From contig SCQP01000016.1 in the NCBI GenBank assembly GCA_004299485.1, positions 213,842 to 277,841 on the forward strand: a stretch of DNA of 64,000 nt, read 5' to 3'. The position numbers and the translations under genes are program-made. The stretch is from Acidobacteriota bacterium (lineage in GTDB: Bacteria; Acidobacteriota; Terriglobia; Terriglobales; SCQP01). Below the pieces are notes generated by a model. It ran no database searches and was not told the origin of the DNA. It was given only the letters and a program-made list of their open reading frames with translations. Below, in pieces: positions 1-64,000 of this stretch (positions are counted from its first letter, which is position 1; each line of letters begins with the position of its first letter).

Positions 1-16
1 AGAGCCATAATCCAGA

Positions 17-931
17 TTACCCCTTGGCTTCCCAGAAGCGGTCGCTGAGATATTTGTCGCCGGCGTCGGGGAAAATCGTCACGATGAGCGCGCCCGGCGC
101 GGCGGTGCGCGCTACCGCCAGGGCGCCCACCAGCGCCGCGCCGCTGCTGATGCCGACGAGCAGGCCCTCCTCGCGCGCCAGCCGCCGCACCATCGCGTAG
201 GCAGCTTCGGTGCTCACCGCGCGGTCCTCATCGGCAAGCGCGGGATCATAAATGGGCGGCACAATCGCGGTGGCCATGTGCTTCAAGCCTTCGAGGCCAT
301 GAAAGGGCGAATCGGGCTGCAGCGAGATGCAACGGATGTCGCGTTGCAACTCCTTCAGCCGGCGCGCCGTGCCCATGAAGGTACCGCTGGTGCCGAGCGT
401 CGCGACGAAGTGGGTCACGCGTCCCTGCGTCTGCTTCCAGATTTCTTCGGCCGTACCGTAGTAGTGCGCCTGCCAGTTGTTGGGATTCGCATACTGATCG
501 GCGTAGTAATAGCGTTCCGGCTCGGCTGCAATCAGCGCGCGGGCGGCGCGGATGGCGCCGTCGGATCCCTCGCCCGGATCGGTCAGTTGCAGTTCGGCCC
601 CGTAGGCGGCGAGAATGCGCTTGCGCTCGGGGCTGGCGTTTTCCGGCAGGCACAGCCGCACACGATGGCCGCGCGCCGCGCCCAGCATGGCGTAGGCGAT
701 GCCGGTGTTGCCGCTGGTGGCATCGAGCAAGGTGCGCCCGGCGCGCAGTTCGCCCGCCTGCTCCGCCGCCTGCATAATGCGCCAGGCGGCGCGATCTTTC
801 ACACTGCCGCCTGGGTTGGCCCACTCCGCCTTGGCCACAATCTCGACCGCGGGCGCTTCGGCGCCGATCCGCGCGAACCCAAGCAGCGGCGTGTTGCCAA
901 TGCGCTCGACGATGCCCTGCCCCACGGCCAT
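17..931 (-). CDS. cysM: Cysteine synthase (PLP-dependent, CysK/CysM family)
   Basis: 304-aa ORF. N-terminus 'IGNTPLL' and PLP-lysine region 'NPGGSVKDRAA' are typical of O-acetylserine sulfhydrylases; 'TSGNTGIA' and 'GTSGT' loops are present. The symbol is a best guess between cysM and cysK. Confidence 0.85.
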   Translation of the reverse strand: MAVGQGIVERIGNTPLLGFARIGAEAPAVEIVAKAEWANPGGSVKDRAAWRIMQAAEQAGELRAGRTLLDATSGNTGIAYAMLGAARGHRVRLCLPENASPERKRILAAYGAELQLTDPGEGSDGAIRAARALIAAEPERYYYADQYANPNNWQAHYYGTAEEIWKQTQGRVTHFVATLGTSGTFMGTARRLKELQRDIRCISLQPDSPFHGLEGLKHMATAIVPPIYDPALADEDRAVSTEAAYAMVRRLAREEGLLVGISSGAALVGALAVARTAAPGALIVTIFPDAGDKYLSDRFWEAKG

Positions 932-988
932 GCCCCAAGTCTAGCAACCGGCCTCGGCGGCGCAGCGTGACCCCGGTCGCACTCGCCT

Positions 989-1465
989 CTAAGCCAGCGC
1001 GCGCTCAGCGGCCTCGAGCTGGCTGAGGTGGTTCAGATCGTGCCCGGCGCCGGTTTCGACATAAACCCGGAATGGCATGGTACCGCGCTCGGGATGGGTC
1101 AGCGGCTTTGCCCACTGTTCGGCGCTGAGGGAGCGCAGAAATAGGAGGTTCCACGCGCGCACCGCCGCAAACAGTGCCACCGCCTGGTCGCCGCTATAGA
1201 TCGAGTAGGATTGCGCCCAGCGGTTTTGATCCATGGGCTGGATCACATGGTGATCTTCGGAAACCGCCTGGCGATAGCGGAAGCCGAACACGATTTCCTC
1301 ATCGGCGAGGTGAGCCAAAATTTCCCGCGGGGTCCACTTGCCCGCGGCGGGGCTGTCGTCCAGACGTGGCTGCAGGGTGCGCGCCAGGGCGCGCAATTTT
1401 TCCGGCGTTGCCGCCAGTACCGCCATCGGATCAGCGTCGCCCAGATATACGTCGTAGGGATTCAT
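989..1465 (-). CDS. DinB-family (DinB_2-like) metal-dependent protein
   Basis: 158-aa ORF with spaced His residues ('ILAHLADEE', 'GAGHDLNHL'). Size and pattern are typical of the DinB superfamily four-helix bundle. Confidence 0.6.
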   Translation of the reverse strand: MNPYDVYLGDADPMAVLAATPEKLRALARTLQPRLDDSPAAGKWTPREILAHLADEEIVFGFRYRQAVSEDHHVIQPMDQNRWAQSYSIYSGDQAVALFAAVRAWNLLFLRSLSAEQWAKPLTHPERGTMPFRVYVETGAGHDLNHLSQLEAAERALA

Positions 1466-1525
1466 CTCTCAAGGCTACCGTAACGCGGCCGCCGGGCTGT
1501 TGCTGCGGGCTTATAATGAGACTCC

Positions 1526-1975
1526 ATGACGCGAGTGAAAAATACCCCGCCCACCCTGGCGGCCGCGCAGGAAAAGCTGGCCGCCATGGATTTTCAGTTG
1601 AGTTCCCTGCGTGATGGCAAGGTGCTGGCGCGGAAGAACGGCTGCGCCGCCATTCTCGGCGAGCAGCAGCGTGCGGTCGAAATCGCCGTCCGCCCCGGCC
1701 TGGTGGTGCGCGGGGAGCTCGCCCGGCTGGTAGACCGTGGCTATCAGAAGTTCTTCAAGACCGCCGATGCCGAAATTCCGGCGCTGCCGGAAACGATGAG
1801 CGCGCTGGCGCACTTCGAAGATGAGCTGCGCCTCGCCTGCGGCATCCCCTCGCTTTACAACGAGAGCCTGGGGTCGGTGAGCGACCGCTATCTCTACGAC
1901 CGCATCTGGTATCGCGACGAGGGCCGTCAGCCCAAGCCCTGGGAAGAAGACGCCGCGGCCGTTCTCCAGGCCTGA
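1526..1975 (+). CDS. Hypothetical protein
   Basis: 149-aa ORF with sensible composition. It fills the gap between flanking genes and sits directly upstream of the next gene. No motif recognised. Confidence 0.5.
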   Translation: MTRVKNTPPTLAAAQEKLAAMDFQLSSLRDGKVLARKNGCAAILGEQQRAVEIAVRPGLVVRGELARLVDRGYQKFFKTADAEIPALPETMSALAHFEDELRLACGIPSLYNESLGSVSDRYLYDRIWYRDEGRQPKPWEEDAAAVLQA

Positions 1976-1977
1976 GC

Positions 1978-2997
1978 GTGAGCGCGCCGACGGCCAAAAT
2001 CGTCATTGCCATGCACAGCGTGCGTGGCATCTGGCACTGGCCGGCGACGGCCACAGCGCAGTTGCAGCAGGAATTTCCGCAGGTCGCGTTTTGTACCTAC
2101 CCGCGCGCTGTCGAAGATCCGCTCACCGATACAACCGCGGCGGCCGAGGCGGAACTGTTCGCCGACGCGGATGCGGTCATCGCCTGGCGGCTCGATCCGC
2201 GCTTGTGGCGCGGCGCCAAGCGCCTGCGCTGGATTCACTGCCCCTCGTCGGCAGTGCATCAACTCCTTAGCCCTGAGCTGATCGCCAGTCCCATCGCGGT
2301 GACCAACGGCGCGAGTGTTCATGCCGCCATGGTGGCCGAGCATGGGGTGGCGCTGCTGCTGGCGCTGGCGCGGCGGCTGCCGGAGGCCATGCAGGATCAG
2401 GCCGCGGCGCGCTGGCAGCCGGAACGCTGGCTGGGCCGCATGCGGCGCGTTGCCGGCGCCACCGCCGTGATCGCCGGACTGGGCAACATCGGCCGCGAGT
2501 TGGCGCCGCGGCTGGCCGCGCTAGGCATGAAAGTGCTGGGCGTGCGCCACCATCCCGAGTTGCCGGTTGCCGGTTGTGCCGTGGTCTATGGCGATCAGCA
2601 ACTGGAGGAATTACTGCCGCGAGCGGATTATCTGGTGCTGGCGCTGCCCGCAACCGAGGCCACCGCCGCGCGCGTGGCGGCGCCGCAGTTGGCGCTGCTG
2701 CCGCCGCACGCATTCTTGCTCAATCTCGGCCGCGGGACGGCACTCGACGAAGGCGCCCTGCTGGCGGCGCTGCAGACCGGCCGCCTCGCCGGCGCCGCGC
2801 TCGACGTGTTTGGCCGCGAACCGCTGCCGCCGGACTCCCCGCTTTGGCATTGCCCGCGCCTGCTGATTTCGCCCCACGTAGCGGCTGCGGTGCCCGACAC
2901 CTGGGATCTGCAGGCCGCGCTGGTGGCGCGCCATCTGCGCAATTTCCTCACCGGCCAGCCGCTGTCACCATTGGTCGACAAGGCCCGCGGCTACTGA
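1978..2997 (+). CDS. D-isomer-specific 2-hydroxyacid dehydrogenase family protein
   Basis: NAD-binding 'GLGNIGRELAPRLAALGMKVLGV', then 'LVLALPAT' and 'LLNLGRGTALDEGALLAAL...GAALDVF...SPH', the catalytic R/E/H region pattern. The true start may lie downstream of the GTG given. Confidence 0.8.
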   Translation: MSAPTAKIVIAMHSVRGIWHWPATATAQLQQEFPQVAFCTYPRAVEDPLTDTTAAAEAELFADADAVIAWRLDPRLWRGAKRLRWIHCPSSAVHQLLSPELIASPIAVTNGASVHAAMVAEHGVALLLALARRLPEAMQDQAAARWQPERWLGRMRRVAGATAVIAGLGNIGRELAPRLAALGMKVLGVRHHPELPVAGCAVVYGDQQLEELLPRADYLVLALPATEATAARVAAPQLALLPPHAFLLNLGRGTALDEGALLAALQTGRLAGAALDVFGREPLPPDSPLWHCPRLLISPHVAAAVPDTWDLQAALVARHLRNFLTGQPLSPLVDKARGY

Positions 2998-3046
2998 GTT
3001 CCCGTGGCGGCTACGCCCGCCAATCTCTCCCGCAGGCGCGGCGCGC

Positions 3047-3081
3047 AACTGTAAACTGTAAGCTGTAAACTGTAAACTCAC
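3047..3081. repeat. Tandem heptamer array (AACTGTA x about 5; reverse complement CAGTTTA)
   Basis: aactgta aactgta agctgta aactgta aactcac. The array ends 4 nt before the argD ATG. Confidence 0.9.
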
Positions 3082-3085
3082 TCCC

Positions 3086-4306
3086 ATGGACACTGCGCCT
3101 TCCACCACCACGGCCCTGAAGCGCATTCAGGATCTTGAAGCCCAATATCTGTTTTCCACCTACACCCGCGTGCCGCTGCTGCTGGAGCGCGGCAAGGGCG
3201 TGTTCGTGTACGACAGCACCGGCAAGAAGTATCTCGACTTCATTACCGGCATCGGCGTGAACGCCCTGGGCTACGCGCATCCGCGCCTGCTGGCGGTGAT
3301 CAAGGAACAGAGCAAGCTGCTGATTCACAGCTCGAACATGTATTACAACGCCTACCAGGGGCCGCTGGCGGAGAAGCTGACCAAAGCCAGCCGCATGGAG
3401 CGGGCGTTTTTCACCGTAAGCGGCGCCGAAGCCGCTGAATGCGCGCTCAAGGTGGCGCGCGCGGTGGCGCAGAAAATTTCGCCGGACAAGTATGAGCTGG
3501 TCGCCGTCGATCACTCTTTCCACGGCCGCACCATGGGCGCGCTTTCCGTGACTGGCCAGACCGAATATCGCACCCCCTTCGGGCCGCTGCTCCCGAAAGT
3601 GCACTTCGTGCCTGCCAACGATGTGGCCGCGCTCACGGCGGCCGTAAACGCCAATACCTGCGCCATCATTCTTGAACCGGTGCAGGGCGAAGGCGGCATC
3701 CACGTGCTGGAGACCTCCTTCCTGCGCGCCGCGGCCGATCTGGCGCGACAGCATCAGGCCAGCCTGATCTTTGATGAGATCCAGTGCGGCATGGGCCGCA
3801 CCGGCAAGCTCTTCGCGCACCAGTGGACCGATCTCGTTCCGGATATCCTGATCACCGCCAAGCCCATTGCCAGCGGCTATCCGCTGGGCGCCTGCATGGC
3901 GCGCGGCGCGGCGGCGACGGCGCTGACTTCCCACAGCCACGGAACGACATTCGGCGGTGGGCCGCTTGCATGCCGCCTGGGCATCGAGGTGCTCGATATT
4001 CTCGATCGCGAAGAGATGTACGCCCACATCCGCGCCATGGGTGAGCGTCTGAAGCAGGGCCTGGAAGTTCTGGCGAAGAAGCACAAATTTGTGAAGGAAG
4101 TGCGCGGCAAAGGCCTGATGCTGGGCATGGAGTTCGACCGTCCCGCCAAGCCGGTGTTTGACAGCATGGTCGAGCAGGGCCTGCTCGCCAACGTCACCCA
4201 CACCTACACCATCCGCATGCTGCCGCCCTACATTCTCGAAGAGCAGCACGTCGACAAAGCCCTGCGCATCGTCGGCAAGGCGCTTCGCGCAGCGAAAAAG
4301 GCATAG
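3086..4306 (+). CDS. argD: Acetylornithine aminotransferase (class III aminotransferase)
   Basis: 406 aa. 'LIFDEIQCGMGRTGKLFA' and 'SHGTTFGG' are class III PLP aminotransferase motifs, and the N-terminus resembles ArgD. Confidence 0.85.
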   Translation: MDTAPSTTTALKRIQDLEAQYLFSTYTRVPLLLERGKGVFVYDSTGKKYLDFITGIGVNALGYAHPRLLAVIKEQSKLLIHSSNMYYNAYQGPLAEKLTKASRMERAFFTVSGAEAAECALKVARAVAQKISPDKYELVAVDHSFHGRTMGALSVTGQTEYRTPFGPLLPKVHFVPANDVAALTAAVNANTCAIILEPVQGEGGIHVLETSFLRAAADLARQHQASLIFDEIQCGMGRTGKLFAHQWTDLVPDILITAKPIASGYPLGACMARGAAATALTSHSHGTTFGGGPLACRLGIEVLDILDREEMYAHIRAMGERLKQGLEVLAKKHKFVKEVRGKGLMLGMEFDRPAKPVFDSMVEQGLLANVTHTYTIRMLPPYILEEQHVDKALRIVGKALRAAKKA

Positions 4307-4333
4307 TTAGGTGTTCGCCCGCGGTCGAAAGAT

Positions 4334-5425
4334 TCAATCGACGTAGATCCGCTCGACGCGGGCGGAAATGCCGCACAGGATTTCGTAGGGGATGGTATGC
4401 GCCAGTTGCGCCAGCCCGGCCGCATCGGGAGCGCCGGCGCCCAGCAGCGTGGCCGTATCACCGAGGGCGAGCTGCGGCGCCGCCGAGGCATCGACCGTGG
4501 TCAGATCCATGCTCACCGCGCCGACCACGGGCGCAGGCGCGCCGCCCAGAGCGACCTGGGCGCCGGGGAAAAACTCGCGGCGGTAGCCATCGGCGTAGCC
4601 CGCAGCGAGCGTGGCCACGCGCATGGTGTGTGGCGTATGAAAGCGGGCGCCGTAGCCGATGCCGTGGCCTGCGGGCAATTCCTTTACCCCCACCACGCGC
4701 GTCTTCCAGGTCAGCGCCGGCTGCAGGCGCTGAGCGTGCTCCGGCTGTGCACTGTAACCGTACAGCGCCAGGCCCACGCGCGCCATCGCGCCGCCCCACT
4801 GTGGAAACCGCAGCGCGGCCTCGCTATTGAGCAGGTGCCAGGCGGGCGAGGTAGCGGTGAAGTGGTGCGCGGCCGCCTCGGCCAGCAAGCGCTCGTGCTG
4901 CTGCTCGCTCGGATGGCCGTCAGGCGAATCGGCGCTGGCGAGATGCGAAAAGACGGCCTCGACCTGCACGCCCGGCGCAGCGTGCAAGGCGGCAGCGACT
5001 TCGGCTTCCTGCGCTGCGGTGACTCCGAGCCTCCCCATGCCCGTCTCCAGCTTCAGATGAATGCCTGCGCGGTGGCCATTCATCGCGGCACCCAGCCAGC
5101 GGACCTGAGCGGCGTCCCAAACGGCCGGCGTCAGGTGATGCTGCAACAGATCGGCCGCGTCCTCGGCTTCAAAGCCTCCGAGCACCAGAATGCGCGGCTG
5201 CAAGCCGGCGTGGCGGAGCTTGACGCCTTCCTCGACCGAGGTGACCGCCAGCCATTCCACGCCTGCGGCGGCAAACACCTCGGCGCAAGCGACCGCGCCG
5301 TGGCCGTAGGCGTCGGCCTTCACCACCGCGCAGATGGCGGTTGCGGGCGGCAAGAGCTGGCGGACGTAGGCGAGGTTGCGGCGCAGGGCGCCGCGGGAGA
5401 TTTCCACCCAATTACGCGATTTCAT
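4334..5425 (-). CDS. alr: Alanine racemase
   Basis: 'AVVKADAYGHG' PLP-lysine motif, with the body starting 'MKSRNWVEISRGALRRNL'. The track ORF extends to 5773; I chose the internal ATG at 5425 that precedes the conserved N-terminus. Confidence 0.85.
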   Translation of the reverse strand: MKSRNWVEISRGALRRNLAYVRQLLPPATAICAVVKADAYGHGAVACAEVFAAAGVEWLAVTSVEEGVKLRHAGLQPRILVLGGFEAEDAADLLQHHLTPAVWDAAQVRWLGAAMNGHRAGIHLKLETGMGRLGVTAAQEAEVAAALHAAPGVQVEAVFSHLASADSPDGHPSEQQHERLLAEAAAHHFTATSPAWHLLNSEAALRFPQWGGAMARVGLALYGYSAQPEHAQRLQPALTWKTRVVGVKELPAGHGIGYGARFHTPHTMRVATLAAGYADGYRREFFPGAQVALGGAPAPVVGAVSMDLTTVDASAAPQLALGDTATLLGAGAPDAAGLAQLAHTIPYEILCGISARVERIYVD

Positions 5426-5494
5426 GCGTGGAACGCGGAGAGCTTCCTTCACTTTACCAGAGCTGCCGGCATGGTATGGTGATAGCTTGCCGCT

Positions 5495-5848
5495 ATGTAC
5501 GAGGACTTTACTGCTACCGATCCGCTGACCCACGAGAGCGTGCACTGCGAGTTTCAGTGCCTGATGGTGGGCATTGCCACGCGCCACTCCGACACCGTCG
5601 ATCTCAAGTTTCTGGTCAACGGCGAAGGCGTCTGGCTGGGCCTGCCCCACCCCGCCTGGGTCGAATTCAAGCGCCGCACGGGCGTGCCGCTCAGCGACCG
5701 GATGGCGGTGGATTTGGGCGGCTGCTACCTGAAGCAGGCGATCGAGAGCGGCGTGGGCGCCGAGCGCAATCACTGGAACGATATCAGCGTGGATGATGTC
5801 CTGAAGCTGGCCGCCAGCCTGAACTGGCTCCCCGCGTTGGGGAATTGA
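5495..5848 (+). CDS. Hypothetical protein
   Basis: 117-aa ORF whose stop overlaps the accC start region, suggesting an operon. No motif recognised. Confidence 0.45.
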   Translation: MYEDFTATDPLTHESVHCEFQCLMVGIATRHSDTVDLKFLVNGEGVWLGLPHPAWVEFKRRTGVPLSDRMAVDLGGCYLKQAIESGVGAERNHWNDISVDDVLKLAASLNWLPALGN

Positions 5849-7359
5849 TGTTCCGAAAAGTTCTCATCGCCAACCGGGGTGAGATCGCTGTCCGCCTGAT
5901 CCGGGCCTGCCGTGACCTGGGCATCACCAGCGCTGCCGTGTATTCCGATGTCGACCGCTGCGGGCTGCACGTGCTCGAGGCCGATGAAGCCTACCGGCTG
6001 GGGGAAGCGCCAGCGCATGAGAGCTACCTCAACGTCGAGCGCGTACTCGATGCCGCCCGCCGCTGCGGGGCCGAAGCGATTCACCCCGGCTATGGCTTCC
6101 TGTCCGAGAATGCTGAATTTGCGGCCGCGTGCCGTGATGCCGGACTGAAATTCATTGGCCCGGCGCCCGAGGCGATGGCGGCGCTGGGCAGCAAGACGGC
6201 GGCGCGCAAGCTGGCCAAGGATCACAACATCCCGATTTTGCCGGGCACCGTGGATGCGGTCACGTCGGTCGCAGAGGCACAGCGCGTGGCGGCGCAAATC
6301 GGCTTCCCGGTGATGCTGAAAGCCGCCGCGGGCGGCGGCGGCAAGGGCATGCGTCTGGTGACCCGGGCCGAAGACTTGCCGTCGGCCTACGCGCTGGCCG
6401 GCGCGGAAGCGGGCGCCGCGTTTGGCGATGCCGCCGTCTTTTTGGAACGTGCCGTGTTGGCGCCGCGCCACATCGAAATCCAGATTCTGGGCGATGAGCA
6501 CGGCGCCATGCTTTGGCTGGGCGAGCGCGAGTGCAGTATCCAGCGCCGCCATCAGAAAATCATCGAGGAGAGCCCCTCGCCGCACCTGAGCGAGAAGACC
6601 CGCCGGGCCATGGGCGCCTGCGCCTGCGCCATTGCCAACGCCGCCGGCTACACCAACGCGGGCACGGTCGAGTTTCTGGTGGATGAGCACGAGGGCTTCT
6701 ATTTTCTCGAGGTCAATACGCGGCTGCAGGTTGAACATCCGGTCACAGAATGGTGCACGGGCCTCGACCTGGCCACCTGGCAGATCCGCATCGCCGCGGG
6801 CGAGCCGCTTTCGTTCGGTCAGGACGACATCGTGCGCCGTGGCCACGCCATCGAGTGCCGCATCTACGCCGAAGACCCGGAGCAAAACTTCATGCCCAGC
6901 CCGGGCACGATCCTGCGACTGCGGCCGCCCTCGGGTCCGGGCGTGCGCGAGGACACGGGCGTGTACGAGGGCTGGACGGTGCCGCTCGAATACGATCCGC
7001 TGCTGTCGAAGCTGATTGTCTGGGGCGAAGATCGCCCGCAGGCGCTGGCGCGGATGCGCCGCGCGCTACGCGAATATCAGCTTGCCGGCCTGCGGAACAA
7101 CCTCGAATTTTTCCGGCGCGTGTTCGCCGATGCGGACTTTGAGGCGGGCCGCACCGACACCGGCTTCGTCGCACGCCTGCAGGCCAAGCCCGCCTTGCCC
7201 GCTCCCGATGCTGATGCCTGGTTCGAGGCGGCCAGCGCCTCTGCCGCCGTTGCCGCCACGCTGAGCCTGGGCGACCGGCCGACGGACCGGCAGATCGACG
7301 GACCGAGCAACTGGCAGCGCGCCGCGCGTCTCGCCGTGCTCGGCGGAGGCCGGCCATGA
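5848..7359 (+). CDS. accC: Biotin carboxylase (acetyl/acyl-CoA carboxylase subunit)
   Basis: 'MFRKVLIANRGEIA' N-terminus, ATP-grasp 'AAAGGGGKGMRLV', 'EVNTRLQVEHPVTE'. The track start at 5845 is TTG; the ATG at 5848 is more likely. Confidence 0.9.
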   Translation: MFRKVLIANRGEIAVRLIRACRDLGITSAAVYSDVDRCGLHVLEADEAYRLGEAPAHESYLNVERVLDAARRCGAEAIHPGYGFLSENAEFAAACRDAGLKFIGPAPEAMAALGSKTAARKLAKDHNIPILPGTVDAVTSVAEAQRVAAQIGFPVMLKAAAGGGGKGMRLVTRAEDLPSAYALAGAEAGAAFGDAAVFLERAVLAPRHIEIQILGDEHGAMLWLGERECSIQRRHQKIIEESPSPHLSEKTRRAMGACACAIANAAGYTNAGTVEFLVDEHEGFYFLEVNTRLQVEHPVTEWCTGLDLATWQIRIAAGEPLSFGQDDIVRRGHAIECRIYAEDPEQNFMPSPGTILRLRPPSGPGVREDTGVYEGWTVPLEYDPLLSKLIVWGEDRPQALARMRRALREYQLAGLRNNLEFFRRVFADADFEAGRTDTGFVARLQAKPALPAPDADAWFEAASASAAVAATLSLGDRPTDRQIDGPSNWQRAARLAVLGGGRP

Positions 7360-7850
7360 CGTTCGAGATCGAAATTGCCGGGCAATCGCGGAGGCTGGAA
7401 ATCGCCCGGCGCAATGGCGGCTGGCGCGTGAGCGCTGACGGCGAGGAATTGGCGGTCGAAATCGCGCAGCCGAATGCGGCCACGCTTTCGCTGCTGCTCG
7501 CGGGCCGCAGCTACACGTTCGCCTGGGCGCGCGGCGCCGAGGGCGCGATCTGGATTTCGGGCGCCGGCCGTGGCGCGGCGGCCGCGGTGCGCGATCCGCG
7601 TCAGGCGCTGGCACGCCACCATTTCGAACAATCCGGCCGCGCTCGCCTGACGGCGCCGATGGCGGGCAAAGTCGTGCGGGTGATGGTCGAAGCTGGAGTC
7701 CATGTGGAGAGCGGCCAGGAATTGCTGGTGCTGGAGGCAATGAAGATGCAGAACGAGGTGCGCTCGCCCAAGAGCGGTACGCTGGTGGTTCTTGCGGTAA
7801 CCTCGGGGGAAACGGTCGCTACCGGGCAAGTTCTCGCCGAGGTCGAGTAA
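7356..7850 (+). CDS. Biotin/lipoyl attachment domain protein (BCCP-like)
   Basis: C-terminal 'LEAMKMQNEV' biotinyl-lysine motif. ATGA overlap with accC. Confidence 0.8.
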   Translation: MTFEIEIAGQSRRLEIARRNGGWRVSADGEELAVEIAQPNAATLSLLLAGRSYTFAWARGAEGAIWISGAGRGAAAAVRDPRQALARHHFEQSGRARLTAPMAGKVVRVMVEAGVHVESGQELLVLEAMKMQNEVRSPKSGTLVVLAVTSGETVATGQVLAEVE

Positions 7851-7853
7851 CGA

Positions 7854-8201
7854 ATGCGGGCTGCCGACGGACAAGTCTTCGCGATCACCGGCCTCTGCCG
7901 GCAATCCGATTTTCGCGTGCCGCTTGGGGACTGGAGTTTGGTCCACCTGGGAACCGCCGAGATCGGAGGCGGCGAGGAACCGTACCTGCTGGTGCGCCGA
8001 AGGATGGATAACGGAACCAGTACGGTGGTTTGCCGCATCGATTGGGAGGGCGTGTTTACGGTGCTGGCCGACGACGATACCGCTGCGGAGGCGCTGTTTC
8101 ACGATCTGGTCGATCCGGCGGCGCCGGAAGAAGTCCAGCGCCAGTGGACGGCTGAGGCGGACACGCTCGAGCAATATCGCGGCTGGCGGCAACAAGCATG
8201 A
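7854..8201 (+). CDS. Hypothetical protein
   Basis: 115-aa ORF. Its stop overlaps the start of the next gene (ATGA). Confidence 0.45.
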   Translation: MRAADGQVFAITGLCRQSDFRVPLGDWSLVHLGTAEIGGGEEPYLLVRRRMDNGTSTVVCRIDWEGVFTVLADDDTAAEALFHDLVDPAAPEEVQRQWTAEADTLEQYRGWRQQA

Positions 8202-8953
8202 GCGACTGCTACTTCGAGTTCTGCAACGTCTACAAAAGCTTTGGCTCGAATACGGTCTTGCGGGACGTGAGCTTCGAGGTGTGCCGCGGCGAAACCGTCT
8301 GCATTCTCGGGCGTAGTGGCGTCGGCAAGTCGGTCATGCTGAAGCTGATCATGGGCTTTCTCACGCCCGATAGCGGCCGGATACTGGTGGACGGGCAGTC
8401 GGTTCCGGATATGACCGAGGCCGAACGGAATGCCATGCACAAGAAGGTAACGCTGGTGTTCCAGTCCGGCGCTTTGTTCGATTCGCTCACGGTGGCCGAA
8501 AACGTCGCCTTTCCACTGCGCGAGCGGGGCATGCACGACGAAGAAGAGATCGCGCAGGTGGTGGACGGCCTGCTGGACATGGTCGAGCTGCGCGCCGAGC
8601 GGGAAGACTACCCGGCGAGCCTGTCGACCGGGATGAAGCGCGCCGTGGCCATCGCGCGGGCGCTGGCCGCCAAACCCCAGGCCATCCTCTACGATGAGCC
8701 CACGACCATGGTGGACCCGATCATGGTGCAGAAGATCGCCGCCCTGATCGTGCGCGTGAAACAACAGGTCAAGTTGACGAGCATAGTTGTTACGCACGAC
8801 ACCCGCCTGGCCCGGCGCCTGGCCGATCGCCTGGTGCTGTTGCACGAGGGCGAAGTCCGCTTTTTCGGCACCGTGGCGGAGATGGATGCCACCGCCGATC
8901 CGGTCGTCCGCGAATTCCTGCGGCAGGACGAGTGGGCGCTCAAGGCGGGCTGA
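8198..8953 (+). CDS. ABC transporter ATP-binding protein (MlaF/Ttg2A-like)
   Basis: Walker A 'GRSGVGKS', signature variant 'LSTGMKRAVAIARAL', Walker B 'ILYDEPT', and the Mla-type 'MVDPIM' region. Confidence 0.8.
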   Translation: MSDCYFEFCNVYKSFGSNTVLRDVSFEVCRGETVCILGRSGVGKSVMLKLIMGFLTPDSGRILVDGQSVPDMTEAERNAMHKKVTLVFQSGALFDSLTVAENVAFPLRERGMHDEEEIAQVVDGLLDMVELRAEREDYPASLSTGMKRAVAIARALAAKPQAILYDEPTTMVDPIMVQKIAALIVRVKQQVKLTSIVVTHDTRLARRLADRLVLLHEGEVRFFGTVAEMDATADPVVREFLRQDEWALKAG

Positions 8954-8954
8954 G

Positions 8955-9065
8955 GTGGCTCGCCACTTTTTGCCCCGGTCGCTCCCGTTGGTCGCTCGGA
9001 GTGCGGGCTTCGATTCCCGGCAGAGTCCGCCCGCTGGCGCTCGGGGCTCCTCCAAGCTGCCGCCA
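8955..9065 (+). repeat. 111-bp interspersed repeat, copy 1
   Basis: Begins gtggctcgccactttttg and ends ctccaagctgccgcca. It starts 1 nt after the stop of the ABC ATPase gene. Near-identical copies lie at 29961-30071 and 34374-34484. Confidence 0.95.
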
Positions 9066-9521
9066 CATGTGCGCTTTTGGTCTCGTCCGCTGTTCCCTTT
9101 TTTTACGCTAACTGTACCACTTTGCAACGCAAAGCAGCGTATTTGCTGGGGATCTTGAATGTCTGGAGTGGCACACGCGGAACAGGAAATGGAACAGGCG
9201 CGTACGGGGCGCCGTGGCGGGTGGCGAGTCGCGAGTGGTGAGACAAGGCTGACGGACATGGTTCGAGTGTTGGATCGGCGGTGCGCACCCACGGTATCCC
9301 TGCTTCGCGCTCGCGCTACGCAGGGCAGGGCCGGCGGAGCTGCCCGGTCAAGCTAAGGACGGTTATGAGTAATTAGATGGGCAAAGGGATCATTTGGTTG
9401 GCCGGAAGGGAGAATGCGTGAGCCCTGAAATGGGACGGCGTGACCCCACATGAACGGGGATTGACTGCATCACGGCGTGAGTTGAGGCTGGTAGCTATTC
9501 GGCTCATTTCCGGACGCTGCC

Positions 9522-10847
9522 ATGCAGTTGAGAATCCCGCTCCTCGCCCCCGCCAGCAGGTTAATTGCCATCGCCCTATCGCTGTTCGGCGCTGGCTTGG
9601 CGTACGCGCAAATCCCCAATCTCACGGCTTCGACGGCGACGCCGTTACCCGAGCACGGCCATAGCTACATCAGCGCGCGGCTGCCGCAGGGCGACGATGC
9701 GGTGCAGGTGTTCGGCGGCGGCGTGAGCGAGTTCGTGAACCCGGCGACGGGATCGGTGAGTTGGCGCATTTGCACCACGCCGCCCAAAGGACGGCAGCTT
9801 TCGATCCCGTTCTGCTTCGTGTACGACTTCGCGGGCGTACACCATCTGGAAAACAACGCGCCGGGCAACCCGAGCTGGAATACGGACGCATCCTACCTCG
9901 AGCAGGGCGGCTGGACCTATTCGCTGCCGGAGCTGACGGAGGTGACGCGGCAGGAGGTGAACGGCAGCTATGTGTGCGACTACGCGACCGATTATATGTT
10001 CCGCGACAGCGAGGGCGGGCGGCACGCGATGGGGTTGTCGATTTTTGGTCCGGCGCCGGGCGCGCCCGCGAACTCGTGCTCCCAGGTGCAGCCGGCGCCG
10101 GGCGGGGTGACGACGGGCGGGGAGGGTGCGATTCTGGCGACGACGAGCGAGCCCAGCGGCAGCTTCAGCCTGCAGCCGGTAACGGTCACCGATGCCGACG
10201 GCACCCGCTACATCTTCAACGACCCCGGCAGGCAGGCGCTGGCGAACGGCTTCACGGCCGAGCTGCCCGACGTCATTGAAGACCGCAACGGCAACGAGAT
10301 CACCCTCACGGACAGCGGCAGTGGCAAGGTGACCGCGACCGACACGGTGGGCCGGGCGGCGGTGGCGACCTCGGGGTTTGGGGCAAGCGCGGGCGACAGC
10401 GTGCAGATTGCGGGCGAGAGCGCGGCCTATACGGTAGACTGGGGCACGGCGGCGTCGAGCTACAGCGTAGACAGCACGTCCGAGTCAGGAACGTGTACAG
10501 TGCCGGGAACGGTTTCGGGTTCGCAGCCCGTGGTGACCTCGATTGAGCTGCCGGACGGCGAGAGCTTCACCTTCCAGTACGATGCGACCTATGGGCTGCT
10601 CGACCGGGTGACGTTCCCAACGGGCGGCTACGTGCGCTACGTCTGGGGGATGAACGCGGCCGCCGAAGGCGGGCAGTTCGCCTCGACCAGCGGAACCTGC
10701 CTGGACCGCTACGGCGAGCCGGCGATCACGGCGCGCTACGTCAGCCTCGACGGGTCAAGTGAGGTTCTGGACCAGAGCTTTGCCTACGCGACCACCTGGC
10801 CATCGAGCGGGGCGGCGTGGAGCAGTAACGGTCACCAATCAGGATGA
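9522..10847 (+). CDS. RHS/YD-repeat protein, N-terminal part with Sec signal peptide (probably the 5' portion of a frameshifted gene)
   Basis: Signal-like N-terminus 'MQLRIPLLAPASRLIAIALSLFGAGLAYAQ'. The ORF ends inside the overlap with the next ORF, which continues the same type of sequence in another frame. Confidence 0.7.
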   Translation: MQLRIPLLAPASRLIAIALSLFGAGLAYAQIPNLTASTATPLPEHGHSYISARLPQGDDAVQVFGGGVSEFVNPATGSVSWRICTTPPKGRQLSIPFCFVYDFAGVHHLENNAPGNPSWNTDASYLEQGGWTYSLPELTEVTRQEVNGSYVCDYATDYMFRDSEGGRHAMGLSIFGPAPGAPANSCSQVQPAPGGVTTGGEGAILATTSEPSGSFSLQPVTVTDADGTRYIFNDPGRQALANGFTAELPDVIEDRNGNEITLTDSGSGKVTATDTVGRAAVATSGFGASAGDSVQIAGESAAYTVDWGTAASSYSVDSTSESGTCTVPGTVSGSQPVVTSIELPDGESFTFQYDATYGLLDRVTFPTGGYVRYVWGMNAAAEGGQFASTSGTCLDRYGEPAITARYVSLDGSSEVLDQSFAYATTWPSSGAAWSSNGHQSG

Positions 10848-13800
10848 AGTGCGGGGCGCAAGCGTCGCCACCGTTTACGCCTACTCCGGCTACACGGTGC
10901 CCTTGCAGCCAAACGACGCGACCGTTTCGACGCTGCAAATGCCGGTGGAGGCAACGATTACGGCCAAAGACTGGAACGGGGCGACGCTGCGGACAACGGC
11001 GGAAACGTGGAACAACCCGCGCGAGATGGCGTCGAAGGAAATTACCGAAGATGATGGCAAGGTGAGCGAGCAGACCTACTTTTACGATGCGAACGAACAG
11101 CAAACGGAAAGGGACGAGTACGACTACGGCTCGGGCGCGCCGGGCGCGCTCACCCGGGTGACGCTGCATACCTACGGTTGCGCGCCCGGCGTGCACATCG
11201 TGGACCGGCCGACGGTGGTTGAGATCGAGGGCAGCTCGCGGACGGTGACGGCGGAGACCGAGTACGCCTACGACCAGTCGCCGCTGGTGGCGAGCGGCGC
11301 CACCGATGGGCGCGATCCGGCCTACGGGGCCGGCCGGGGCATCACCGCGCGCTGCAACCTGACCACGTTGACCAAGGTTAACTACACCGGCAACATCAGC
11401 GAATCGTTTACGTATGACGATGCCGGAAATCGGCTCACCCACGCCGACGGCAACGGCAATACCACGAGCTTTGCCTATAGTTCGAGCGATCAGGCAGCCT
11501 ACCTTACCCAGATCACGCTGCCGAACACCACGACCGCGGGCAAGACCGTCCAGCACTCGTTCACCATGGCCTACGACAACACGACGGGTCTTGAGACCTC
11601 GCGCACGGACGTGCAGAACGCGACCACGACCAGCTTCACCTACAGCGATCCGCTCGACCGGCTCACCGGGCAGAACAATCCGGATGGCGGCAAGATCACC
11701 TACGCCTATACGGCCAACTCGGTCGAGACCAAAAAGCTGGCGATAAACTCCGCCTGGACCGACGCATTTGCGCACTGGGGTGGCCTGGGCAGTGCCGACC
11801 GCAAGCTGACGTACAACGGGACCAATTGGGACACGACCGACACGGCGTTCGACGGCGAGCAGATGCCACTGTATGTTTCCTATCCCTATTTTTCGAGCGG
11901 CATCGGCTCGACCAAGGCCACCAGCAACTCCACCGAGCCAGGCGACACGACCGCGTTTGATGGCCTGGGGCGCCCGACGCAGATCCTACACTCCGATGGA
12001 GGTACGATGACCATAGCTTACTCCGGTCCCAACCGGACGGTCACCGACGCCGCCGGACGGGCGCGCGAGGAGTTCTATGATGCACTCGGGCGTCTGGCCG
12101 AAGTGAAGGAGTTCACTGACGCCAGCGGCGACGGCTACGCCACCTACTATGGCTACGGTTCGCTCGATGACTTGAAGGCTGTGACCCAGGGCAGCGAGAC
12201 GCGCACGTTCGATTATGACAATCTCAACCGGCTGGTGGACGCGATCAACCCGGAAGGTGGAACAGTGGACTATACCTACGACAACGACGGCAACTTAATC
12301 AAGCAGCAGGACGCCAACGGCACCATCGAGAACTACACGTATGACGCGCTCAATCGTTTGCGCGCGCGCAGCTACACGGTGAGCGGCAAGACCGCGGCAA
12401 CGCCAGCGGTCGAGATCGACTACGACATCGACTCCACCGGTGCTGCGACCGATTACGCCACTGGCCGCATGACGCGGGTCATCAGCGGTTCAACTTCAAT
12501 TGGCATGGACCAGTACGATGCCATGGGCCGATTGCAGACCTATGACACCGTCGTGAGCAGCCAAACGTATCACACCAGCCTGCGTTACGACTATCTGGGC
12601 GACGCCGAGTGGGAGGAGCTGCCCGATGGGCGCGAGATTGACGCCACCACGGATTACGAAGGGCGGGCGAAGTTTTTGTCGGACCAGACGGCGAAGTACG
12701 ATTTCCTGCACTATCGGACCTACTCGCCGGCGGGCGGGCTGAGCGAAGAGGAGTTTGGCAACGGGCTGGTAGGGTACGTGGACTACAACAGCCGCCTGCA
12801 ACCGGTTCAGATCTCGGTCAAAAACCCCAGCGATCCGAGCGATAATACCTGGAGAATGAACCTCTCGATTGGATATACGGAGGCGGGGGTGCAGACGGCC
12901 GATAACGGCAACGTGGTTTCCCTGACGGATGCGCTCGGCAACGCGAGCCAGAACTACACCATGAATTACGACCATCTCAACCGATTGCTGAGCTGGTCGA
13001 TGGGAGGAGGTACGAGCTGTCAATTTGCGATTGATCAGTACGGCAACCTGGGTTTGTCGAGCGGCAGCGGCTGCGCGATGCTGAGCGGGCTGAGCTTCAA
13101 CGGCAACAATCAGATCGTGGGCTACACGTACGACGCGAGCGGGGATTTGTTGACGGATAACGCCGGGTCGAACTACGCCTGGGACGGCAACAGCCAGTTG
13201 GTGAACTTCTACACCGGGGGCGCAAGCGGCAGCTACGTGTACGACGGCCTGCTGCGGCGGGTGGAAAAGGCGGCGGACTCGGTCACGACCGTCTACGCGC
13301 GGGACGCGCTGGGCAACGTGGTGGCGAGCCTGACGAACGGCGTCTGGACGGACTACGTCTGGGCGAACCCGCCCGGGGCGGGCAACCGGATGGCCGCGGC
13401 GCCGGCGTCGCCGGATGCGGAGCGGATAGCGGCGGTGGTCGGCTCGGGGGTGGGCACGGTGTACTATTTCCACACCGACCAGGTCGGGACCACGCGCGCC
13501 GTAACCGACGAGAACGGCAACAACGTAGCCACGTGCGGGCAGAACGCGACGTACCCGAACGGGAGCTTTCTGACCTATGGCCCGTTCGGCATGCCGACGG
13601 GCTGCACGCAGACGGCGACGCCGATTCTGTTCACCGGGCACGAGCTGGACAGCGAATCGAACCTGAGCCAGTTCCAGTACCGCAAGTACGCGGCGCTGGA
13701 AGCCCGCTGGGCCACGCCCGACCCGGCCGGGGTGAACGGCCCGCCTGCGCCCTCGCCCAACGGCTTTGACCTCGGCCCGGCTGCCGCGGGCGCACCCGGC

Positions 13801-14088
13801 GATCTCGAACCCGAATCGCCCGTCGCGAGCTTGGCGACCCTGCCTGGCTTCGGCCTCCCGCTCGGTGGCGTCGACCCGCTTGAACCGCAGACATGGAACC
13901 CGTATGCGTATGTCGGCAATACGCCCGTAGTTTTCGTCGACCCGTCGGGACGATGGTGGGGCTGCGTAGCAATGAGCGTTGGCGCCCTAGGCTTTGGGCT
14001 TGCCGGCCTGGCCACGGCGGACCCGTTCCTCGGCGCTATTGGGTGGTCCCTCGGCGCCCACGCCCTGGCATGCCACTTTGTGATGTGA
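10759..14088 (+). CDS. RHS/YD-repeat polymorphic toxin, main body plus 44-aa C-terminal tip
   Basis: Many YD repeats (e.g. 'YTYDNDGNLIKQQDANGTIENYTYDALNRL'). RHS core end 'FTGHELDSESNLSQFQYRKYAALEARWATPDP' followed by 'NPYAYVGNTPVVFVDPSGR'. There is no credible start near 10759, so it is probably fused to 9522-10847 by a +1 shift near 10820. Confidence 0.85.
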   Translation: MRFWTRALPTRPPGHRAGRRGAVTVTNQDEVRGASVATVYAYSGYTVPLQPNDATVSTLQMPVEATITAKDWNGATLRTTAETWNNPREMASKEITEDDGKVSEQTYFYDANEQQTERDEYDYGSGAPGALTRVTLHTYGCAPGVHIVDRPTVVEIEGSSRTVTAETEYAYDQSPLVASGATDGRDPAYGAGRGITARCNLTTLTKVNYTGNISESFTYDDAGNRLTHADGNGNTTSFAYSSSDQAAYLTQITLPNTTTAGKTVQHSFTMAYDNTTGLETSRTDVQNATTTSFTYSDPLDRLTGQNNPDGGKITYAYTANSVETKKLAINSAWTDAFAHWGGLGSADRKLTYNGTNWDTTDTAFDGEQMPLYVSYPYFSSGIGSTKATSNSTEPGDTTAFDGLGRPTQILHSDGGTMTIAYSGPNRTVTDAAGRAREEFYDALGRLAEVKEFTDASGDGYATYYGYGSLDDLKAVTQGSETRTFDYDNLNRLVDAINPEGGTVDYTYDNDGNLIKQQDANGTIENYTYDALNRLRARSYTVSGKTAATPAVEIDYDIDSTGAATDYATGRMTRVISGSTSIGMDQYDAMGRLQTYDTVVSSQTYHTSLRYDYLGDAEWEELPDGREIDATTDYEGRAKFLSDQTAKYDFLHYRTYSPAGGLSEEEFGNGLVGYVDYNSRLQPVQISVKNPSDPSDNTWRMNLSIGYTEAGVQTADNGNVVSLTDALGNASQNYTMNYDHLNRLLSWSMGGGTSCQFAIDQYGNLGLSSGSGCAMLSGLSFNGNNQIVGYTYDASGDLLTDNAGSNYAWDGNSQLVNFYTGGASGSYVYDGLLRRVEKAADSVTTVYARDALGNVVASLTNGVWTDYVWANPPGAGNRMAAAPASPDAERIAAVVGSGVGTVYYFHTDQVGTTRAVTDENGNNVATCGQNATYPNGSFLTYGPFGMPTGCTQTATPILFTGHELDSESNLSQFQYRKYAALEARWATPDPAGVNGPPAPSPNGFDLGPAAAGAPGDLEPESPVASLATLPGFGLPLGGVDPLEPQTWNPYAYVGNTPVVFVDPSGRWWGCVAMSVGALGFGLAGLATADPFLGAIGWSLGAHALACHFVM
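12847..13913 (+). repeat. 1,067-bp direct repeat, copy A (inside the main RHS gene)
   Basis: Aligns colinearly with 14952-16018 at a constant offset of 2105 nt with no indels. Differences are scattered single-base substitutions. Confidence 0.9.
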
Positions 14089-14108
14089 TCCGCTCGGAGA
14101 GAGGCAAA

Positions 14109-14441
14109 ATGGAGACTCAATTTGACCCCCGGCGCGAGATCCAGGTTATTTGGGTCATGCTTGGTTTCATGGTCGTGGGTTGCGCTTTTATGGCTTGGTC
14201 CGTGGCTTCCGCATTTGCTGGCCCCGTGATGTGGACGATAGCGGTCGCGGTGGGTGCGCCTGCGGCGGTATTTGCCTTTTATCTGTCGAGCTTCCGTTCC
14301 AGCCTGCGTCGGATGGGCAGCACGGCTAGTTCCCAGGGGCAGCGATCTCTCATGAGGCTAATGGCAGCAGCGGCGTTTTATGTTGGGGCTGTCGGGTTAG
14401 CGGTCGGTGAGGCCATAGGCCGTGTACCAGGAGGACACTGA
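14109..14441 (+). CDS. Small membrane protein, candidate immunity protein for the RHS tip
   Basis: 110 aa from the ATG at 14109, preceded by 'ggagagagg'. Starts 21 nt after the RHS stop. About 3 hydrophobic helices ('VIWVMLGFMVVGCAFMAWSVA', 'VMWTIAVAVGAPAAVFAFYL', 'AAAAFYVGAVGLAVG'). Confidence 0.6.
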   Translation: METQFDPRREIQVIWVMLGFMVVGCAFMAWSVASAFAGPVMWTIAVAVGAPAAVFAFYLSSFRSSLRRMGSTASSQGQRSLMRLMAAAAFYVGAVGLAVGEAIGRVPGGH

Positions 14442-14796
14442 ACAGACAATGCCTGACGCTAAGAGTTCCACCGCCGCGCTGGCCTCCACGCACGTTCGGC
14501 GAACGTTTGCGCTCCTTGGGCTGGTACTGATGTTGGCCTGCACGAGCATATTTGATATAGAGCTGGTTCGGGGGTTTGGTGTACCGTTCGGCCCAGTGTT
14601 CTTGCTGCTGTTCATCGCCATCCAGGTATACGCGATATGGCTCTACATAACTCACGTCGCATCTGCTGGCTACGATCCAGATCCACAGGTTATTGCGACC
14701 TCGATCGGGCTGGAGGGCGCCTTCCTCCTACTGGCTATCACGACGTCAGCTATCTCTATCACCGGAGCCTACGTTCTCAGCCTTATCAAGGCTTAA
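14422..14796 (+). CDS. Small membrane protein (second immunity-like gene)
   Basis: 124-aa ORF (alternative ATG at 14449) with 3-4 hydrophobic helices. The DNA is visibly AT-richer than its surroundings. Confidence 0.55.
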   Translation: MYQEDTEQTMPDAKSSTAALASTHVRRTFALLGLVLMLACTSIFDIELVRGFGVPFGPVFLLLFIAIQVYAIWLYITHVASAGYDPDPQVIATSIGLEGAFLLLAITTSAISITGAYVLSLIKA

Positions 14797-14951
14797 AATG
14801 CGTGATCACCGGATCAATCGGCTTTTTAGTTGGTCCAGGGGCGTCTGCGCGGCGGGTCCCGGCGAGCCGCCGGCAGCGGGCGGGACGGATGGTGCGGGAG
14901 GGGCGGGGGGGCCCGGCGCTTGCGGGATGAGCCCAATCATCGCAGCAGTGC

Positions 14952-16018
14952 ACCTGGAGGATGGACCTGTCGATTGGGTATACGAAGGCGGGGGTGCAGA
15001 CGGCCGATAACGGCAACGTGGTTTCCCTGACGGATGCACTCGGCAACGCGAGCCAGGATTACACCATGAACTACGATCAGCTCAACCGTTTGCTGAGCTG
15101 GTCGACGGGAGGAGGCACGAGCTGTCAATTTGCAATCGATCAGTACGGCAACCTGGGTTTGTCGAGCGGCACGGGCTGCGCGATGCTGAGCGGGCTGAGC
15201 TTCAACAGCAACAATCAGATCGTCGGCTACAGCTACGACCCAAGCGGCAATTTGCTGACCGACAGCGCCGGGTCGAACTACACCTGGGACGGCAACAGCC
15301 AGTTGGTGAACTTCTACACCGAAGGCGCCAGCGGCAGCTACGTCTACGACGGTCTACTGCGGCGGGTGGAAAAGACGGCGGACTCGGTGACAACCGTCTA
15401 CGCGCGCGATGCGCTGGGCAACATGGTTGCGAGCCTGACGAACGGCGTCTGGACAGACTACATCTGGTCGAACCCGCCGAAAGCGGGCAACCGCGTGGCC
15501 GCAGCGCCGGCATCGCCTGAGGCCGAGCGGATCGCCGCGGTGGTTGGATCCGGGGTGGGCACGGTGTACTACTTCCATACCGACCAGGTCGGGACGACGC
15601 GCGCCGTGACCGACGAAAACGGCAATAACGTGGCCACGTGTGGGCAGAACGCGACGTACCCGAATGGGAGCTTTCTGACGTATGGTCCGTTCGGCATGCC
15701 GACGGGCTGCACGCAGACGGCGACGCCGATTCTGTTTACCGGCCACGAGCTGGACAGCGAATCGAACCTGAGCCAGTTCCAGTACCGCAAGTACGCCGCG
15801 CTGGAAGCCCGCTGGGCCACGCCCGACCCGGCAGGCGTGAACGGCCCGCCGGCGCCATCGCCCAACGGCTTTGATCTGGGCATAACCGCCGCGGGCGCGC
15901 CCGGCGACCTCGAACCCGAATCGCCCGTCGCCAGCCTGGCGACCCTGCCCGGCTTTGGCTTGCCGCTCGGTGGCGTCGACCCGCTCGAGCCGCAGACCTG
16001 GAACCCCTATGCATACGT
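14952..16018 (+). repeat. 1,067-bp direct repeat, copy B (orphan RHS cassette)
   Basis: Homologous to 12847-13913. Homology starts at acctggag and decays after tatgc(a/g)ta(c/t)gt. Confidence 0.9.
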
Positions 16019-16187
16019 GGATGGCGACCCGGCGTCTGGTTTCGATCCCGACGGCCGCTGGAACTGGTGCCTCACCGGAACAGTCGTGTCTATCGGCCTG
16101 AAGGTCTGGGGTATGACAGGGAACCCAATCGCCTTCGCCGCCGGTTGGTACCTCGGCGGCTATGTCGCTTTTGCGTGCCTCAAATGA
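14961..16187 (+). CDS. Orphan RHS C-terminal fragment with alternative 42-aa tip
   Basis: The 408-aa ORF duplicates the last ~355 aa of the RHS shell and core ('MDLSIGYTKAGVQTADNGN...FTGHELDSESNL...'). It then diverges to 'FDPDGRWNWCLTGTVVSIGLKVWGMTGNPIAFAAGWYLGGYVAFACLK'. The ATG at 14961 corresponds to an internal Met of the main gene, so independent translation is uncertain. Confidence 0.75.
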   Translation: MDLSIGYTKAGVQTADNGNVVSLTDALGNASQDYTMNYDQLNRLLSWSTGGGTSCQFAIDQYGNLGLSSGTGCAMLSGLSFNSNNQIVGYSYDPSGNLLTDSAGSNYTWDGNSQLVNFYTEGASGSYVYDGLLRRVEKTADSVTTVYARDALGNMVASLTNGVWTDYIWSNPPKAGNRVAAAPASPEAERIAAVVGSGVGTVYYFHTDQVGTTRAVTDENGNNVATCGQNATYPNGSFLTYGPFGMPTGCTQTATPILFTGHELDSESNLSQFQYRKYAALEARWATPDPAGVNGPPAPSPNGFDLGITAAGAPGDLEPESPVASLATLPGFGLPLGGVDPLEPQTWNPYAYVDGDPASGFDPDGRWNWCLTGTVVSIGLKVWGMTGNPIAFAAGWYLGGYVAFACLK

Positions 16188-17653
16188 GCGGAGCCGAGCG
16201 GCGGTCCGCGAGCGCGCTGGCCTCCTTTTGGTTCTTAGTAGGCGCGCTGCTGGGCGGGCGGTGGCGCAGGACTCAGGCTCGCGGGGGTGCGCTGCCGCTT
16301 CTGGTGGGGTTGGCAGCCGGGATCACGCTGGGAGTTTCGCTGATTGCTCGCTTGCACGCGAACCTCAGCCCGGCGGCGTTCGATGGACGCATGGGCGAGT
16401 TGGGGCTGGGGTTGTGGGGCGCGTGGCTGGCGTCGGCGGCAATCCTGCGTGTGGACTTCGGGTGGCACGTGCCGCTGCGCCCGTGGGCCATCCGGCCTGG
16501 GTTCTGGGCTGGTTATACGGCCGCGGTTGCGCTGGCGCCGCTCACCGCTGTGGTCGCCGGCGGGTTTGTGGTCACTTTGGTCGCCGCGGTGCTTGCGTTG
16601 CGGCCTTCTGCAGGTGGGGCGCTGCTGCTGGTGGCGGCGCTTTCGCTATTGTTCTTTGCTACGCTGCGCGTGACGCATTTGGCGCTGGTGCTACTCCGAC
16701 CGGGCGGAGCCGTCGTTGAGCGCATGGCCGGGCTCGCCATTGCCCTTGGGCTGGCAACCTGGAACTGGCTGGCAGGAGGCCTGGTGCCGCTGCATTGGGT
16801 GGGACAGCGTGCGGGCGGCGTGGCGGAACTGCTCGGATTGCTTTTGGCGGTTTGTGCTGCGGACGGCTGGCTCACGCGACGCGTCCTGCTGCAAGGACTG
16901 GCAGGGCGGCAGCGGGAAGTGATTCGCACCGGAGCGTTGGGTGCAGGCGCGGGTCCGGCTGCGGCCCTCCGCCGCGCGGCGCTGATTGGCTGGTTGCGGC
17001 ATGCCAACATCGACTTCGCGTTAGCCTTCGGCGCGCTTTGGCTCCCGATATTCGCCCTGCTCGCGCCCGGTACAATGCAGCCGGGGATGCCGATTGCCTT
17101 CTGCGGCTTTGCGCTGCTTTTCCTTTCGCTAGTGCGCGGGAATCTGCTTGGCATTGACGGCGCCGGAACCTGGCGCCATGCGTCGGCCGCGGTGGCGCCA
17201 TGGCAAGTGCTTTTGCAGCGCGGGCGGGTGCTGGATTGGATCGAAATTGTCGTCCTTGCGCCGACGCTGGCTCTTTCGGTGGCCCAGCGGCCCGGGGGCT
17301 GGACGGGGATCGTGGCGACAGTCGCGTTCGCGGTGAGCACTATTTCCTCGCAAGGCGCGGCGGGGTTGTTGCTGTCGTGCGCCTACCCGGAGCCGGTAGA
17401 GCGCTCGGATTTCCGCTCCGGAATGAATGCGACCGGAGGGAATTGGATTCTGCTGGGCACCATGATCTGGACGGTAGGCTTCCTGCTTGCATTTCTGCGC
17501 ACCTGGCCCGGCGCCGCGGCGTGGATCTGGCCGGCAGCGCTTGCCGGGGTCTGCCTGCTGATCCGGGAGGCGGTGGTCCGGCGTTTAAAGAGTCAGCTTG
17601 CGACTACCTGGCCGGCGCGGGTGCTGGCGCGGATGGGAGCGGTGCTGTCGTGA
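16184..17653 (+). CDS. Large polytopic membrane protein (putative ABC-exporter permease)
   Basis: About 490 aa from the ATG at 16184, which overlaps the orphan RHS stop (ATGA). At least 10 hydrophobic segments. Followed by an ABC ATPase with a GTGA overlap. The track ORF begins at 16067 inside the RHS fragment. Confidence 0.65.
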   Translation: MSGAERRSASALASFWFLVGALLGGRWRRTQARGGALPLLVGLAAGITLGVSLIARLHANLSPAAFDGRMGELGLGLWGAWLASAAILRVDFGWHVPLRPWAIRPGFWAGYTAAVALAPLTAVVAGGFVVTLVAAVLALRPSAGGALLLVAALSLLFFATLRVTHLALVLLRPGGAVVERMAGLAIALGLATWNWLAGGLVPLHWVGQRAGGVAELLGLLLAVCAADGWLTRRVLLQGLAGRQREVIRTGALGAGAGPAAALRRAALIGWLRHANIDFALAFGALWLPIFALLAPGTMQPGMPIAFCGFALLFLSLVRGNLLGIDGAGTWRHASAAVAPWQVLLQRGRVLDWIEIVVLAPTLALSVAQRPGGWTGIVATVAFAVSTISSQGAAGLLLSCAYPEPVERSDFRSGMNATGGNWILLGTMIWTVGFLLAFLRTWPGAAAWIWPAALAGVCLLIREAVVRRLKSQLATTWPARVLARMGAVLS

Positions 17654-18465
17654 GCGCGGCGATCGAGTTGCGGGAGGCGAGCAAGCGCTACGGCGATTGG
17701 GGGCGCTTTGCGGTTGAAGCGCTGTCGTTCGCGGTCGAGACGGGTACAGTGCTGGGCCTCGTGGGCCCGAATGGCGCCGGCAAGACGACGACTATATTTA
17801 TGCTTGCGGGCTTGCTGGAGCCGAGCGCGGGAACGCTACGGGTGCTGGGGCGTGAGGTGCGGCCGGGGCTCGGCGACCCGCGCGTGGGGCTGGTATCCGG
17901 CTCGCTCGAGGAATTCGACTATTTGACGGGGACGGAGTCAGTGATCCTGGTGGGACGTCTGCTGGGGCTGCCGGGCCGGGAGGCGGCGCGGCGGGCGGAG
18001 GCGCTGCTGAAGCTATTCGATCTTGGTGGGGCGGAGAACGGCCTGTTGCCGACTTATTCTTCCGGGATGAAGCAGAAAATCCGGGTTGCATGCGCGCTCG
18101 TGGGCACTCCGGAGGTGCTGCTGCTGGATGAGCCGTTCGAGGCACTGGATATTACGGCGAGCGCGATTTTGGCCGAAATCATCCGGCGGTTTGCAGCGGG
18201 CGGGGGAACGGTGCTGCTCGCCAGTCATGATCTGCGGCTGGTGGAGCGGGTGGCGACACATTACGCGATCCTGAAAGCCGGGCGGCTGGTCGAGACCGGC
18301 AGCCTGAGCGCGCTCGCCAGCGGCACGGCCGACGGGGGCGGAGGGCACCCGGCGCTGGAGCAGCGGTTCTGGGAGCTGACTGGGCCGCCTGCGGTTCCCG
18401 AACTTGACTGGCTGCGGCAAGGGAGTGAGGGCTCCGCCTGTGCCGGCGAGCCCGCGGGAAGCTGA
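17650..18465 (+). CDS. ABC transporter ATP-binding protein (ABC-2/DrrA-like)
   Basis: Walker A 'GPNGAGKTT', signature 'YSSGMKQKIRVA', Walker B 'LLLDEPFEALD', H-loop 'LASHD'. The GTG at 17650 overlaps the upstream stop; the track ORF starts at 17200. Confidence 0.8.
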   Translation: MSAAIELREASKRYGDWGRFAVEALSFAVETGTVLGLVGPNGAGKTTTIFMLAGLLEPSAGTLRVLGREVRPGLGDPRVGLVSGSLEEFDYLTGTESVILVGRLLGLPGREAARRAEALLKLFDLGGAENGLLPTYSSGMKQKIRVACALVGTPEVLLLDEPFEALDITASAILAEIIRRFAAGGGTVLLASHDLRLVERVATHYAILKAGRLVETGSLSALASGTADGGGGHPALEQRFWELTGPPAVPELDWLRQGSEGSACAGEPAGS

Positions 18466-18516
18466 AGGCATGAGAGTGGCTCGACCCTGGCGGCGCGGGG
18501 CGCTTATGATTAGGTT

Positions 18517-19392
18517 GTGAACTCAATTCATGCTTTTGCCTGGCACAACGGCCAGCTGGTTCCCACTGCGGAGCTGCGGGTCTCGCCGCTGCAGACGGGG
18601 CTGCTGAGCGGCTGGGGGCTGTTCAGTACGCTGCGGATTTACCAGGGCGTGCCGTTTGCTCTGGAAGATCACTGGCAGCGACTGGCGACCGATGGGGCCA
18701 AGCTGCTGATGGATATGAGTGGGCTGGAAGAGGAGATGCAGCGCGCGCTGGCGGCCGTCATCGCCCGGAATGACGCGCAGGAGGCGGTAGCGCGGGTGTA
18801 CTTCATCCGCAACGGCGGCGGATTGCTGGACTGCCCGCATGAGCGCGCGACCGACGTGCTGGTGTTTACGCGGGCGCTGCGGAGCTGGGGCGAGGCGGCA
18901 AAGCTGCTGTTGCAGCCACATGGGCGCGACCCGGAAGCGCCGCTGGCGGGCACCAAGACGCTGACCTGGTCGCATAACCTGGTGCAGGTGGAGCAGGCGC
19001 ATGCGCGCGGCTACGACGACGTGCTGCTGCTGAATCCGCGCGGGGAAGTGGCCGAATGCACTTCGGCGAACATTTTTGTGGCGCGCAACGGGCGGCTGCG
19101 CACGCCGCCGCTGAGCTCGGGCGCGTTGCCGGGCATCAGCCGCAAGCTGTTGCTGGCGGCCGCGCCCAAGCACGGACTGAAAATTGAGGAAGCGGCGCTG
19201 ACCGAGGCCGATTTGTACACGGCCGAGGAGATTTTCATCACCTCGAGCACGCGCGAGGTGCAGGCGGTGGAGCGGATTGAAGCCCGGGACATTCCGCGCG
19301 GGCCGCTGACCGCGCGCGCCCAAGCTATCTTCAAGGAACTGGTGGGGGGTTACGTGGCATCGCACAAGGAGCTCGCGGCAAAACAGGTATGA
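18517..19392 (+). CDS. Class IV aminotransferase (branched-chain aminotransferase / aminodeoxychorismate lyase family)
   Basis: 291 aa with fold-type IV pattern ('ECTSANIFVARNGRLRTPP', 'LPGISR', 'EIFITSSTREV'). Confidence 0.75.
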   Translation: MNSIHAFAWHNGQLVPTAELRVSPLQTGLLSGWGLFSTLRIYQGVPFALEDHWQRLATDGAKLLMDMSGLEEEMQRALAAVIARNDAQEAVARVYFIRNGGGLLDCPHERATDVLVFTRALRSWGEAAKLLLQPHGRDPEAPLAGTKTLTWSHNLVQVEQAHARGYDDVLLLNPRGEVAECTSANIFVARNGRLRTPPLSSGALPGISRKLLLAAAPKHGLKIEEAALTEADLYTAEEIFITSSTREVQAVERIEARDIPRGPLTARAQAIFKELVGGYVASHKELAAKQV

Positions 19393-20006
19393 GCGCGGGG
19401 CGGCCCATCCTGATCGTGGAAGACGAAGACCTGATCCGGGATACCTATGCCCGGCGGCTGGAGCATGAAGGCTATGCGGTGCGTCAAGCGGCGAGCGGGC
19501 GCGAGGCACTGCAGAGCGTGCGCCAGGCGGCGCCGCAGTTGATCCTGCTGGATGTGATGCTGCCCGACATCAGCGGCCTGGAGGTGCTGAAGTCGCTGCG
19601 CGCCGACCGCCGCTTCCTGTCCACGCCGGTGGTGCTGTTCACCAACCTCAGCCAGCACATGGACAAGCATCAGGCGGCGCGGCTGGGCGCGACGGACTAT
19701 CTGGTGAAATCGGAAGTCGCGCCCGCCGACGTGGTGGCGCGGGTGCGGCAACTGCTGGAATCGAATCCCGGCCGGCGGCCGATTGCCAGCTTCCGGCTGA
19801 GCGTGGATCCGGCGCAGGGGGATGCTGGGGCGCTGGCGTCGCTGCTAGGCTATGAGCGGGATTACCGCTGCCGCCAGTGCGGCGGGCGGATGGAATTGCA
19901 GTTGGATGGTGATTTCTCCGATCCCTGGTCGCGCAACTTCCGGGTGCGCCTGCGCTGTCCGGCCTGCCTGGAGAACCTGCGCGCGCCGGTAGAGAGCCCG
20001 AACTGA
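19389..20006 (+). CDS. Response regulator receiver protein with C-terminal Cys4 zinc-ribbon-like tail
   Basis: 'ILIVEDEDLIRD', acceptor region 'LILLDVMLPDISG', 'TNL...K'. The C-terminus carries 'CRQCGG...CPAC'. ATGA overlap with the upstream gene. Confidence 0.8.
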   Translation: MSAGRPILIVEDEDLIRDTYARRLEHEGYAVRQAASGREALQSVRQAAPQLILLDVMLPDISGLEVLKSLRADRRFLSTPVVLFTNLSQHMDKHQAARLGATDYLVKSEVAPADVVARVRQLLESNPGRRPIASFRLSVDPAQGDAGALASLLGYERDYRCRQCGGRMELQLDGDFSDPWSRNFRVRLRCPACLENLRAPVESPN

Positions 20007-22303
20007 TGTGGTCGGCGCTGCGCAAGGCGATCTCGAATCAAGCCGAGGCGCTGTTGCGCTGGCTGACCGCCTCGGTCATCCGTTCCACCGCCATTTTCGT
20101 CATCCTCACCTTCGTTCCGATTCTGCTGCTGACCTACTACATTGTGGCCACCAGCATCCGCAACACCAAAGCGGCGCAGTCGGGCGCCGACCAGCAGGTG
20201 GCCCAGTTCTCGGTATCGCTGCTCAAAGCCAACTTTGGCGGGGAGCGGGAAGCGCTGGCGGGCGCGGCGGATGAGAGCTCGCTGGAGCAATTGCTGCGGG
20301 AGAGCCTGCAGCCGGAGTCGCGCTCGGCGCGGACGCAGCGGAAGCAAGAACAAGACCTCGCCCGCGCGCAGCAGAGCGCGCGGCAAAATCTGTCGCGCCT
20401 GCGCGCCCGGCGCGCGGAATTCATGGCGATTGCGCTCTACCGCGGCGATGGCGCCCTGCTGGCGGCGGCGCCGGAGGAGAGCAGCCAAGTTCCGGACTTC
20501 ACGGTTGCGGCCACGGATCTGTCCCCGCCGCCGGCTGCTCTGGTTCCGGTGCTGACCGCGGCGGTGTTGCCCCTCTGGTTTCAGCAGGCCCAGGCAGGCC
20601 GGTCCGTAACCTCGGCGGCGCTGCCGGCCCGGGCGCATTGGCCGCGGCGGCTGGCGTTTGCGGTGCCGGTCAGCTTCAACCCGCCGGCGCACCGCCCGGG
20701 CGCAGCGGGCAGCACCGGCGTGCTGGTGGGCTTTCTGCCCACGGCGGTAGTCGGGGACTGGGTGAACCACCTCAGCGCCGGCCCCAACCGCTATTTATAC
20801 GTCGTGGACCGCGACCATCAGATTGTTTCGGGTCCGGTGAATGGCCCGTTCACGCCCGCGATTATCGCGCAGCTCCCCGGGACCGCCAGGGCGTTGACCG
20901 GTCACAGCGGCAGCGGCGAATTTGTCAGCGCCATTCAGCTCGAGAGCCACGCCATTACCTATGCGCCGCTGCCGGAAGAACAGATGGCGCTGGTGCTGGT
21001 GCGGCCGGTGCGCTTCAGCTTTTATATCTACCGCGTCTTTTACGACAAGCTGGCGCTGATCGCGCTGGTGATCTTTCTGCTGGCCGTGGCCACCGGCCTG
21101 CTGTTACGCGCCGCCTTCCGCTATTACCAGCGCTACAGCCGCGAGGTGGAGAGCGGACGCGCCAAGACCGAAGCGCTGCTGGGGAGCATGGGCGACGGCG
21201 TGTTTGCCGTGGATGGCGAAGGCCGCATCATCGAGTTCAATCGCGCCGCGGCGGCGCTGACGGGCGAGACTGCGGCGCAGGCGCTGCATCGTCCCTATAC
21301 CGAAGTCATCCAGCTCAGCGAAGAGCATCCAGGCCAGCTTCCGCAGCATCCCGACCCTGTGCGCCGCGCCATGGCGCAGGGCCGGACCTTCCGCCTGCTG
21401 CGCGACCTGACGCTGCTGCGCGCCGACGGCACGCGGCTGCCGGTGACGTTCAGCGCCGCGCCGGTACGGGACGAGCAGGGCGGGGTGCAGGGCTGCATTG
21501 TGGTGTTCAGCGACGCCAGCCAGGAGCGGGAAGTCGACCGCATGAAGAATGAGTTCATCAGCATCGCCAGCCACCAGTTGCGCACGCCCATGAGCGGCGT
21601 GAAAGGCGTGCTGGCGCTGCTGATTGAGGAAGTGCTGGGGCCGCTGAACATCGAACAGAAGCACTACTTGCAGCGCGCCTATGAATCGAATGAGCGCCTG
21701 ATCGCGCTGGTGAACGATCTGCTGAACGTGAGCCGTCTGGAACAGGGCAGCCTGCTGCTGCGCACCGAGGCGGTGGATCTACCGGCGCTGCTGCGCACGC
21801 TGGCGAGCGAGTTTCAACCGCGCGCCGCGCGCTACCATCAGAACTTGCTGCTCACGGAGGCGGCCAGTCCGGGCGACAGCCGCGCGGGGCTGGTGCAGGG
21901 TGATCCGGTGCGGCTGCGCGAGGTGTTCGCCAATCTCGTCGATAACGCTATCAAGTACACGCCGGAAGGCGGAACGGTGCGGCTTGCCTGGAGTCCGACG
22001 CCCGACCAGGTCGTGGTGGAGGTCAGCGACAACGGCGTGGGCATTCCCGCCGACAAGCTTTCCAGTCTGTTCCTGAAGTTCAACCGCATTCAGAACCCGC
22101 TCAGTGGCCGGGAGTTCGGCACCGGCCTGGGCCTCTATTTCGCGCGCTCGGTAGTGGAGCTGCACCAGGGCCGCATTGAAGTGGCGAGCGAACCGGGTCA
22201 GGGGACGACGTTCCGCGTCTTTCTACCGCGTCAGCCCGCGCCTGCCGCCGACGGAAGCGCGACCCCGCTAGTGGACGCCACCACCGCGGCTCCGGCACAC
22301 TAA
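20006..22303 (+). CDS. Sensor histidine kinase (TM, sensor region, PAS, HisKA, HATPase_c)
   Basis: H-box 'SHQLRTPMSGV', N-box 'NLVDNAIKYT', 'DNGVGI', 'GTGLGL'. PAS-like 'GDGVFAVDGEGRIIEFNRAAAALTG'. Confidence 0.9.
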   Translation: MWSALRKAISNQAEALLRWLTASVIRSTAIFVILTFVPILLLTYYIVATSIRNTKAAQSGADQQVAQFSVSLLKANFGGEREALAGAADESSLEQLLRESLQPESRSARTQRKQEQDLARAQQSARQNLSRLRARRAEFMAIALYRGDGALLAAAPEESSQVPDFTVAATDLSPPPAALVPVLTAAVLPLWFQQAQAGRSVTSAALPARAHWPRRLAFAVPVSFNPPAHRPGAAGSTGVLVGFLPTAVVGDWVNHLSAGPNRYLYVVDRDHQIVSGPVNGPFTPAIIAQLPGTARALTGHSGSGEFVSAIQLESHAITYAPLPEEQMALVLVRPVRFSFYIYRVFYDKLALIALVIFLLAVATGLLLRAAFRYYQRYSREVESGRAKTEALLGSMGDGVFAVDGEGRIIEFNRAAAALTGETAAQALHRPYTEVIQLSEEHPGQLPQHPDPVRRAMAQGRTFRLLRDLTLLRADGTRLPVTFSAAPVRDEQGGVQGCIVVFSDASQEREVDRMKNEFISIASHQLRTPMSGVKGVLALLIEEVLGPLNIEQKHYLQRAYESNERLIALVNDLLNVSRLEQGSLLLRTEAVDLPALLRTLASEFQPRAARYHQNLLLTEAASPGDSRAGLVQGDPVRLREVFANLVDNAIKYTPEGGTVRLAWSPTPDQVVVEVSDNGVGIPADKLSSLFLKFNRIQNPLSGREFGTGLGLYFARSVVELHQGRIEVASEPGQGTTFRVFLPRQPAPAADGSATPLVDATTAAPAH

Positions 22304-22309
22304 AGAAGC

Positions 22310-24037
22310 ATGAGTACGTCTGCCGCTCCCGCCCCGTCCTTGTGGTTCAAAAACGCCGTCATCTACGAAGTGCCGGTGCGTGCTTTTGCCGACTGGAACG
22401 GCGACGGCATCGGCGATTTTCGCGGCCTGATCGACAAGCTCGATTACCTGCAATGGCTGGGGGTGGACTGTCTCTGGCTGCTGCCCTTTTATCCTTCGCC
22501 GCTGCGCGACGACGGCTACGACATCGCCGACTTTCACGACGTGGATCCCGATTACGGCACACTGGAGGACTTCCGGGAACTGCTGGAGGAGGCGCACGCG
22601 CGGGGCATGCGTGTGCTCGCAGATCTGGTGCTCAACCATACCTCGGACCAGCATCCCTGGTTTCAGCAGGCGCGCAGTTCCGCCGATTCCCCCTATCGCA
22701 ACTGGTACGTCTGGAGTTCCGACCCGCACCGCTACGCGCAGGCGCGGATCATCTTCACCGATACCGAAGTCAGCAACTGGACCTGGGATCCGGTCGCCAA
22801 CGCCTATTTCTGGCACCGGTTTTACAGTCATCAGCCGGATTTGAACTACGAGGAACCGGCGGTGCGGAAGGCGATGATCGAGACCGTCTTTTACTGGCTG
22901 GATCTCGGCCTGGACGGCTTCCGCTGCGACGCCGTGCCGTATTTGTTCGAACGCGAGCAGACCATCTGCGAGAATCTGCCCCAAACGCATGCGTTTTTGC
23001 AAGAGTTGCGCCGTCAGGTGGACGCCCGCTACGGCGGGGACCGCATTCTGCTGGCGGAAGCCAATCAATGGCCGAGCGACGTGGTACGGTATTTCGGGCA
23101 GTCACAGCCGGGCGAGCCGGCGGAATTTCATATGGCGTTTCACTTTCCGCTGATGCCACGGCTGTTTATGGCGGTACGTCAGGAAACGCGCCGGCCCATC
23201 GTGGACATTCTCGCGCAGACACCGCCCATCCCGGAGAACTGCCAGTGGGGCCTGTTTCTGCGCAACCATGATGAGCTGACGCTGGAGATGTGCACGGACG
23301 AGGAGCGCGATTACATGTACTACGAGTACGCGCGCGAACCCCGCATGAAGCTCAATCTCGGCATCCGCCGCCGGCTGGCGCCGATTGTGGACAACAGCCG
23401 CCGCGAAATTGAGCTGATGAACGTGATTCTCTTCTCCATGCCGGGCACGCCGATTCTCTATTACGGTGATGAAATCGGCATGGGCGACAATATTTATCTC
23501 TCCGACCGCAACGGCGTGCGCACGCCCATGCAGTGGAACATCGACCGCAACGGCGGCTTTTCCAAGGCGCCCACCGAACGCCTGTATGCGCCCCTCATTC
23601 AGAACCCCATCTACAGCTTTCAGGCGGTCAATGTGGAGCGGCAGTTTCAGGACCCCAATTCCCTGCTCAACTGGATGAAATCGCTGCTGAAGCTGCGGCA
23701 CAACAACCCGCTGTTCGGCTGGGGCGGAATCTCTTTCCTGACCCCGGGCAATGAGCGCGTGCTGGTCTACCTGCGCCGGCTGGCGAAGCAGTCCTCGCAC
23801 TCCTGGGGAGAGATGCCGGGCGCGCGCTGCGTGCTGGTGGTGGCCAACCTGTCGCGGCATTCGCAGGCGGTCGAATTGGATCTGTCGAGCTTTGCCGGCT
23901 GGACGCCGCATGAAATGTTCGGCGAGACGGTGTTTCCGGCAATCGCCACCGCGCCCTACCAGCTCAGTCTGGGCGCCTACGGCTATTATTGGTTCCGTTT
24001 AGAACCCCCGGGCGGCAGCGACGTGCCTGCGTTGTGA
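22310..24037 (+). CDS. treS: Trehalose synthase / maltose alpha-D-glucosyltransferase (GH13)
   Basis: '[10 protein letters not shown]', '[41 protein letters not shown]', '[14 protein letters not shown]', '[10 protein letters not shown]', '[11 protein letters not shown]'. Confidence 0.85.
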
Positions 24038-24717
24038 ACTACTTCAACTACTTCACCGAAATCGAAGAGCATTTTCAGCACAAGCGGGGCGCGCAGATTC
24101 TGCTCTCGCCGGTCGATTGGGCGCTGATTGCGTCCTGGCGCGAAGCCGGCATTCCGCTGGCGGCAGTGCTGGCCGGCATTGATGCCGCCTTTGAGAAATT
24201 CGATTCCGGCCGCCGCCGCGATACGCAGCGGCATCGCTCGCTAATGTATTGCGCCGCAGCAGTGCTGGACGCAGCCGAAGCGGCGCGGGCGGCAGCGGTG
24301 GGCGCGCCCTCGACGCCTGAACCTCCATCGCCGGAAGAGGATACCTTTAGTCCGGGCCGCATCCGCGCGCATCTGGAAAACGCCGCCGCACGGCTTGCTG
24401 CGGCATTGCCTGACGGGACGGCCAGCGATGTCGTCGATACCGTGCGGCGCCTGGCGGCCGCTGATCCGATGGGGCCGCTCGAGCAACTTGACCGAGTTTT
24501 GACGGTATGCGATGAGAAGCTGCTGGCGGCACTCACGGCCGCAACGCCGGTGGAAGTCATGGTCGCGCTGCGCGCGGATATGGACCGCGATCTGGCCGCT
24601 TACCGGCGCCGGCTGCGACCGGAGCAGCTCGCCATGATCGAGCGGCAATTCGTGCAGCGCCGGCTGCTGGAGCATTGGAAAGCACCGCGCCTGAGCCTGT
24701 TCTACCTAGATGTATAA
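24034..24717 (+). CDS. Hypothetical protein translationally coupled to treS
   Basis: The GTG at 24034 overlaps the treS stop (GTGA). About 227 aa beginning '[19 protein letters not shown]'. No motif recognised. Confidence 0.5.
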
Positions 24718-24988
24718 TCTAGATGAAATGGATGCGATGAAGACCGTGGGCCTATTTGAAGCCAAGCAAAAGCTCTCCGAGCTGGTGGAGCGCGCCCGCA
24801 CGGGCGAGGAAATCGGCATCACCCGGCATGGCAAACTTGTAGCCAAGGTCGTTCCTGCGGCGGAAGTGCCCAAGCGCACCTGGAAGGAGATCTTTGCTGA
24901 CCTCGACGAGTACCGGAAGCACTTCAGCCCTGGCACGCGGCCGGTGAGCGACGAAGAAATCGTAGCCATGATCCACGAAGGCCATTAG
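24710..24988 (+). CDS. Type II antitoxin, Phd/YefM family
   Basis: 'MKTVGLFEAKQKLSELVERARTGEEIGITRHGKLVAKVV' is a classic Phd/YefM N-terminus. Lies directly upstream of a PIN gene. Confidence 0.8.
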   Translation: MYNLDEMDAMKTVGLFEAKQKLSELVERARTGEEIGITRHGKLVAKVVPAAEVPKRTWKEIFADLDEYRKHFSPGTRPVSDEEIVAMIHEGH

Positions 24989-25404
24989 TGAAAGGCCTTG
25001 TGCTGGATGCTTCCGTGCTGCTCCGCTGGGTACTGGAGGGCGAGATTCCCGTGCTCGCAGTGTCGGTGCGAGAGCTGATCCAGCAGCAATACGAGGCGCT
25101 AGCGCCTGACCTGTTGCCGTGGGAAGTCATGAATGCGATTGTGATGTCCGACCGCAACAACACCTTGGGACATCCTTTCGACTACGCTTGTCAGCAGGCT
25201 GCGGCGTGGCTAGCGCTCGTTCATATCGAACCGGGAGCGCAAACCCCTCTCGCGGCGAGCGCGGCGCTGGCGCGGCAATATCGCTTGACTGCGTACGATG
25301 CGGGATACCTCGAGTTGGCGCTGCGCCAGAATCTTCCGCTGGCGACTCTGGATCAGCAACTGTACCGTGCGGCGGTGGCGGCGGGCGTGGCGGTGGATTT
25401 CTAG
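24988..25404 (+). CDS. vapC: PIN-domain toxin (VapC family)
   Basis: 138 aa. 'LVLDASVLL' (first acidic residue), 'AYDAGYLELA', C-terminal 'LATLD'. Its start overlaps the antitoxin stop. Confidence 0.8.
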   Translation: MKGLVLDASVLLRWVLEGEIPVLAVSVRELIQQQYEALAPDLLPWEVMNAIVMSDRNNTLGHPFDYACQQAAAWLALVHIEPGAQTPLAASAALARQYRLTAYDAGYLELALRQNLPLATLDQQLYRAAVAAGVAVDF

Positions 25405-26537
25405 TGGTAGAGACGCTCGAAGTCACCATTGAAAAGCTGGTGAACGGCGGGGAGGGACTGGCGCGGCTGCCGGCAGATGCGGCTGGGCGCCGCGAGGTAG
25501 TCTTCGTGCCCTTTACCCTGCCGGGCGAGCGCGTGCGCATAGAACGCGAGGGCCGGCGGGTGCGGCTGCTCGAGATTCTGGAACCTTCGCCGGAACGGAT
25601 TGCGCCGGGCTGCGAGTACTTCGGCCGCTGCGGCGGCTGCCAGCTCCAGCACACCAGCGCGGCGCAGCAGCTTGCGCTCAAGCGCGCCATCCTGCTTGAA
25701 ACATTGCAGCGGACCGGAGGCGTGGTGTGGGAGGGGGAAGTGCAGGAACATGCCGCCGAGCCGTGGGGCTATCGCAATCGCGTCCGCTTGCAGGCGCAGC
25801 CGGGCGTGGGTACGGGTTATTACGAGGCGGCGAGCCACCGCGTGCTGGCCATCACTCACTGTCCGATTGCATCAGAGGCGATTAACCAGGGCATTGCCGA
25901 GCTTGCCGCCGCCGACGTCAGCGGGCGAGCGGAACTCGAACTGGCCGTCGATAATCAGGATGGTGGTCTGCACGACGATGCCCCACTCTCGTTTGCGGTC
26001 GCGGGCCGGAGCTATCGCGTCAGTCCCGGCGCATTCTTTCAGGTAAACCGCTACTTGGCGGAAGTGATCGTAACAGCGGTGACCGCGGGCGAGCAGGGCG
26101 AGGCGGCGCTCGACTTGTTCAGCGGGGTGGGATTGTTTGCCCTGCCTCTAACTGCGGCGTTTGCACGAGTGGAGGCCGTGGAGGCCAACCCGGTTGCGGC
26201 AAAAGACCTGCGCCACAATCTCGCCACGACCCGTACCGCCGGGGTGACGATCGCGGCCATGCCGGCGTTGGCGTACCTGCGCCGCCGTACTCCTGAGCCG
26301 GTTGATCTGCTGGTCGCGGATCCGCCGCGCGCCGGACTCGGCCCGGAGCTGACGGCGGCCATCGTGGCGCTGGCGCCCGTGCACCTGCATCTGGTGTCGT
26401 GCGACCCCGCCACGCTGGGGCGCGACCTGCGGCAGCTTCTGTCGGCGGGTTACCGCATCATGGAGATGCACCTGCTGGATCTGTTCCCGCAGACGGCGCA
26501 CATCGAGACGGCCGTCAAGCTGCACCGCGAAACTTAG
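25404..26537 (+). CDS. 23S rRNA (uracil-C5)-methyltransferase, RlmD/RumA family (TRAM + SAM MTase)
   Basis: TRAM-like 'VTIEKLVNGGEGLARL', Fe-S cysteines 'CEYFGRCGGCQLQH', 'DLFSGVGLFALPL', 'DPPRAG', 'VSCDP'. The GTG at 25404 was chosen; the track ORF begins at 25119 inside vapC. Confidence 0.8.
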   Translation: MVETLEVTIEKLVNGGEGLARLPADAAGRREVVFVPFTLPGERVRIEREGRRVRLLEILEPSPERIAPGCEYFGRCGGCQLQHTSAAQQLALKRAILLETLQRTGGVVWEGEVQEHAAEPWGYRNRVRLQAQPGVGTGYYEAASHRVLAITHCPIASEAINQGIAELAAADVSGRAELELAVDNQDGGLHDDAPLSFAVAGRSYRVSPGAFFQVNRYLAEVIVTAVTAGEQGEAALDLFSGVGLFALPLTAAFARVEAVEANPVAAKDLRHNLATTRTAGVTIAAMPALAYLRRRTPEPVDLLVADPPRAGLGPELTAAIVALAPVHLHLVSCDPATLGRDLRQLLSAGYRIMEMHLLDLFPQTAHIETAVKLHRET

Positions 26538-26869
26538 TTGCCGAAGTGCCTAGCGAGGTAGGCGACGAGCGCGGGCTCATCCTGTGCGGAAACTTGTGCG
26601 CCGAGGCCGACCATCTCGTTGACGGTCCTGGTCCAGCCGGTGGCGTCCTGCGGATGCTGCGTAAGGGTGTTGAGTCCATGGCAGCCGCCGCAGCGCGCCA
26701 GCACCATCTGCCCGATGGCAGCATCGGCTTCTTCCGGCACGGGCGCGCTCGCGGCGGCCGCTTCTGGATTCAACGCAGGCCGCTGGCCAACGTTGGTAAG
26801 CGCGACAAGTAACGCCAAGCCAACTGCCAGGCCCAGCAGGACGAGAGGAGCTTTTACGGCAGACTTCAC
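26534..26869 (-). CDS. Secreted c-type cytochrome domain protein
   Basis: Signal peptide 'MKSAVKAPLVLLGLAVGLALLVAL' and heme-binding 'CGGCH'. Confidence 0.7.
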   Translation of the reverse strand: MKSAVKAPLVLLGLAVGLALLVALTNVGQRPALNPEAAAASAPVPEEADAAIGQMVLARCGGCHGLNTLTQHPQDATGWTRTVNEMVGLGAQVSAQDEPALVAYLARHFGN

Positions 26870-26880
26870 GCTCCCTTATT

Positions 26881-27330
26881 TTAAAACGATTTGCTGATGC
26901 CAATGGTGAAGCGGGCCAGGCCGTGATCGGCGGCACGCGCTTCGGGTACGATCCAGATGTCGTGGCCAATGGGGAAGCGAATGCCGGCGCCGATAATCGC
27001 CGAACCGTGCGTGGCCGAACCCCATTGCGACAGGCCGACGCCACCGAGAATGTACGGGATGAAGGCTTCATTGTCGGGGTGGAACTCATAGCGAAAAGTA
27101 CCATCTAGCGTAAAAAGTCCCGTATGACCGCTGCGGCCGAGCGCGGCGCTGGGCACAAAAGCAATGTGGCTGTTGATGGGAAAAATCAACTCGCCGCCGC
27201 CCACAAATCCGCTGGGCGAGCCTAACAGCGCGCCGCCAAAGATGTTAAAGCGCGTGGGACCTTGCGCCAGAGCCGGCAGAGAAGCGAGCAGCAGGCCCAC
27301 GAGCGCAATCCAACCGCAGTACTTTCGCAT
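26881..27330 (-). CDS. Outer-membrane beta-barrel protein
   Basis: Signal peptide ending 'ALAQG', alternating Gly/aromatic beta-strand pattern, and a C-terminal Phe. Confidence 0.7.
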   Translation of the reverse strand: MRKYCGWIALVGLLLASLPALAQGPTRFNIFGGALLGSPSGFVGGGELIFPINSHIAFVPSAALGRSGHTGLFTLDGTFRYEFHPDNEAFIPYILGGVGLSQWGSATHGSAIIGAGIRFPIGHDIWIVPEARAADHGLARFTIGISKSF

Positions 27331-27377
27331 GGAAAATCCTCCTGCTCTGGAACTTGCAAGTGGAAGGCCAAAGTGGG

Positions 27378-27410
27378 CAGTTATCAGTTGTCAGTCATCA
27401 GTTTTCAGTA
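27378..27410. repeat. Tandem heptamer array (CAGTTNT x about 5), left arm of an inverted pair
   Basis: cagttat cagttgt cagtcat cagtttt cag. Confidence 0.9.
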
Positions 27411-27453
27411 AAGGCTCGTCGAGATGGGCGCACGCTGGGACGGCGGCGGCAGG

Positions 27454-27488
27454 ACTGAGAACTGAAAACTGAGAACTGAAAACTTCAG
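27454..27488. repeat. Tandem heptamer array (ACTGARA x 5), right arm of an inverted pair
   Basis: actgaga actgaaa actgaga actgaaa acttcag. This is the reverse complement of the CAGTTNT family. It overlaps the DUF420 stop codon. Confidence 0.9.
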
Positions 27489-27898
27489 CGGTAGAGCATC
27501 CAGTAGACGGCGACGCCGGTCACCGAGACATACATCCAGATGGGCCAGGTCCAGCGCGCCCACTGACGGTGGCGGCGAAATCGGCCGCGCAGCGCCAGCA
27601 CCAGGGTGATAATCGCCAGAACCGGCACCGCGGAGGCGAGCAGCGAGTGCGTGCTGAGGATGGCGAAATAGGTAAGCCGGAGCCAGCCGACGCCGGTGTA
27701 GTAAACGATGCCGTTGTGAAAATGATCGGCGAGATAAACCGCCAGGAATACGGCCGAGGTGGCAAAGGCGGAAAGCATGAAGGCACGGTGCGCGCGCACG
27801 CGCTTGCGCTTGATGCAAACCAGGCCGCAGACCAGCAGCGCCGCGCTCACCAGGTTGAGGGTGGCGATCCAGACAGGCAATGAACTCCAGCCAAACAT
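27485..27898 (-). CDS. DUF420-family membrane protein (cytochrome-oxidase-associated)
   Basis: 137 aa with 4 TM segments. The pattern 'LNLVSAALLVCGLVCIKRKRVRAHRAFMLSAF' and the position next to ctaB fit DUF420. Confidence 0.6.
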   Translation of the reverse strand: MFGWSSLPVWIATLNLVSAALLVCGLVCIKRKRVRAHRAFMLSAFATSAVFLAVYLADHFHNGIVYYTGVGWLRLTYFAILSTHSLLASAVPVLAIITLVLALRGRFRRHRQWARWTWPIWMYVSVTGVAVYWMLYR

Positions 27899-27907
27899 GA
27901 TGCCCGA

Positions 27908-28864
27908 TCAGGGATGGAAGAGCCGGTCGTAAGCCATGAGGCCGAACAGCAGCGGCAAATAGATCACGCTGGCCCGCAATAGCGACAGATAACTCTTGCG
28001 CGTTTTGGCGCGCACACTCTGAAGGCTGGCATAGAGCAGGCCGCAGCCCAGCACCAGCGCGCCCGCAAAGTAGAGCGGTCCGGTGAGGCCGATCAGGCTG
28101 GGCAGCAGGCTGACGGGAATGAGGGCGAGCGAATAGAGCAGCACCTGGCGCGAGGTCTCGCTGCCATTTTCATCGACCACGGGCAACATGCGGATGCCGG
28201 CGCGTTCGTACTGCTCTTTGTAGAGCCAGGCAATGGCGAGGAAGTGCGGAAACTGCCACAAGAATTGAATGCCGAACAGAATCCAGGCGGCGGTGTCGAG
28301 GCCACCCCGCGCCGCAGCCCAGCCCATCAGGATGGGTCCGGCGCCGGGCAGCGCGCCAATGAGCGTGCTGATGGGGGAACGGAACTTCAGCGGCGTGTAC
28401 GCCAGCAGGTAGACGGCGCTGGTCGCCAGCCCCCAATAGGCGCAGGGCCCATTGATACCCCAGGCGAGCAGTGCTGTACCGGCGGCGATGGTCACGCCGC
28501 CAAAGAGAGCGGCCGGCGGCGGCTGAATTTTTCCCGCCGGCAGCGGGCGCGCCATGGTGCGGGACATGAGGGCGTCGGTACGCCGCTCCCAAAGCTGATT
28601 GAGCGCCGCGGTGCCGCCGGCCAGGAGGGCGGTGCCCACAGCGAGTTTGAGCAATAGCGCCCAACCCAGCGCCGTGTCGGCGCCGACGTAGCAGGCGGCG
28701 ACGGCGGTCAGCACGACCAGGAGGGTGACGCGCGGCTTGGTCAGCGCCAGACAGCTTCCGGCCCACTCGCCCAGCGTATGCGCGGGAGCCGCGGGCGGAA
28801 GCGTCCGTGGCCTGACGGGTCTTGCTGTCAGCGAGGGCGCAGAAGTGTGCTGCAATTCGGGCAA
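27908..28864 (-). CDS. ctaB: Protoheme IX farnesyltransferase (heme O synthase)
   Basis: UbiA-family polytopic protein. 'LTKPRVTLLVVLTA', 'ALNQLWERRTDALMSRTMARPLPAG', 'FLWQFPHFLAIAW'. Confidence 0.85.
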   Translation of the reverse strand: MPELQHTSAPSLTARPVRPRTLPPAAPAHTLGEWAGSCLALTKPRVTLLVVLTAVAACYVGADTALGWALLLKLAVGTALLAGGTAALNQLWERRTDALMSRTMARPLPAGKIQPPPAALFGGVTIAAGTALLAWGINGPCAYWGLATSAVYLLAYTPLKFRSPISTLIGALPGAGPILMGWAAARGGLDTAAWILFGIQFLWQFPHFLAIAWLYKEQYERAGIRMLPVVDENGSETSRQVLLYSLALIPVSLLPSLIGLTGPLYFAGALVLGCGLLYASLQSVRAKTRKSYLSLLRASVIYLPLLFGLMAYDRLFHP

Positions 28865-28868
28865 GTTC

Positions 28869-29057
28869 CTATTTTGGCAGAGTACGCCAGAGCAGCGCGA
28901 CCAAAATGGCGACCGGCACTACGGTCCAGATCCATTCGTTGATGAGCCGCCCGCGGCTGGGCATAGGATTGGCTCGCAAATGCCGCAGCCGCCAGAGCAC
29001 CAGCGCCAACACGGCGGCGGTGCAGGCGATCAAAACGATGACATAAATCGTATGCAT
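28869..29057 (-). CDS. Small two-TM membrane protein (hypothetical)
   Basis: 62 aa from the ATG at 29057 ('MHTIYVIVLIACTAAVLALVLW...WIWTVVPVAILVALLW'). It is the tail of a longer, otherwise implausible track ORF. Confidence 0.35.
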   Translation of the reverse strand: MHTIYVIVLIACTAAVLALVLWRLRHLRANPMPSRGRLINEWIWTVVPVAILVALLWRTLPK

Positions 29058-29062
29058 GGCGG

Positions 29063-29497
29063 CTAGAAGGGCCGGATCAGCACCATGATCAGGATCAGGA
29101 AAAATACCAGGGCAATGGAGCCGTGGAAGATGCCCAATTGCCTGGGCGCCAGGTCCTGCTCGGGCATGCGGCGCAGGCGGACCGTCAGCAGGATGTCCAA
29201 GATAATCAGGATCACGACCAGCAGCAGTTTGGCGTGCAGCCAGGGCGCCATGCGAATGCCGGGCAGGAGGTAAAACAAAATCAGCCCCGCCAGGATGGTG
29301 ATGGCAGCGCCGGGATGCGCGATGGCGCGCATGGCCTTTTGCGCCAGCTCCGCCCGCTGCTGGCGCAGCGGCAGCGCATCGCCGCTGCGGCCGCTGCGCG
29401 CCACCGAGAGAGCGTAAAACAAGCCACCGATCCAAAGCACGATACCGGCGATGTGAAACAGCAACACCCAGCTCAGCAGGTTCGTCCAGGGATTCAT
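29063..29497 (-). CDS. HemJ-like membrane protein (putative protoporphyrinogen IX oxidase family, UPF0093)
   Basis: 144 aa with 4 TM segments. 'LLFHIAGIVLWIGGLF' and 'WLHAKLLLVVILIILD' resemble HemJ. Lies in a heme-related neighbourhood. Confidence 0.5.
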   Translation of the reverse strand: MNPWTNLLSWVLLFHIAGIVLWIGGLFYALSVARSGRSGDALPLRQQRAELAQKAMRAIAHPGAAITILAGLILFYLLPGIRMAPWLHAKLLLVVILIILDILLTVRLRRMPEQDLAPRQLGIFHGSIALVFFLILIMVLIRPF

Positions 29498-29934
29498 GAT
29501 TGCGGCACCGCTTCTGGGCGCACAAAGCGTCCGTGGGCTTTCAGCAGGCAGGCGTCGGACACAACTTGCATGCCGGCTTGGTGCGCCCGCGCTTCGGCGC
29601 CGGCATGGGATACACCTTCCTGCAGCCAGAGCAGCCGCGCGCCCAGACCGATCGCCTGCTCCACGATATCCGGCACAAACTGGCTGCGGCGAAAGACGTC
29701 GACGATATCTACCGGCCGCAGGGTGTCCGGAATCGCATCCAGCGAGGGGAAGGCCGTTTCTCCCAGCACCGTGCGCTCGCCCGGGTTTACCGGAATAATG
29801 CGGTAGCCTTGGGACTGCAAATATCGAGCCACCCCATAGCTGGGCCGCGCGGGATTGCTCGAAAGGCCGACGACAGCGATGGTGTGCGCGGTACGGATGG
29901 TTTCCAGGATTTCTGGCTTCAGTTTCATGAGCAA
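29494..29934 (-). CDS. CoA-binding domain protein (YccU/YneT-like)
   Basis: 'IAVVGLSSNPARPSYGVARYLQSQGYRIIPVNP' and 'VDIVDVFR'. The track start is TTG at 29934; the ATG at 29928 is more likely. Confidence 0.75.
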   Translation of the reverse strand: MLMKLKPEILETIRTAHTIAVVGLSSNPARPSYGVARYLQSQGYRIIPVNPGERTVLGETAFPSLDAIPDTLRPVDIVDVFRRSQFVPDIVEQAIGLGARLLWLQEGVSHAGAEARAHQAGMQVVSDACLLKAHGRFVRPEAVPQS

Positions 29935-29952
29935 ATCGGTAGCGATTGGCGA

Positions 29953-30885
29953 TTAGCTATGTGGCTCGCCACTTTTTGCTTTGGTCGCTCCCGTTGGTCG
30001 CTTGGAGTGCGGGCTTCGATTCCCGGCAGGATCCGCCCGCTGGCGCTCGGGGCTCCTCCAAGCTGCCGCCAAGGGCGGCGCGCCCGCCTTACCTCGCGCC
30101 CTTGGTTGGCGTGGGGTTGCTTTTTGCAGGCCGAACATTTCGGCTTCGGTCAGGGGACGCATCTTTCCTGATTGTAGCTGGCCAATGGTCAATTTGCCGA
30201 TGGCCACGCGTTTCAGCTTTTCCACCGGGTGACCGACGAGCTGGAACATTTTGCGGATTTGATGATAGCGGCCTTCGACCAGCACCACCTCGAGCCAGGG
30301 ATTTTCGCGCGAGGTGCGGTAAACGCCTGCCTGCTGGCGGGCGCGGCCGCTGGCGCCGGCGTCGCGCAGCCAGCGGATTTGCGCCGGCGCGGTGCGCCGG
30401 CCATCGATCGTGACGCCGCGCCGGAGCCGTTCGAGATGTTCTTCGCTGGGCCGGCCGCTGACTTTCACCCAGTAGGTCTTGGGCAGCGCCGTGCTGGCTT
30501 TCAGTACATGGTTGGCGAGCTCGCCGTCGTTGGTAAGCAGGATCAGGCCCTCGGAGTGAAAATCCAGCCGCCCGACGGGATAGAGACGCTCCTTGATGCC
30601 CCGCAGCAGGCGAGTGTAATCGCTGATGCTGGGGCGGCCCTCTGGATCCCTGAGGGTGCTGACCACACCTTTGGGCTTGTAAAACAGCAGGTAGCGCAGG
30701 TTCCGTTCGCGCTGGAGCGGCTTGCCGGCTACGGCAATCCGGTCCGTGTCCCAGTCGGCTTTGCTGCCCAGCTCGGTCACAATGCGGCCGTTGACGCTCA
30801 CCTGGCCGGTGGTGATCAGTGTTTCCGCTTGCCGGCGGGAGGCATACCCCGCCTGGGCGATGAGCTTTTGCAGCCGGCTTTTCAT
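29953..30885 (-). CDS. rluB: 23S rRNA pseudouridine synthase (RluB/RsuA family) with repeat-derived C-terminal tail
   Basis: S4 domain 'MKSRLQKLIAQAGYASRRQAETLI' and catalytic 'GRLDFHSEGLILLTNDG'. ATG at 30885 chosen; the track ORF begins at 31155. The last ~39 aa are 'LAAAWRSPERQRADPAGNRSPHSKRPTGATKAKSGEPHS'. Confidence 0.85.
   Translation of the reverse strand: MKSRLQKLIAQAGYASRRQAETLITTGQVSVNGRIVTELGSKADWDTDRIAVAGKPLQRERNLRYLLFYKPKGVVSTLRDPEGRPSISDYTRLLRGIKERLYPVGRLDFHSEGLILLTNDGELANHVLKASTALPKTYWVKVSGRPSEEHLERLRRGVTIDGRRTAPAQIRWLRDAGASGRARQQAGVYRTSRENPWLEVVLVEGRYHQIRKMFQLVGHPVEKLKRVAIGKLTIGQLQSGKMRPLTEAEMFGLQKATPRQPRARGKAGAPPLAAAWRSPERQRADPAGNRSPHSKRPTGATKAKSGEPHS
29961..30071 (+). repeat. 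111-bp interspersed repeat, copy 2
   Basis: Same element as 8955-9065. Read on the minus strand, it supplies the last ~37 codons of the rluB ORF. Confidence 0.95.
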
Positions 30886-31024
30886 TGATCGCGGGCACCC
30901 AGCCGTGCTTCGCCCGGCGGCCCGTTCTCCGCGTCTGCGGGGGAGCGGCGGCGGGGGCCCCCGTGCCCCACCGCCGCCCGCATAACTGTCAGGAGCTTTG
31001 CCAGTGCCATGCCCATCTAGGGTA

Positions 31025-31513
31025 TCAGGGCAGCGAGGCGAGTTGGGTGGCGTTGGGCGACGCGGTGACGCCGAGGGGGCCTTTGCGGGCAAGAATGTCG
31101 ATACGAACCGGCGCCAGGCCCTGACCGCTGAAATGCAGCGCCCGGGCGGCGCCATAGCTCAGGTCAATAATGCGGGAGTCAGGCACCGGACCGCGGTCGT
31201 TGATCCGCAAAATGACGGCCAGATTGTTTGCGAGGTTGGTGACGCGGACGCGCGTGCCCAACGGCAGGGTGCGGTGGGCGGCGGTCATGGCCCACATATT
31301 GAACGGATGGCCGCTGGTGGTCTCTTTTCCCTGGAAAAATGAGCCATACCAGCTCGCGATACCCACCTGGTAGGGGAGCTTGACCGGAGGAATGGGGGCG
31401 GCAGGACTAAAGTCCTCAGGCTGGCCTGCCGATGATGCGTTAGGAACCCGCACGGCCAAAGGCGCGCTGAGGAGCGACATGGTCAAAAGGAGGAAGGCAA
31501 AGATTCGTCTCAT
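31025..31513 (-). CDS. rlpA: Septal ring lytic transglycosylase RlpA family protein (DPBB domain)
   Basis: Signal peptide, then 'GIASWYGSFFQGKETTSGHPFN...TAAHRTLPLGTRVRVTNLANN...VILRINDRGP'. Confidence 0.85.
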   Translation of the reverse strand: MRRIFAFLLLTMSLLSAPLAVRVPNASSAGQPEDFSPAAPIPPVKLPYQVGIASWYGSFFQGKETTSGHPFNMWAMTAAHRTLPLGTRVRVTNLANNLAVILRINDRGPVPDSRIIDLSYGAARALHFSGQGLAPVRIDILARKGPLGVTASPNATQLASLP

Positions 31514-31643
31514 GAGCAGCTAGGGAACAAATGGTGCTGTTCGGGTACGGCTGTGGCGTTAAACTCCTTTGCTTGGGGATGCTTCCTCGAGGGTGCCGGA
31601 TGGCTCTCGTAGTGGAAGTAAGATGCCCTAATTATAGCTTAGG

Positions 31644-33221
31644 TTGCCTCGAAAGTCCACAATGCCGAGCCGAACTGTCCGTCTGACCCGAATCGCCCTG
31701 ATTGCCTTACTTTTGCCCGCGGTGGCAGCGGCGGCGGGCGTGCCGCCGAAGACCGATCCTCCCTTGACGCCGGTCGAGAAGGTGTTGCAGCGACGGCTGG
31801 GGCAGATACTGCGCGGGCCTGGATTTCAGCACGGCTTCTGGGGCGTGTACGTTTACGACGCCAGCCGGCGGCGGGTGCTGTTCGACCATAACGGCGAGCG
31901 CTGGTTTACGCCGGCGTCGAACGCCAAGCTGTTCACGCTGGCGACTGCGCTCAGCCTGCTGGGCAGCAACTTCCGGTTTCACACAGTGGTGCAATCGACC
32001 GCCGCGCCGGATGCCCAGGGGGTGATTGCCGGCAACGTGGTTCTAGTGGGCGCCGGCGACCCGAGTTTGTCGGGGCGGTCCTACCCCTACGAGGTGCCGC
32101 CGCCGGAGCCTGCGCTGCCGTACGATCCGAGTGCCATCCCCTTGCTGCTGGCGCGGTCGCTGGCCGGGCGTGGCGTGACGCAGATCAAAGGCAACATCGT
32201 CGGGGACGACAGCTATTTCACCGATGATCCCTATCCCGTCGGTTGGGCCATCGACGACATGCTCTGGGATTACGGCGCCCCGGTGTCGGCGCTGACGCTG
32301 AACGACAACACCCGCTTCCTGCAGATTTACCCTGGACCGCGGCCGGGCGCGTTGCCGCGGCTGGTCTGGACGCCGGCACTGAATCCGCCCGCTACGGAAA
32401 ATCTGATCCGCACCGGCGCAGCCGGCAGCGCCACGCGCGTGGACCTCAATCTGGACCCGGCCACAGGCGCGCTGCGGCTGACCGGCATGATGGCACTGGA
32501 TAACCCTGGGGTGCTGGAAGCTCTGGCGGTGCGCCATCCGGCGCTGTACGCTGGGCAACTGCTCAAGCAGGCACTAGAGGCGCAGGGGATCAAAGTCGAG
32601 GGCAAAGTCATTGCCTGCCATAGCAACTGCCTGTCCGGCCCACCCTACCAGCTCACCGCATGGCAATCGCCGCCGCTGGCCGAAATCGAACAGGTCACGG
32701 CCAAGGTCAGCCAGAATCTGGAAGCGGAGCTGCTCTTGCGCGTGCTGGGAAAACTGCTGGGCAATAGCGCCTCGCCAGCCCATGATCCCAGCCCGGATGC
32801 GGAGACGCGCGCGGGCGAGGCGGTCGTCCATGGCTTCTTGTATCAGGCGGGGTTGAATGCCACCGACACGGCGCTGATCGATGGCTCCGGTCTGGCGCGC
32901 AGCGATCTGGTCACACCCGCGGGCATCGTGCGCCTGCTGCTCTATATGGACCGGGGCCAAGAGGCGAAAGCGTGGCACGCCCTGTTACCTGTGGCCGGTG
33001 AGGACGGCACCCTGCAGCACCGCTTTCTGCACGAAGCGGCCACGGGGCGGCTCGACGCCAAAACCGGCTCGCTGAGCCACGTCAACTCGCTCAGCGGCTA
33101 CGTGCAGGCGCGCGAGGGCGACACGCTGGTATTTTCGATCCTAAGCAACAACGTCAACCGGCCGAATGCTGCCGTGCGCAAGCAGATCGACCAGATCGCC
33201 AACCTGCTCGCCGCGTGGTAG
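31644..33221 (+). CDS. dacB: D-alanyl-D-alanine carboxypeptidase/endopeptidase (PBP4, peptidase S13)
   Basis: 'FTPASNAKLFT' (SxxK), 'DGSGL', 'KTGSL'. The track start is TTG; the ATG at 31662 is a likely alternative. Confidence 0.85.
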   Translation: MPRKSTMPSRTVRLTRIALIALLLPAVAAAAGVPPKTDPPLTPVEKVLQRRLGQILRGPGFQHGFWGVYVYDASRRRVLFDHNGERWFTPASNAKLFTLATALSLLGSNFRFHTVVQSTAAPDAQGVIAGNVVLVGAGDPSLSGRSYPYEVPPPEPALPYDPSAIPLLLARSLAGRGVTQIKGNIVGDDSYFTDDPYPVGWAIDDMLWDYGAPVSALTLNDNTRFLQIYPGPRPGALPRLVWTPALNPPATENLIRTGAAGSATRVDLNLDPATGALRLTGMMALDNPGVLEALAVRHPALYAGQLLKQALEAQGIKVEGKVIACHSNCLSGPPYQLTAWQSPPLAEIEQVTAKVSQNLEAELLLRVLGKLLGNSASPAHDPSPDAETRAGEAVVHGFLYQAGLNATDTALIDGSGLARSDLVTPAGIVRLLLYMDRGQEAKAWHALLPVAGEDGTLQHRFLHEAATGRLDAKTGSLSHVNSLSGYVQAREGDTLVFSILSNNVNRPNAAVRKQIDQIANLLAAW

Positions 33222-33243
33222 CGAAGCCGGGCGGCGGCTCGCA

Positions 33244-34674
33244 TCAATTGCCGAAGACCGCGCCATGCGGGATGGCGCTGCCGGTCCAGCCGTTCGGCCA
33301 GCGGCGGGTGAGGTTGAGCTTGTAAGGCAGCAGACGGAGTTGGCCGGTGCTGCGGTTGATGGCGGCAAACAAAACTTCGGTTTCCATGGCGCCATACCCC
33401 GTAATCACCAGGCGATCGCCTCCAGGTTCGGCGGCAATCCAGTGCGGGTCATTGCTTGGCGGCAGCAGGATGCGGCTGACCTCATGCGGGTGTTCGGGGT
33501 CGTGCATATCGATGCTGAGGATGGCGTGGCCGCTTTGGGTATTCCAGATGAGGTATTGTCCCTCAACGACGGGAACTTCGCAAAAGCGGTAGCCGGGGTC
33601 GTAGATAGCGCGCAGCGTGGGATTATTGCCGGCGAGGCCGTCGACCCGGTACAGGCCGCAGTAGAAGTCGGGTACGACGACGGTGCGGCCATCGGCAAGC
33701 ACGCGCGGCTCGGAAGAATCGGCAACGTCGGGGAGCGTGCGCGGATCCGAGCCGGGCAGAACCATGGTCTTGAGCAGTGTGAGATCGGAGAGACGCCAGA
33801 CCTGCGCAACGCGGCTGGGCTGCGCGCCCATCATGTCGGCGCTGCTGGAGACGACGCGGTCGAGCGCGGGCACGACGGCCAGGCTATAGGGGCGAATATT
33901 CGGGTAGCCGGCGACCGCAGCGGAGACGGAGCGGACGACATGCCCGTCGGGCGCGAACTCGACCAGCCCGCCGGTGGCGTGATTGAAGCCGCCGGAGTAT
34001 TGAAACGTCGCCAGGGTGTTGCCGTTCGGCAAATAGATGAACGAGTGCGGGTAGCTGAAGTTGCCCACACTGCCAAACTGCCGCAGCAGGCGCGGGTGCA
34101 GGGGGTTGTGAAGATTGAAAACGTAGGTCTGGTTGCCGAGCCAGTCGTTGGCGTACAAATGACCATCCGGCGGCAGAGCGTAGCTGGTGTGGTGGGCCAT
34201 GCTCGCCTGGCCCACGGGCAGCATGGCGACGAGCTTGCCGAAGGGCTTGGCGCCGGGCGCGACGTTGAACACGGCCAGAAAATCGCGGCCCAGGCCTTGC
34301 GGCGAGCGGACGCCGGGTTTCATCTCCATAGCGGCATGCGGATGCCGTGACTCCATGGCCCAAACAAAAAGATGTGGCTCGCCACTTTTTGCTTTGGTCG
34401 CTCCCGATGGTCGCTTGGGGTGCGGACTTCGATTCCCGGCAGGGTCCGCCCGCTGGCGCTCGGGGCTCCTCCAAGCTGCCGCCAAATGACTTTGACTGGC
34501 ACGGGGCCTGGCGTGGCTGCGCCACGCCACCCGCTTGACGCTCGGCCGGGCCGAGGGCCCCGGGAGCCCCGGCCCGGCCTTCGCGTTAGGCTGCGGCGGG
34601 CGGGTTGCGGCCAGCAGCAGCGGCAGCGCGGCGGCGAGCGCGGCCAACAGGCAAGCGAGGGGGAGGCGCTTCAT
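33244..34674 (-). CDS. Selenium-binding-protein-like beta-propeller protein (SBP56/methanethiol-oxidase-like); N-terminal region contains repeat copy 3
   Basis: 'LFVWA...DFLAVFNVAPGAKPFGKLVAMLPVGQASMAHHTSY' resembles the SBP56-family N-terminus. 'MKRLPLACLLAALAAALPLLLAA' looks like a signal peptide. The true start is uncertain; internal Mets lie at about 34356 and 34329. Confidence 0.6.
   Translation of the reverse strand: MKRLPLACLLAALAAALPLLLAATRPPQPNAKAGPGLPGPSARPSVKRVAWRSHARPRASQSHLAAAWRSPERQRADPAGNRSPHPKRPSGATKAKSGEPHLFVWAMESRHPHAAMEMKPGVRSPQGLGRDFLAVFNVAPGAKPFGKLVAMLPVGQASMAHHTSYALPPDGHLYANDWLGNQTYVFNLHNPLHPRLLRQFGSVGNFSYPHSFIYLPNGNTLATFQYSGGFNHATGGLVEFAPDGHVVRSVSAAVAGYPNIRPYSLAVVPALDRVVSSSADMMGAQPSRVAQVWRLSDLTLLKTMVLPGSDPRTLPDVADSSEPRVLADGRTVVVPDFYCGLYRVDGLAGNNPTLRAIYDPGYRFCEVPVVEGQYLIWNTQSGHAILSIDMHDPEHPHEVSRILLPPSNDPHWIAAEPGGDRLVITGYGAMETEVLFAAINRSTGQLRLLPYKLNLTRRWPNGWTGSAIPHGAVFGN
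34374..34484 (+). repeat. 111-bp interspersed repeat, copy 3
   Basis: Same element. It lies in frame inside ORF 33244-34674, between the signal-like N-terminus and the conserved 'LFVWA' block. Confidence 0.95.
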
Positions 34675-34869
34675 GGGGTACAGTATGCACTGGGTTGCAC
34701 CCGGAGGTGGCGCTGGGCCTTTTGCGCCAACGGCGCAGGGTGACCCTAGTGGAAAAACCTCTACTGGGGGGCGGGAGTTCCATGCTATCCTGTGCGGCGT
34801 GTTCGGAGTGGCTGCGGGAGAGACAGCATCCAGTCCCAGCGCGTATTCTTTATCTCCGAGAGGTAGTCA

Positions 34870-35073
34870 GTGAAAGAGCAGGGAACTGTCAAGTGGTTCA
34901 ACAATGCCAAGGGCTATGGCTTCATCACCCGCATGAGCGGTGAGGATGTCTTTGTGCATTACACAGCGATTCAGGGCGAAGGGTATCGTTCCCTGGCCGA
35001 GGGCCAGGCGGTGGAGTTCGAGGTCAAGCAGGGCCCCAAGGGTCTGCTGGCCGAAGATGTGACGGTACTGTAG
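34870..35073 (+). CDS. cspA: Cold-shock protein (CspA family)
   Basis: '[15 protein letters not shown]' and 'VFVHYTAI' RNP motifs. 67 aa, GTG start, with a ~190-nt upstream non-coding leader. Confidence 0.9.
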
Positions 35074-35113
35074 AGCTCCCGACCGACAACTCAATCCGAC
35101 CCCGGGCCTAGGG

Positions 35114-37756
35114 ATGCGCGCGGGGTATAATCGCCACTACCAGTCTATGCAGGCGGGAGTCACTCTCGGACCGTATGAGATCGTGGCGCCGCTGGGCGCG
35201 GGCGGAATGGGCGAAGTCTATCGTGCCCGCGACCGGCGCCTGAACCGCGACGTGGCGATCAAGGTGCTGCCGGCGGCGGTGACAAGCGATCCCACGCGGC
35301 TGCGGCGCTTTGAGACCGAAGCGCGCTCGGCGGGTCAGCTCAGTCATCCCAATATTCTTGCCGTGTTCGACTTCGGCGTGGCCGAGGGCGCGCCTTATCT
35401 GGTGACGGAGCTGCTGGAGGGCGAGACGCTGCGCGCGCGGCTCACGCCGGCGATCGCGTTGCCGCCGCGGAAAGCGATTGAGATAGCGCAGCAGGTGGCG
35501 CGCGGGCTGGCGGCGGCGCACGCCAAGGGCATCATTCACCGCGACCTCAAGCCGGAAAATATCTTTCTCACGCGCGACGGCCAAGCCAAGATTCTGGATT
35601 TCGGCCTGGCCAAAGTGGCTGAGACGGTCAGTGACGACGCCGAGACCGTAGCCGCCGGTCAGGTGACCAGTGCCGGGCAGGTGCTGGGCACGGCGGGCTA
35701 CATGTCGCCGGAGCAGGTGCGCGGCCAGGCGGCGGACGCACGCTCGGATCTGTTTGCCCTGGGCGCGATTCTGTACGAAATGCTGACCGGCCGGCGCGCC
35801 TTCCAGCGTGACACTGCCGCGGAAACTATGACCGCGGTGCTCAAAGAGGAACCGGCGGAGATCACGGCGGCACCGGATACGCTGGCACCGGCGCTGCAGC
35901 GGGTGGTCGATCATTGCCTGGAAAAAGATCCGGCCGCGCGCTTTCAATCGGCGCGCGACCTCGAGTTTGCGCTGGCGGCGCTCACCGGCAGTTCCTCGAC
36001 CCGCACCGCGGCGCTCGCCGCGCTGCCTGCCCCGCGCCGTCAGGTTCCGATGCTCGCCGCGGTGGCCCTCACCGCGGTGGTTGTGGGCCTGGCTGTGTTT
36101 TTCGCGATGCGCCCGGCGCCGTCGGCGCACTGGCATTTTACGGCGGTGACCAACTTTCCGGGCGTGCAGGCGCAGCCGGTGTTTTCGCCCGACGGCCGCT
36201 CGGTCGCCTTTACCTCGAACGAAGACGGCCATTACAACATCTACGTGGCGCTGCTGAGTGGTGGCACACCGGCGGAGGTCACGCACGGGCCGAACGCGAA
36301 GCAACATCCCGCCTGGTCGCCGGATGGCGCAACGCTCGCCTACGCGCGGCTGAACCACAGCGGCCTCTCGGATATCTGGGAAGTTCCGGCGCTGGGCGGC
36401 ACGCCGCGCCGCGTGGTGCCCGATGCTGCCGAGCCCAGCTTCACGCGCGACGGCGACCTGGTGTACGAGCACGACGGCGCGGTGTGGGAGGCGAGCAGCG
36501 GCGGAGAAAATCCACACCAGATCGTGGGCATTCCTCCGGGCGATACCGAGGTGGTATACCCGCGCCTTTCCCCCGATGGCCGCTATGTCGCGTTTTCCAC
36601 GGCCAACTATACCAGCGGACCCTACCGCGATCTTGCGGTGGCCAATCTGGCGAGCGGCAAAATCCGCGTGCTGACGACTACGGGGTTGGCCACCTCGCCC
36701 GTCTGGACACCCGACAGCCACACCATTTACTTCGCGTACAACGGCTCCGGGGCGATGAACCTTTGGAAGATCCACGTCGACGGCTCGGGCTTGCAGCAGA
36801 TTACTTCCGGCGAAGGCGACGACGCCGACCTCGATATCTCCGCTGACGGAAAGCGGATCATCTTCGACACGATGCACGTCGGCATCGGGCTGGCCGAGGT
36901 CAATCTGCAAACGCCGGTCAATCAGCAAACGCCACAGATGCTGCACGTGGATCCCGCGCGCTGGCTGTGGGGCCCGCAGTATTCGCCCGACGGCAAGCGT
37001 TTGGCCTATTTCGCCGCACTTAAAGGAGTGGTCAGCGAGAGCATCGGCGTCGCCAATGCGGACGGATCGGGCGCAGTGCCGTTGGTCGAGGATCAGCGGG
37101 AAGATATCTTTCCGGTATGGAGCCAGGACGGCCAGAGCTTGTACTTTGTCTCCATGTACCCCCACGCCATTCGCACAGTCCCCGTTGCGGGCGGATCGCC
37201 GCGCACGTTGTATCGCTTACCGACGACAGCATCGTATTACCTGTCGGTTGGGCGTGATGGCAGGATTCTCTTCCAGAATGGCAACACCCTGGATGTACTG
37301 AACCCAGATGGCAAGGTTCAGGCGATCGGTGCTCTTCCCGCGGGTGCGGACCTGTTGGCCTGGTCGCCGGATCAGCGGCAGGTGGCCTATCGCCTTACGG
37401 CCCGCAGGGCGAATGATCCCGCTGCCGGCCTCTGGGTGACGGACTTGCATGCGCCGCCGCGGCAGATATTCCAGGGCTCAGTCAACCGTGCCGTGTCCGC
37501 CGCAGGCAGCCTGTACGTGCTGCAGGCGCAAGCTGACCTGGGCACCGTCCTGTGGAAGCTCTCCTGGGATGGCCGGGGCCGGACGCAGGTCTCAACCCGC
37601 ATTGTGCCGCTCTGGGACGCGAATTACAATGACGTGGGCGTCGTGAATTACGTCGCAGTATCGCCGGATGGCAACCAGGCCGTCTTTCAGGACGAGCCCG
37701 GGCTGTCGGAAAACATTGGCCTGCTTACGCTAGCGTCTCCAAAGAGTCGGCAATAA
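35114..37756 (+). CDS. Serine/threonine protein kinase with TM segment and C-terminal TolB-like beta-propeller repeats
   Basis: 'LGAGGMGEVYRARD', 'AIKVL', 'HRDLKPENI', 'DFGLAK', 'GTAGYMSPEQ'. The C-terminal half has repeated 'SPDG...AF/Y' WD40-like TolB motifs. The start may be the ATG at 35147. Confidence 0.9.
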   Translation: MRAGYNRHYQSMQAGVTLGPYEIVAPLGAGGMGEVYRARDRRLNRDVAIKVLPAAVTSDPTRLRRFETEARSAGQLSHPNILAVFDFGVAEGAPYLVTELLEGETLRARLTPAIALPPRKAIEIAQQVARGLAAAHAKGIIHRDLKPENIFLTRDGQAKILDFGLAKVAETVSDDAETVAAGQVTSAGQVLGTAGYMSPEQVRGQAADARSDLFALGAILYEMLTGRRAFQRDTAAETMTAVLKEEPAEITAAPDTLAPALQRVVDHCLEKDPAARFQSARDLEFALAALTGSSSTRTAALAALPAPRRQVPMLAAVALTAVVVGLAVFFAMRPAPSAHWHFTAVTNFPGVQAQPVFSPDGRSVAFTSNEDGHYNIYVALLSGGTPAEVTHGPNAKQHPAWSPDGATLAYARLNHSGLSDIWEVPALGGTPRRVVPDAAEPSFTRDGDLVYEHDGAVWEASSGGENPHQIVGIPPGDTEVVYPRLSPDGRYVAFSTANYTSGPYRDLAVANLASGKIRVLTTTGLATSPVWTPDSHTIYFAYNGSGAMNLWKIHVDGSGLQQITSGEGDDADLDISADGKRIIFDTMHVGIGLAEVNLQTPVNQQTPQMLHVDPARWLWGPQYSPDGKRLAYFAALKGVVSESIGVANADGSGAVPLVEDQREDIFPVWSQDGQSLYFVSMYPHAIRTVPVAGGSPRTLYRLPTTASYYLSVGRDGRILFQNGNTLDVLNPDGKVQAIGALPAGADLLAWSPDQRQVAYRLTARRANDPAAGLWVTDLHAPPRQIFQGSVNRAVSAAGSLYVLQAQADLGTVLWKLSWDGRGRTQVSTRIVPLWDANYNDVGVVNYVAVSPDGNQAVFQDEPGLSENIGLLTLASPKSRQ

Positions 37757-38984
37757 CGTCCCAGACCCACTCGAGCTCGCTGGGCTGAATGCGGTACGGC
37801 GGGAGGACGTAGACCACCGGACCCAGAGGCCGCAGCAGGACGCTTTCTTTTTCGTAGTGACGGCGAAGGTGCAGGCCAGCTTCGGAGAGATAGCCGCGGC
37901 CATCGTCGCGGAGCTCAATCGCGGCGACCGTGCCTGTCTGGCGGACGGCGGCTACGCGCGGATGGGTGCGCAGGCGGTCCAGCGCGCGTGCATGGGTCGC
38001 GGCAATGGCGGCGATGCGCTGCATGACCGGCTCGGTGCGGAAGATTTCGAGCGAGGCTAAGGCAGCCGCGCAGCCCAGCGGATTGCCGGTGTAGGAGTGA
38101 CCGTGGAAGAGCGTGCGCTCGCGGTCGGCGGATAAGAAGGCCTCGAAGACGGCGTCGGTGCAGAGCGTGGCCGCGAGCGGCAGGGCGCCGCCGGTCAGGC
38201 CCTTCGAGAGGCACAGGATGTCGGGAGAGATGCCGGCCTGCTCGCAGGCGAACATGGTTCCGGTGCGGCCGAAGCCGGTGAGGACTTCGTCGGCAATGAG
38301 CAATACGTGATGCTGATCGCAGAGCTGGCGCACGCTGCGCAGAAATTCCGGCGGTTGGACGCGCATGCCGCCCACGCCTTGCAGCAGCGGCTCGACGATG
38401 AGGGCCGCAATTTCGTGGCTGTGATCGGCGAGCAGCCCGGCGAGGGGTTCGGGGCGTTCTGCGGAAACGCGCTCGACCGGGAACATCCATTCTTGAAAGG
38501 GCGCCGTGAATGCGGTCGCCTCGCTCACCGACATCGCAGCCAGGGTGTCGCCGTGATAGGCGTTTTCGAGAGCGACGATGCGGCGCCGCTGCGGCTGGCC
38601 GCGCTGCTGCCAGCATTGCAGCGCCATTTTCAGCGCGACTTCGACGGCGGTCGAGCCGTCGTCGGAGTAAAAGACGTGATTGAGGCCGGCCGGGGTAATG
38701 GCAACGAGTTTTTCGGCCAGCTCCTCGGCCAGGGGGTGAGTGTAGTCGGCGAGGATCACCTGCTCCAGTGTCCGCGCCTGGCGCGCGATGGCTTCGGCGA
38801 TGCGCGGCTCGGCGTGGCCGTGCAGCGTCACCCACCAGGAGCTGATGGCATCGAGGGTGCGGCTGCCGTCGCGGGCGTAGAGCCAGACGCCTTCGCCGCG
38901 CACAATTTCGAGCGGCGCGGCGAGGCCCTGCATTTGCGTATAGGGAAACCAGATGCGACCACGATAGGGATTAGAAGAGGCCAC
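37725..38984 (-). CDS. bioA: Adenosylmethionine-8-amino-7-oxononanoate aminotransferase
   Basis: 'LIADEVLTGFGRTGTMFA' and 'HGHSYTGNPL'. Lies in an operon with bioD and bioB/F. Confidence 0.85.
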   Translation of the reverse strand: MASSNPYRGRIWFPYTQMQGLAAPLEIVRGEGVWLYARDGSRTLDAISSWWVTLHGHAEPRIAEAIARQARTLEQVILADYTHPLAEELAEKLVAITPAGLNHVFYSDDGSTAVEVALKMALQCWQQRGQPQRRRIVALENAYHGDTLAAMSVSEATAFTAPFQEWMFPVERVSAERPEPLAGLLADHSHEIAALIVEPLLQGVGGMRVQPPEFLRSVRQLCDQHHVLLIADEVLTGFGRTGTMFACEQAGISPDILCLSKGLTGGALPLAATLCTDAVFEAFLSADRERTLFHGHSYTGNPLGCAAALASLEIFRTEPVMQRIAAIAATHARALDRLRTHPRVAAVRQTGTVAAIELRDDGRGYLSEAGLHLRRHYEKESVLLRPLGPVVYVLPPYRIQPSELEWVWDVIADSLETLA

Positions 38985-39576
38985 GCAGCGCCTCCGGATT
39001 GAGCACAGGCAACGGCCGCAGTTCGATCAGGCGCTCGGGCTTGCCCCAGCGGCGCAGGGTTTCCCTCGTCGTAGGCACGGGCTCGCCGTTCAGCACCAGC
39101 GCATGCAGCGCGAGGCCGCGGCGGCGGAGCGCTTCGAGGCTCAGCAGGGTGTGATTGATGGTGCCGAGAGCGGTGCGCGCCACCAGCACGACGGGCAGCG
39201 CCAGCCAGACCATTAGATCCAGCATGGTGGCGTCGTCGTTGATCGGGACCATTAACCCTCCCGCGCCTTCGACGATGATGGGTGCGGGCGCTGGCGGCAG
39301 GCCGAGCCGCTCGCGGCGGATGGCGACGCCTTCGGCGGCAGCGGAAACATGCGGCGAGGCGGGCAGCTTGAGGCGATAGGCTTCGGGCAGAATGCGCGCG
39401 GGCGGAAGGCCGGTCCAGCGGGCGACGGCCTCGGTGTCGGTCGCCGGATCGCCCGCGACGCCACTTTGGATGGGCTTCCAGTAGTAGGCGCCGGGCGTGG
39501 CCAGCGTCAGCGCTGCCGCTACCACGGTTTTACCGACGCCCGTATCCGTGCCGGTGACGAACCAACCGTTAGGCAT
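38971..39576 (-). CDS. bioD: Dethiobiotin synthase
   Basis: P-loop 'GTDTGVGKT' and '[10 protein letters not shown]'. Confidence 0.85.
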
Positions 39577-41713
39577 GCGCCGCCAGCACGCGCACCAGGC
39601 GGCTGCACGCGGCCGGGCTTTGGCCGGCGTGGGCGGTGATGCGCAGCCGCGCCGTGCCCTCGGGCACGGTGGGCGGCCGAATGGCGCGGACGTCCAGGCC
39701 TTCGGCGGCGAGGGCAGCTTCGAGCTTCAGCGCCGCCGCGTCGCTGCCGGCAATCACGGGGATGATGGGCGAAGCGGGAGCGCCGAGCGTCGCCAGGCCG
39801 GCGTCGGCCAGCTCGGTGCGGATTTGGCACGCGCGCGCGAGCACCTGCTCGCGCCGCTGGGGCTCGCGCCGCACCGCATTCAGCGCGGCGGTGAGTTGCA
39901 CCGCCAGCAGCGGCGCCGGCGCGGTCGAGTAAATGAAGCTGCGGCTCTGATTCACGAGGTGCTCGATGAGGCGCCGCGAGCCGGTCACCAGCGCGCCGCT
40001 GGCGCCCATAGCTTTGCCGCAGGGATGCAACACGGCCGCGGCGGCGTTGGCAACCGCCTCGCCCGCGGCGGCGACGCGGCCGGCGCCTTCAGGGCCATAC
40101 AAGCCCAGGGCGTGGGCTTCATCCACGATCAGGCCGGCGTGGTGCTGGCGGCACAATTCCGCGATGGCTTCGAGCGGCGCGAAGTCGCCATCCATGCTGT
40201 AGACCGACTCGATCACCACCCAGCGGCGCTGCTTGCCGACGGCGGGATAGCGGCGCAACCGTTCGGCCAGCGCATCGGCGCTGACGTGGGGCACGAGCAC
40301 CCGCCGCGCGCCTGCGGCGCGGATGCCTTCAATCAGGCTGGCGTGGTTGCGCTCATCGGAAAATACAATGTCGCCACGGCCGACCAGCGCGGTGATCACA
40401 CCCAGTCCGGCGGTGTAACCGGAGCTATACAGCAGCGCCGCCTCGCGGTTTTGCCAGGCGGCGAACTCGGCTTCGAGCTCGACGATGGCGGCGTGGTTGC
40501 CGCGCACGAGGCGCGAACTGGTGGAACCCAGTTCCAGGCCCTGATCCAGGGCCTCGACCATCGCCGCCCGAATGCCCGGATGCTGGCTCAGGCCGAGATA
40601 GTCGTTGGAGCAAAAATCCTCGCCCTCGGCGGCCCGCAGCCGGCGGCGGCGCTGGCGTTGTTCGCGCTCGGCGAGTTCTTCATCCCAGGCCCGCTCCAGT
40701 TCCGCGAGGCCGGAGGAGAGGGAAGAGGGAAGAGGGAAAAGGGAAGTCGCAACGGGCGCCGGTTCCGGGTCCAGCCCGAGCTTCGCCAGCAGCGCGTGAT
40801 CGTGATCCTCGCCGGGATTCGGCGTGGTGAGCAGCTTCTCGCCTACGAAGATCGAATTGGCGCCAGCGTAGAAGCAGAGCGCTTGCGCTTCGTCGCTGAG
40901 CGCCAGCCGGCCGGCGCTGAGGCGCACGCGCGAATCGGGCATCAGCATGCGCGCGGTGGCGATGGCGCGCACCAGCTCGAAGCAATCGACCGGCATGTTT
41001 TCCGCCAGCGGCGTGCCTTCGACCGCGACCAGCGCGTTAATCGGCACGCTCTCGGGCGGCGGATTCATATTCGCCAGCGTGAACAGCAGCCGCACGCGGT
41101 CGGCGTCGGCTTCGCCCAGACCCAGAATGCCGCCGCAGCAAACCGAAATGCCGGCGCCGCGGACGTGTTCGAGCGTGCGCAGGCGATCTTCATAGGTGCG
41201 CGTAGTGATGATGTGGCCGTAGAACTCGGGTGAGGTGTCGAGGTTGTGGTTGTAGGCGGTGAGGCCGGCGTCGGCGAGCTGCTGCGCCTGCTCGGCGTTG
41301 AGCATGCCGAGGGTACAGCAGACTTCCATGCCTAAGCCGGCCACGCCGCGCACCATCTCCAGTACGCGATCAAAGTCGGCGCCCTCTTTGACCTGCCGCC
41401 AGGCCGCGCCCATGCAGAAGCGGCTGGAACCGCCCGCGCGCGCCTGCTCGGCCGATTGCATCACGGTTTCCAGGTCGAGCAGTTTGCCGGCTTCGACGCC
41501 GGTGTGATAGCGGGCGCTCTGCGGGCAATAGGAACAATCCTCCGGACAGCCGCCCGTCTTGATGGACAGCAGATGACACATCTGGACGGAGTGGTGGCGC
41601 TGGTGCTGGCGGTGGACTTCGTGGGCTTGCTCAATCAGCTCCAGGAGGGGTTGATTGTAGATATTGGATACATCTTCTACGGTCCATTTCGGAGCAGTGG
41701 TCGCAGTAGCCAT
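39569..41713 (-). CDS. Fused biotin synthase / 8-amino-7-oxononanoate synthase (BioB-BioF)
   Basis: The N-terminal half carries radical-SAM '[11 protein letters not shown]' and '[11 protein letters not shown]'. The C-terminal half carries '[14 protein letters not shown]' and a BioF-like PLP region. It is a single uninterrupted 714-aa ORF; the junction '[13 protein letters not shown]' is encoded by a heptamer array. Confidence 0.8.
40712..40746. repeat. Tandem heptamer array (AGGGAAG x 5) inside the bioB-bioF junction
   Basis: ggaggag agggaag agggaag agggaaa agggaag on the + strand, which is the template strand of the gene. Confidence 0.85.
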
Positions 41714-41799
41714 GGTTCGTAGACCATGATACCGCCTGGAAACGGCGGTGGTGTAACCGTGTCTTTGGCCGGGGCGTTCTCAGAAGTGAAGGCAGAGAA

Positions 41800-43218
41800 A
41801 TGGCAACCGAAAAGCACCCACGCTCCTTGCTGCATGCGCGCAGCTTCCAGGTTCTGGCAGCGGTAGTGGTGGTGATTATCGTGGCCATTGTACTGGTCGC
41901 CAACCGCTCATCGGCGCCGACGTATTTCACGGCGGCGGTGCGGACCGGCAACATTACTTCCGTAGTGCAGGCAACTGGGGTGGTCAACCCGATCAACACC
42001 GTCTCGATTGGCGCGCAGGTGTCGGGCCGGATCACCAAGATCAACGTGGACTTCAACTCCAGGGTCAAGAAGGGCGAGTTGATCGCGCAGATCGACCCGA
42101 CGCCCTACGAGAATGCGCTGGCGGCCGCCAAGGCCGATCTCGCCAACGCCCAAGCGCAGGTAGGCGTGGCGCAGGCCAACGTACAGGATGCCAAGGCCAA
42201 AATCGAGCAAGCCCAGGCCGCGCTGCAGCAGGCGACGTTGCAGCGCGACCGCAGCGTGAGCCTGTACCAACAGGGCATTGTGTCCGCGGCCCAGCGTGAT
42301 ACCGATGTCGCCACCTTTCAGACCGATCAGGCCGCGCACTCCAGCGCGCAGGCGGGCCTGGCGCAGACGGAAGCGGCGCTCAAGTCCGCTCAGGCTGCGG
42401 CCAAAGGCAAACAAAGCCAGGTCACCACCGCGGAAACCAATCTCGGTTACTGCAATATTTACGCCCCGGTCGACGGCGTGATCATCAACCGCGCGGTCGA
42501 TGCCGGCCAGACGGTCGCCAGCTCGTTTTCGGCGCCGCTGCTGTTCAGCGAAGCGACCGATCTGGATACGATGTGGGTCTACATGCAGACCGACGAGAGC
42601 GACGAAGGCCGCCTCAAAGTTGGCGACCCGGCGACGTTCACGGTGGATGCTTATCCGGATACCTCGTATCGCGGCGTGGTGAAGCAATTGCGCATGAACG
42701 CCACCACGGTGCAGAACGTGGTCGAGTACGACACCATTATTGAGTTCAAGAATTCCGGCCAGAAGCTGTTCCCCGGCATGACCGCCTACGTGAACATTCC
42801 CGTGGCCAGCGCCCTGAACACGCTGGAAGTGCCCAATTCGGCGCTGCGCTTCAAGCCCAGCCTGACGCCGGTTCAATTGCGCACGCTGCTGGGGCAGTAC
42901 GGCATGCAGGATAGCGGCAACGGCGCGCCGCAGGCGAAACCCGCGGCGGGGGCGCACGCGCCAGGCCAGCACGCCACGCATCCGCAGGTGGCCGGTGGAC
43001 AGACTAACCGTCCCACCACGGCGATTCTCTGGACGCTGGACGCCAACCACAAGCTGGTTCCGGTCAAGGTGCGCACCGGAATCACCGATTTCACCCACAC
43101 CGCCGTCACGCAGGTGCTGCAAGGACAACTGAAAGCCGGCGACAAGGTGGTGACCGGCGAGCTGGCGAAGACGGCCAGCGGCCTGCCGGGCGCGGGCGGC
43201 GGACGCCCGGGCCGCTAA
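41800..43218 (+). CDS. Efflux transporter periplasmic adaptor (HlyD/MacA family)
   Basis: N-terminal TM, long coiled coil rich in A/Q, and beta-barrel region '[20 protein letters not shown]'. Confidence 0.85.
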
Positions 43219-43232
43219 CGGAGGGTAAGACC

Positions 43233-44048
43233 GTGAACGAAGTCCTGACCAGCACGGAAGTGATATTCGCCGGCGAGGCGCAGGCGATTCCTGTGATTGC
43301 GGTGGCCGGCGTCCACAAGATCTACGATCTCGGCGAGGTGCAGGTGCCCGCGCTGCGCGGGGTGGATATTGTGATCCACAAGGGCGAGTTCGTGGCCATC
43401 ATGGGCGCGTCCGGCGGCGGCAAAAGCACGTTCATGAATGTCATCGGCGGTCTGGATCGACCCACGCGCGGCTCATACAAGCTCGACGGTGTCGATGTCT
43501 CGACCCTCGACAAGACCGAGATGGCCCATATCCGCAACCGCAAGATCGGCTTTGTCTTTCAGGGCTTCAATCTGCTGAGTCGCACGACGGCGCTCGAGAA
43601 CGTCGAGCTGCCGGCGCTCTACGCCCGCATGCCTCTTGCCGAGCGCAAGGAGCGCGCGCGCGAGGTGTTGCGCATCGTCGGCCTGGCGGAGCGCGAGGAC
43701 CACTACCCCAGCCAGCTCTCCGGCGGACAGCAGCAGCGCGTGGCCATTGCCCGGGCGCTGATGAATGGGCCTTCGCTGCTGCTGGCCGACGAGCCTACGG
43801 GCAATCTCGACAGCCGCACCAGCATCGAGATCATGGCCATTTTCCAGAAGCTCAACCGCGAGCACGGCATCACCATCGTGCTGGTGACGCACGAGCCTGA
43901 CATCGCCCAATTCGCCGCGCGCATTGTGTATTTCAAAGATGGCCGTATCCGCCGCGATGAGCCGGTGGCGCATCCCGCCGATGCCGCAGAAGAACTCCAG
44001 AAGCTGCCGGAAAATGGCGCCGAAGAGGAGGGGGAAGCCGAGGACTGA
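43233..44048 (+). CDS. MacB-type ABC transporter ATP-binding protein
   Basis: 'GASGGGKST', '[15 protein letters not shown]', '[11 protein letters not shown]', 'VTHEP'. Confidence 0.9.
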
Positions 44049-44051
44049 ATT

Positions 44052-45272
44052 ATGGATCTCGTCTCCGTACTGCGCGTCGCCCTGGTGGCGCTGACACGCA
44101 ACAAAATGCGCTCCATCCTCACCATGCTGGGCATCATCATCGGCGTGGGGGCGGTGATCGCCATGGTGGGCGTGGGTCAGGGCGCCAGCGAACAGGTGCA
44201 GGCCCGTATCCAGGCCATGGGCAGCAATTTGCTCTACGTGCAGTCGGGCAGCCGCCAGGCGGGAGCGGTGCATTTGGGCTGGGGGCAGACCAAGACCCTG
44301 ACCTATGCGGATGAACAAGCCATTCTGGCGCAGGTGCCGGCGGTGCGGGCGGCGGCCGCGGGCGCGACCGCCAGCGAGCAAGTGGTGTACAACGCCAACA
44401 ACTGGGGCACGCACATCACCGGCACCGAGCCCAGCTACTTCGACATCCGCGCCTGGCAGTTCGATCAGGGCTCGACCTTCACCGAACCGGACGTTACCGA
44501 CGCCAACAACGTGGCTGTGCTGGGCGCGACGGTGGTGAACAATCTGTTCCCCGACGGCGCCGACCCGGTGGGCAAAGCCATCCGCATCAAGAACTTGCCT
44601 TTCAAGGTCGTGGGCACGCTCATCGCCAAAGGTCAAAGCGGCATGGGGCAGGACCAGGACGACAACGTCTACGTGCCCTACACCACGCTCAACCGGAAAA
44701 TCACCGGCAATTACTGGCTGAGCAACATTGCTGTCTCGGCGGTCTCCAACCAGGCGACCGCGGCGGCGCAGCAGCAGATCACCGACCTGCTGCGCAGCCG
44801 GCACCGCATCCGTCCCGGCCAGCCAGATGATTTCGCGGTGATGAATCTCGCCGCTTATGCGGATGTCGCCAACGAGAGCGCGCAGATCATGACCATCCTG
44901 CTGGCTTCGATCGCCAGCGTGTCGCTGCTGGTCGGCGGCATCGGGATCATGAACATCATGCTGGTATCGGTTACCGAGCGCACGCGCGAAATTGGCATTC
45001 GCATGGCCGTGGGCGCGACGGAAGCCGACGTGCAGCGGCAGTTTTTGATCGAGGCGCTGGTGCTGGCGCTGGCGGGCGGCGCGATTGGGATCTTTTTTGG
45101 CCTGGGCACCTCGTGGGTGATCTCGGCCATCGCCCAGTGGCCGGTGGATATTTCGCCGGCCTCGATTGTTGTGGCGGCGGTATTTTCCGCAGGCATTGGC
45201 ATCTTCTTCGGCTTCTACCCGGCGAAAAAGGCTGCCCGCCTCGACCCCATCGAGGCGCTACGATTCGAATAG
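44052..45272 (+). CDS. MacB/FtsX-type ABC transporter permease
   Basis: MacB_PCD-like periplasmic domain followed by the FtsX region 'GGIGIMNIMLVSVTERTREIGIRMAVGA'. Confidence 0.9.
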   Translation: MDLVSVLRVALVALTRNKMRSILTMLGIIIGVGAVIAMVGVGQGASEQVQARIQAMGSNLLYVQSGSRQAGAVHLGWGQTKTLTYADEQAILAQVPAVRAAAAGATASEQVVYNANNWGTHITGTEPSYFDIRAWQFDQGSTFTEPDVTDANNVAVLGATVVNNLFPDGADPVGKAIRIKNLPFKVVGTLIAKGQSGMGQDQDDNVYVPYTTLNRKITGNYWLSNIAVSAVSNQATAAAQQQITDLLRSRHRIRPGQPDDFAVMNLAAYADVANESAQIMTILLASIASVSLLVGGIGIMNIMLVSVTERTREIGIRMAVGATEADVQRQFLIEALVLALAGGAIGIFFGLGTSWVISAIAQWPVDISPASIVVAAVFSAGIGIFFGFYPAKKAARLDPIEALRFE

Positions 45273-45605
45273 TCAGCGGTGTATGCCCAAGTGCAGCAAA
45301 ATCGCTTGCTCCACGCCACGGAGATCCGCGTTTTCCAGGCGACCGAGCCGTAGCAACCGCGTTTTTGCGGCGGAGGTTATCTGGTCGGCCATGGCTTTGG
45401 CCTCGACTCCAGCGGCATTGACTTTGGCCTCGCTGGGATAAATCTTTTCGGTTTGGCGGCTCAGCGGGACCACCACCACCCGGTTGAGAATTGTGTTGCT
45501 TATATTGTTGCTGATAACCACGGCCGGACGCGTCTTGCGCACCCCACCGCCCTGCGCGGCATCGAAGCTGACCCACCAGATGTCACCGCGCCTGACGGGT
45601 ACCAT
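45273..45605 (-). CDS. mazF: Type II toxin, MazF/PemK family endoribonuclease
   Basis: 'RRGDIWWVSFD...KTRPAVVISNN...VVVVPLS'. Confidence 0.85.
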   Translation of the reverse strand: MVPVRRGDIWWVSFDAAQGGGVRKTRPAVVISNNISNTILNRVVVVPLSRQTEKIYPSEAKVNAAGVEAKAMADQITSAAKTRLLRLGRLENADLRGVEQAILLHLGIHR

Positions 45606-45611
45606 CGCCGA

Positions 45612-45995
45612 TTAATCCCTCGGTCCATTCCCAAGCCTCGGCTTCGCGCTCCGGATCTGCCGCCATGGCGCGATAGCCCGCCGCCAGCGCGGTATTGCGG
45701 TATTGTTCTGTTCAGCCAGATCGATCGCCGGTTGGGCCATCTCGCGCGGCAGCAGAAACCAGGTCGGGCGAGCGCGGGACTGCGGATTGCCCATACCGGG
45801 TTCGCCCGGCGACCCGTTCCACCGGATTCCGACTTCTTCTTCACCGTCCCAAACGAGCCGTGCCAGCGCGTACCCGCCCGGTCCTCCGTCGTAGAGCACC
45901 TCGACGGCAGAAATATGGCGCTGGGGAGCCACGACGCTATGCGGATCTATGCACGCCATAGCTTCTAGCGTAGCTATGCGCATAGCTAGTCTCAA
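45612..45995 (-). CDS. Hypothetical protein in the antitoxin position upstream of mazF (non-canonical)
   Basis: The ORF ends 7 nt before the mazF ATG. It contains 'LLPREMAQPAIDLAEQ' but no recognisable AbrB/MazE or clear RHH fold. The start is uncertain, with internal Mets available. Confidence 0.4.
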   Translation of the reverse strand: MRLAMRIATLEAMACIDPHSVVAPQRHISAVEVLYDGGPGGYALARLVWDGEEEVGIRWNGSPGEPGMGNPQSRARPTWFLLPREMAQPAIDLAEQNNTAIPRWRRAIAPWRQIRSAKPRLGNGPRD

Positions 45996-47254
45996 ACCGG
46001 CCAGGAGTGGGGATCTACCAGCAGCTCTTCGCGGCTGCGGTCGGGCAACAACAGGATGGAAACGGCGGCGAGCAGAGCCGCAAAGATCAGGTAAGCCGCA
46101 GCCGCCATCGGGGTTCCGACGCCGTGAGTGAGGGCGACGGCAACCAGCGGCGCGGTCCCGCCTGCCATGCCAATGCCCACGTTAAACGCCACGGCATGAC
46201 CGGAAACACGGAACTCGGGCGCAAATTGTTCTGCCAGCATGGCCGGTCCGGCACCCATCACCAGAGCCAGCAGGCCGGCGAACAGCAGTTGTGCTAGCCA
46301 GAGCTCGGCCGGACCCTGGCGTGCGAGCGCAAAGGCGCTCCAGGCGATGGCCGCCTCGAGGAAGAAGGCTGCGGCCAGCAACGTGCGGCGGCGCAAGGCC
46401 CAGTCAGTCAGCCAGCCTGCCAGCGGCACCACGGCGAGCGCCAAGGCTTGCCCGGCGGTGTTGACGCGCAGCACGAAGGCCTGCGACAGGTGTCCAAATG
46501 TGTGGGCGTAGGTAGGCAGATAAACCATCGTCAGGTAATCGGCGATGCCGTAGCCGGAACTGAACAAAGTGGCCAGCAGCATGGTCCGCGGCGCGCGGCG
46601 CAGCGCCTGCGCCAGGGGAGCGGCGGCAGGTTTGTTCTGCTTGCTGGCTGCGGGAAGCATCTCCGGCAGACCGCGACGGAGCCAATAGCCGGCGAGCGCC
46701 AGCACGCCGCCGGCAATAAACGGAGCCCGCCAGGCCCAGGCCGCGAGTACCACGGGACCAGCCCAGCTCGCCGCCAGCGCGGCAACGCCTGCGGCGAGCA
46801 GCATACCGCCAGTCGAGCCCAGATTGGCGATACTGCCGGCCCAGCCACGCCGGCGCGGTGCGGCCGCTTCGACGAGGTAGGTGACGGAGCCGACAAATTC
46901 GCCGCCAACCGAGAACCCCTGAAACAGCCGAATGGTAATCAACAGGATCGGCGCCCAGACGCCAATGGCCGCATAGGTGGGCACCAGGCCCATCGCCACG
47001 GTGGCGGCGCCCATCAGGAGCACCGAGGCGACCATGACGTAGCGCCGTCCGCGCCGGTCGCCCCAATGGCCCAGCACCCAGGCGCCCAGGGGCCGCATGG
47101 CAAAGCCTGCGGCGAAGCCGCCGTACACCTCCAGCAGTCCCACCCAGGCGCTTTGCGAGGGGAAAAACAGCGCCGCCAGCACCGGCGCCAGCAGGCCGTA
47201 GAGGCCGAAGTCGTACCACTCCAGCACATTGCCGATGCCACCGGCCCAAGCCAC
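45992..47254 (-). CDS. MFS transporter (metabolite:H+ symporter, ProP/KgtP-like)
   Basis: 'GNVLEWYDFGLYG', 'GHWGDRRGRR' (MFS loop 2-3 motif) and 12 TM segments. GTG at 47254 chosen; the track ORF extends to 47422. Confidence 0.75.
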   Translation of the reverse strand: MAWAGGIGNVLEWYDFGLYGLLAPVLAALFFPSQSAWVGLLEVYGGFAAGFAMRPLGAWVLGHWGDRRGRRYVMVASVLLMGAATVAMGLVPTYAAIGVWAPILLITIRLFQGFSVGGEFVGSVTYLVEAAAPRRRGWAGSIANLGSTGGMLLAAGVAALAASWAGPVVLAAWAWRAPFIAGGVLALAGYWLRRGLPEMLPAASKQNKPAAAPLAQALRRAPRTMLLATLFSSGYGIADYLTMVYLPTYAHTFGHLSQAFVLRVNTAGQALALAVVPLAGWLTDWALRRRTLLAAAFFLEAAIAWSAFALARQGPAELWLAQLLFAGLLALVMGAGPAMLAEQFAPEFRVSGHAVAFNVGIGMAGGTAPLVAVALTHGVGTPMAAAAYLIFAALLAAVSILLLPDRSREELLVDPHSWPV

Positions 47255-47500
47255 GCGCCGGGAACGGAATATATCATGCTGGTGCCTACTCGGCTGTAGA
47301 GATGGAGTCAATTTTCGCCGTGGCACAGGCCGCCCTCCGGTACGACAAGCTGCGTAAAGCCCCCACGCGCGACGATGCCCGGGCGATCCTTCATGATGTG
47401 CCCAGTGTAGCCGCCGTTGCACCCAGTGAGGCCCTACGCTTTGAGAAGGCGCGGCGCGACGCTGTTTGACTTATTTAAGTCGGGCAGCCAAAATAATGGA

Positions 47501-47752
47501 ATGAAGCCCGAGACCGTACGCACCTCGCTAGACTTGCCCTTCGACCTCCACCGGCGCATTCGGGAAGCGGCGGCACGGCGTGGCTGCTCGGCGCGTGAAT
47601 TAATCCTGGCCGGCGTAGAACGCGCCGTGGACGAAGCGCGGCCGGCTCGCCCAGCGCACCGTCTGCGACTCGATCCTCCATTGATCCGTCCCGCTGGCCG
47701 GCGCATCGGGCTGAGCAACCAGGATGCCTATGAGCTCGTTGAGCTTCCCTGA
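47501..47752 (+). CDS. Ribbon-helix-helix antitoxin (VapB-like)
   Basis: 'RTSLDLPFDLHRRIREAAARRGCSARELILAGVERAV' is an RHH pattern. Directly upstream of, and overlapping, a PIN gene. Confidence 0.7.
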   Translation: MKPETVRTSLDLPFDLHRRIREAAARRGCSARELILAGVERAVDEARPARPAHRLRLDPPLIRPAGRRIGLSNQDAYELVELP

Positions 47753-48158
47753 TCTAAACGTCTGGTTGGCAATTGCCACACCGGAGCATGTCCACGCGGC
47801 TGTCGCGCGGAACTGGTGGGAGCGTGAGCGCGGCACCATTGCCTTCTGCCGGCTTTCGCAGCTCGGATTTCTACGCCTCACAACGACGGCGGCCGCCATG
47901 GACGGCAAACCGCTCACCATGCGGGAAGCCTGGCGCGTGTACGACCGATTTTATTCCGATGACCGGGTGGCATTTATTGCCGAACCCCGATTGGTGGAGC
48001 GGCAGTTCCGGCAACACACCCGCGACCGATCCGCCTCGCCAAAGATGTGGGCTGATGCCTGGATGCTTGCCACAGCGGATGCGGCAGACGGACTGGTCGT
48101 AACCCTCGACCGAGCGCTCGCAGCGCGCGGCGCTCTCTGCCTGCTCGCCGGTTCGTAA
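47724..48158 (+). CDS. vapC: PIN-domain toxin (VapC family)
   Basis: 'PDLNVWLA...' N-terminus, 'FCRLSQLGFLRLTT', 'ADAWMLATA', 'LVTLD'. Confidence 0.7.
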   Translation: MPMSSLSFPDLNVWLAIATPEHVHAAVARNWWERERGTIAFCRLSQLGFLRLTTTAAAMDGKPLTMREAWRVYDRFYSDDRVAFIAEPRLVERQFRQHTRDRSASPKMWADAWMLATADAADGLVVTLDRALAARGALCLLAGS

Positions 48159-48160
48159 CT

Positions 48161-48709
48161 TTAGCGCTGGCTGGTTTCGCCGGACTGGACGCGGCGGGTG
48201 AAGTCGGCGGATTTGCCGCGCGGGATGCTCAGGCTCTGCCAGGCGGCGCCCTGCAAGTGCTTGGCGAGAAACACGATTTGGCCGACGTGGTAGGCGTAGT
48301 GGGCAAGCTGGCGATGGACGGCCTGGGTGATGGAGTGCTTTTCGCCGCGGATGGTGACGGCGCGCGCCATATCGCCATCGGTGAGCGGGGTCAGGGCGTC
48401 GAAGACATAATTCCAGCCTGTCTCCCACAGGGCGATCATCGCGGCGCGGGTTTGCGGCGGCGCTTCAAACTCGCTGTCGCGGTTGCGGTCGGGTTTTTCG
48501 CCGTCCGCGTCGGGAAAGCCTTGCCAGCGGGAGCGCATATTGCCGGCCAGGTGCTTCACGATCTGGGCGATGGAGTTCATCTCCGGGTCGAGCGCCGCGG
48601 TGAGCTGTGCGTCGCTGAGCTGGGCGAAGGCGCGCTCGCCCATGGTTTTGTAGTAATGGAACAGGCTGGTGGCGTCGGCAAGGCAGGAGGCGGTGAATTC
48701 GAGAGCCAT
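48161..48709 (-). CDS. DinB/DUF1572-family protein
   Basis: 'IVKHLAGNMRSRW' and 'HRQLAHYAYHVGQIVFLAK', a His-triad pattern of the DinB superfamily. Confidence 0.65.
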   Translation of the reverse strand: MALEFTASCLADATSLFHYYKTMGERAFAQLSDAQLTAALDPEMNSIAQIVKHLAGNMRSRWQGFPDADGEKPDRNRDSEFEAPPQTRAAMIALWETGWNYVFDALTPLTDGDMARAVTIRGEKHSITQAVHRQLAHYAYHVGQIVFLAKHLQGAAWQSLSIPRGKSADFTRRVQSGETSQR

Positions 48710-48735
48710 GCTTTCATTGTAGAATTTGTGTTTCC

Positions 48736-49764
48736 ATGCCTCGCCAAACCTACGCCGCTGCGGGTGTTTCCATCGCTGCCGCTGATCGCGCTAAAAAGCA
48801 GATTGCCCGGCTGGCACGCGCCACCTTCAACCGGCAGGTGCTGGCCGAGATTGGCAGCTTCGGCGGCCTGTTCCAGCTTCCGCGCGGCCTGCGCGAACCG
48901 GTGCTGGTGGCGAGCATGGATGGAGTCGGGACCAAGCTCAAGCTGGCTTTTCAAACCGGCATTCACAATACCGTCGGCCGTGATCTGGTGAACCATTGCG
49001 TCAACGACATTCTGGTGCAGGGCGCGCGGCCGCTGTTTTTCCTGGACTACATCGCGCTGGGCCGCATGCAGCCGTCGACCGTGGCTGCACTGGTCGAAGG
49101 GCTAAGCCGTGGCTGCCGCGAAAATGGCTGCGTGCTGCTGGGCGGCGAAACTGCCGAAATGCCCGGCTTCTACGCGGCGAACGAATATGACCTGGCCGGC
49201 TGCATCGTAGGTGTGGCCGAAAGACGCACGCTGTTGACCGGCGCCGCCATTCGGCCCGGCGACATCCTGTTCGGGCTGCGCTCGGCCGGCCTGCACACCA
49301 ACGGCTATGCGCTAGCGCGGAAAATTCTGTTCGAGCAAGCGGGGTATCGCCCGAGCACGCGGCTCAAAGAGGTGGGCAGAGCGAGCCTGGGCGAGGTGCT
49401 GCTGGCGGAGCACCGCAGTTACTTGCCGCTGTTGCGGCCCTGGCTGCCACGGCTGCGTGGCCTGGCCCACATTACCGGCGGTGGGATTCCGGGCAACTTA
49501 CCCCGCATTCTGCCCAAGATCTGCGCCGCAGAAATCGACGCCGCGAGCTGGACGTGGCCGCCCCTGTTTCAGCTTTTGCAGCGGCTCGGCGAGGTGCCGC
49601 TGGCGGACATGCGACGGACCTTCAATCTCGGTATCGGCATGATCGCGGTAGTGCGCGCAGCGGATGCTGCGGCCTTTGCGCGTTACCTCCAGCGCAAGGG
49701 CGAGCCGGTGCTGCGCATTGGGCGCATCGTTACTGGCGGCCGGCGGGTGGTGTGGAAGGCATGA
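48736..49764 (+). CDS. purM: Phosphoribosylformylglycinamidine cyclo-ligase
   Basis: 'YAAAGVSIAAADRAK', 'DGVGTKLK', 'VNDILVQGARPLFFLDY', 'GGETAEMPG'. Confidence 0.9.
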   Translation: MPRQTYAAAGVSIAAADRAKKQIARLARATFNRQVLAEIGSFGGLFQLPRGLREPVLVASMDGVGTKLKLAFQTGIHNTVGRDLVNHCVNDILVQGARPLFFLDYIALGRMQPSTVAALVEGLSRGCRENGCVLLGGETAEMPGFYAANEYDLAGCIVGVAERRTLLTGAAIRPGDILFGLRSAGLHTNGYALARKILFEQAGYRPSTRLKEVGRASLGEVLLAEHRSYLPLLRPWLPRLRGLAHITGGGIPGNLPRILPKICAAEIDAASWTWPPLFQLLQRLGEVPLADMRRTFNLGIGMIAVVRAADAAAFARYLQRKGEPVLRIGRIVTGGRRVVWKA

Positions 49765-50342
49765 AGCTTGGGGTGCTGATTTCCGGACGCGGATCGAATC
49801 TGCAGGCGATTGCGGCGGCGTTTCCGGAGCAGATTGCGCTGGTGCTGAGTAACCGCCCGCAGGCGCCGGGGCTGATCTGGGCGCGCGAGCAAGGCCTGGC
49901 GACCTGCGCGCTGGCGAGCGCCGGCCGCGAGCGCGAGGAGTACGACCGCGAGGTGGTGGCCAAGCTCCGCGAGGCGGGCGTCGAGCTGGTATGTCTGGCG
50001 GGCTACATGCGCCTGCTGAGCGGCTATTTTCTGCGGGCCTTTCCCAACCGCATTCTCAACATCCATCCTTCGCTGCTGCCGTCATTTCCGGGACTAGATG
50101 CCCAACAGCAGGCCATCGATGGCGGCGTAAAGTTTTCCGGCTGCACCGTGCACTTCGTCGATGAGACGCTCGACGGCGGGCCAATTATTCTGCAGGCGGT
50201 CGTCCCGGTGCTCGATACCGACGACGCCGCTTCGCTCGCGGCACGCATTCTCGTCGAAGAGCACAAGCTCTACCCCGCAGCCATTCGCCGCGTCGCCATC
50301 GGCACCTATCGTCTCCAGGATCGCCGCGTGGTGGCTATTTAG
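49761..50342 (+). CDS. purN: Phosphoribosylglycinamide formyltransferase
   Basis: 'MKLGVLISGRGSNLQAI', 'NIHPSLLPSFPG', 'GCTVHFVDETLDGGPII'. ATGA overlap with purM; the track ORF starts at 49554. Confidence 0.9.
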   Translation: MKLGVLISGRGSNLQAIAAAFPEQIALVLSNRPQAPGLIWAREQGLATCALASAGREREEYDREVVAKLREAGVELVCLAGYMRLLSGYFLRAFPNRILNIHPSLLPSFPGLDAQQQAIDGGVKFSGCTVHFVDETLDGGPIILQAVVPVLDTDDAASLAARILVEEHKLYPAAIRRVAIGTYRLQDRRVVAI

Positions 50343-50420
50343 CGGCTTGCTCGCAGAGCCGGCGGCGCTCTCGGTTTTGGACGCGGTGCGGGAGTGTCGG
50401 CGTAATTGTAGGGTTGCGAT

Positions 50421-51319
50421 GTGCCGAAAGTTCGGAGCGGGAGCTTGCCAGAGCCTGCCGCCCAGCCCGCCAACTCGCTCATTATGGCGGTCTATAATGC
50501 GTGGATGGCCGATCTAATCGCGAGTGCAATTGACGAGTGCGCTCAATACATCGCACGAGCGGGAACCGGCATCGACATCGAAGCTTTCTGGAATGCAAAG
50601 TCACCGGAGACCAACTCCACCGTCATCGCCTGTCTTGTCCCCAACGCACGAATCGCGGGTCTGCCAATTGACAATGACCAGTCGAACTACATCGCTGCCT
50701 ACTTGGGCGATCTGGGCCAATGCCTGCCTGAATCAGAACGCGGGCACTGGCAAACCTTCGATATCGCCCCGCCGGGCCCAATGAGCGGCACGGCCATCAA
50801 ACGCAGTTTCCTGGCCGAGTTCGCACAACCCACGATGCCAGACCTGGTATTTAGGCAAGAGTTCGAAGCGTTTCAGAAGGAGTGGCATAAGAATAACGGC
50901 TGGGACCTGTTCAGGCCGCTGGCCCATGCCGACCAGCACTGCCTGACATCTCTGCACATCCCGGCGACGGAAGAGCAGAGCGAATTTGACGAGCAGGTGG
51001 GTTATCTCACAAAAGTGCTCATCGATTCGCTAAACGAGAGCAAGCTGGCTGAATTCATTCCCAAGGTCGAGGAACAGAAAAGCATCGGCAAGCTGGAGGC
51101 GTTTCTGAAGTGCAAGAAAATTGCTGATCCAGCGATGCACATCCAGTTCCTCCGCGATCTCCAAGCGCTCCGCTCCACAGGCGTCGCGCATGCAAAGGCG
51201 AGAATTTTCTGAAGGTCGCTGAGCGACTTGGAATGAACGACCATAGCCGCCAACAAGTGTTTGCACGGCTTTTCGCGAGCGCTACCGAGTTGCTTAGGGC
51301 GGTGCGGGCAGCCTGTTGA
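50421..51319 (+). pseudogene. Hypothetical protein, apparently frameshifted near 51197
   Basis: ORF 50421-51212 stops at '...GVAHAKARIF*'. A -1 shift at aaaggcg gives '...GVAHAKGENFLKVAERLGMNDHSRQQVFARLFASATELLRAVRAAC*', ending at 51319. The DNA is AT-richer than its neighbours. Confidence 0.5.
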
Positions 51320-51347
51320 GCCTGCTGTTTGCCGCCGTCCTGTCCCC

Positions 51348-51797
51348 TCAGGCAACCTGGAAGCCGAGGGCGAGCGCGTTGGCGCGGACGCGACGATCAC
51401 GGGTCAGAATCCGCACCAGTTGCGGTGGCAAACCCAACGTCTGCGCCGTAACCAAGTGGATCGCATCCAGGGTTCGAACCGGCTCTGCCGGAAAAGGCGC
51501 CCCGACTCTGCCGAGGATGAGCTGGCTCACGGGCATCATGGAACAGCGTTGTGAAAAATCCCAGAGAGCCAGTGCGAATTCCGCCTCTTCGCCGGAGGTG
51601 ATGCGTCCGGTGGTTTTGGCGCGAGTGAGCGCGCGTTCGGCCTCTGCCAAGGTCAGTGATGACGAGATAATTTGCCCTGACCCGAAAATGATGGAGCGGG
51701 CCTGCGCGTCGCCCTCTAGAAAGGCAGCGACGAGAGCACTGCTCTCGATGTAATCGGTCCGGTGCTGTGGCTCAGCGCTCATCTCGATCTTCGTCAA
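51348..51797 (-). CDS. vapC: PIN-domain toxin (VapC family)
   Basis: 'YIESSALVAAFLEGD', 'LDAIHLVTA', 'ILTRDRRV'. Overlaps the upstream antitoxin gene. Confidence 0.75.
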   Translation of the reverse strand: MTKIEMSAEPQHRTDYIESSALVAAFLEGDAQARSIIFGSGQIISSSLTLAEAERALTRAKTTGRITSGEEAEFALALWDFSQRCSMMPVSQLILGRVGAPFPAEPVRTLDAIHLVTAQTLGLPPQLVRILTRDRRVRANALALGFQVA

Positions 51798-52056
51798 TCA
51801 GGGCTGCCGCGGTTCCTGGCGGAAGGTGAATGTTTGGCCAGCGAATCCTTGCATGGGGATCGCGCGGCGGGATGATTTGGCCGGCCGCCACTAGCGCGTC
51901 GTAACCCATGCCGGGAGCCTGCGCAGAGGCGGGCGGAAAGAGGCGCGCTACGGTTCGGCCATGAGCCGTAATTTCGATGATTTCACCCGCCTCGCTGCGG
52001 CGCACGTAGGCGCTGAGCTTGTTTTTCAATTCCCGGATACCGACCGAGGTGGCCAT
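51772..52056 (-). CDS. Type II antitoxin (Phd/YefM-like)
   Basis: 'VGIRELKNKLSAYVRRSEAGEIIEITAHGRTVARL'. Confidence 0.75.
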   Translation of the reverse strand: MATSVGIRELKNKLSAYVRRSEAGEIIEITAHGRTVARLFPPASAQAPGMGYDALVAAGQIIPPRDPHARIRWPNIHLPPGTAAALIDEDRDER

Positions 52057-52119
52057 AGGGCTATTGTACCCTCATGCAGCCACTTGTAGCTGCAATGCGG
52101 TTTCGCCTACACTGCGCGC

Positions 52120-53844
52120 ATGCGGTCTCTATTTCGCCTTTTCCTGATGCTGGTGGCGGCAGCCGGTTTGTTGCTGGCGCAAATTCCGAACAATCCTAAG
52201 CTCCCGGGCCGTAAGCAGGCGCGCTCGATGGTGATCAGCCGCCTGGGCATCGTCGCGGCCAGCCAGTCACTGGCAGCGCAAGCCGGCGCGCAAATTCTTG
52301 CCGAGGGCGGCTCGGCCGCCGACGCCGCGATCGCGGCCAACGCCACACTGGGGGTGGTCGAACCCATGATGAACGGCATGGGCGGCGACCTGTTCGCCAT
52401 GGTGTGGAACGCGAAAACGGGCAAGCTCGCAGGTCTGAACGCCAGCGGCTGGTCGCCGGAAAAACTTACGCCCGCCTATCTCGAATCCAAAGGCGACCAG
52501 CGCATGCCCATGTCCGGGATCGACGCGGTCACGGTGCCAGGTGCGGTGCGCGGCTGGGAGGCGCTGCATGCGCGTTACGGCAAGCTGCCCTGGAAAGCGC
52601 TGTTTCAGCCGGCGATTTACTATGCCGAGCACGGCTACCCGGTCACGGAGTGGATCGCCAGCGCATGGAAACCGCAGCAGCGCAAGCTCGCCGCGGACGT
52701 GAATGGCCGGCGCGTCTTTTTGATCGACGGTCAGACGCCGCAGGTGGGCCAGGTTTTCCGCAATCCCGAATATGCCCGGGCGCTGCGCCTGGTCGCCGAC
52801 GAGGGACCGGACGCCTTTTATGATGGCCCGATCGCCAAGGCGATTCTGGCAACGTCGAAGCGGCTGGGCGGCGTGATGAGCGCGGCGGATCTGTCCACTT
52901 TTCGCCCGGAGTGGGTCGCGCCGATTTCGACTACCTACCATGGCTGGCAGGTCTACGAGCTTCCGCCCAACACGCAGGGCTTTGGCGCACTCGAAATGCT
53001 CAACATTTTCGGCCAGTTTCCGCTGGCGCAATGGGGCTTTGCCAATCCCAAGACCTGGTACGTCAAAACAGAAGCGATGAAGCTGGCCTATTCCGACCTG
53101 CGGCGCTATGACGGCGACCCACGCTTCGCCAAAATTCCGGTTTCCGGGCTGATCTCCAAAGTCTACGGCGCGCAGCGCGCCAAGCTCATCCACATGAATC
53201 AGGCGAACTGCAGCTATCCTCCCGGCGATGCCGCGCGCTTCAACGCCGACACCGTCTATCTGACCGCGATTGACGCGCAGGGCAATATCGTCTCGCTGAT
53301 TCAGAGCTTGTACGATGAGTTTGGCTCCGGCGTGGTGGTCGATCATTACGGCATCATGCTGCAGGATCGCGGTGCCTTATTCGTGCTCACGCCCGGTCAT
53401 CCGGATGAGCTCGCCGGCCATAAACGTCCCTTCCACACGTTGATTCCGGCGTTCATGCAAAAAGGAGACCTGCACATTGGCTTCGGCATCATGGGCGGCC
53501 TGAACCAGGCTCAGGCGCATGCGCAGTACGTCAGCGACATTGCCGACTACGGCATGAACATTCAGGCCGCAATGGAAGCACCGCGCTTCACGAACCACAC
53601 CTTTGGCGGCTGTCATTTCTTCATCGAAGACCGCGCACCCAAGAGCGTGATCGATACCCTTACGGCCAAGGGCGACCATATTACCGTCGGCAACGAGTAC
53701 AGCGATCGCGTGGGCGGCGGTCAAGCGGTCATGTTCGATTCGACAACCGGAGTAAAATACGGCGCCTCGGATCCGCGCAAAGACGGCGAAGCGATCCCGC
53801 AACCGCCGCTGGCAGTAGTGAAAGGTGGGGGCGCCAGCCGTTAA
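52120..53844 (+). CDS. ggt: Gamma-glutamyltransferase
   Basis: Signal peptide, 'GGSAADAAIAANATLGVVEPMMNGMGGD', nucleophile region 'DTVYLTAIDAQGN', 'GGLNQAQAH'. Confidence 0.9.
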   Translation: MRSLFRLFLMLVAAAGLLLAQIPNNPKLPGRKQARSMVISRLGIVAASQSLAAQAGAQILAEGGSAADAAIAANATLGVVEPMMNGMGGDLFAMVWNAKTGKLAGLNASGWSPEKLTPAYLESKGDQRMPMSGIDAVTVPGAVRGWEALHARYGKLPWKALFQPAIYYAEHGYPVTEWIASAWKPQQRKLAADVNGRRVFLIDGQTPQVGQVFRNPEYARALRLVADEGPDAFYDGPIAKAILATSKRLGGVMSAADLSTFRPEWVAPISTTYHGWQVYELPPNTQGFGALEMLNIFGQFPLAQWGFANPKTWYVKTEAMKLAYSDLRRYDGDPRFAKIPVSGLISKVYGAQRAKLIHMNQANCSYPPGDAARFNADTVYLTAIDAQGNIVSLIQSLYDEFGSGVVVDHYGIMLQDRGALFVLTPGHPDELAGHKRPFHTLIPAFMQKGDLHIGFGIMGGLNQAQAHAQYVSDIADYGMNIQAAMEAPRFTNHTFGGCHFFIEDRAPKSVIDTLTAKGDHITVGNEYSDRVGGGQAVMFDSTTGVKYGASDPRKDGEAIPQPPLAVVKGGGASR

Positions 53845-53854
53845 GATATAACCC

Positions 53855-54901
53855 ATGCAATATGACGCGGTGGTACTGGTTTCCTTCGGCGGGCCGGAGA
53901 AGCTCGAAGACGTGCTGCCGTTCCTGGAAAACGTTCTGCGCGGCCGGAATGTGCCCGCGCAGCGGCGGCAGGAAATTGCCGAGCACTATTGCGCCATGGG
54001 CGGCCGCAGCCCGATCGTGGAAGCCACGCGCGCCATGGCGGCGCATCTGCAAAACGAGCTGGACCTGAAAGGTCCGCGCCTGCCGGTTTACATCGGTAAC
54101 CGCAACTGGCATCCGATGCTGGAAGCCACGCTGCGCAAGATGGCGCAGGACGGAATCGGGCGCGCGCTGGCGGTGGTGACTTCGGCGTTCGGCTCTTATT
54201 CCGGCTGCCAGCAGTACCGCGAGGATATCGAGCGCGCACGGGGCATAGTCGCGGCGGCACTGGGCAAGGCCGCACCGCAGATCGACAAAATCCGGCTGTT
54301 CTACAATCACCCCGAATACCTGGCGATCTGGATCGAACGCGTGCAGGACGCGCTGGAGCAGCTCCCCTCAGGCAGTGAAATCATCTTCACGGCGCATAGC
54401 ATTCCGGAAACCATGGCGGCGGTCGCGCCCTATAGGGAGCAGTTGCAGGAAGCGGCGCGGCTGATTGCCACCGCCAATGGCCAGGCGCGCTACCATCTCG
54501 CCTTTCAGAGCCGCAGCGGCCGGCCGGAAGATCCCTGGCTGGAACCCACGGTGGAATCCGTGTTGATCGCTTGCGCCAAGCGCGCCGTGCCAGGCGTGGC
54601 CGTCGTGCCGCTGGGCTTTCTTTCCGACCACATGGAAGTGGTCTACGACTTGGACCGCGAGGTACGGCAAAAGGCGGATACGCTGGGCGTGCCGATGGTG
54701 CGCGTGAAGACGCCGGGAGACCATCCGGCGTTTGCCAGTCTGCTGCGGGAACTCATTCTCGAGCGGTGTGATCCCGAGCGCGTGCGCCGAGGGGTTGGGC
54801 GCTGCGGTGTTTGGCCCGATGGCTGCTATGAGGGCTGCTGTCTGACGAAGAAGCCGCCAGTTGTCAGCTATCAACCATCCGTGGTGACTAGCGGCCGGTA
54901 G
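53855..54901 (+). CDS. hemH: Ferrochelatase
   Basis: 'VVLVSFGGPE', 'GGRSPI', 'FTAHSIPE', 'GFLSDHMEV'. The C-terminal ~15 aa run into a heptamer array. Confidence 0.85.
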   Translation: MQYDAVVLVSFGGPEKLEDVLPFLENVLRGRNVPAQRRQEIAEHYCAMGGRSPIVEATRAMAAHLQNELDLKGPRLPVYIGNRNWHPMLEATLRKMAQDGIGRALAVVTSAFGSYSGCQQYREDIERARGIVAAALGKAAPQIDKIRLFYNHPEYLAIWIERVQDALEQLPSGSEIIFTAHSIPETMAAVAPYREQLQEAARLIATANGQARYHLAFQSRSGRPEDPWLEPTVESVLIACAKRAVPGVAVVPLGFLSDHMEVVYDLDREVRQKADTLGVPMVRVKTPGDHPAFASLLRELILERCDPERVRRGVGRCGVWPDGCYEGCCLTKKPPVVSYQPSVVTSGR

Positions 54902-54955
54902 TTTGCTGGGGGCGCCGAGGGGTTCGCTGACGGTTGGCCATCAGCTATCAGCCGC
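54858..54955. repeat. Two short direct CAG-N4 heptamer arrays flanking a ~56-bp GC-rich spacer
   Basis: cagttgt cagctat caaccat at 54858-54878, and tggccat cagctat cagccgc at 54935-54955. They lie between convergent hemH and gltP. Confidence 0.7.
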
Positions 54956-56198
54956 GAGTGGCGGCGGCTAGTTCGGTGGGGGCGGCGAGGGTTTCGCCTT
55001 CCCAGCGGGCCACTACTGCCGCGGCCAGGCAGTTGCCGATTACATTGACGGCGGTGCGGCCCATGTCCAGAAACTGATCGACGCCCAGCAGCAGCGCCAC
55101 GCCCGACAGTGGCAAGCCAAAGGTCGCAGCGGTGGCGGCCAGCACCACAATCGCCGCGCGCGATACGCCGGCGACGCCTTTGCTGGTCAGCATCAGCGTC
55201 AGCAGCATGAAGATTTGCTGGCCCAGGCTCATGTGCATGTGCGCCGCCTGGGCGATGAACATCGCCGCCAGGCTCAGGTACAGGGTCGTTCCCGTCAGGT
55301 TGAAGCTGTAGCCGGTCGGAATCACGAAGCCGACGATACGGCGGGAAACGCCCATGGCTTCCATGTTCTCGAGTGCGCTGGGCAGTGCCGCTTCTGAACT
55401 CGAAGTGGAAAAGCCAATCAGCGTCGGCTCCTTGATGGCGGCCCAGAAGCGGGCCAAGGGTACCCGGAAAAGCACGATGGTCGCACCGAACACGACCACC
55501 AGGAACACCGCCAGCGCCCCGTAGAGCGTAGCTACCAGCTCGGCCAGTGGCACCAGCACCCCCAGCCCTTGCTTGCCGATACTGGCGGCGACGGCGCCCA
55601 ACACGCCGAAGGGCGCCGTCCACATCACGATTTCGGTGAGCTTGAACATGATCTTCATCAAGCCCTCGCAAAAGCGCAGCACCACGTGCGCGGGCTGGCC
55701 TTCTTCGGCGCCCGCCATCACCAGCGCAATGGCAAACAGCACGCTGAACACCACTACCTGCAGGACTTCGCCGTTGGCCAGCGCCTGGGCGAAGCTTTGC
55801 GGGAAGGTATGCAGAATCAGGCTGTCCAGCAGGCCGGGATGCACGCCCCCGCCCCCCAGTACGGTTCCGCTCGCGGCCGCGCCGCCGAGCGTGGCGCCGG
55901 CGCCGGGCTTGAGCCAGTTCACCGCCAGCAATCCCAGCACCAGCGCGCAGGTGGTGACCACCTCAAAAAAAACAATGGCTTTGACGGCGATGCGGCCCAG
56001 GCCCTTGAGTTCGCCATGTCCGGCGATGCCGACTACCAGCGTGGCGAAGATCAGCGGGCCCACGATCATCTTGATCAGCCGGAGAAAAATCACCTCCAGC
56101 GGGCTCAACGCCATACCGAAGTGCGGCCACAAAGCGCCGATCCCCACCCCCCCGACCAGCGCGATGAAAATCCAATGCGTAAGCGTCAGACGGCGCAT
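54948..56198 (-). CDS. Dicarboxylate/amino acid:cation symporter (GltP/DctA family)
   Basis: 416 aa. 'IKMIVGPLIF', 'STSSSEAALP', 'GYSFNLTGTTLY', 'DMGRTAVNVIGN'. Confidence 0.9.
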   Translation of the reverse strand: MRRLTLTHWIFIALVGGVGIGALWPHFGMALSPLEVIFLRLIKMIVGPLIFATLVVGIAGHGELKGLGRIAVKAIVFFEVVTTCALVLGLLAVNWLKPGAGATLGGAAASGTVLGGGGVHPGLLDSLILHTFPQSFAQALANGEVLQVVVFSVLFAIALVMAGAEEGQPAHVVLRFCEGLMKIMFKLTEIVMWTAPFGVLGAVAASIGKQGLGVLVPLAELVATLYGALAVFLVVVFGATIVLFRVPLARFWAAIKEPTLIGFSTSSSEAALPSALENMEAMGVSRRIVGFVIPTGYSFNLTGTTLYLSLAAMFIAQAAHMHMSLGQQIFMLLTLMLTSKGVAGVSRAAIVVLAATAATFGLPLSGVALLLGVDQFLDMGRTAVNVIGNCLAAAVVARWEGETLAAPTELAAATRG

Positions 56199-56219
56199 GG
56201 GCCTAGGGTACAGGGAACC

Positions 56220-56277
56220 GGGGCCAGGGGCCAGGGGTCAGGGGCCAGGAGTCAGGGGCCAGGGCCAGTGCTATGCT
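56220..56277. repeat. Tandem heptamer array (YCAGGGG x about 7); G-quadruplex-type motif on the + strand
   Basis: ccagggg ccagggg tcagggg ccaggag tcagggg ccagggc in the divergent gltP/thrC intergenic region. Confidence 0.9.
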
Positions 56278-56283
56278 GCTGTG

Positions 56284-57450
56284 GTGACCTACGTTACCCA
56301 CCTGGAATGCAGCCGCTGCGGAGAGCATGCCGCGGCGGACCGGCCGCAAACCGTCTGTCCCAAATGCCAGGGATCATTGTATGTTCGCTATGACCTGGCG
56401 GCCGTGGGCAAGGTACTCAATCCCGAAAAGCTGCAGGCGCGGTCGCAGGCGGAACGCTCGATGTGGAAGTATCAGGAGCTGATGCCCTCGGATACGCCGG
56501 TCACGCTGGGCGAAGGCCAGACGCCGCTGCTGCACGCGCGCCGGCTGGGTGAGAAAATGGGCGCGCAGAACTTGTACGTCAAGGATGAAGGCCTGAATCC
56601 GACGGGCAGCTTCAAGGCGCGCGGCCTGGGCTGTGCCGTCACCATGCTCAAGCAGTTCGGCGTCAAGAAGATTGCCATCCCGACGGCCGGCAATGCGGGC
56701 AGCGCACTGGCCGCCTATGCGGCCCAGGCCGGCCTGGAAGCCCACATTTTTGCGCCCAAGGATGTGCCCAAAGGCAACTTAGCCGAGTACAACTTTTATG
56801 GAGCGCATGTCACCCTCGTGGACGGATTGATCAGCGACTGCGCCCGGCTGGTGAAAGAGGGGCAGGAGCGCGAAGGTTGGTACGACGTCAGCACCATGAA
56901 AGAGCCCTATCGCGTCGAGGGCAAAAAGACCATGGGCTACGAGGTGGTGGAGCAGCTCGGCTGGAAAGTGCCGGATGTGATCTTTTATCCCACCGGCGGC
57001 GGCGTGGGCCTGATTGGCATGTGGAAAGGCTTTGGCGAACTGGAGCAATTGGGCTGGATGGGCGCCAAGCGTCCGCGCATGGTCGCGGTGCAATCCACCG
57101 GCTGCGCGCCGGTGGTGAAAGCCTTTAGCCGCGGCACCGAGGCCATCGATGCCTGGAAGGGCGCGGTAACGCTGGCTGCGGGCCTGCGTGTGCCCAAGCC
57201 CTACGCGGACAAGATTGTGCTCGATATTCTGCGCGACAGCCACGGAACCGCGGTGGCCGTAACCGACGAAGCGATTCTGGAAGCGGTGCACGAACTGGCG
57301 GCGACAGAAGGCATCTTTGCCGCGCCGGAAGGCGCCGCGACCGTGGCGGCGGCGCGCCAGCTTTACGCTTCCGGCTGGATGCAGCCGCACGAGACGGTGG
57401 TGCTCTACAACACCGGCGGCGCACTGAAATATCTCGACGTTCTACAGTAA
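56284..57450 (+). CDS. thrC: Threonine synthase (with N-terminal zinc-ribbon)
   Basis: 'THLECSRCG...CPKC' then 'NPTGSFKARG' (PLP lysine) and 'PTAGNAGSALAAYA'. GTG at 56284 chosen; the track ORF begins at 55573. Confidence 0.8.
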   Translation: MTYVTHLECSRCGEHAAADRPQTVCPKCQGSLYVRYDLAAVGKVLNPEKLQARSQAERSMWKYQELMPSDTPVTLGEGQTPLLHARRLGEKMGAQNLYVKDEGLNPTGSFKARGLGCAVTMLKQFGVKKIAIPTAGNAGSALAAYAAQAGLEAHIFAPKDVPKGNLAEYNFYGAHVTLVDGLISDCARLVKEGQEREGWYDVSTMKEPYRVEGKKTMGYEVVEQLGWKVPDVIFYPTGGGVGLIGMWKGFGELEQLGWMGAKRPRMVAVQSTGCAPVVKAFSRGTEAIDAWKGAVTLAAGLRVPKPYADKIVLDILRDSHGTAVAVTDEAILEAVHELAATEGIFAAPEGAATVAAARQLYASGWMQPHETVVLYNTGGALKYLDVLQ

Positions 57451-57480
57451 AACAAAAAGAGCGGCTCGGTGAGCCGCTCT
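57451..57480 (-). terminator. Rho-independent terminator (strong for the minus-strand RRM gene; possibly bidirectional)
   Basis: Perfect 10-bp stem AGAGCGGCTC/GAGCCGCTCT with a 3-nt loop. On the minus strand it is followed by TTTTTGTTTT. Confidence 0.8.
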
Positions 57481-57505
57481 TGATGATGAATGAAACGCGA
57501 GGCCC

Positions 57506-57826
57506 CTACCAGCGCTGTTCGCGCCGGCCGCCGCCGCCAAAGCCGCCGCGTCCACCGCGGGCGCCGTTGCCGGCGCGTTCCGGACGGGGACGGGCAACGT
57601 TCACATTCAGAGCCCGGCCGTCGATTTCACTGCCGTTCAGCGCCGCGATGGCGGCGTCGCCCTGCTGATCGTCTTCCATTTCCACGAAACCGAAACCACG
57701 GGAACGGCCGGTGTCGCGGTCGGTCATGATGCTGACCCGGCTAACAGCCCCGTGCGGTTCGAACGCGGTACGCAAATCTGCTTCTGTCGTGTGAAACGAC
57801 AGATTTCCAACAAAAATATTCTTCAA
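57506..57826 (-). CDS. RRM-type RNA-binding protein with Gly/Arg-rich tail
   Basis: RNP2 'IFVGNL', RNP1 'RGFGFVEM', C-terminal 'GGRGGFGGGGRR'. Confidence 0.9.
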   Translation of the reverse strand: MKNIFVGNLSFHTTEADLRTAFEPHGAVSRVSIMTDRDTGRSRGFGFVEMEDDQQGDAAIAALNGSEIDGRALNVNVARPRPERAGNGARGGRGGFGGGGRREQRW

Positions 57827-57994
57827 GGGAATTCCTTCAACGAGAGAGCTATTTGACTTGGCTGGTCTATAGCGAATAGGCGAGCGGAACAGGTTCGTAC
57901 CGGCGGTCTACAGGCATCGAGCAGAAGACAAACGCATAGTCAATATACCACGGTTTCCGGGTGCGTTGCGGGCACCCCAATGGGGGGAACCCGG

Positions 57995-58300
57995 TTACGC
58001 ACCGGCGCTATGGGCACGCAGCACGGTCAGGTTCAGGGCGTCGCGCAACTCGGGGCTGACGGCAAAGTGGACGGAGTTGCAGGGGGCAATCTCCAGCCGT
58101 GTGCCGGTGCGCGGATCGCGCCCGATGCGCGCCTTGCGGGCTACTGGCTTGAAGGTGCCAAAACCGGCCAGGGTGACACGCTGGCCGCGCGTCAGCTCCT
58201 CGGCCATCGCCGCCAGTGCCGCATTCAGTGCCCGCTCCGCGGTCATGCGCGGAATGCCGCTGGCACTCGCCATCGCCAAGCTCAGGTCACTACGGTTCAT
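57995..58300 (-). CDS. hup: HU/IHF-family DNA-binding protein
   Basis: 'LAGFGTFKPVARKARIGRDPRTG'. Confidence 0.85.
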   Translation of the reverse strand: MNRSDLSLAMASASGIPRMTAERALNAALAAMAEELTRGQRVTLAGFGTFKPVARKARIGRDPRTGTRLEIAPCNSVHFAVSPELRDALNLTVLRAHSAGA

Positions 58301-58351
58301 GATGCCCTCCAGGGGGAGACTGACCCGGTTTATAGCAGAATATTAGGCAGC

Positions 58352-58639
58352 ATGCAATCTTCTATGGCCGAAAATCCAGAATCGCCAGCCGCCCGGCATT
58401 CCCTCTCATGGAGACGCAGTCTGTGGCAGGCGGTTCTGGTGGTGTTCACCATCGAAGTCGGTCTGGTTCTGCTGACCCTGCCCTGGACACCGATTTGGAC
58501 CAATACCATCGCGGTCATCAGCGGAGCGAGTTCCTGGCGGCTGGTGCTGCTGAGCTCCTGGGTGCGCGGGATCGTCAGCGGACTGGGTTTGTTGAATTTA
58601 TGGGCAGCGGCAAGCGAAATCACGCACTTCGATCGTTAG
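58352..58639 (+). CDS. Small membrane protein (hypothetical)
   Basis: 95 aa from the ATG at 58352 with two hydrophobic helices ('AVLVVFTIEVGLVLLTL', 'GIVSGLGLLNLWAAA'). Confidence 0.4.
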   Translation: MQSSMAENPESPAARHSLSWRRSLWQAVLVVFTIEVGLVLLTLPWTPIWTNTIAVISGASSWRLVLLSSWVRGIVSGLGLLNLWAAASEITHFDR

Positions 58640-59289
58640 ATCACCCTTGGCTATACTGCATCAGCAATGGCTCCGGCTGGGAGGGATTCGAGCGGCTGGT
58701 GGAGGTGGCGCGGGCGGGTGTAGATTTTATCCAAGTTCGCGAAAAGCAGCTTAGTGGGAGAGAATTACTGGCCTTTTGCCGCAAGCTGCGTGCGGCCATT
58801 CCGCCGGGCCGCCCCAAACTGCTGGTAAACAGCCGTTTGGATGTAGCACTGGCGGCCGGCTTTGATGGCGTCCACTGCCCGGCGGACGGCCTGCCGCCGT
58901 CCCGGCTGCGGCCGCTCGTACCGCCCGAGTTTCTTATTGTGCAGAGCTGCCATAGCGCCGTCGAGGTGGTGACTGCTGAAGGTGCCGACTTTTGCGTCTT
59001 CGGGCCGGTTTTCACCACTCCGTCCAAGCTGGCCTTTGGGCCGCCGCTGGGTCTGGAGGCGTTGGGTGCAGCAACCCAGTGCGGTAGACCGGTGCTGGCA
59101 CTGGGTGGCGTAAACCCCGGCAACGCCGCGCAGTGCCTTGCCCAGGGCGCGGCGGGGATCGCCGGCATCCGGCTGTTCGCCACCGGGAACATGGCGGCCG
59201 ATTTGCGCGTAGTATTGACAGGCGCGGGGCCCGGCCCGGTTGTGCCGATCGACCCGCTTGCGCCGCAGCGAGGTCCCCAACCATCATGA
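58600..59289 (+). CDS. thiE: Thiamine-phosphate synthase family protein
   Basis: 'VDFIQVREKQLSGRELL', 'LLVNSRLDVALAAGFDGVH', 'DFCVFGPVFTTPSK', 'LALGGV'. The start is uncertain; the ATG at 58600 was chosen. Confidence 0.65.
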   Translation: MGSGKRNHALRSLDHPWLYCISNGSGWEGFERLVEVARAGVDFIQVREKQLSGRELLAFCRKLRAAIPPGRPKLLVNSRLDVALAAGFDGVHCPADGLPPSRLRPLVPPEFLIVQSCHSAVEVVTAEGADFCVFGPVFTTPSKLAFGPPLGLEALGAATQCGRPVLALGGVNPGNAAQCLAQGAAGIAGIRLFATGNMAADLRVVLTGAGPGPVVPIDPLAPQRGPQPS

Positions 59290-59981
59290 GCACCTCTTAC
59301 CCCCCGCCTTCCGCTCCCCGGCCGCCCCAGCGCAACAATGCCTGGCTGGCGGTCATTGCCGGCATCCTGATTGTGCTGGTGGTGATCGTCGGCTTTGGCG
59401 TGTTCGTCATCAGCCGCTTTGTGCACAACACCCACATTGTGACCAGCGGCAGCGGCGCCAATCAGGTCACCAATATTCAATCGCCCCTCGGCAACCTCCA
59501 TGTGCAAGGCGACGGCAAAAATGCCCGGGTGAGCATACAATCGCCATTCGGCGATATCAAGGTCGTGCCGCAGCCCGATCTCGCCCAACTGGACATGACG
59601 ATTTATCCGGGGGCGACCGAGGTGCTGTCCCCCGCCGATTCGCCGTTCCACGACAACAGCGCTGACTTCAGTGAGATCGATGGCATCCGCGGAGTCCACT
59701 TCGACAGCCCCGGCGCCGAGGTCACGCTGCGCGGCGGCGGCGGCGCCATGCTGGTGAACGTCGCTGAGTTCCGGGCCCCCGCCTCGACCGCGCAGGTGCT
59801 GCACTATTACCAGCAGCAGCTCAGCCGGCTGGGTGCGGTGCAGCAGCGCTGGGAAAACGGCACGCAAGGCCTGCAGCTCCGGCGGTCAAAAGACGATGTG
59901 CGCTATGTGGCGGTGCGCACCGGAAGCGACGGCACCCATTTTGTGCTGGTGCGAGTGAAGGCCGGCGACGCAGCCCGTTAA
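59286..59981 (+). CDS. Membrane-anchored hypothetical protein
   Basis: The ATG at 59286 overlaps the thiE stop (ATGA). Pro-rich N-terminus, one TM ('AWLAVIAGILIVLVVIVGFGVFVI'), then a soluble domain. Confidence 0.5.
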   Translation: MSTSYPPPSAPRPPQRNNAWLAVIAGILIVLVVIVGFGVFVISRFVHNTHIVTSGSGANQVTNIQSPLGNLHVQGDGKNARVSIQSPFGDIKVVPQPDLAQLDMTIYPGATEVLSPADSPFHDNSADFSEIDGIRGVHFDSPGAEVTLRGGGGAMLVNVAEFRAPASTAQVLHYYQQQLSRLGAVQQRWENGTQGLQLRRSKDDVRYVAVRTGSDGTHFVLVRVKAGDAAR

Positions 59982-59986
59982 CCCCG

Positions 59987-61285
59987 CTATTCCTGCGCCA
60001 GCGCCCGGTCCAGAATCGCATCCACGTTGCGGAGGTGATGTTTGAGGTCGAAGGCCGCCGCAATGGTCTCCGGCTTCACCTGCGCCCGGATCTCCGGATC
60101 GGCTTCAATGGCGGTGCGGAAATCGGCCCCTGTCCGCCAACTCTCCATCGCATGCCGCTGCACCCAGCGGTAGGCCTGCTCGCGGCTGATGCCGCTCTCG
60201 ACCAGCTCCAGCAAGAGCTGGCCGCTGAAGACCAGGCCGAACGAGGACTCCAGATTCTTTTGCATCCGTTCGGGATAGACCAGCAGCTTATCGATCAGGT
60301 TCGTGGTCTTGGCGAGCATGTAGTCGAGCAGAATGCAGGAATCCGGCAACACGACCCGCTCGACGGAACTGTGGCTGATATCGCGCTCATGCCAGAGCGC
60401 CACGTTTTCGAGCTCCGCCAGCGCGTTCGAGCGCAGCAGCCGCGCCAGACCGCAGATCTGCTCGCTGGTGACGGGATTGCGCTTGTGCGGCATGGCGGAA
60501 GACCCTTTTTGCTTTTCTGAAAAGAACTCCTCGGCCTCGCGCACTTCCGTGCGCTGCAGGTGCCGGACTTCGAGCGCAATTTTTTCGAGCGAGGCGCCGC
60601 ACACGGCGATGGCGCACAGAAAGGCGGCATGCTCTTCCCGTTGGATCACCTGATTGGCGATGGGCGCGGGTTTCAGCCCGAGCCGTTGACAGATGCGCGC
60701 CTCGACCTCCGGGTCCAAGTGGGCAAAGGTTCCGACCGCGCCACTCAACTTGCCCAGGCGCAGGTCTTCGGCCGCGGCGCGCAAACGGTGGATGTTGCGC
60801 ACATTTTCGCTATACCAAAGCGCGAGCTTGAGTCCGAAGGTGATCGGCTCGGCATGCACGCCATGGGTGCGGCCGACCTGGACGGTGTGGGCAAACTCCC
60901 GGGCCCGCCGCCGCAATACCGCGCCCAGAGCATCGAGGTCTTCGAGCAGCAGCCGGGCGGCCTGTTGCATCTGGAGCGCCTGGGCGGTGTCGATGGTGTC
61001 GTTGGAGGTCAGGCCGTAGTGAAAATAGCGCGCGGCCGGGCCCACGTGCTCGGCGACGTTGGTGGTGAAGGCGATCAAGTCGTGCTTGACCTCGGCCTCA
61101 ATCTCCGCGATGCGCTCCGGTTCGCAGGCGGCCTTGGCCTCGATTTCCCGTGCCGCCTCGGCGGGAATGATGCCCATTTCCGCCTCGACGGCAGCGGTGG
61201 CCTTTTCCACCGCCAGCCACTGCGCAAAGCGGTTTTCGTCGCTCCAGATGCGGCCCATCGCCGCGCGTGTATACCTTGCGATCAT
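59987..61285 (-). CDS. purB: Adenylosuccinate lyase
   Basis: 'MIARYTRAAMGRIWSDENRF', 'GLTSNDTIDT', signature 'SSAMPHKRNP'. ATG at 61285 chosen; the track ORF extends to 61957. Confidence 0.9.
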   Translation of the reverse strand: MIARYTRAAMGRIWSDENRFAQWLAVEKATAAVEAEMGIIPAEAAREIEAKAACEPERIAEIEAEVKHDLIAFTTNVAEHVGPAARYFHYGLTSNDTIDTAQALQMQQAARLLLEDLDALGAVLRRRAREFAHTVQVGRTHGVHAEPITFGLKLALWYSENVRNIHRLRAAAEDLRLGKLSGAVGTFAHLDPEVEARICQRLGLKPAPIANQVIQREEHAAFLCAIAVCGASLEKIALEVRHLQRTEVREAEEFFSEKQKGSSAMPHKRNPVTSEQICGLARLLRSNALAELENVALWHERDISHSSVERVVLPDSCILLDYMLAKTTNLIDKLLVYPERMQKNLESSFGLVFSGQLLLELVESGISREQAYRWVQRHAMESWRTGADFRTAIEADPEIRAQVKPETIAAAFDLKHHLRNVDAILDRALAQE

Positions 61286-61295
61286 GTTGTTTTGC

Positions 61296-61330
61296 CTGGC
61301 CCCTGTCCCCTGGCCCCTGTCCCCTGTTAG
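61296..61330. repeat. Tandem heptamer array (CTGKCCC x 5); G-quadruplex-type motif on the minus strand
   Basis: ctggccc ctgtccc ctggccc ctgtccc ctgttag in the divergent purB/pyrR intergenic region. It is the reverse complement of the CAGGGGN family at 56220-56277. Confidence 0.9.
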
Positions 61331-61342
61331 AATAACCTCGCT

Positions 61343-61903
61343 ATGGCTGACTCCATGCCTCTGTTGCGCGAGAAAGCGCAACTCATGTCTGCCTCCGAGA
61401 TTGAGCGCACCCTGGTGCGGCTGGCGCATGAAATTGTGGAAAAGAACAATGGCGTGGAGGGGCTGGCGCTGGTGGGCATCCGGCGCCGGGGCGAGCCGCT
61501 GGCGCGCCGCCTGGCCGCTCTTGCGGGCCGCATCGAGAACAAGCCGGTGCCGGTCGGCACGCTCGACATCACGCTGTACCGGGACGACCTGTCGCCGGTG
61601 GGCGTCAAGCCCGAAGTCAAACCCTCGCAGATCGACTTTGACATCAATGGCCTGAACGTGATTCTGGTGGATGACGTGCTCTACACCGGCCGCACCATCC
61701 GTGCCGCGCTCGACGCGCTGTTTGATCACGGCCGTCCGCGCCGGGTGCAGTTGTGCGCGCTGATCGACCGCGGCCACCGCGAGCTGCCCATTGAGGCCAG
61801 CTTCGTGGGCAAATACGTGCAAACCACGGCGCGCGAAATGGTGGAAGTGAAGCTGAAGGAGATGGACGGCACCGAACGGGTGCTCCTGGTCGAACCGGTC
61901 TAA
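61343..61903 (+). CDS. pyrR: Bifunctional pyr operon regulator / uracil phosphoribosyltransferase
   Basis: 'VILVDDVLYTGRTIRAAL' PRPP motif. The N-terminus 'LMSASEIERTLVRLAHEIVE' resembles PyrR. Lies upstream of pyrB-pyrC. Confidence 0.85.
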   Translation: MADSMPLLREKAQLMSASEIERTLVRLAHEIVEKNNGVEGLALVGIRRRGEPLARRLAALAGRIENKPVPVGTLDITLYRDDLSPVGVKPEVKPSQIDFDINGLNVILVDDVLYTGRTIRAALDALFDHGRPRRVQLCALIDRGHRELPIEASFVGKYVQTTAREMVEVKLKEMDGTERVLLVEPV

Positions 61904-61905
61904 GC

Positions 61906-62826
61906 ATGAACGCTCATCCCGAACCAGCGCACGTTCTCGGCATCGAGGGCTTGCCATTGGCTCGCATCGAGCAGTTTCTCAGCCTCGCCGCCGCGTTCCA
62001 GAAAACGCCACCGCCGCGAATGCTCACCGGCAAGCGGCTGCTGCTGCTGTTCTACGAAGCCTCGACGCGCACCCGCACCTCGTTTGAAGTCGCGGCGCGG
62101 CGGCTGGGGGCCGAGACCGTCTCCGTCAGCGCCCAGGCCAGCAGCATTGAAAAAGGCGAGTCGCTGCTGGATACCGTTTACACCTTGCGCGCCATGGCGA
62201 TTGACGGCATCGTGATGCGCCACGCCTCCAGCGGCGCGCCCCGGCTGGTGGCCGATCACGCCGATGTGCCGGTGATCAACGCCGGCGACGGCATGCACGA
62301 GCATCCCACCCAGGCGCTGCTCGACGGCTTCACGATTCTGCGCCACCGCGGCAGCATCGCCGGCCTGAAGGTGGCCATCATCGGCGACATTCTGCACAGC
62401 CGCGTGGCGCGCTCGAACATTCTGCTGCTGTCACGGCTGGGAGCCGAGCTGCGCCTCTGTGGCCCGCGCACGCTGCTGCCGCCGGAGTTTGCCGCCTATG
62501 GCAAAAACGTTCGCCTCTACGGCGAGCTTGAGCCCGCGCTCGACGGCGCCGATGTGGTGATGGTGTTGCGCATTCAGATGGAGCGCATGCATGAGAGCTT
62601 TTTCCCCAGCGAAGCCGAATACGTCAGCCGCTTTTCCGTCACCGCCGAACGGCTGCGCGCCGCCCGCCCGGATGCGCTGGTGATGCACCCCGGGCCGGTG
62701 ATCCGCGGGGTGGAGATCAGCGCCGAAGTGGCGGATTCGCCGCAGTCGGTGATCCGCGAGCAGGTGGAAAATGGCGTGCTCATCCGCATGGCGGTGCTGC
62801 ACACGGTCCTCGGTGCAAAACGATGA
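61906..62826 (+). CDS. pyrB: Aspartate carbamoyltransferase catalytic subunit
   Basis: 'EASTRTRTSFEVAA', 'HPTQALLD', 'HPGP'. Confidence 0.9.
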   Translation: MNAHPEPAHVLGIEGLPLARIEQFLSLAAAFQKTPPPRMLTGKRLLLLFYEASTRTRTSFEVAARRLGAETVSVSAQASSIEKGESLLDTVYTLRAMAIDGIVMRHASSGAPRLVADHADVPVINAGDGMHEHPTQALLDGFTILRHRGSIAGLKVAIIGDILHSRVARSNILLLSRLGAELRLCGPRTLLPPEFAAYGKNVRLYGELEPALDGADVVMVLRIQMERMHESFFPSEAEYVSRFSVTAERLRAARPDALVMHPGPVIRGVEISAEVADSPQSVIREQVENGVLIRMAVLHTVLGAKR

Positions 62827-64000
62827 ACCTGATCCTCAAGAACGGCCGGCTGTTCGATCCTGCGCAAGGGCTGGACCAGACCGGCGATGTGGTCGTGCAG
62901 GGAGATCGCGTCCGCGATCTGGGCACAGACATTGCCGCCGCCGGCCCGGGAGTGCTGGACTGCACGGGGCTGATCATCGCGCCCGGCTTCATTGACCTGC
63001 ACGTGCATCTGCGCGAGCCCGGCTTTGCCTACAAGGAAACCATCGCCAGCGGCACCCGCGCCGCCGCCGCGGGCGGCTTTACCGCCGTGTGCGCCATGCC
63101 CAACACCAATCCGGTGAATGATGATGCGGGCGGCACGGCCTATCTGCTGCAGCGGGCGCGCGAGTCCGGGCACGCGCGCGTGTATCCCATCGGCGCCGTC
63201 ACCGCGGGGAGCGAAGGCGAGCACCTGGCGGGCCTGGGCGCCATGCGCGAGGCGGGTGCGGTGGCGTTTTCCGACGATGGCCGGCCGGTGATGAACGCCC
63301 AGATTCTGCGGCGGGCGCTGGAATATGCCAGCATGCTGGGGGTGCCGGTGATTGAGCATGCCGAAGACCTGCACTTGTCCGCCGGCGGCTCGATGCACGC
63401 CGGCGCGGTGGCGCTGCGGCTGGGACTGCGCGGCATCAGCAGCGCCAGCGAAGCCACCATGGTGGCGCGCGATCTGTTGCTGGCGGAAGAAACCGGCGCG
63501 CACATCCACATCGCCCACGTTTCGACGGCGGCCTCGGTCCGGCTGCTGCGCGAAGCCAAAACGCGGGGCGTGCGCGTCACCGCCGAAGTCACACCGCATC
63601 ACTGCATCCTGTGCGATGAGGATGCGACGCCTTACGACACCAACTTCAAGATGAACCCGCCGCTGCGCACCGCCGCCGACCGCGCCGCGGTGGTGGCCGG
63701 CCTGGCCGATGGCACGCTCGACGCCTTCGCCACCGATCATGCGCCCCACGCCGCGCACGAGAAGCTGCAGGAGTTCGACCGCGCGCCGTTCGGCATCATC
63801 GGCCTGGAAACCGCGCTGCCGCTCGGCCTGCGCCTGGTCGAAACCGGCCAGCTGTCGCTGGCGCGCCTGGTCGCATCTCTCACCAGCGCGCCGGCGCGTG
63901 CCTTCGGCCTTCCCGGAGGCACGCTCGCCAGCGGAAGCCTCGCCGACCTCACCGTGTTCGATCCCGCGGCGGCGTGGACCTATGACCCGGCGCAGGGCGC
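62823..64000 (+). CDS. pyrC: Dihydroorotase (partial, runs off the window end)
   Basis: The ATG at 62823 overlaps the pyrB stop (ATGA). 'GFIDLHVHLREPG', 'CAMPNTNP' and 'ATDHAPH' follow in this frame. It is absent from the ORF track because there is no stop within the window. Confidence 0.85.
   Translation, partial: MNLILKNGRLFDPAQGLDQTGDVVVQGDRVRDLGTDIAAAGPGVLDCTGLIIAPGFIDLHVHLREPGFAYKETIASGTRAAAAGGFTAVCAMPNTNPVNDDAGGTAYLLQRARESGHARVYPIGAVTAGSEGEHLAGLGAMREAGAVAFSDDGRPVMNAQILRRALEYASMLGVPVIEHAEDLHLSAGGSMHAGAVALRLGLRGISSASEATMVARDLLLAEETGAHIHIAHVSTAASVRLLREAKTRGVRVTAEVTPHHCILCDEDATPYDTNFKMNPPLRTAADRAAVVAGLADGTLDAFATDHAPHAAHEKLQEFDRAPFGIIGLETALPLGLRLVETGQLSLARLVASLTSAPARAFGLPGGTLASGSLADLTVFDPAAAWTYDPAQG

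Follow-up and report, generated by a model that had tools for sequence, protein, structure and literature searches.

Rickettsia palindromic elements (RPEs), reportedly described by Ogata et al. in 2000 and 2002, are small hairpin-forming repeats. The defining features of MITEs are terminal inverted repeats of 15–30 bp and target-site duplications, and the IS200/IS605 family inserts 3′ of a fixed 4–5-nt target beside the left end. According to PMC10969869, nearly half of the RPE copies in three of ten families lie in frame in unrelated genes. Bacterial MITEs sometimes form in-frame fusions with host ORFs (PMC10969869), and REPs and ERICs have been recorded within genes as well (PMC3733652, PMC10969869). 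Acidobacteria were reported to have their own TIRYT group of RAYT-like tyrosine transposases (Di Nocera et al., 2013, PMC3733652).

In the window (the whole stretch of DNA analysed, 64,000 nt), one gene for a putative secreted beta-propeller protein carries two different repeats in tandem between its signal-peptide codons and its conserved body (Table 1). Our main reading, to which we assign a probability of roughly 75%, is that two unrelated non-autonomous palindromic elements lie head to tail in the coding sequence and are read through into an exported propeller. Judged by features, RPEs are the closest precedent. As in RPEs, the repeats are small (~100–150 bp), form hairpins and fall into several families: family 1 measures 111 nt with ~99 unique copies, family 2 measures ~96 nt with 94 matches, and the hairpins of both covary. 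Many copies of both kinds of repeat lie in frame in unrelated housekeeping genes, with the added peptide tolerated by the fold, and here each of the 19 copies located within unrelated protein-coding genes keeps the frame. In contrast to RPEs, whose host is an obligate intracellular alpha-proteobacterium, the present elements reside in free-living Terriglobales, ~80–85% of their copies are intergenic, one element is read in several frames, and the window gene holds two different families in tandem. Since the host belongs to the Terriglobales, the elements would be at most an RPE analogue.

Table 1 Positions of the repeat copies, the host gene and its insertion in the window.
Feature	Position	Strand	Description and basis
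Family-1 copy 1, intergenic	8955..9069	plus	Starts one base past the TGA of an ABC ATPase gene (8198..8953, plus)
Family-1 copy 2	29961..30075	plus	In frame in the rluB ORF (29953..31155, minus), as its last 37 residues but two
Host gene (476-aa predicted secreted beta-propeller protein, including the 69-codon insert)	33244..34674	minus	ORF, homologues, AlphaFold model
LFVWAME codons (aa 102–108), first conserved beta-strand of the mature protein	34351..34371	minus	Directly after the insert
Family-1 copy 3	34374..34488	plus	Conserved core 34374–34483, then A, three variable bases and the conserved G at 34488
207-nt (69-codon) insertion	34378..34584	minus	MAFFT alignment to the L001 empty site and protein alignment
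Family-2 repeat (~93–96 nt)	34489..34584	plus	Hairpin 1 at 34510–34528, hairpin 2 at 34544–34579; blastn and nhmmer matches
Signal-peptide codons (aa 1–23)	34606..34674	minus	MKRLPLACLLAALAAALPLLLAA; K2/R3, then a 20-residue hydrophobic stretch
Partial, diverged family-2 copy, 5′ half only	59210..59263	plus	nhmmer E = 1.8e-6; blastn 76% over 46 nt

The extent of the host ORF and its signal-peptide start are as an earlier note on this DNA had given them. The product begins with MKRLPLACLLAALAAALPLLLAA, in which MKR followed by LPLACLLAALAAALPLLLAA has the make-up of a Sec signal peptide without a twin arginine. The signal peptide was called by inspection and by comparison with homologues; it is near-identical in the insert-free orthologue P0001, and equivalents are present in the other homologues of the protein alignment. 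The conserved body had been placed directly after the repeat, and its first motif, LFVWAME, is invariant in 16 of 16 aligned homologues. In the AlphaFold model of the host protein, which is of moderate quality (mean pLDDT 64), residues 5–22 form a helix corresponding to the signal peptide, residues 24–97 have pLDDT values <50 and no secondary structure, and a strand at 101–107 (LFVWAME) leads into an all-beta body (propeller). The best Foldseek match of the model in the PDB was 2ECE, a selenium-binding protein from Sulfolobus (E = 5.5e-12, TM 0.56–0.59). At the sequence level, no Pfam family matched the host protein at E ≤ 0.01, no PDB entry was matched, and the NCBIfam model MtoX scored 33–38 bits, far below its cut-off of 650. 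The designation "SBP56-like" given earlier suits the fold and not the sequence: the predicted SBP56-type beta-propeller is a fold-level likeness, and by sequence the protein is a distant relative of MtoX. The label "YncE family" also appears in some source annotations. Exact-sequence look-ups of the 476-aa ORF and of the proteins P0126 and P0129 returned no record.

A search with the host ORF returned 3092 homologues, typically of 409 aa and covering 79–82% of the query. An equivalent linker occurring naturally in homologues, considered in the earlier note, was absent from the ~3000 homologues of this length. In the 16 aligned homologues, (Y/F)LFVWAME lies within ~10 residues after the signal peptide. 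The closest homologue, P0001 (407 aa, 94% protein identity), is encoded on contig L001 from the Logan run SRR16630539 and reads MKRLPLACLLAALAVALPLLLAATRPPQPSHFLFVWAMES, that is, the same signal peptide followed by PQPSHF-LFVWAME. L001 is collinear with the window base for base through the upstream/promoter region, the signal peptide and the body (~95% identity at the DNA level), and in the MAFFT alignment it is shorter than the window gene by exactly 207 nt, or 69 codons. Alignment with an insert-free homologue, which had been suggested as a check, thus shows the insertion against an empty site. The boundaries of the insertion are ambiguous by ~4 nt because the target carries AGCCAC, identical to the element end; this AGCCAC in the empty site is the reverse complement of the GTGGCT end of the element and occupies the present position of that end.

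The insert is composite, as had been recognized, and consists of two different repeat elements, family 1 and family 2, placed end to end; its length is 207 bp and not the ~230 bp estimated before. It can be partitioned as 111 + 96 or 114 + 93, in which all terms are multiples of three. The in-frame reading, earlier judged viable on the grounds of a length divisible by three, holds for the 207 nt, and no stop interrupts the reading frame across the 69 codons. A low-complexity stretch put at ~40 residues corresponds to 31–32 codons instead, and the GC-rich palindromes seen there are real and belong to a distinct second repeat element (family 2) rather than to anonymous sequence. The 69 added residues, AKAGPGLPGPSARPSVKRVAWRSHARPRASQSHLAAAWRSPERQRADPAGNRSPHPKRPSGATKAKSGE, are rich in Pro, Ala, Arg and Ser, and include 10 prolines and 15 K+R vs 3 D+E. 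The combination of a 94%-identical orthologue lacking exactly 207 nt with two halves that are each multi-copy elsewhere is more than chance would give. On this comparison of sequences, the segment is a true insertion at the signal-peptide junction, supported by the empty-site orthologue.

The two hairpins of the family-2 copy were found where the earlier note had located them. Hairpin 1 is GGCGTGGC-TGC-GCCACGCC, and hairpin 2 is a near-palindrome with the arms GGCCGGGC (34544–34551) and GCCCGGCC (34572–34579). Within the window this family is unique save for the one partial copy (Table 1). In the window and the collected loci together, nhmmer gave 94 matches in 44 sequences. They include a match in L002 (1110–1194, 85% over 85 nt), others in L028, L071, L042 and L043, and a tandem array repeating every 96 nt in L012. 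The hairpins covary across copies (28 pairs, 6 of them with compensatory changes).

Family 1 is represented in the window by three same-strand copies of 93–96% identity at 8953–9066, 29959–30072 and 34372–34485, with cores at 8955–9064, 29961–30070 and 34374–34483. In seven copies, drawn from four sources, the core GTGGCTCGCCAC...GCTGCCGCC has a length of exactly 110 nt. In agreement with the earlier note, copy 3 shares its reading frame with copy 2, the one in the rluB ORF, and yields the peptide LAAAWRSPERQRADPAGNRSPH...; when 111 nt are removed from the rluB ORF, it ends in ...GAPPYS-stop and is still in frame. A 24-mer from the window subfamily found no match in the metagenome scan, and a degenerate pattern of the 5′ half retrieved 82 metagenome loci. 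By nhmmer, 141 matches corresponding to the ~99 unique copies were obtained in 0.89 Mb of related contigs. A 28-mer scan of species-representative genome contigs matched only one other contig. The length to the following A is 111 nt in 63 of 77 copies, with variants of 144 nt (5 copies) and 132 nt (1 copy). At the right end, GCCGCC precedes an A (87%), three bases that vary and a G present in 99% of 69 copies; given this conserved G, the unit may be 114 nt.

RNAalifold predicted a 5′ mini-hairpin and a long 3′ hairpin for family 1, with 27 pairs, 2 of which are compensatory between subfamilies. Single-sequence folding of the 141-nt repeat regions was no better than that of shuffles (z −0.8 to +0.8); the structure of the repeat is seen only via covariation across the family. 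The three family-1 copies of the window are free of stops in all six frames, which is expected by chance in ~2%, and 45 of 63 copies have at least five open frames. An origin from tRNA or tmRNA, hinted at by TTCGATTCC and a 3′ CCA, was rejected: ARAGORN reported nothing, and the arms do not pair as a T-arm.

Copies of both families are plentiful in Terriglobales MAGs and metagenomes, and the two abut or nest at other loci too; either family can contain a nested 33-nt mini-palindrome. Searches of Rfam, at the gathering threshold for the whole window and at E ≤ 10 for the locus and the L012 array, returned chance matches only. The chance matches were to a DnaX frameshift element (15 bits vs 35) and to miRNA models.

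A six-frame query with the family-1 peptide identified 15 database proteins, from Acidobacteria/Terriglobales MAGs, with 37–38 residues encoded by the element. Among these proteins, family 1 is translated in at least three frames. The peptide is internal in ThiE, RibA, YjbQ, HycI and ArsR, lies directly past a signal peptide in one further database protein, and is at the N- or C-terminus in others. At the DNA level, copies were also found in the genes for an M24 Xaa-Pro peptidase and for a likely PIN toxin of the VapC type; the toxin, which has no Pfam match, was named from its sequence and an adjacent AbrB-like ORF. In ThiE, RibA, YjbQ and the M24 peptidase, the insert splits or stretches the Pfam domain; specifically, that of ThiE is cut in two and that of the M24 peptidase is longer by ~36 residues. 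Family 2 likewise has a copy in frame in a secreted protein of 1115 aa (L002).

As an unbiased measure of how the elements relate to genes, the flanks of unique copies were classified by a codon log-odds model trained on 275 long ORFs, which chose the right frame in 95% of 50-codon windows; a test based on 70 open codons and GC3 was dropped as too strict. For family 1 (74 copies), 33 have no coding flank, 28 have one on one side, 11 lie within a gene, in frame and free of stops, and 2 have flanks called on opposite strands (other). The corresponding numbers for family 2 (39 copies) are 18, 13, 8 and 0. In the random-position control, 7% had no coding flank, 31% had one on one side, 54% were in frame and 8% fell into the remaining class. 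The copies are thus mainly intergenic (~80–85%), with ~15–20% inside genes, and for both families together the intragenic ones are in frame and stop-free in 19 of 19 cases, with 0 out of frame. This is the expected remainder after purifying selection on elements with lengths divisible by three. Among the intergenic copies, neither orientation nor position relative to genes is biased, and the sense strand of the insert contains no terminator-like site. A terminator role was rejected on these two grounds.

Between the host gene and its L001 orthologue, dN/dS is 0.10 and dS is 0.29, values that average both lineages since their split, so that a recent loss of function would stay hidden. The signal-peptide codons differ by 3 synonymous changes and 1 non-synonymous change. 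Outside the junction, the window lineage has 10 derived amino-acid changes and L001 has 8, and this balance gives no sign of relaxed constraint. As judged from these substitutions, the host gene is under purifying selection. The repeat copies are 4–7% apart while the dS of the orthologues is 0.29, which suggests that the insertion occurred long after the divergence from L001.

Because the unit lengths are multiples of three and the frame is open, the ribosome most likely reads through the insert. We infer that the fused ORF is probably translated, exported and still functional, and according to the model the insert is most likely a disordered N-terminal tail. In the mechanism that we propose, the elements would spread by a hairpin-recognizing process of single-stranded DNA type without target duplication, the ribosome would pass through both of them in frame, and cleavage of the signal peptide would release an exported propeller with a basic, disordered N-terminal extension of 69 residues. 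Translation or Sec translocation could suffer from the 15 basic residues and from the two GC hairpins, both very stable, that follow the signal peptide. Read-through translation would yield the peptides AKAGPGLPGPSAR... and ...SGEPHLFVWAMESR.

The earlier note had posed two readings, a linker tolerated in frame or a gene severed from its export signal. The tolerated linker is favoured by the open frame, the 19 of 19 intragenic copies in frame, the dN/dS, the balanced changes and the position of M107. Inactivation of the gene, in which export or folding is blocked and a young pseudogene or a cytoplasmic fragment restarted at Met107 is left, appears unlikely to us. It would fit the strongly basic charge added right past the signal peptide (15 K/R vs 3 D/E) and the occurrence of the insert in one allele only among ~3000 homologues; the 93–96% identity of the repeat copies also suggests a recent event, on which selection would have had no time to act. 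However, all 69 added codons are open, the codons of the signal peptide have been conserved, neither lineage shows an excess of derived substitutions, and across the families intragenic copies persist only in frame. In addition, the sole internal methionine, M107, comes only after the invariant strand LFVWA, and nothing resembling a Shine-Dalgarno sequence precedes it.

The read-through reading was also weighed against three less probable explanations. The repeats might be functional modules, a peptide segment or an RNA or DNA signal, recruited by the host and serving here as a linker or a translational pause. Hairpins kept by compensatory changes and the many open frames, six in the window copies of family 1 and at least five in 45 of 63 copies, are what such a role might leave behind, but translation of family 1 in at least three frames means that no single peptide is conserved, the host proteins are functionally unrelated, most copies are intergenic without orientation or position bias, and Rfam holds no match; we regard recruitment as improbable. 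A misassembly induced by the repeats is highly improbable: assemblers can misplace repeats of which both halves are multi-copy, but the flanks match the orthologue collinearly to the base on both sides, the insert comprises exactly 69 open codons, and similar in-frame insertions occur in independent NCBI, ENA and JGI assemblies. The slimmest chance is given to an ancestral insert that was precisely deleted in the L001 lineage, since all other homologues (~409 aa; 16 aligned) lack the insert and are joined as in L001, even if palindromic repeats can be excised.

Presence and absence at the orthologous site, copy number, subfamilies, nesting and tandem arrays all suggest that the elements are mobile. 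The ends of family 1, GTGGCTCGCC... and ...GCTGCCGCCA, are complementary only as TGGC/GCCA. Matches between its left and right flanks are at the chance level (k = 2–6, 69 copies), and thus no target-site duplication was detected; the left flank has no conserved target, with ≤0.34 bit of information at every position. A crude motif scan (HUH and Y..NP) of all ORFs in 0.89 Mb found no RAYT-like ORF. Two family-1 copies in inverted orientation, separated by 2.6 kb in L016, were rejected as a composite transposon; ordinary genes lie between them.

These properties allow a comparison with the other known repeat systems. Like MITEs (ERIC, Correia/NEMIS, Nezha, RUP), the elements would be non-autonomous repeats of ~100–150 nt, but family 1 shows only the TGGC/GCCA match at its ends and no duplication, and the lack of terminal inverted repeats and of target duplication argues against a classical MITE. 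With REPs and BIMEs they share GC-rich palindromes that are clustered and nested, lie mostly between genes and sometimes within them, and leave no target duplication. The units here, however, measure 93–114 nt with two or three hairpins, whereas REPs measure 20–40 nt, and the tags GTAG and CGTC are not conserved: family 1 starts with GTGG, and at the CGTC position of family 2 the window has CGCCAC and L002 has GCGAC. IS200/IS605-derived elements are similar in their hairpins near the ends, in having neither terminal inverted repeats nor target duplication, and in nesting in hairpin DNA; the fixed left target of that family has no counterpart in a conserved left flank, and a G past the right end is conserved instead. 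By analogy, we infer that hairpins near the ends and insertion into hairpin DNA may reflect single-strand transposition resembling that of REP/RAYT or IS200/IS605-type systems.

Full-text literature searches returned no description of these acidobacterial families. Families 1 and 2 are new, and they extend an already known type of selfish DNA to a further phylum. More tentatively, and at rather less than even odds, the Terriglobales may host at least three nested palindromic elements of 33, 93–96 and 111–114 nt (with variants of 132 and 144 nt) that are multiples of three and largely stop-free. Such elements would be selfish, shaped to survive in coding sequence and spread by a hairpin-targeting enzyme that leaves no duplication, and they would remodel proteins at loops, termini and signal-peptide junctions.

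The colonization of genes in frame by palindromic repeats is usually seen as a peculiarity of Rickettsia. The same behaviour is found here in abundant, free-living soil Acidobacteria, where at least two families show it and core enzymes (ThiE, RibA, the M24 peptidase and RluB) are affected, and the phenomenon is possibly more general than thought. For annotators, such segments are neither sequencing errors nor marks of pseudogenes. The structure of the ends, without terminal inverted repeats or duplication and with the conserved G, provides a handle for finding the mobilizing enzyme. The in-frame copies are natural experiments on where proteins tolerate insertions of 32–69 residues, and the tandem pair at the signal-peptide junction is one of them.

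Family 1, the palindromic repeat of ~111–114 nt, also lies within the rluB gene, where copy 2 encodes 37 C-terminal residues of the RluB ORF, followed by only two more codons before the stop. The next gene, which encodes a CoA-binding protein, lies 19 nt downstream of the copy. Because removal of the 111 nt would leave a C-terminus of ...GAPPYS-stop that is still in frame, this copy looks, from the sequence, like another in-frame insertion. The coordinates of this and the other features are shown in the table.

Family-1 copies and copies of family 2 (the second palindromic repeat, ~93–96 nt) alike can carry a nested 33-nt mini-palindrome, agcccgccccgctgtggcggcgcgaggcgggca and its variants, which is located at fixed points inside them. 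The 144-nt family-1 variants and the longer family-2 copies are explained by this nested element, and the frame is still kept in the in-gene copies that bear it. In a related metagenomic locus (L012, 11036–11330), three family-2 units follow one another in perfect tandem, without spacers and with a period of 96 nt.

Coordinates of features in the window and, for L-numbers, in related loci from metagenomes and MAGs
Feature	Coordinates	Strand	Size
rluB ORF with family-1 copy 2	29953–31155 (region 29953–30075)	−	
Family-1 right ends in the window (examples)	34484–34488; 30071–30075; 9065–9069		
33-nt mini-palindrome (among other loci)	L062 1380–1526; L059 7317–7468; L070 5602; L012 6334; L008 2029; L024 2919		
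Divergent neighbour of host gene	34870–35073	+	67 aa
ORF following this neighbour	35114–37756	+	880 aa

Read in the sense of the gene, family 1 (GGGAGCGACCAAAGCAAAAAGUGGCGAGCC) weakly matched the dnaX ribosomal frameshift element of Rfam (window 34354–34409, minus strand), scoring 15.3 bits where the gathering score is 35 (E = 0.6). This match was judged to be due to chance because the A-run, in the reading frame used here, is no proper slippery heptamer.

The 200-bp region between the host gene (the secreted beta-propeller gene carrying the insert) and its divergent neighbour is ~97% identical to that of L001, the contig with the insert-free orthologue. As read from their translations, the neighbour resembles a cold-shock protein and the ORF that follows it a fusion of a Ser/Thr kinase with TolB-like beta-propeller repeats. 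Elsewhere in the window, a 300-nt direct repeat unrelated to either family is present as two copies 2.1 kb apart with 91% identity (12847–13146 and 14952–15251).

IS110 elements have neither terminal inverted repeats nor duplications and often target palindromic repeats; the absence of both features is common to family 1 and these elements. In L004, an IS110-family (DEDD) transposase gene (11856–13133) is located 1.2 kb from a family-1-bearing YjbQ gene, and the same arrangement was observed in L005 and L006. At the right end of family 1, GCCGCC is followed by A (87%), three variable bases and G (99%) in 69 copies. Target duplication was rejected as the source of this pattern, and the pattern may indicate where a putative mobilising enzyme cuts or recognises the element.
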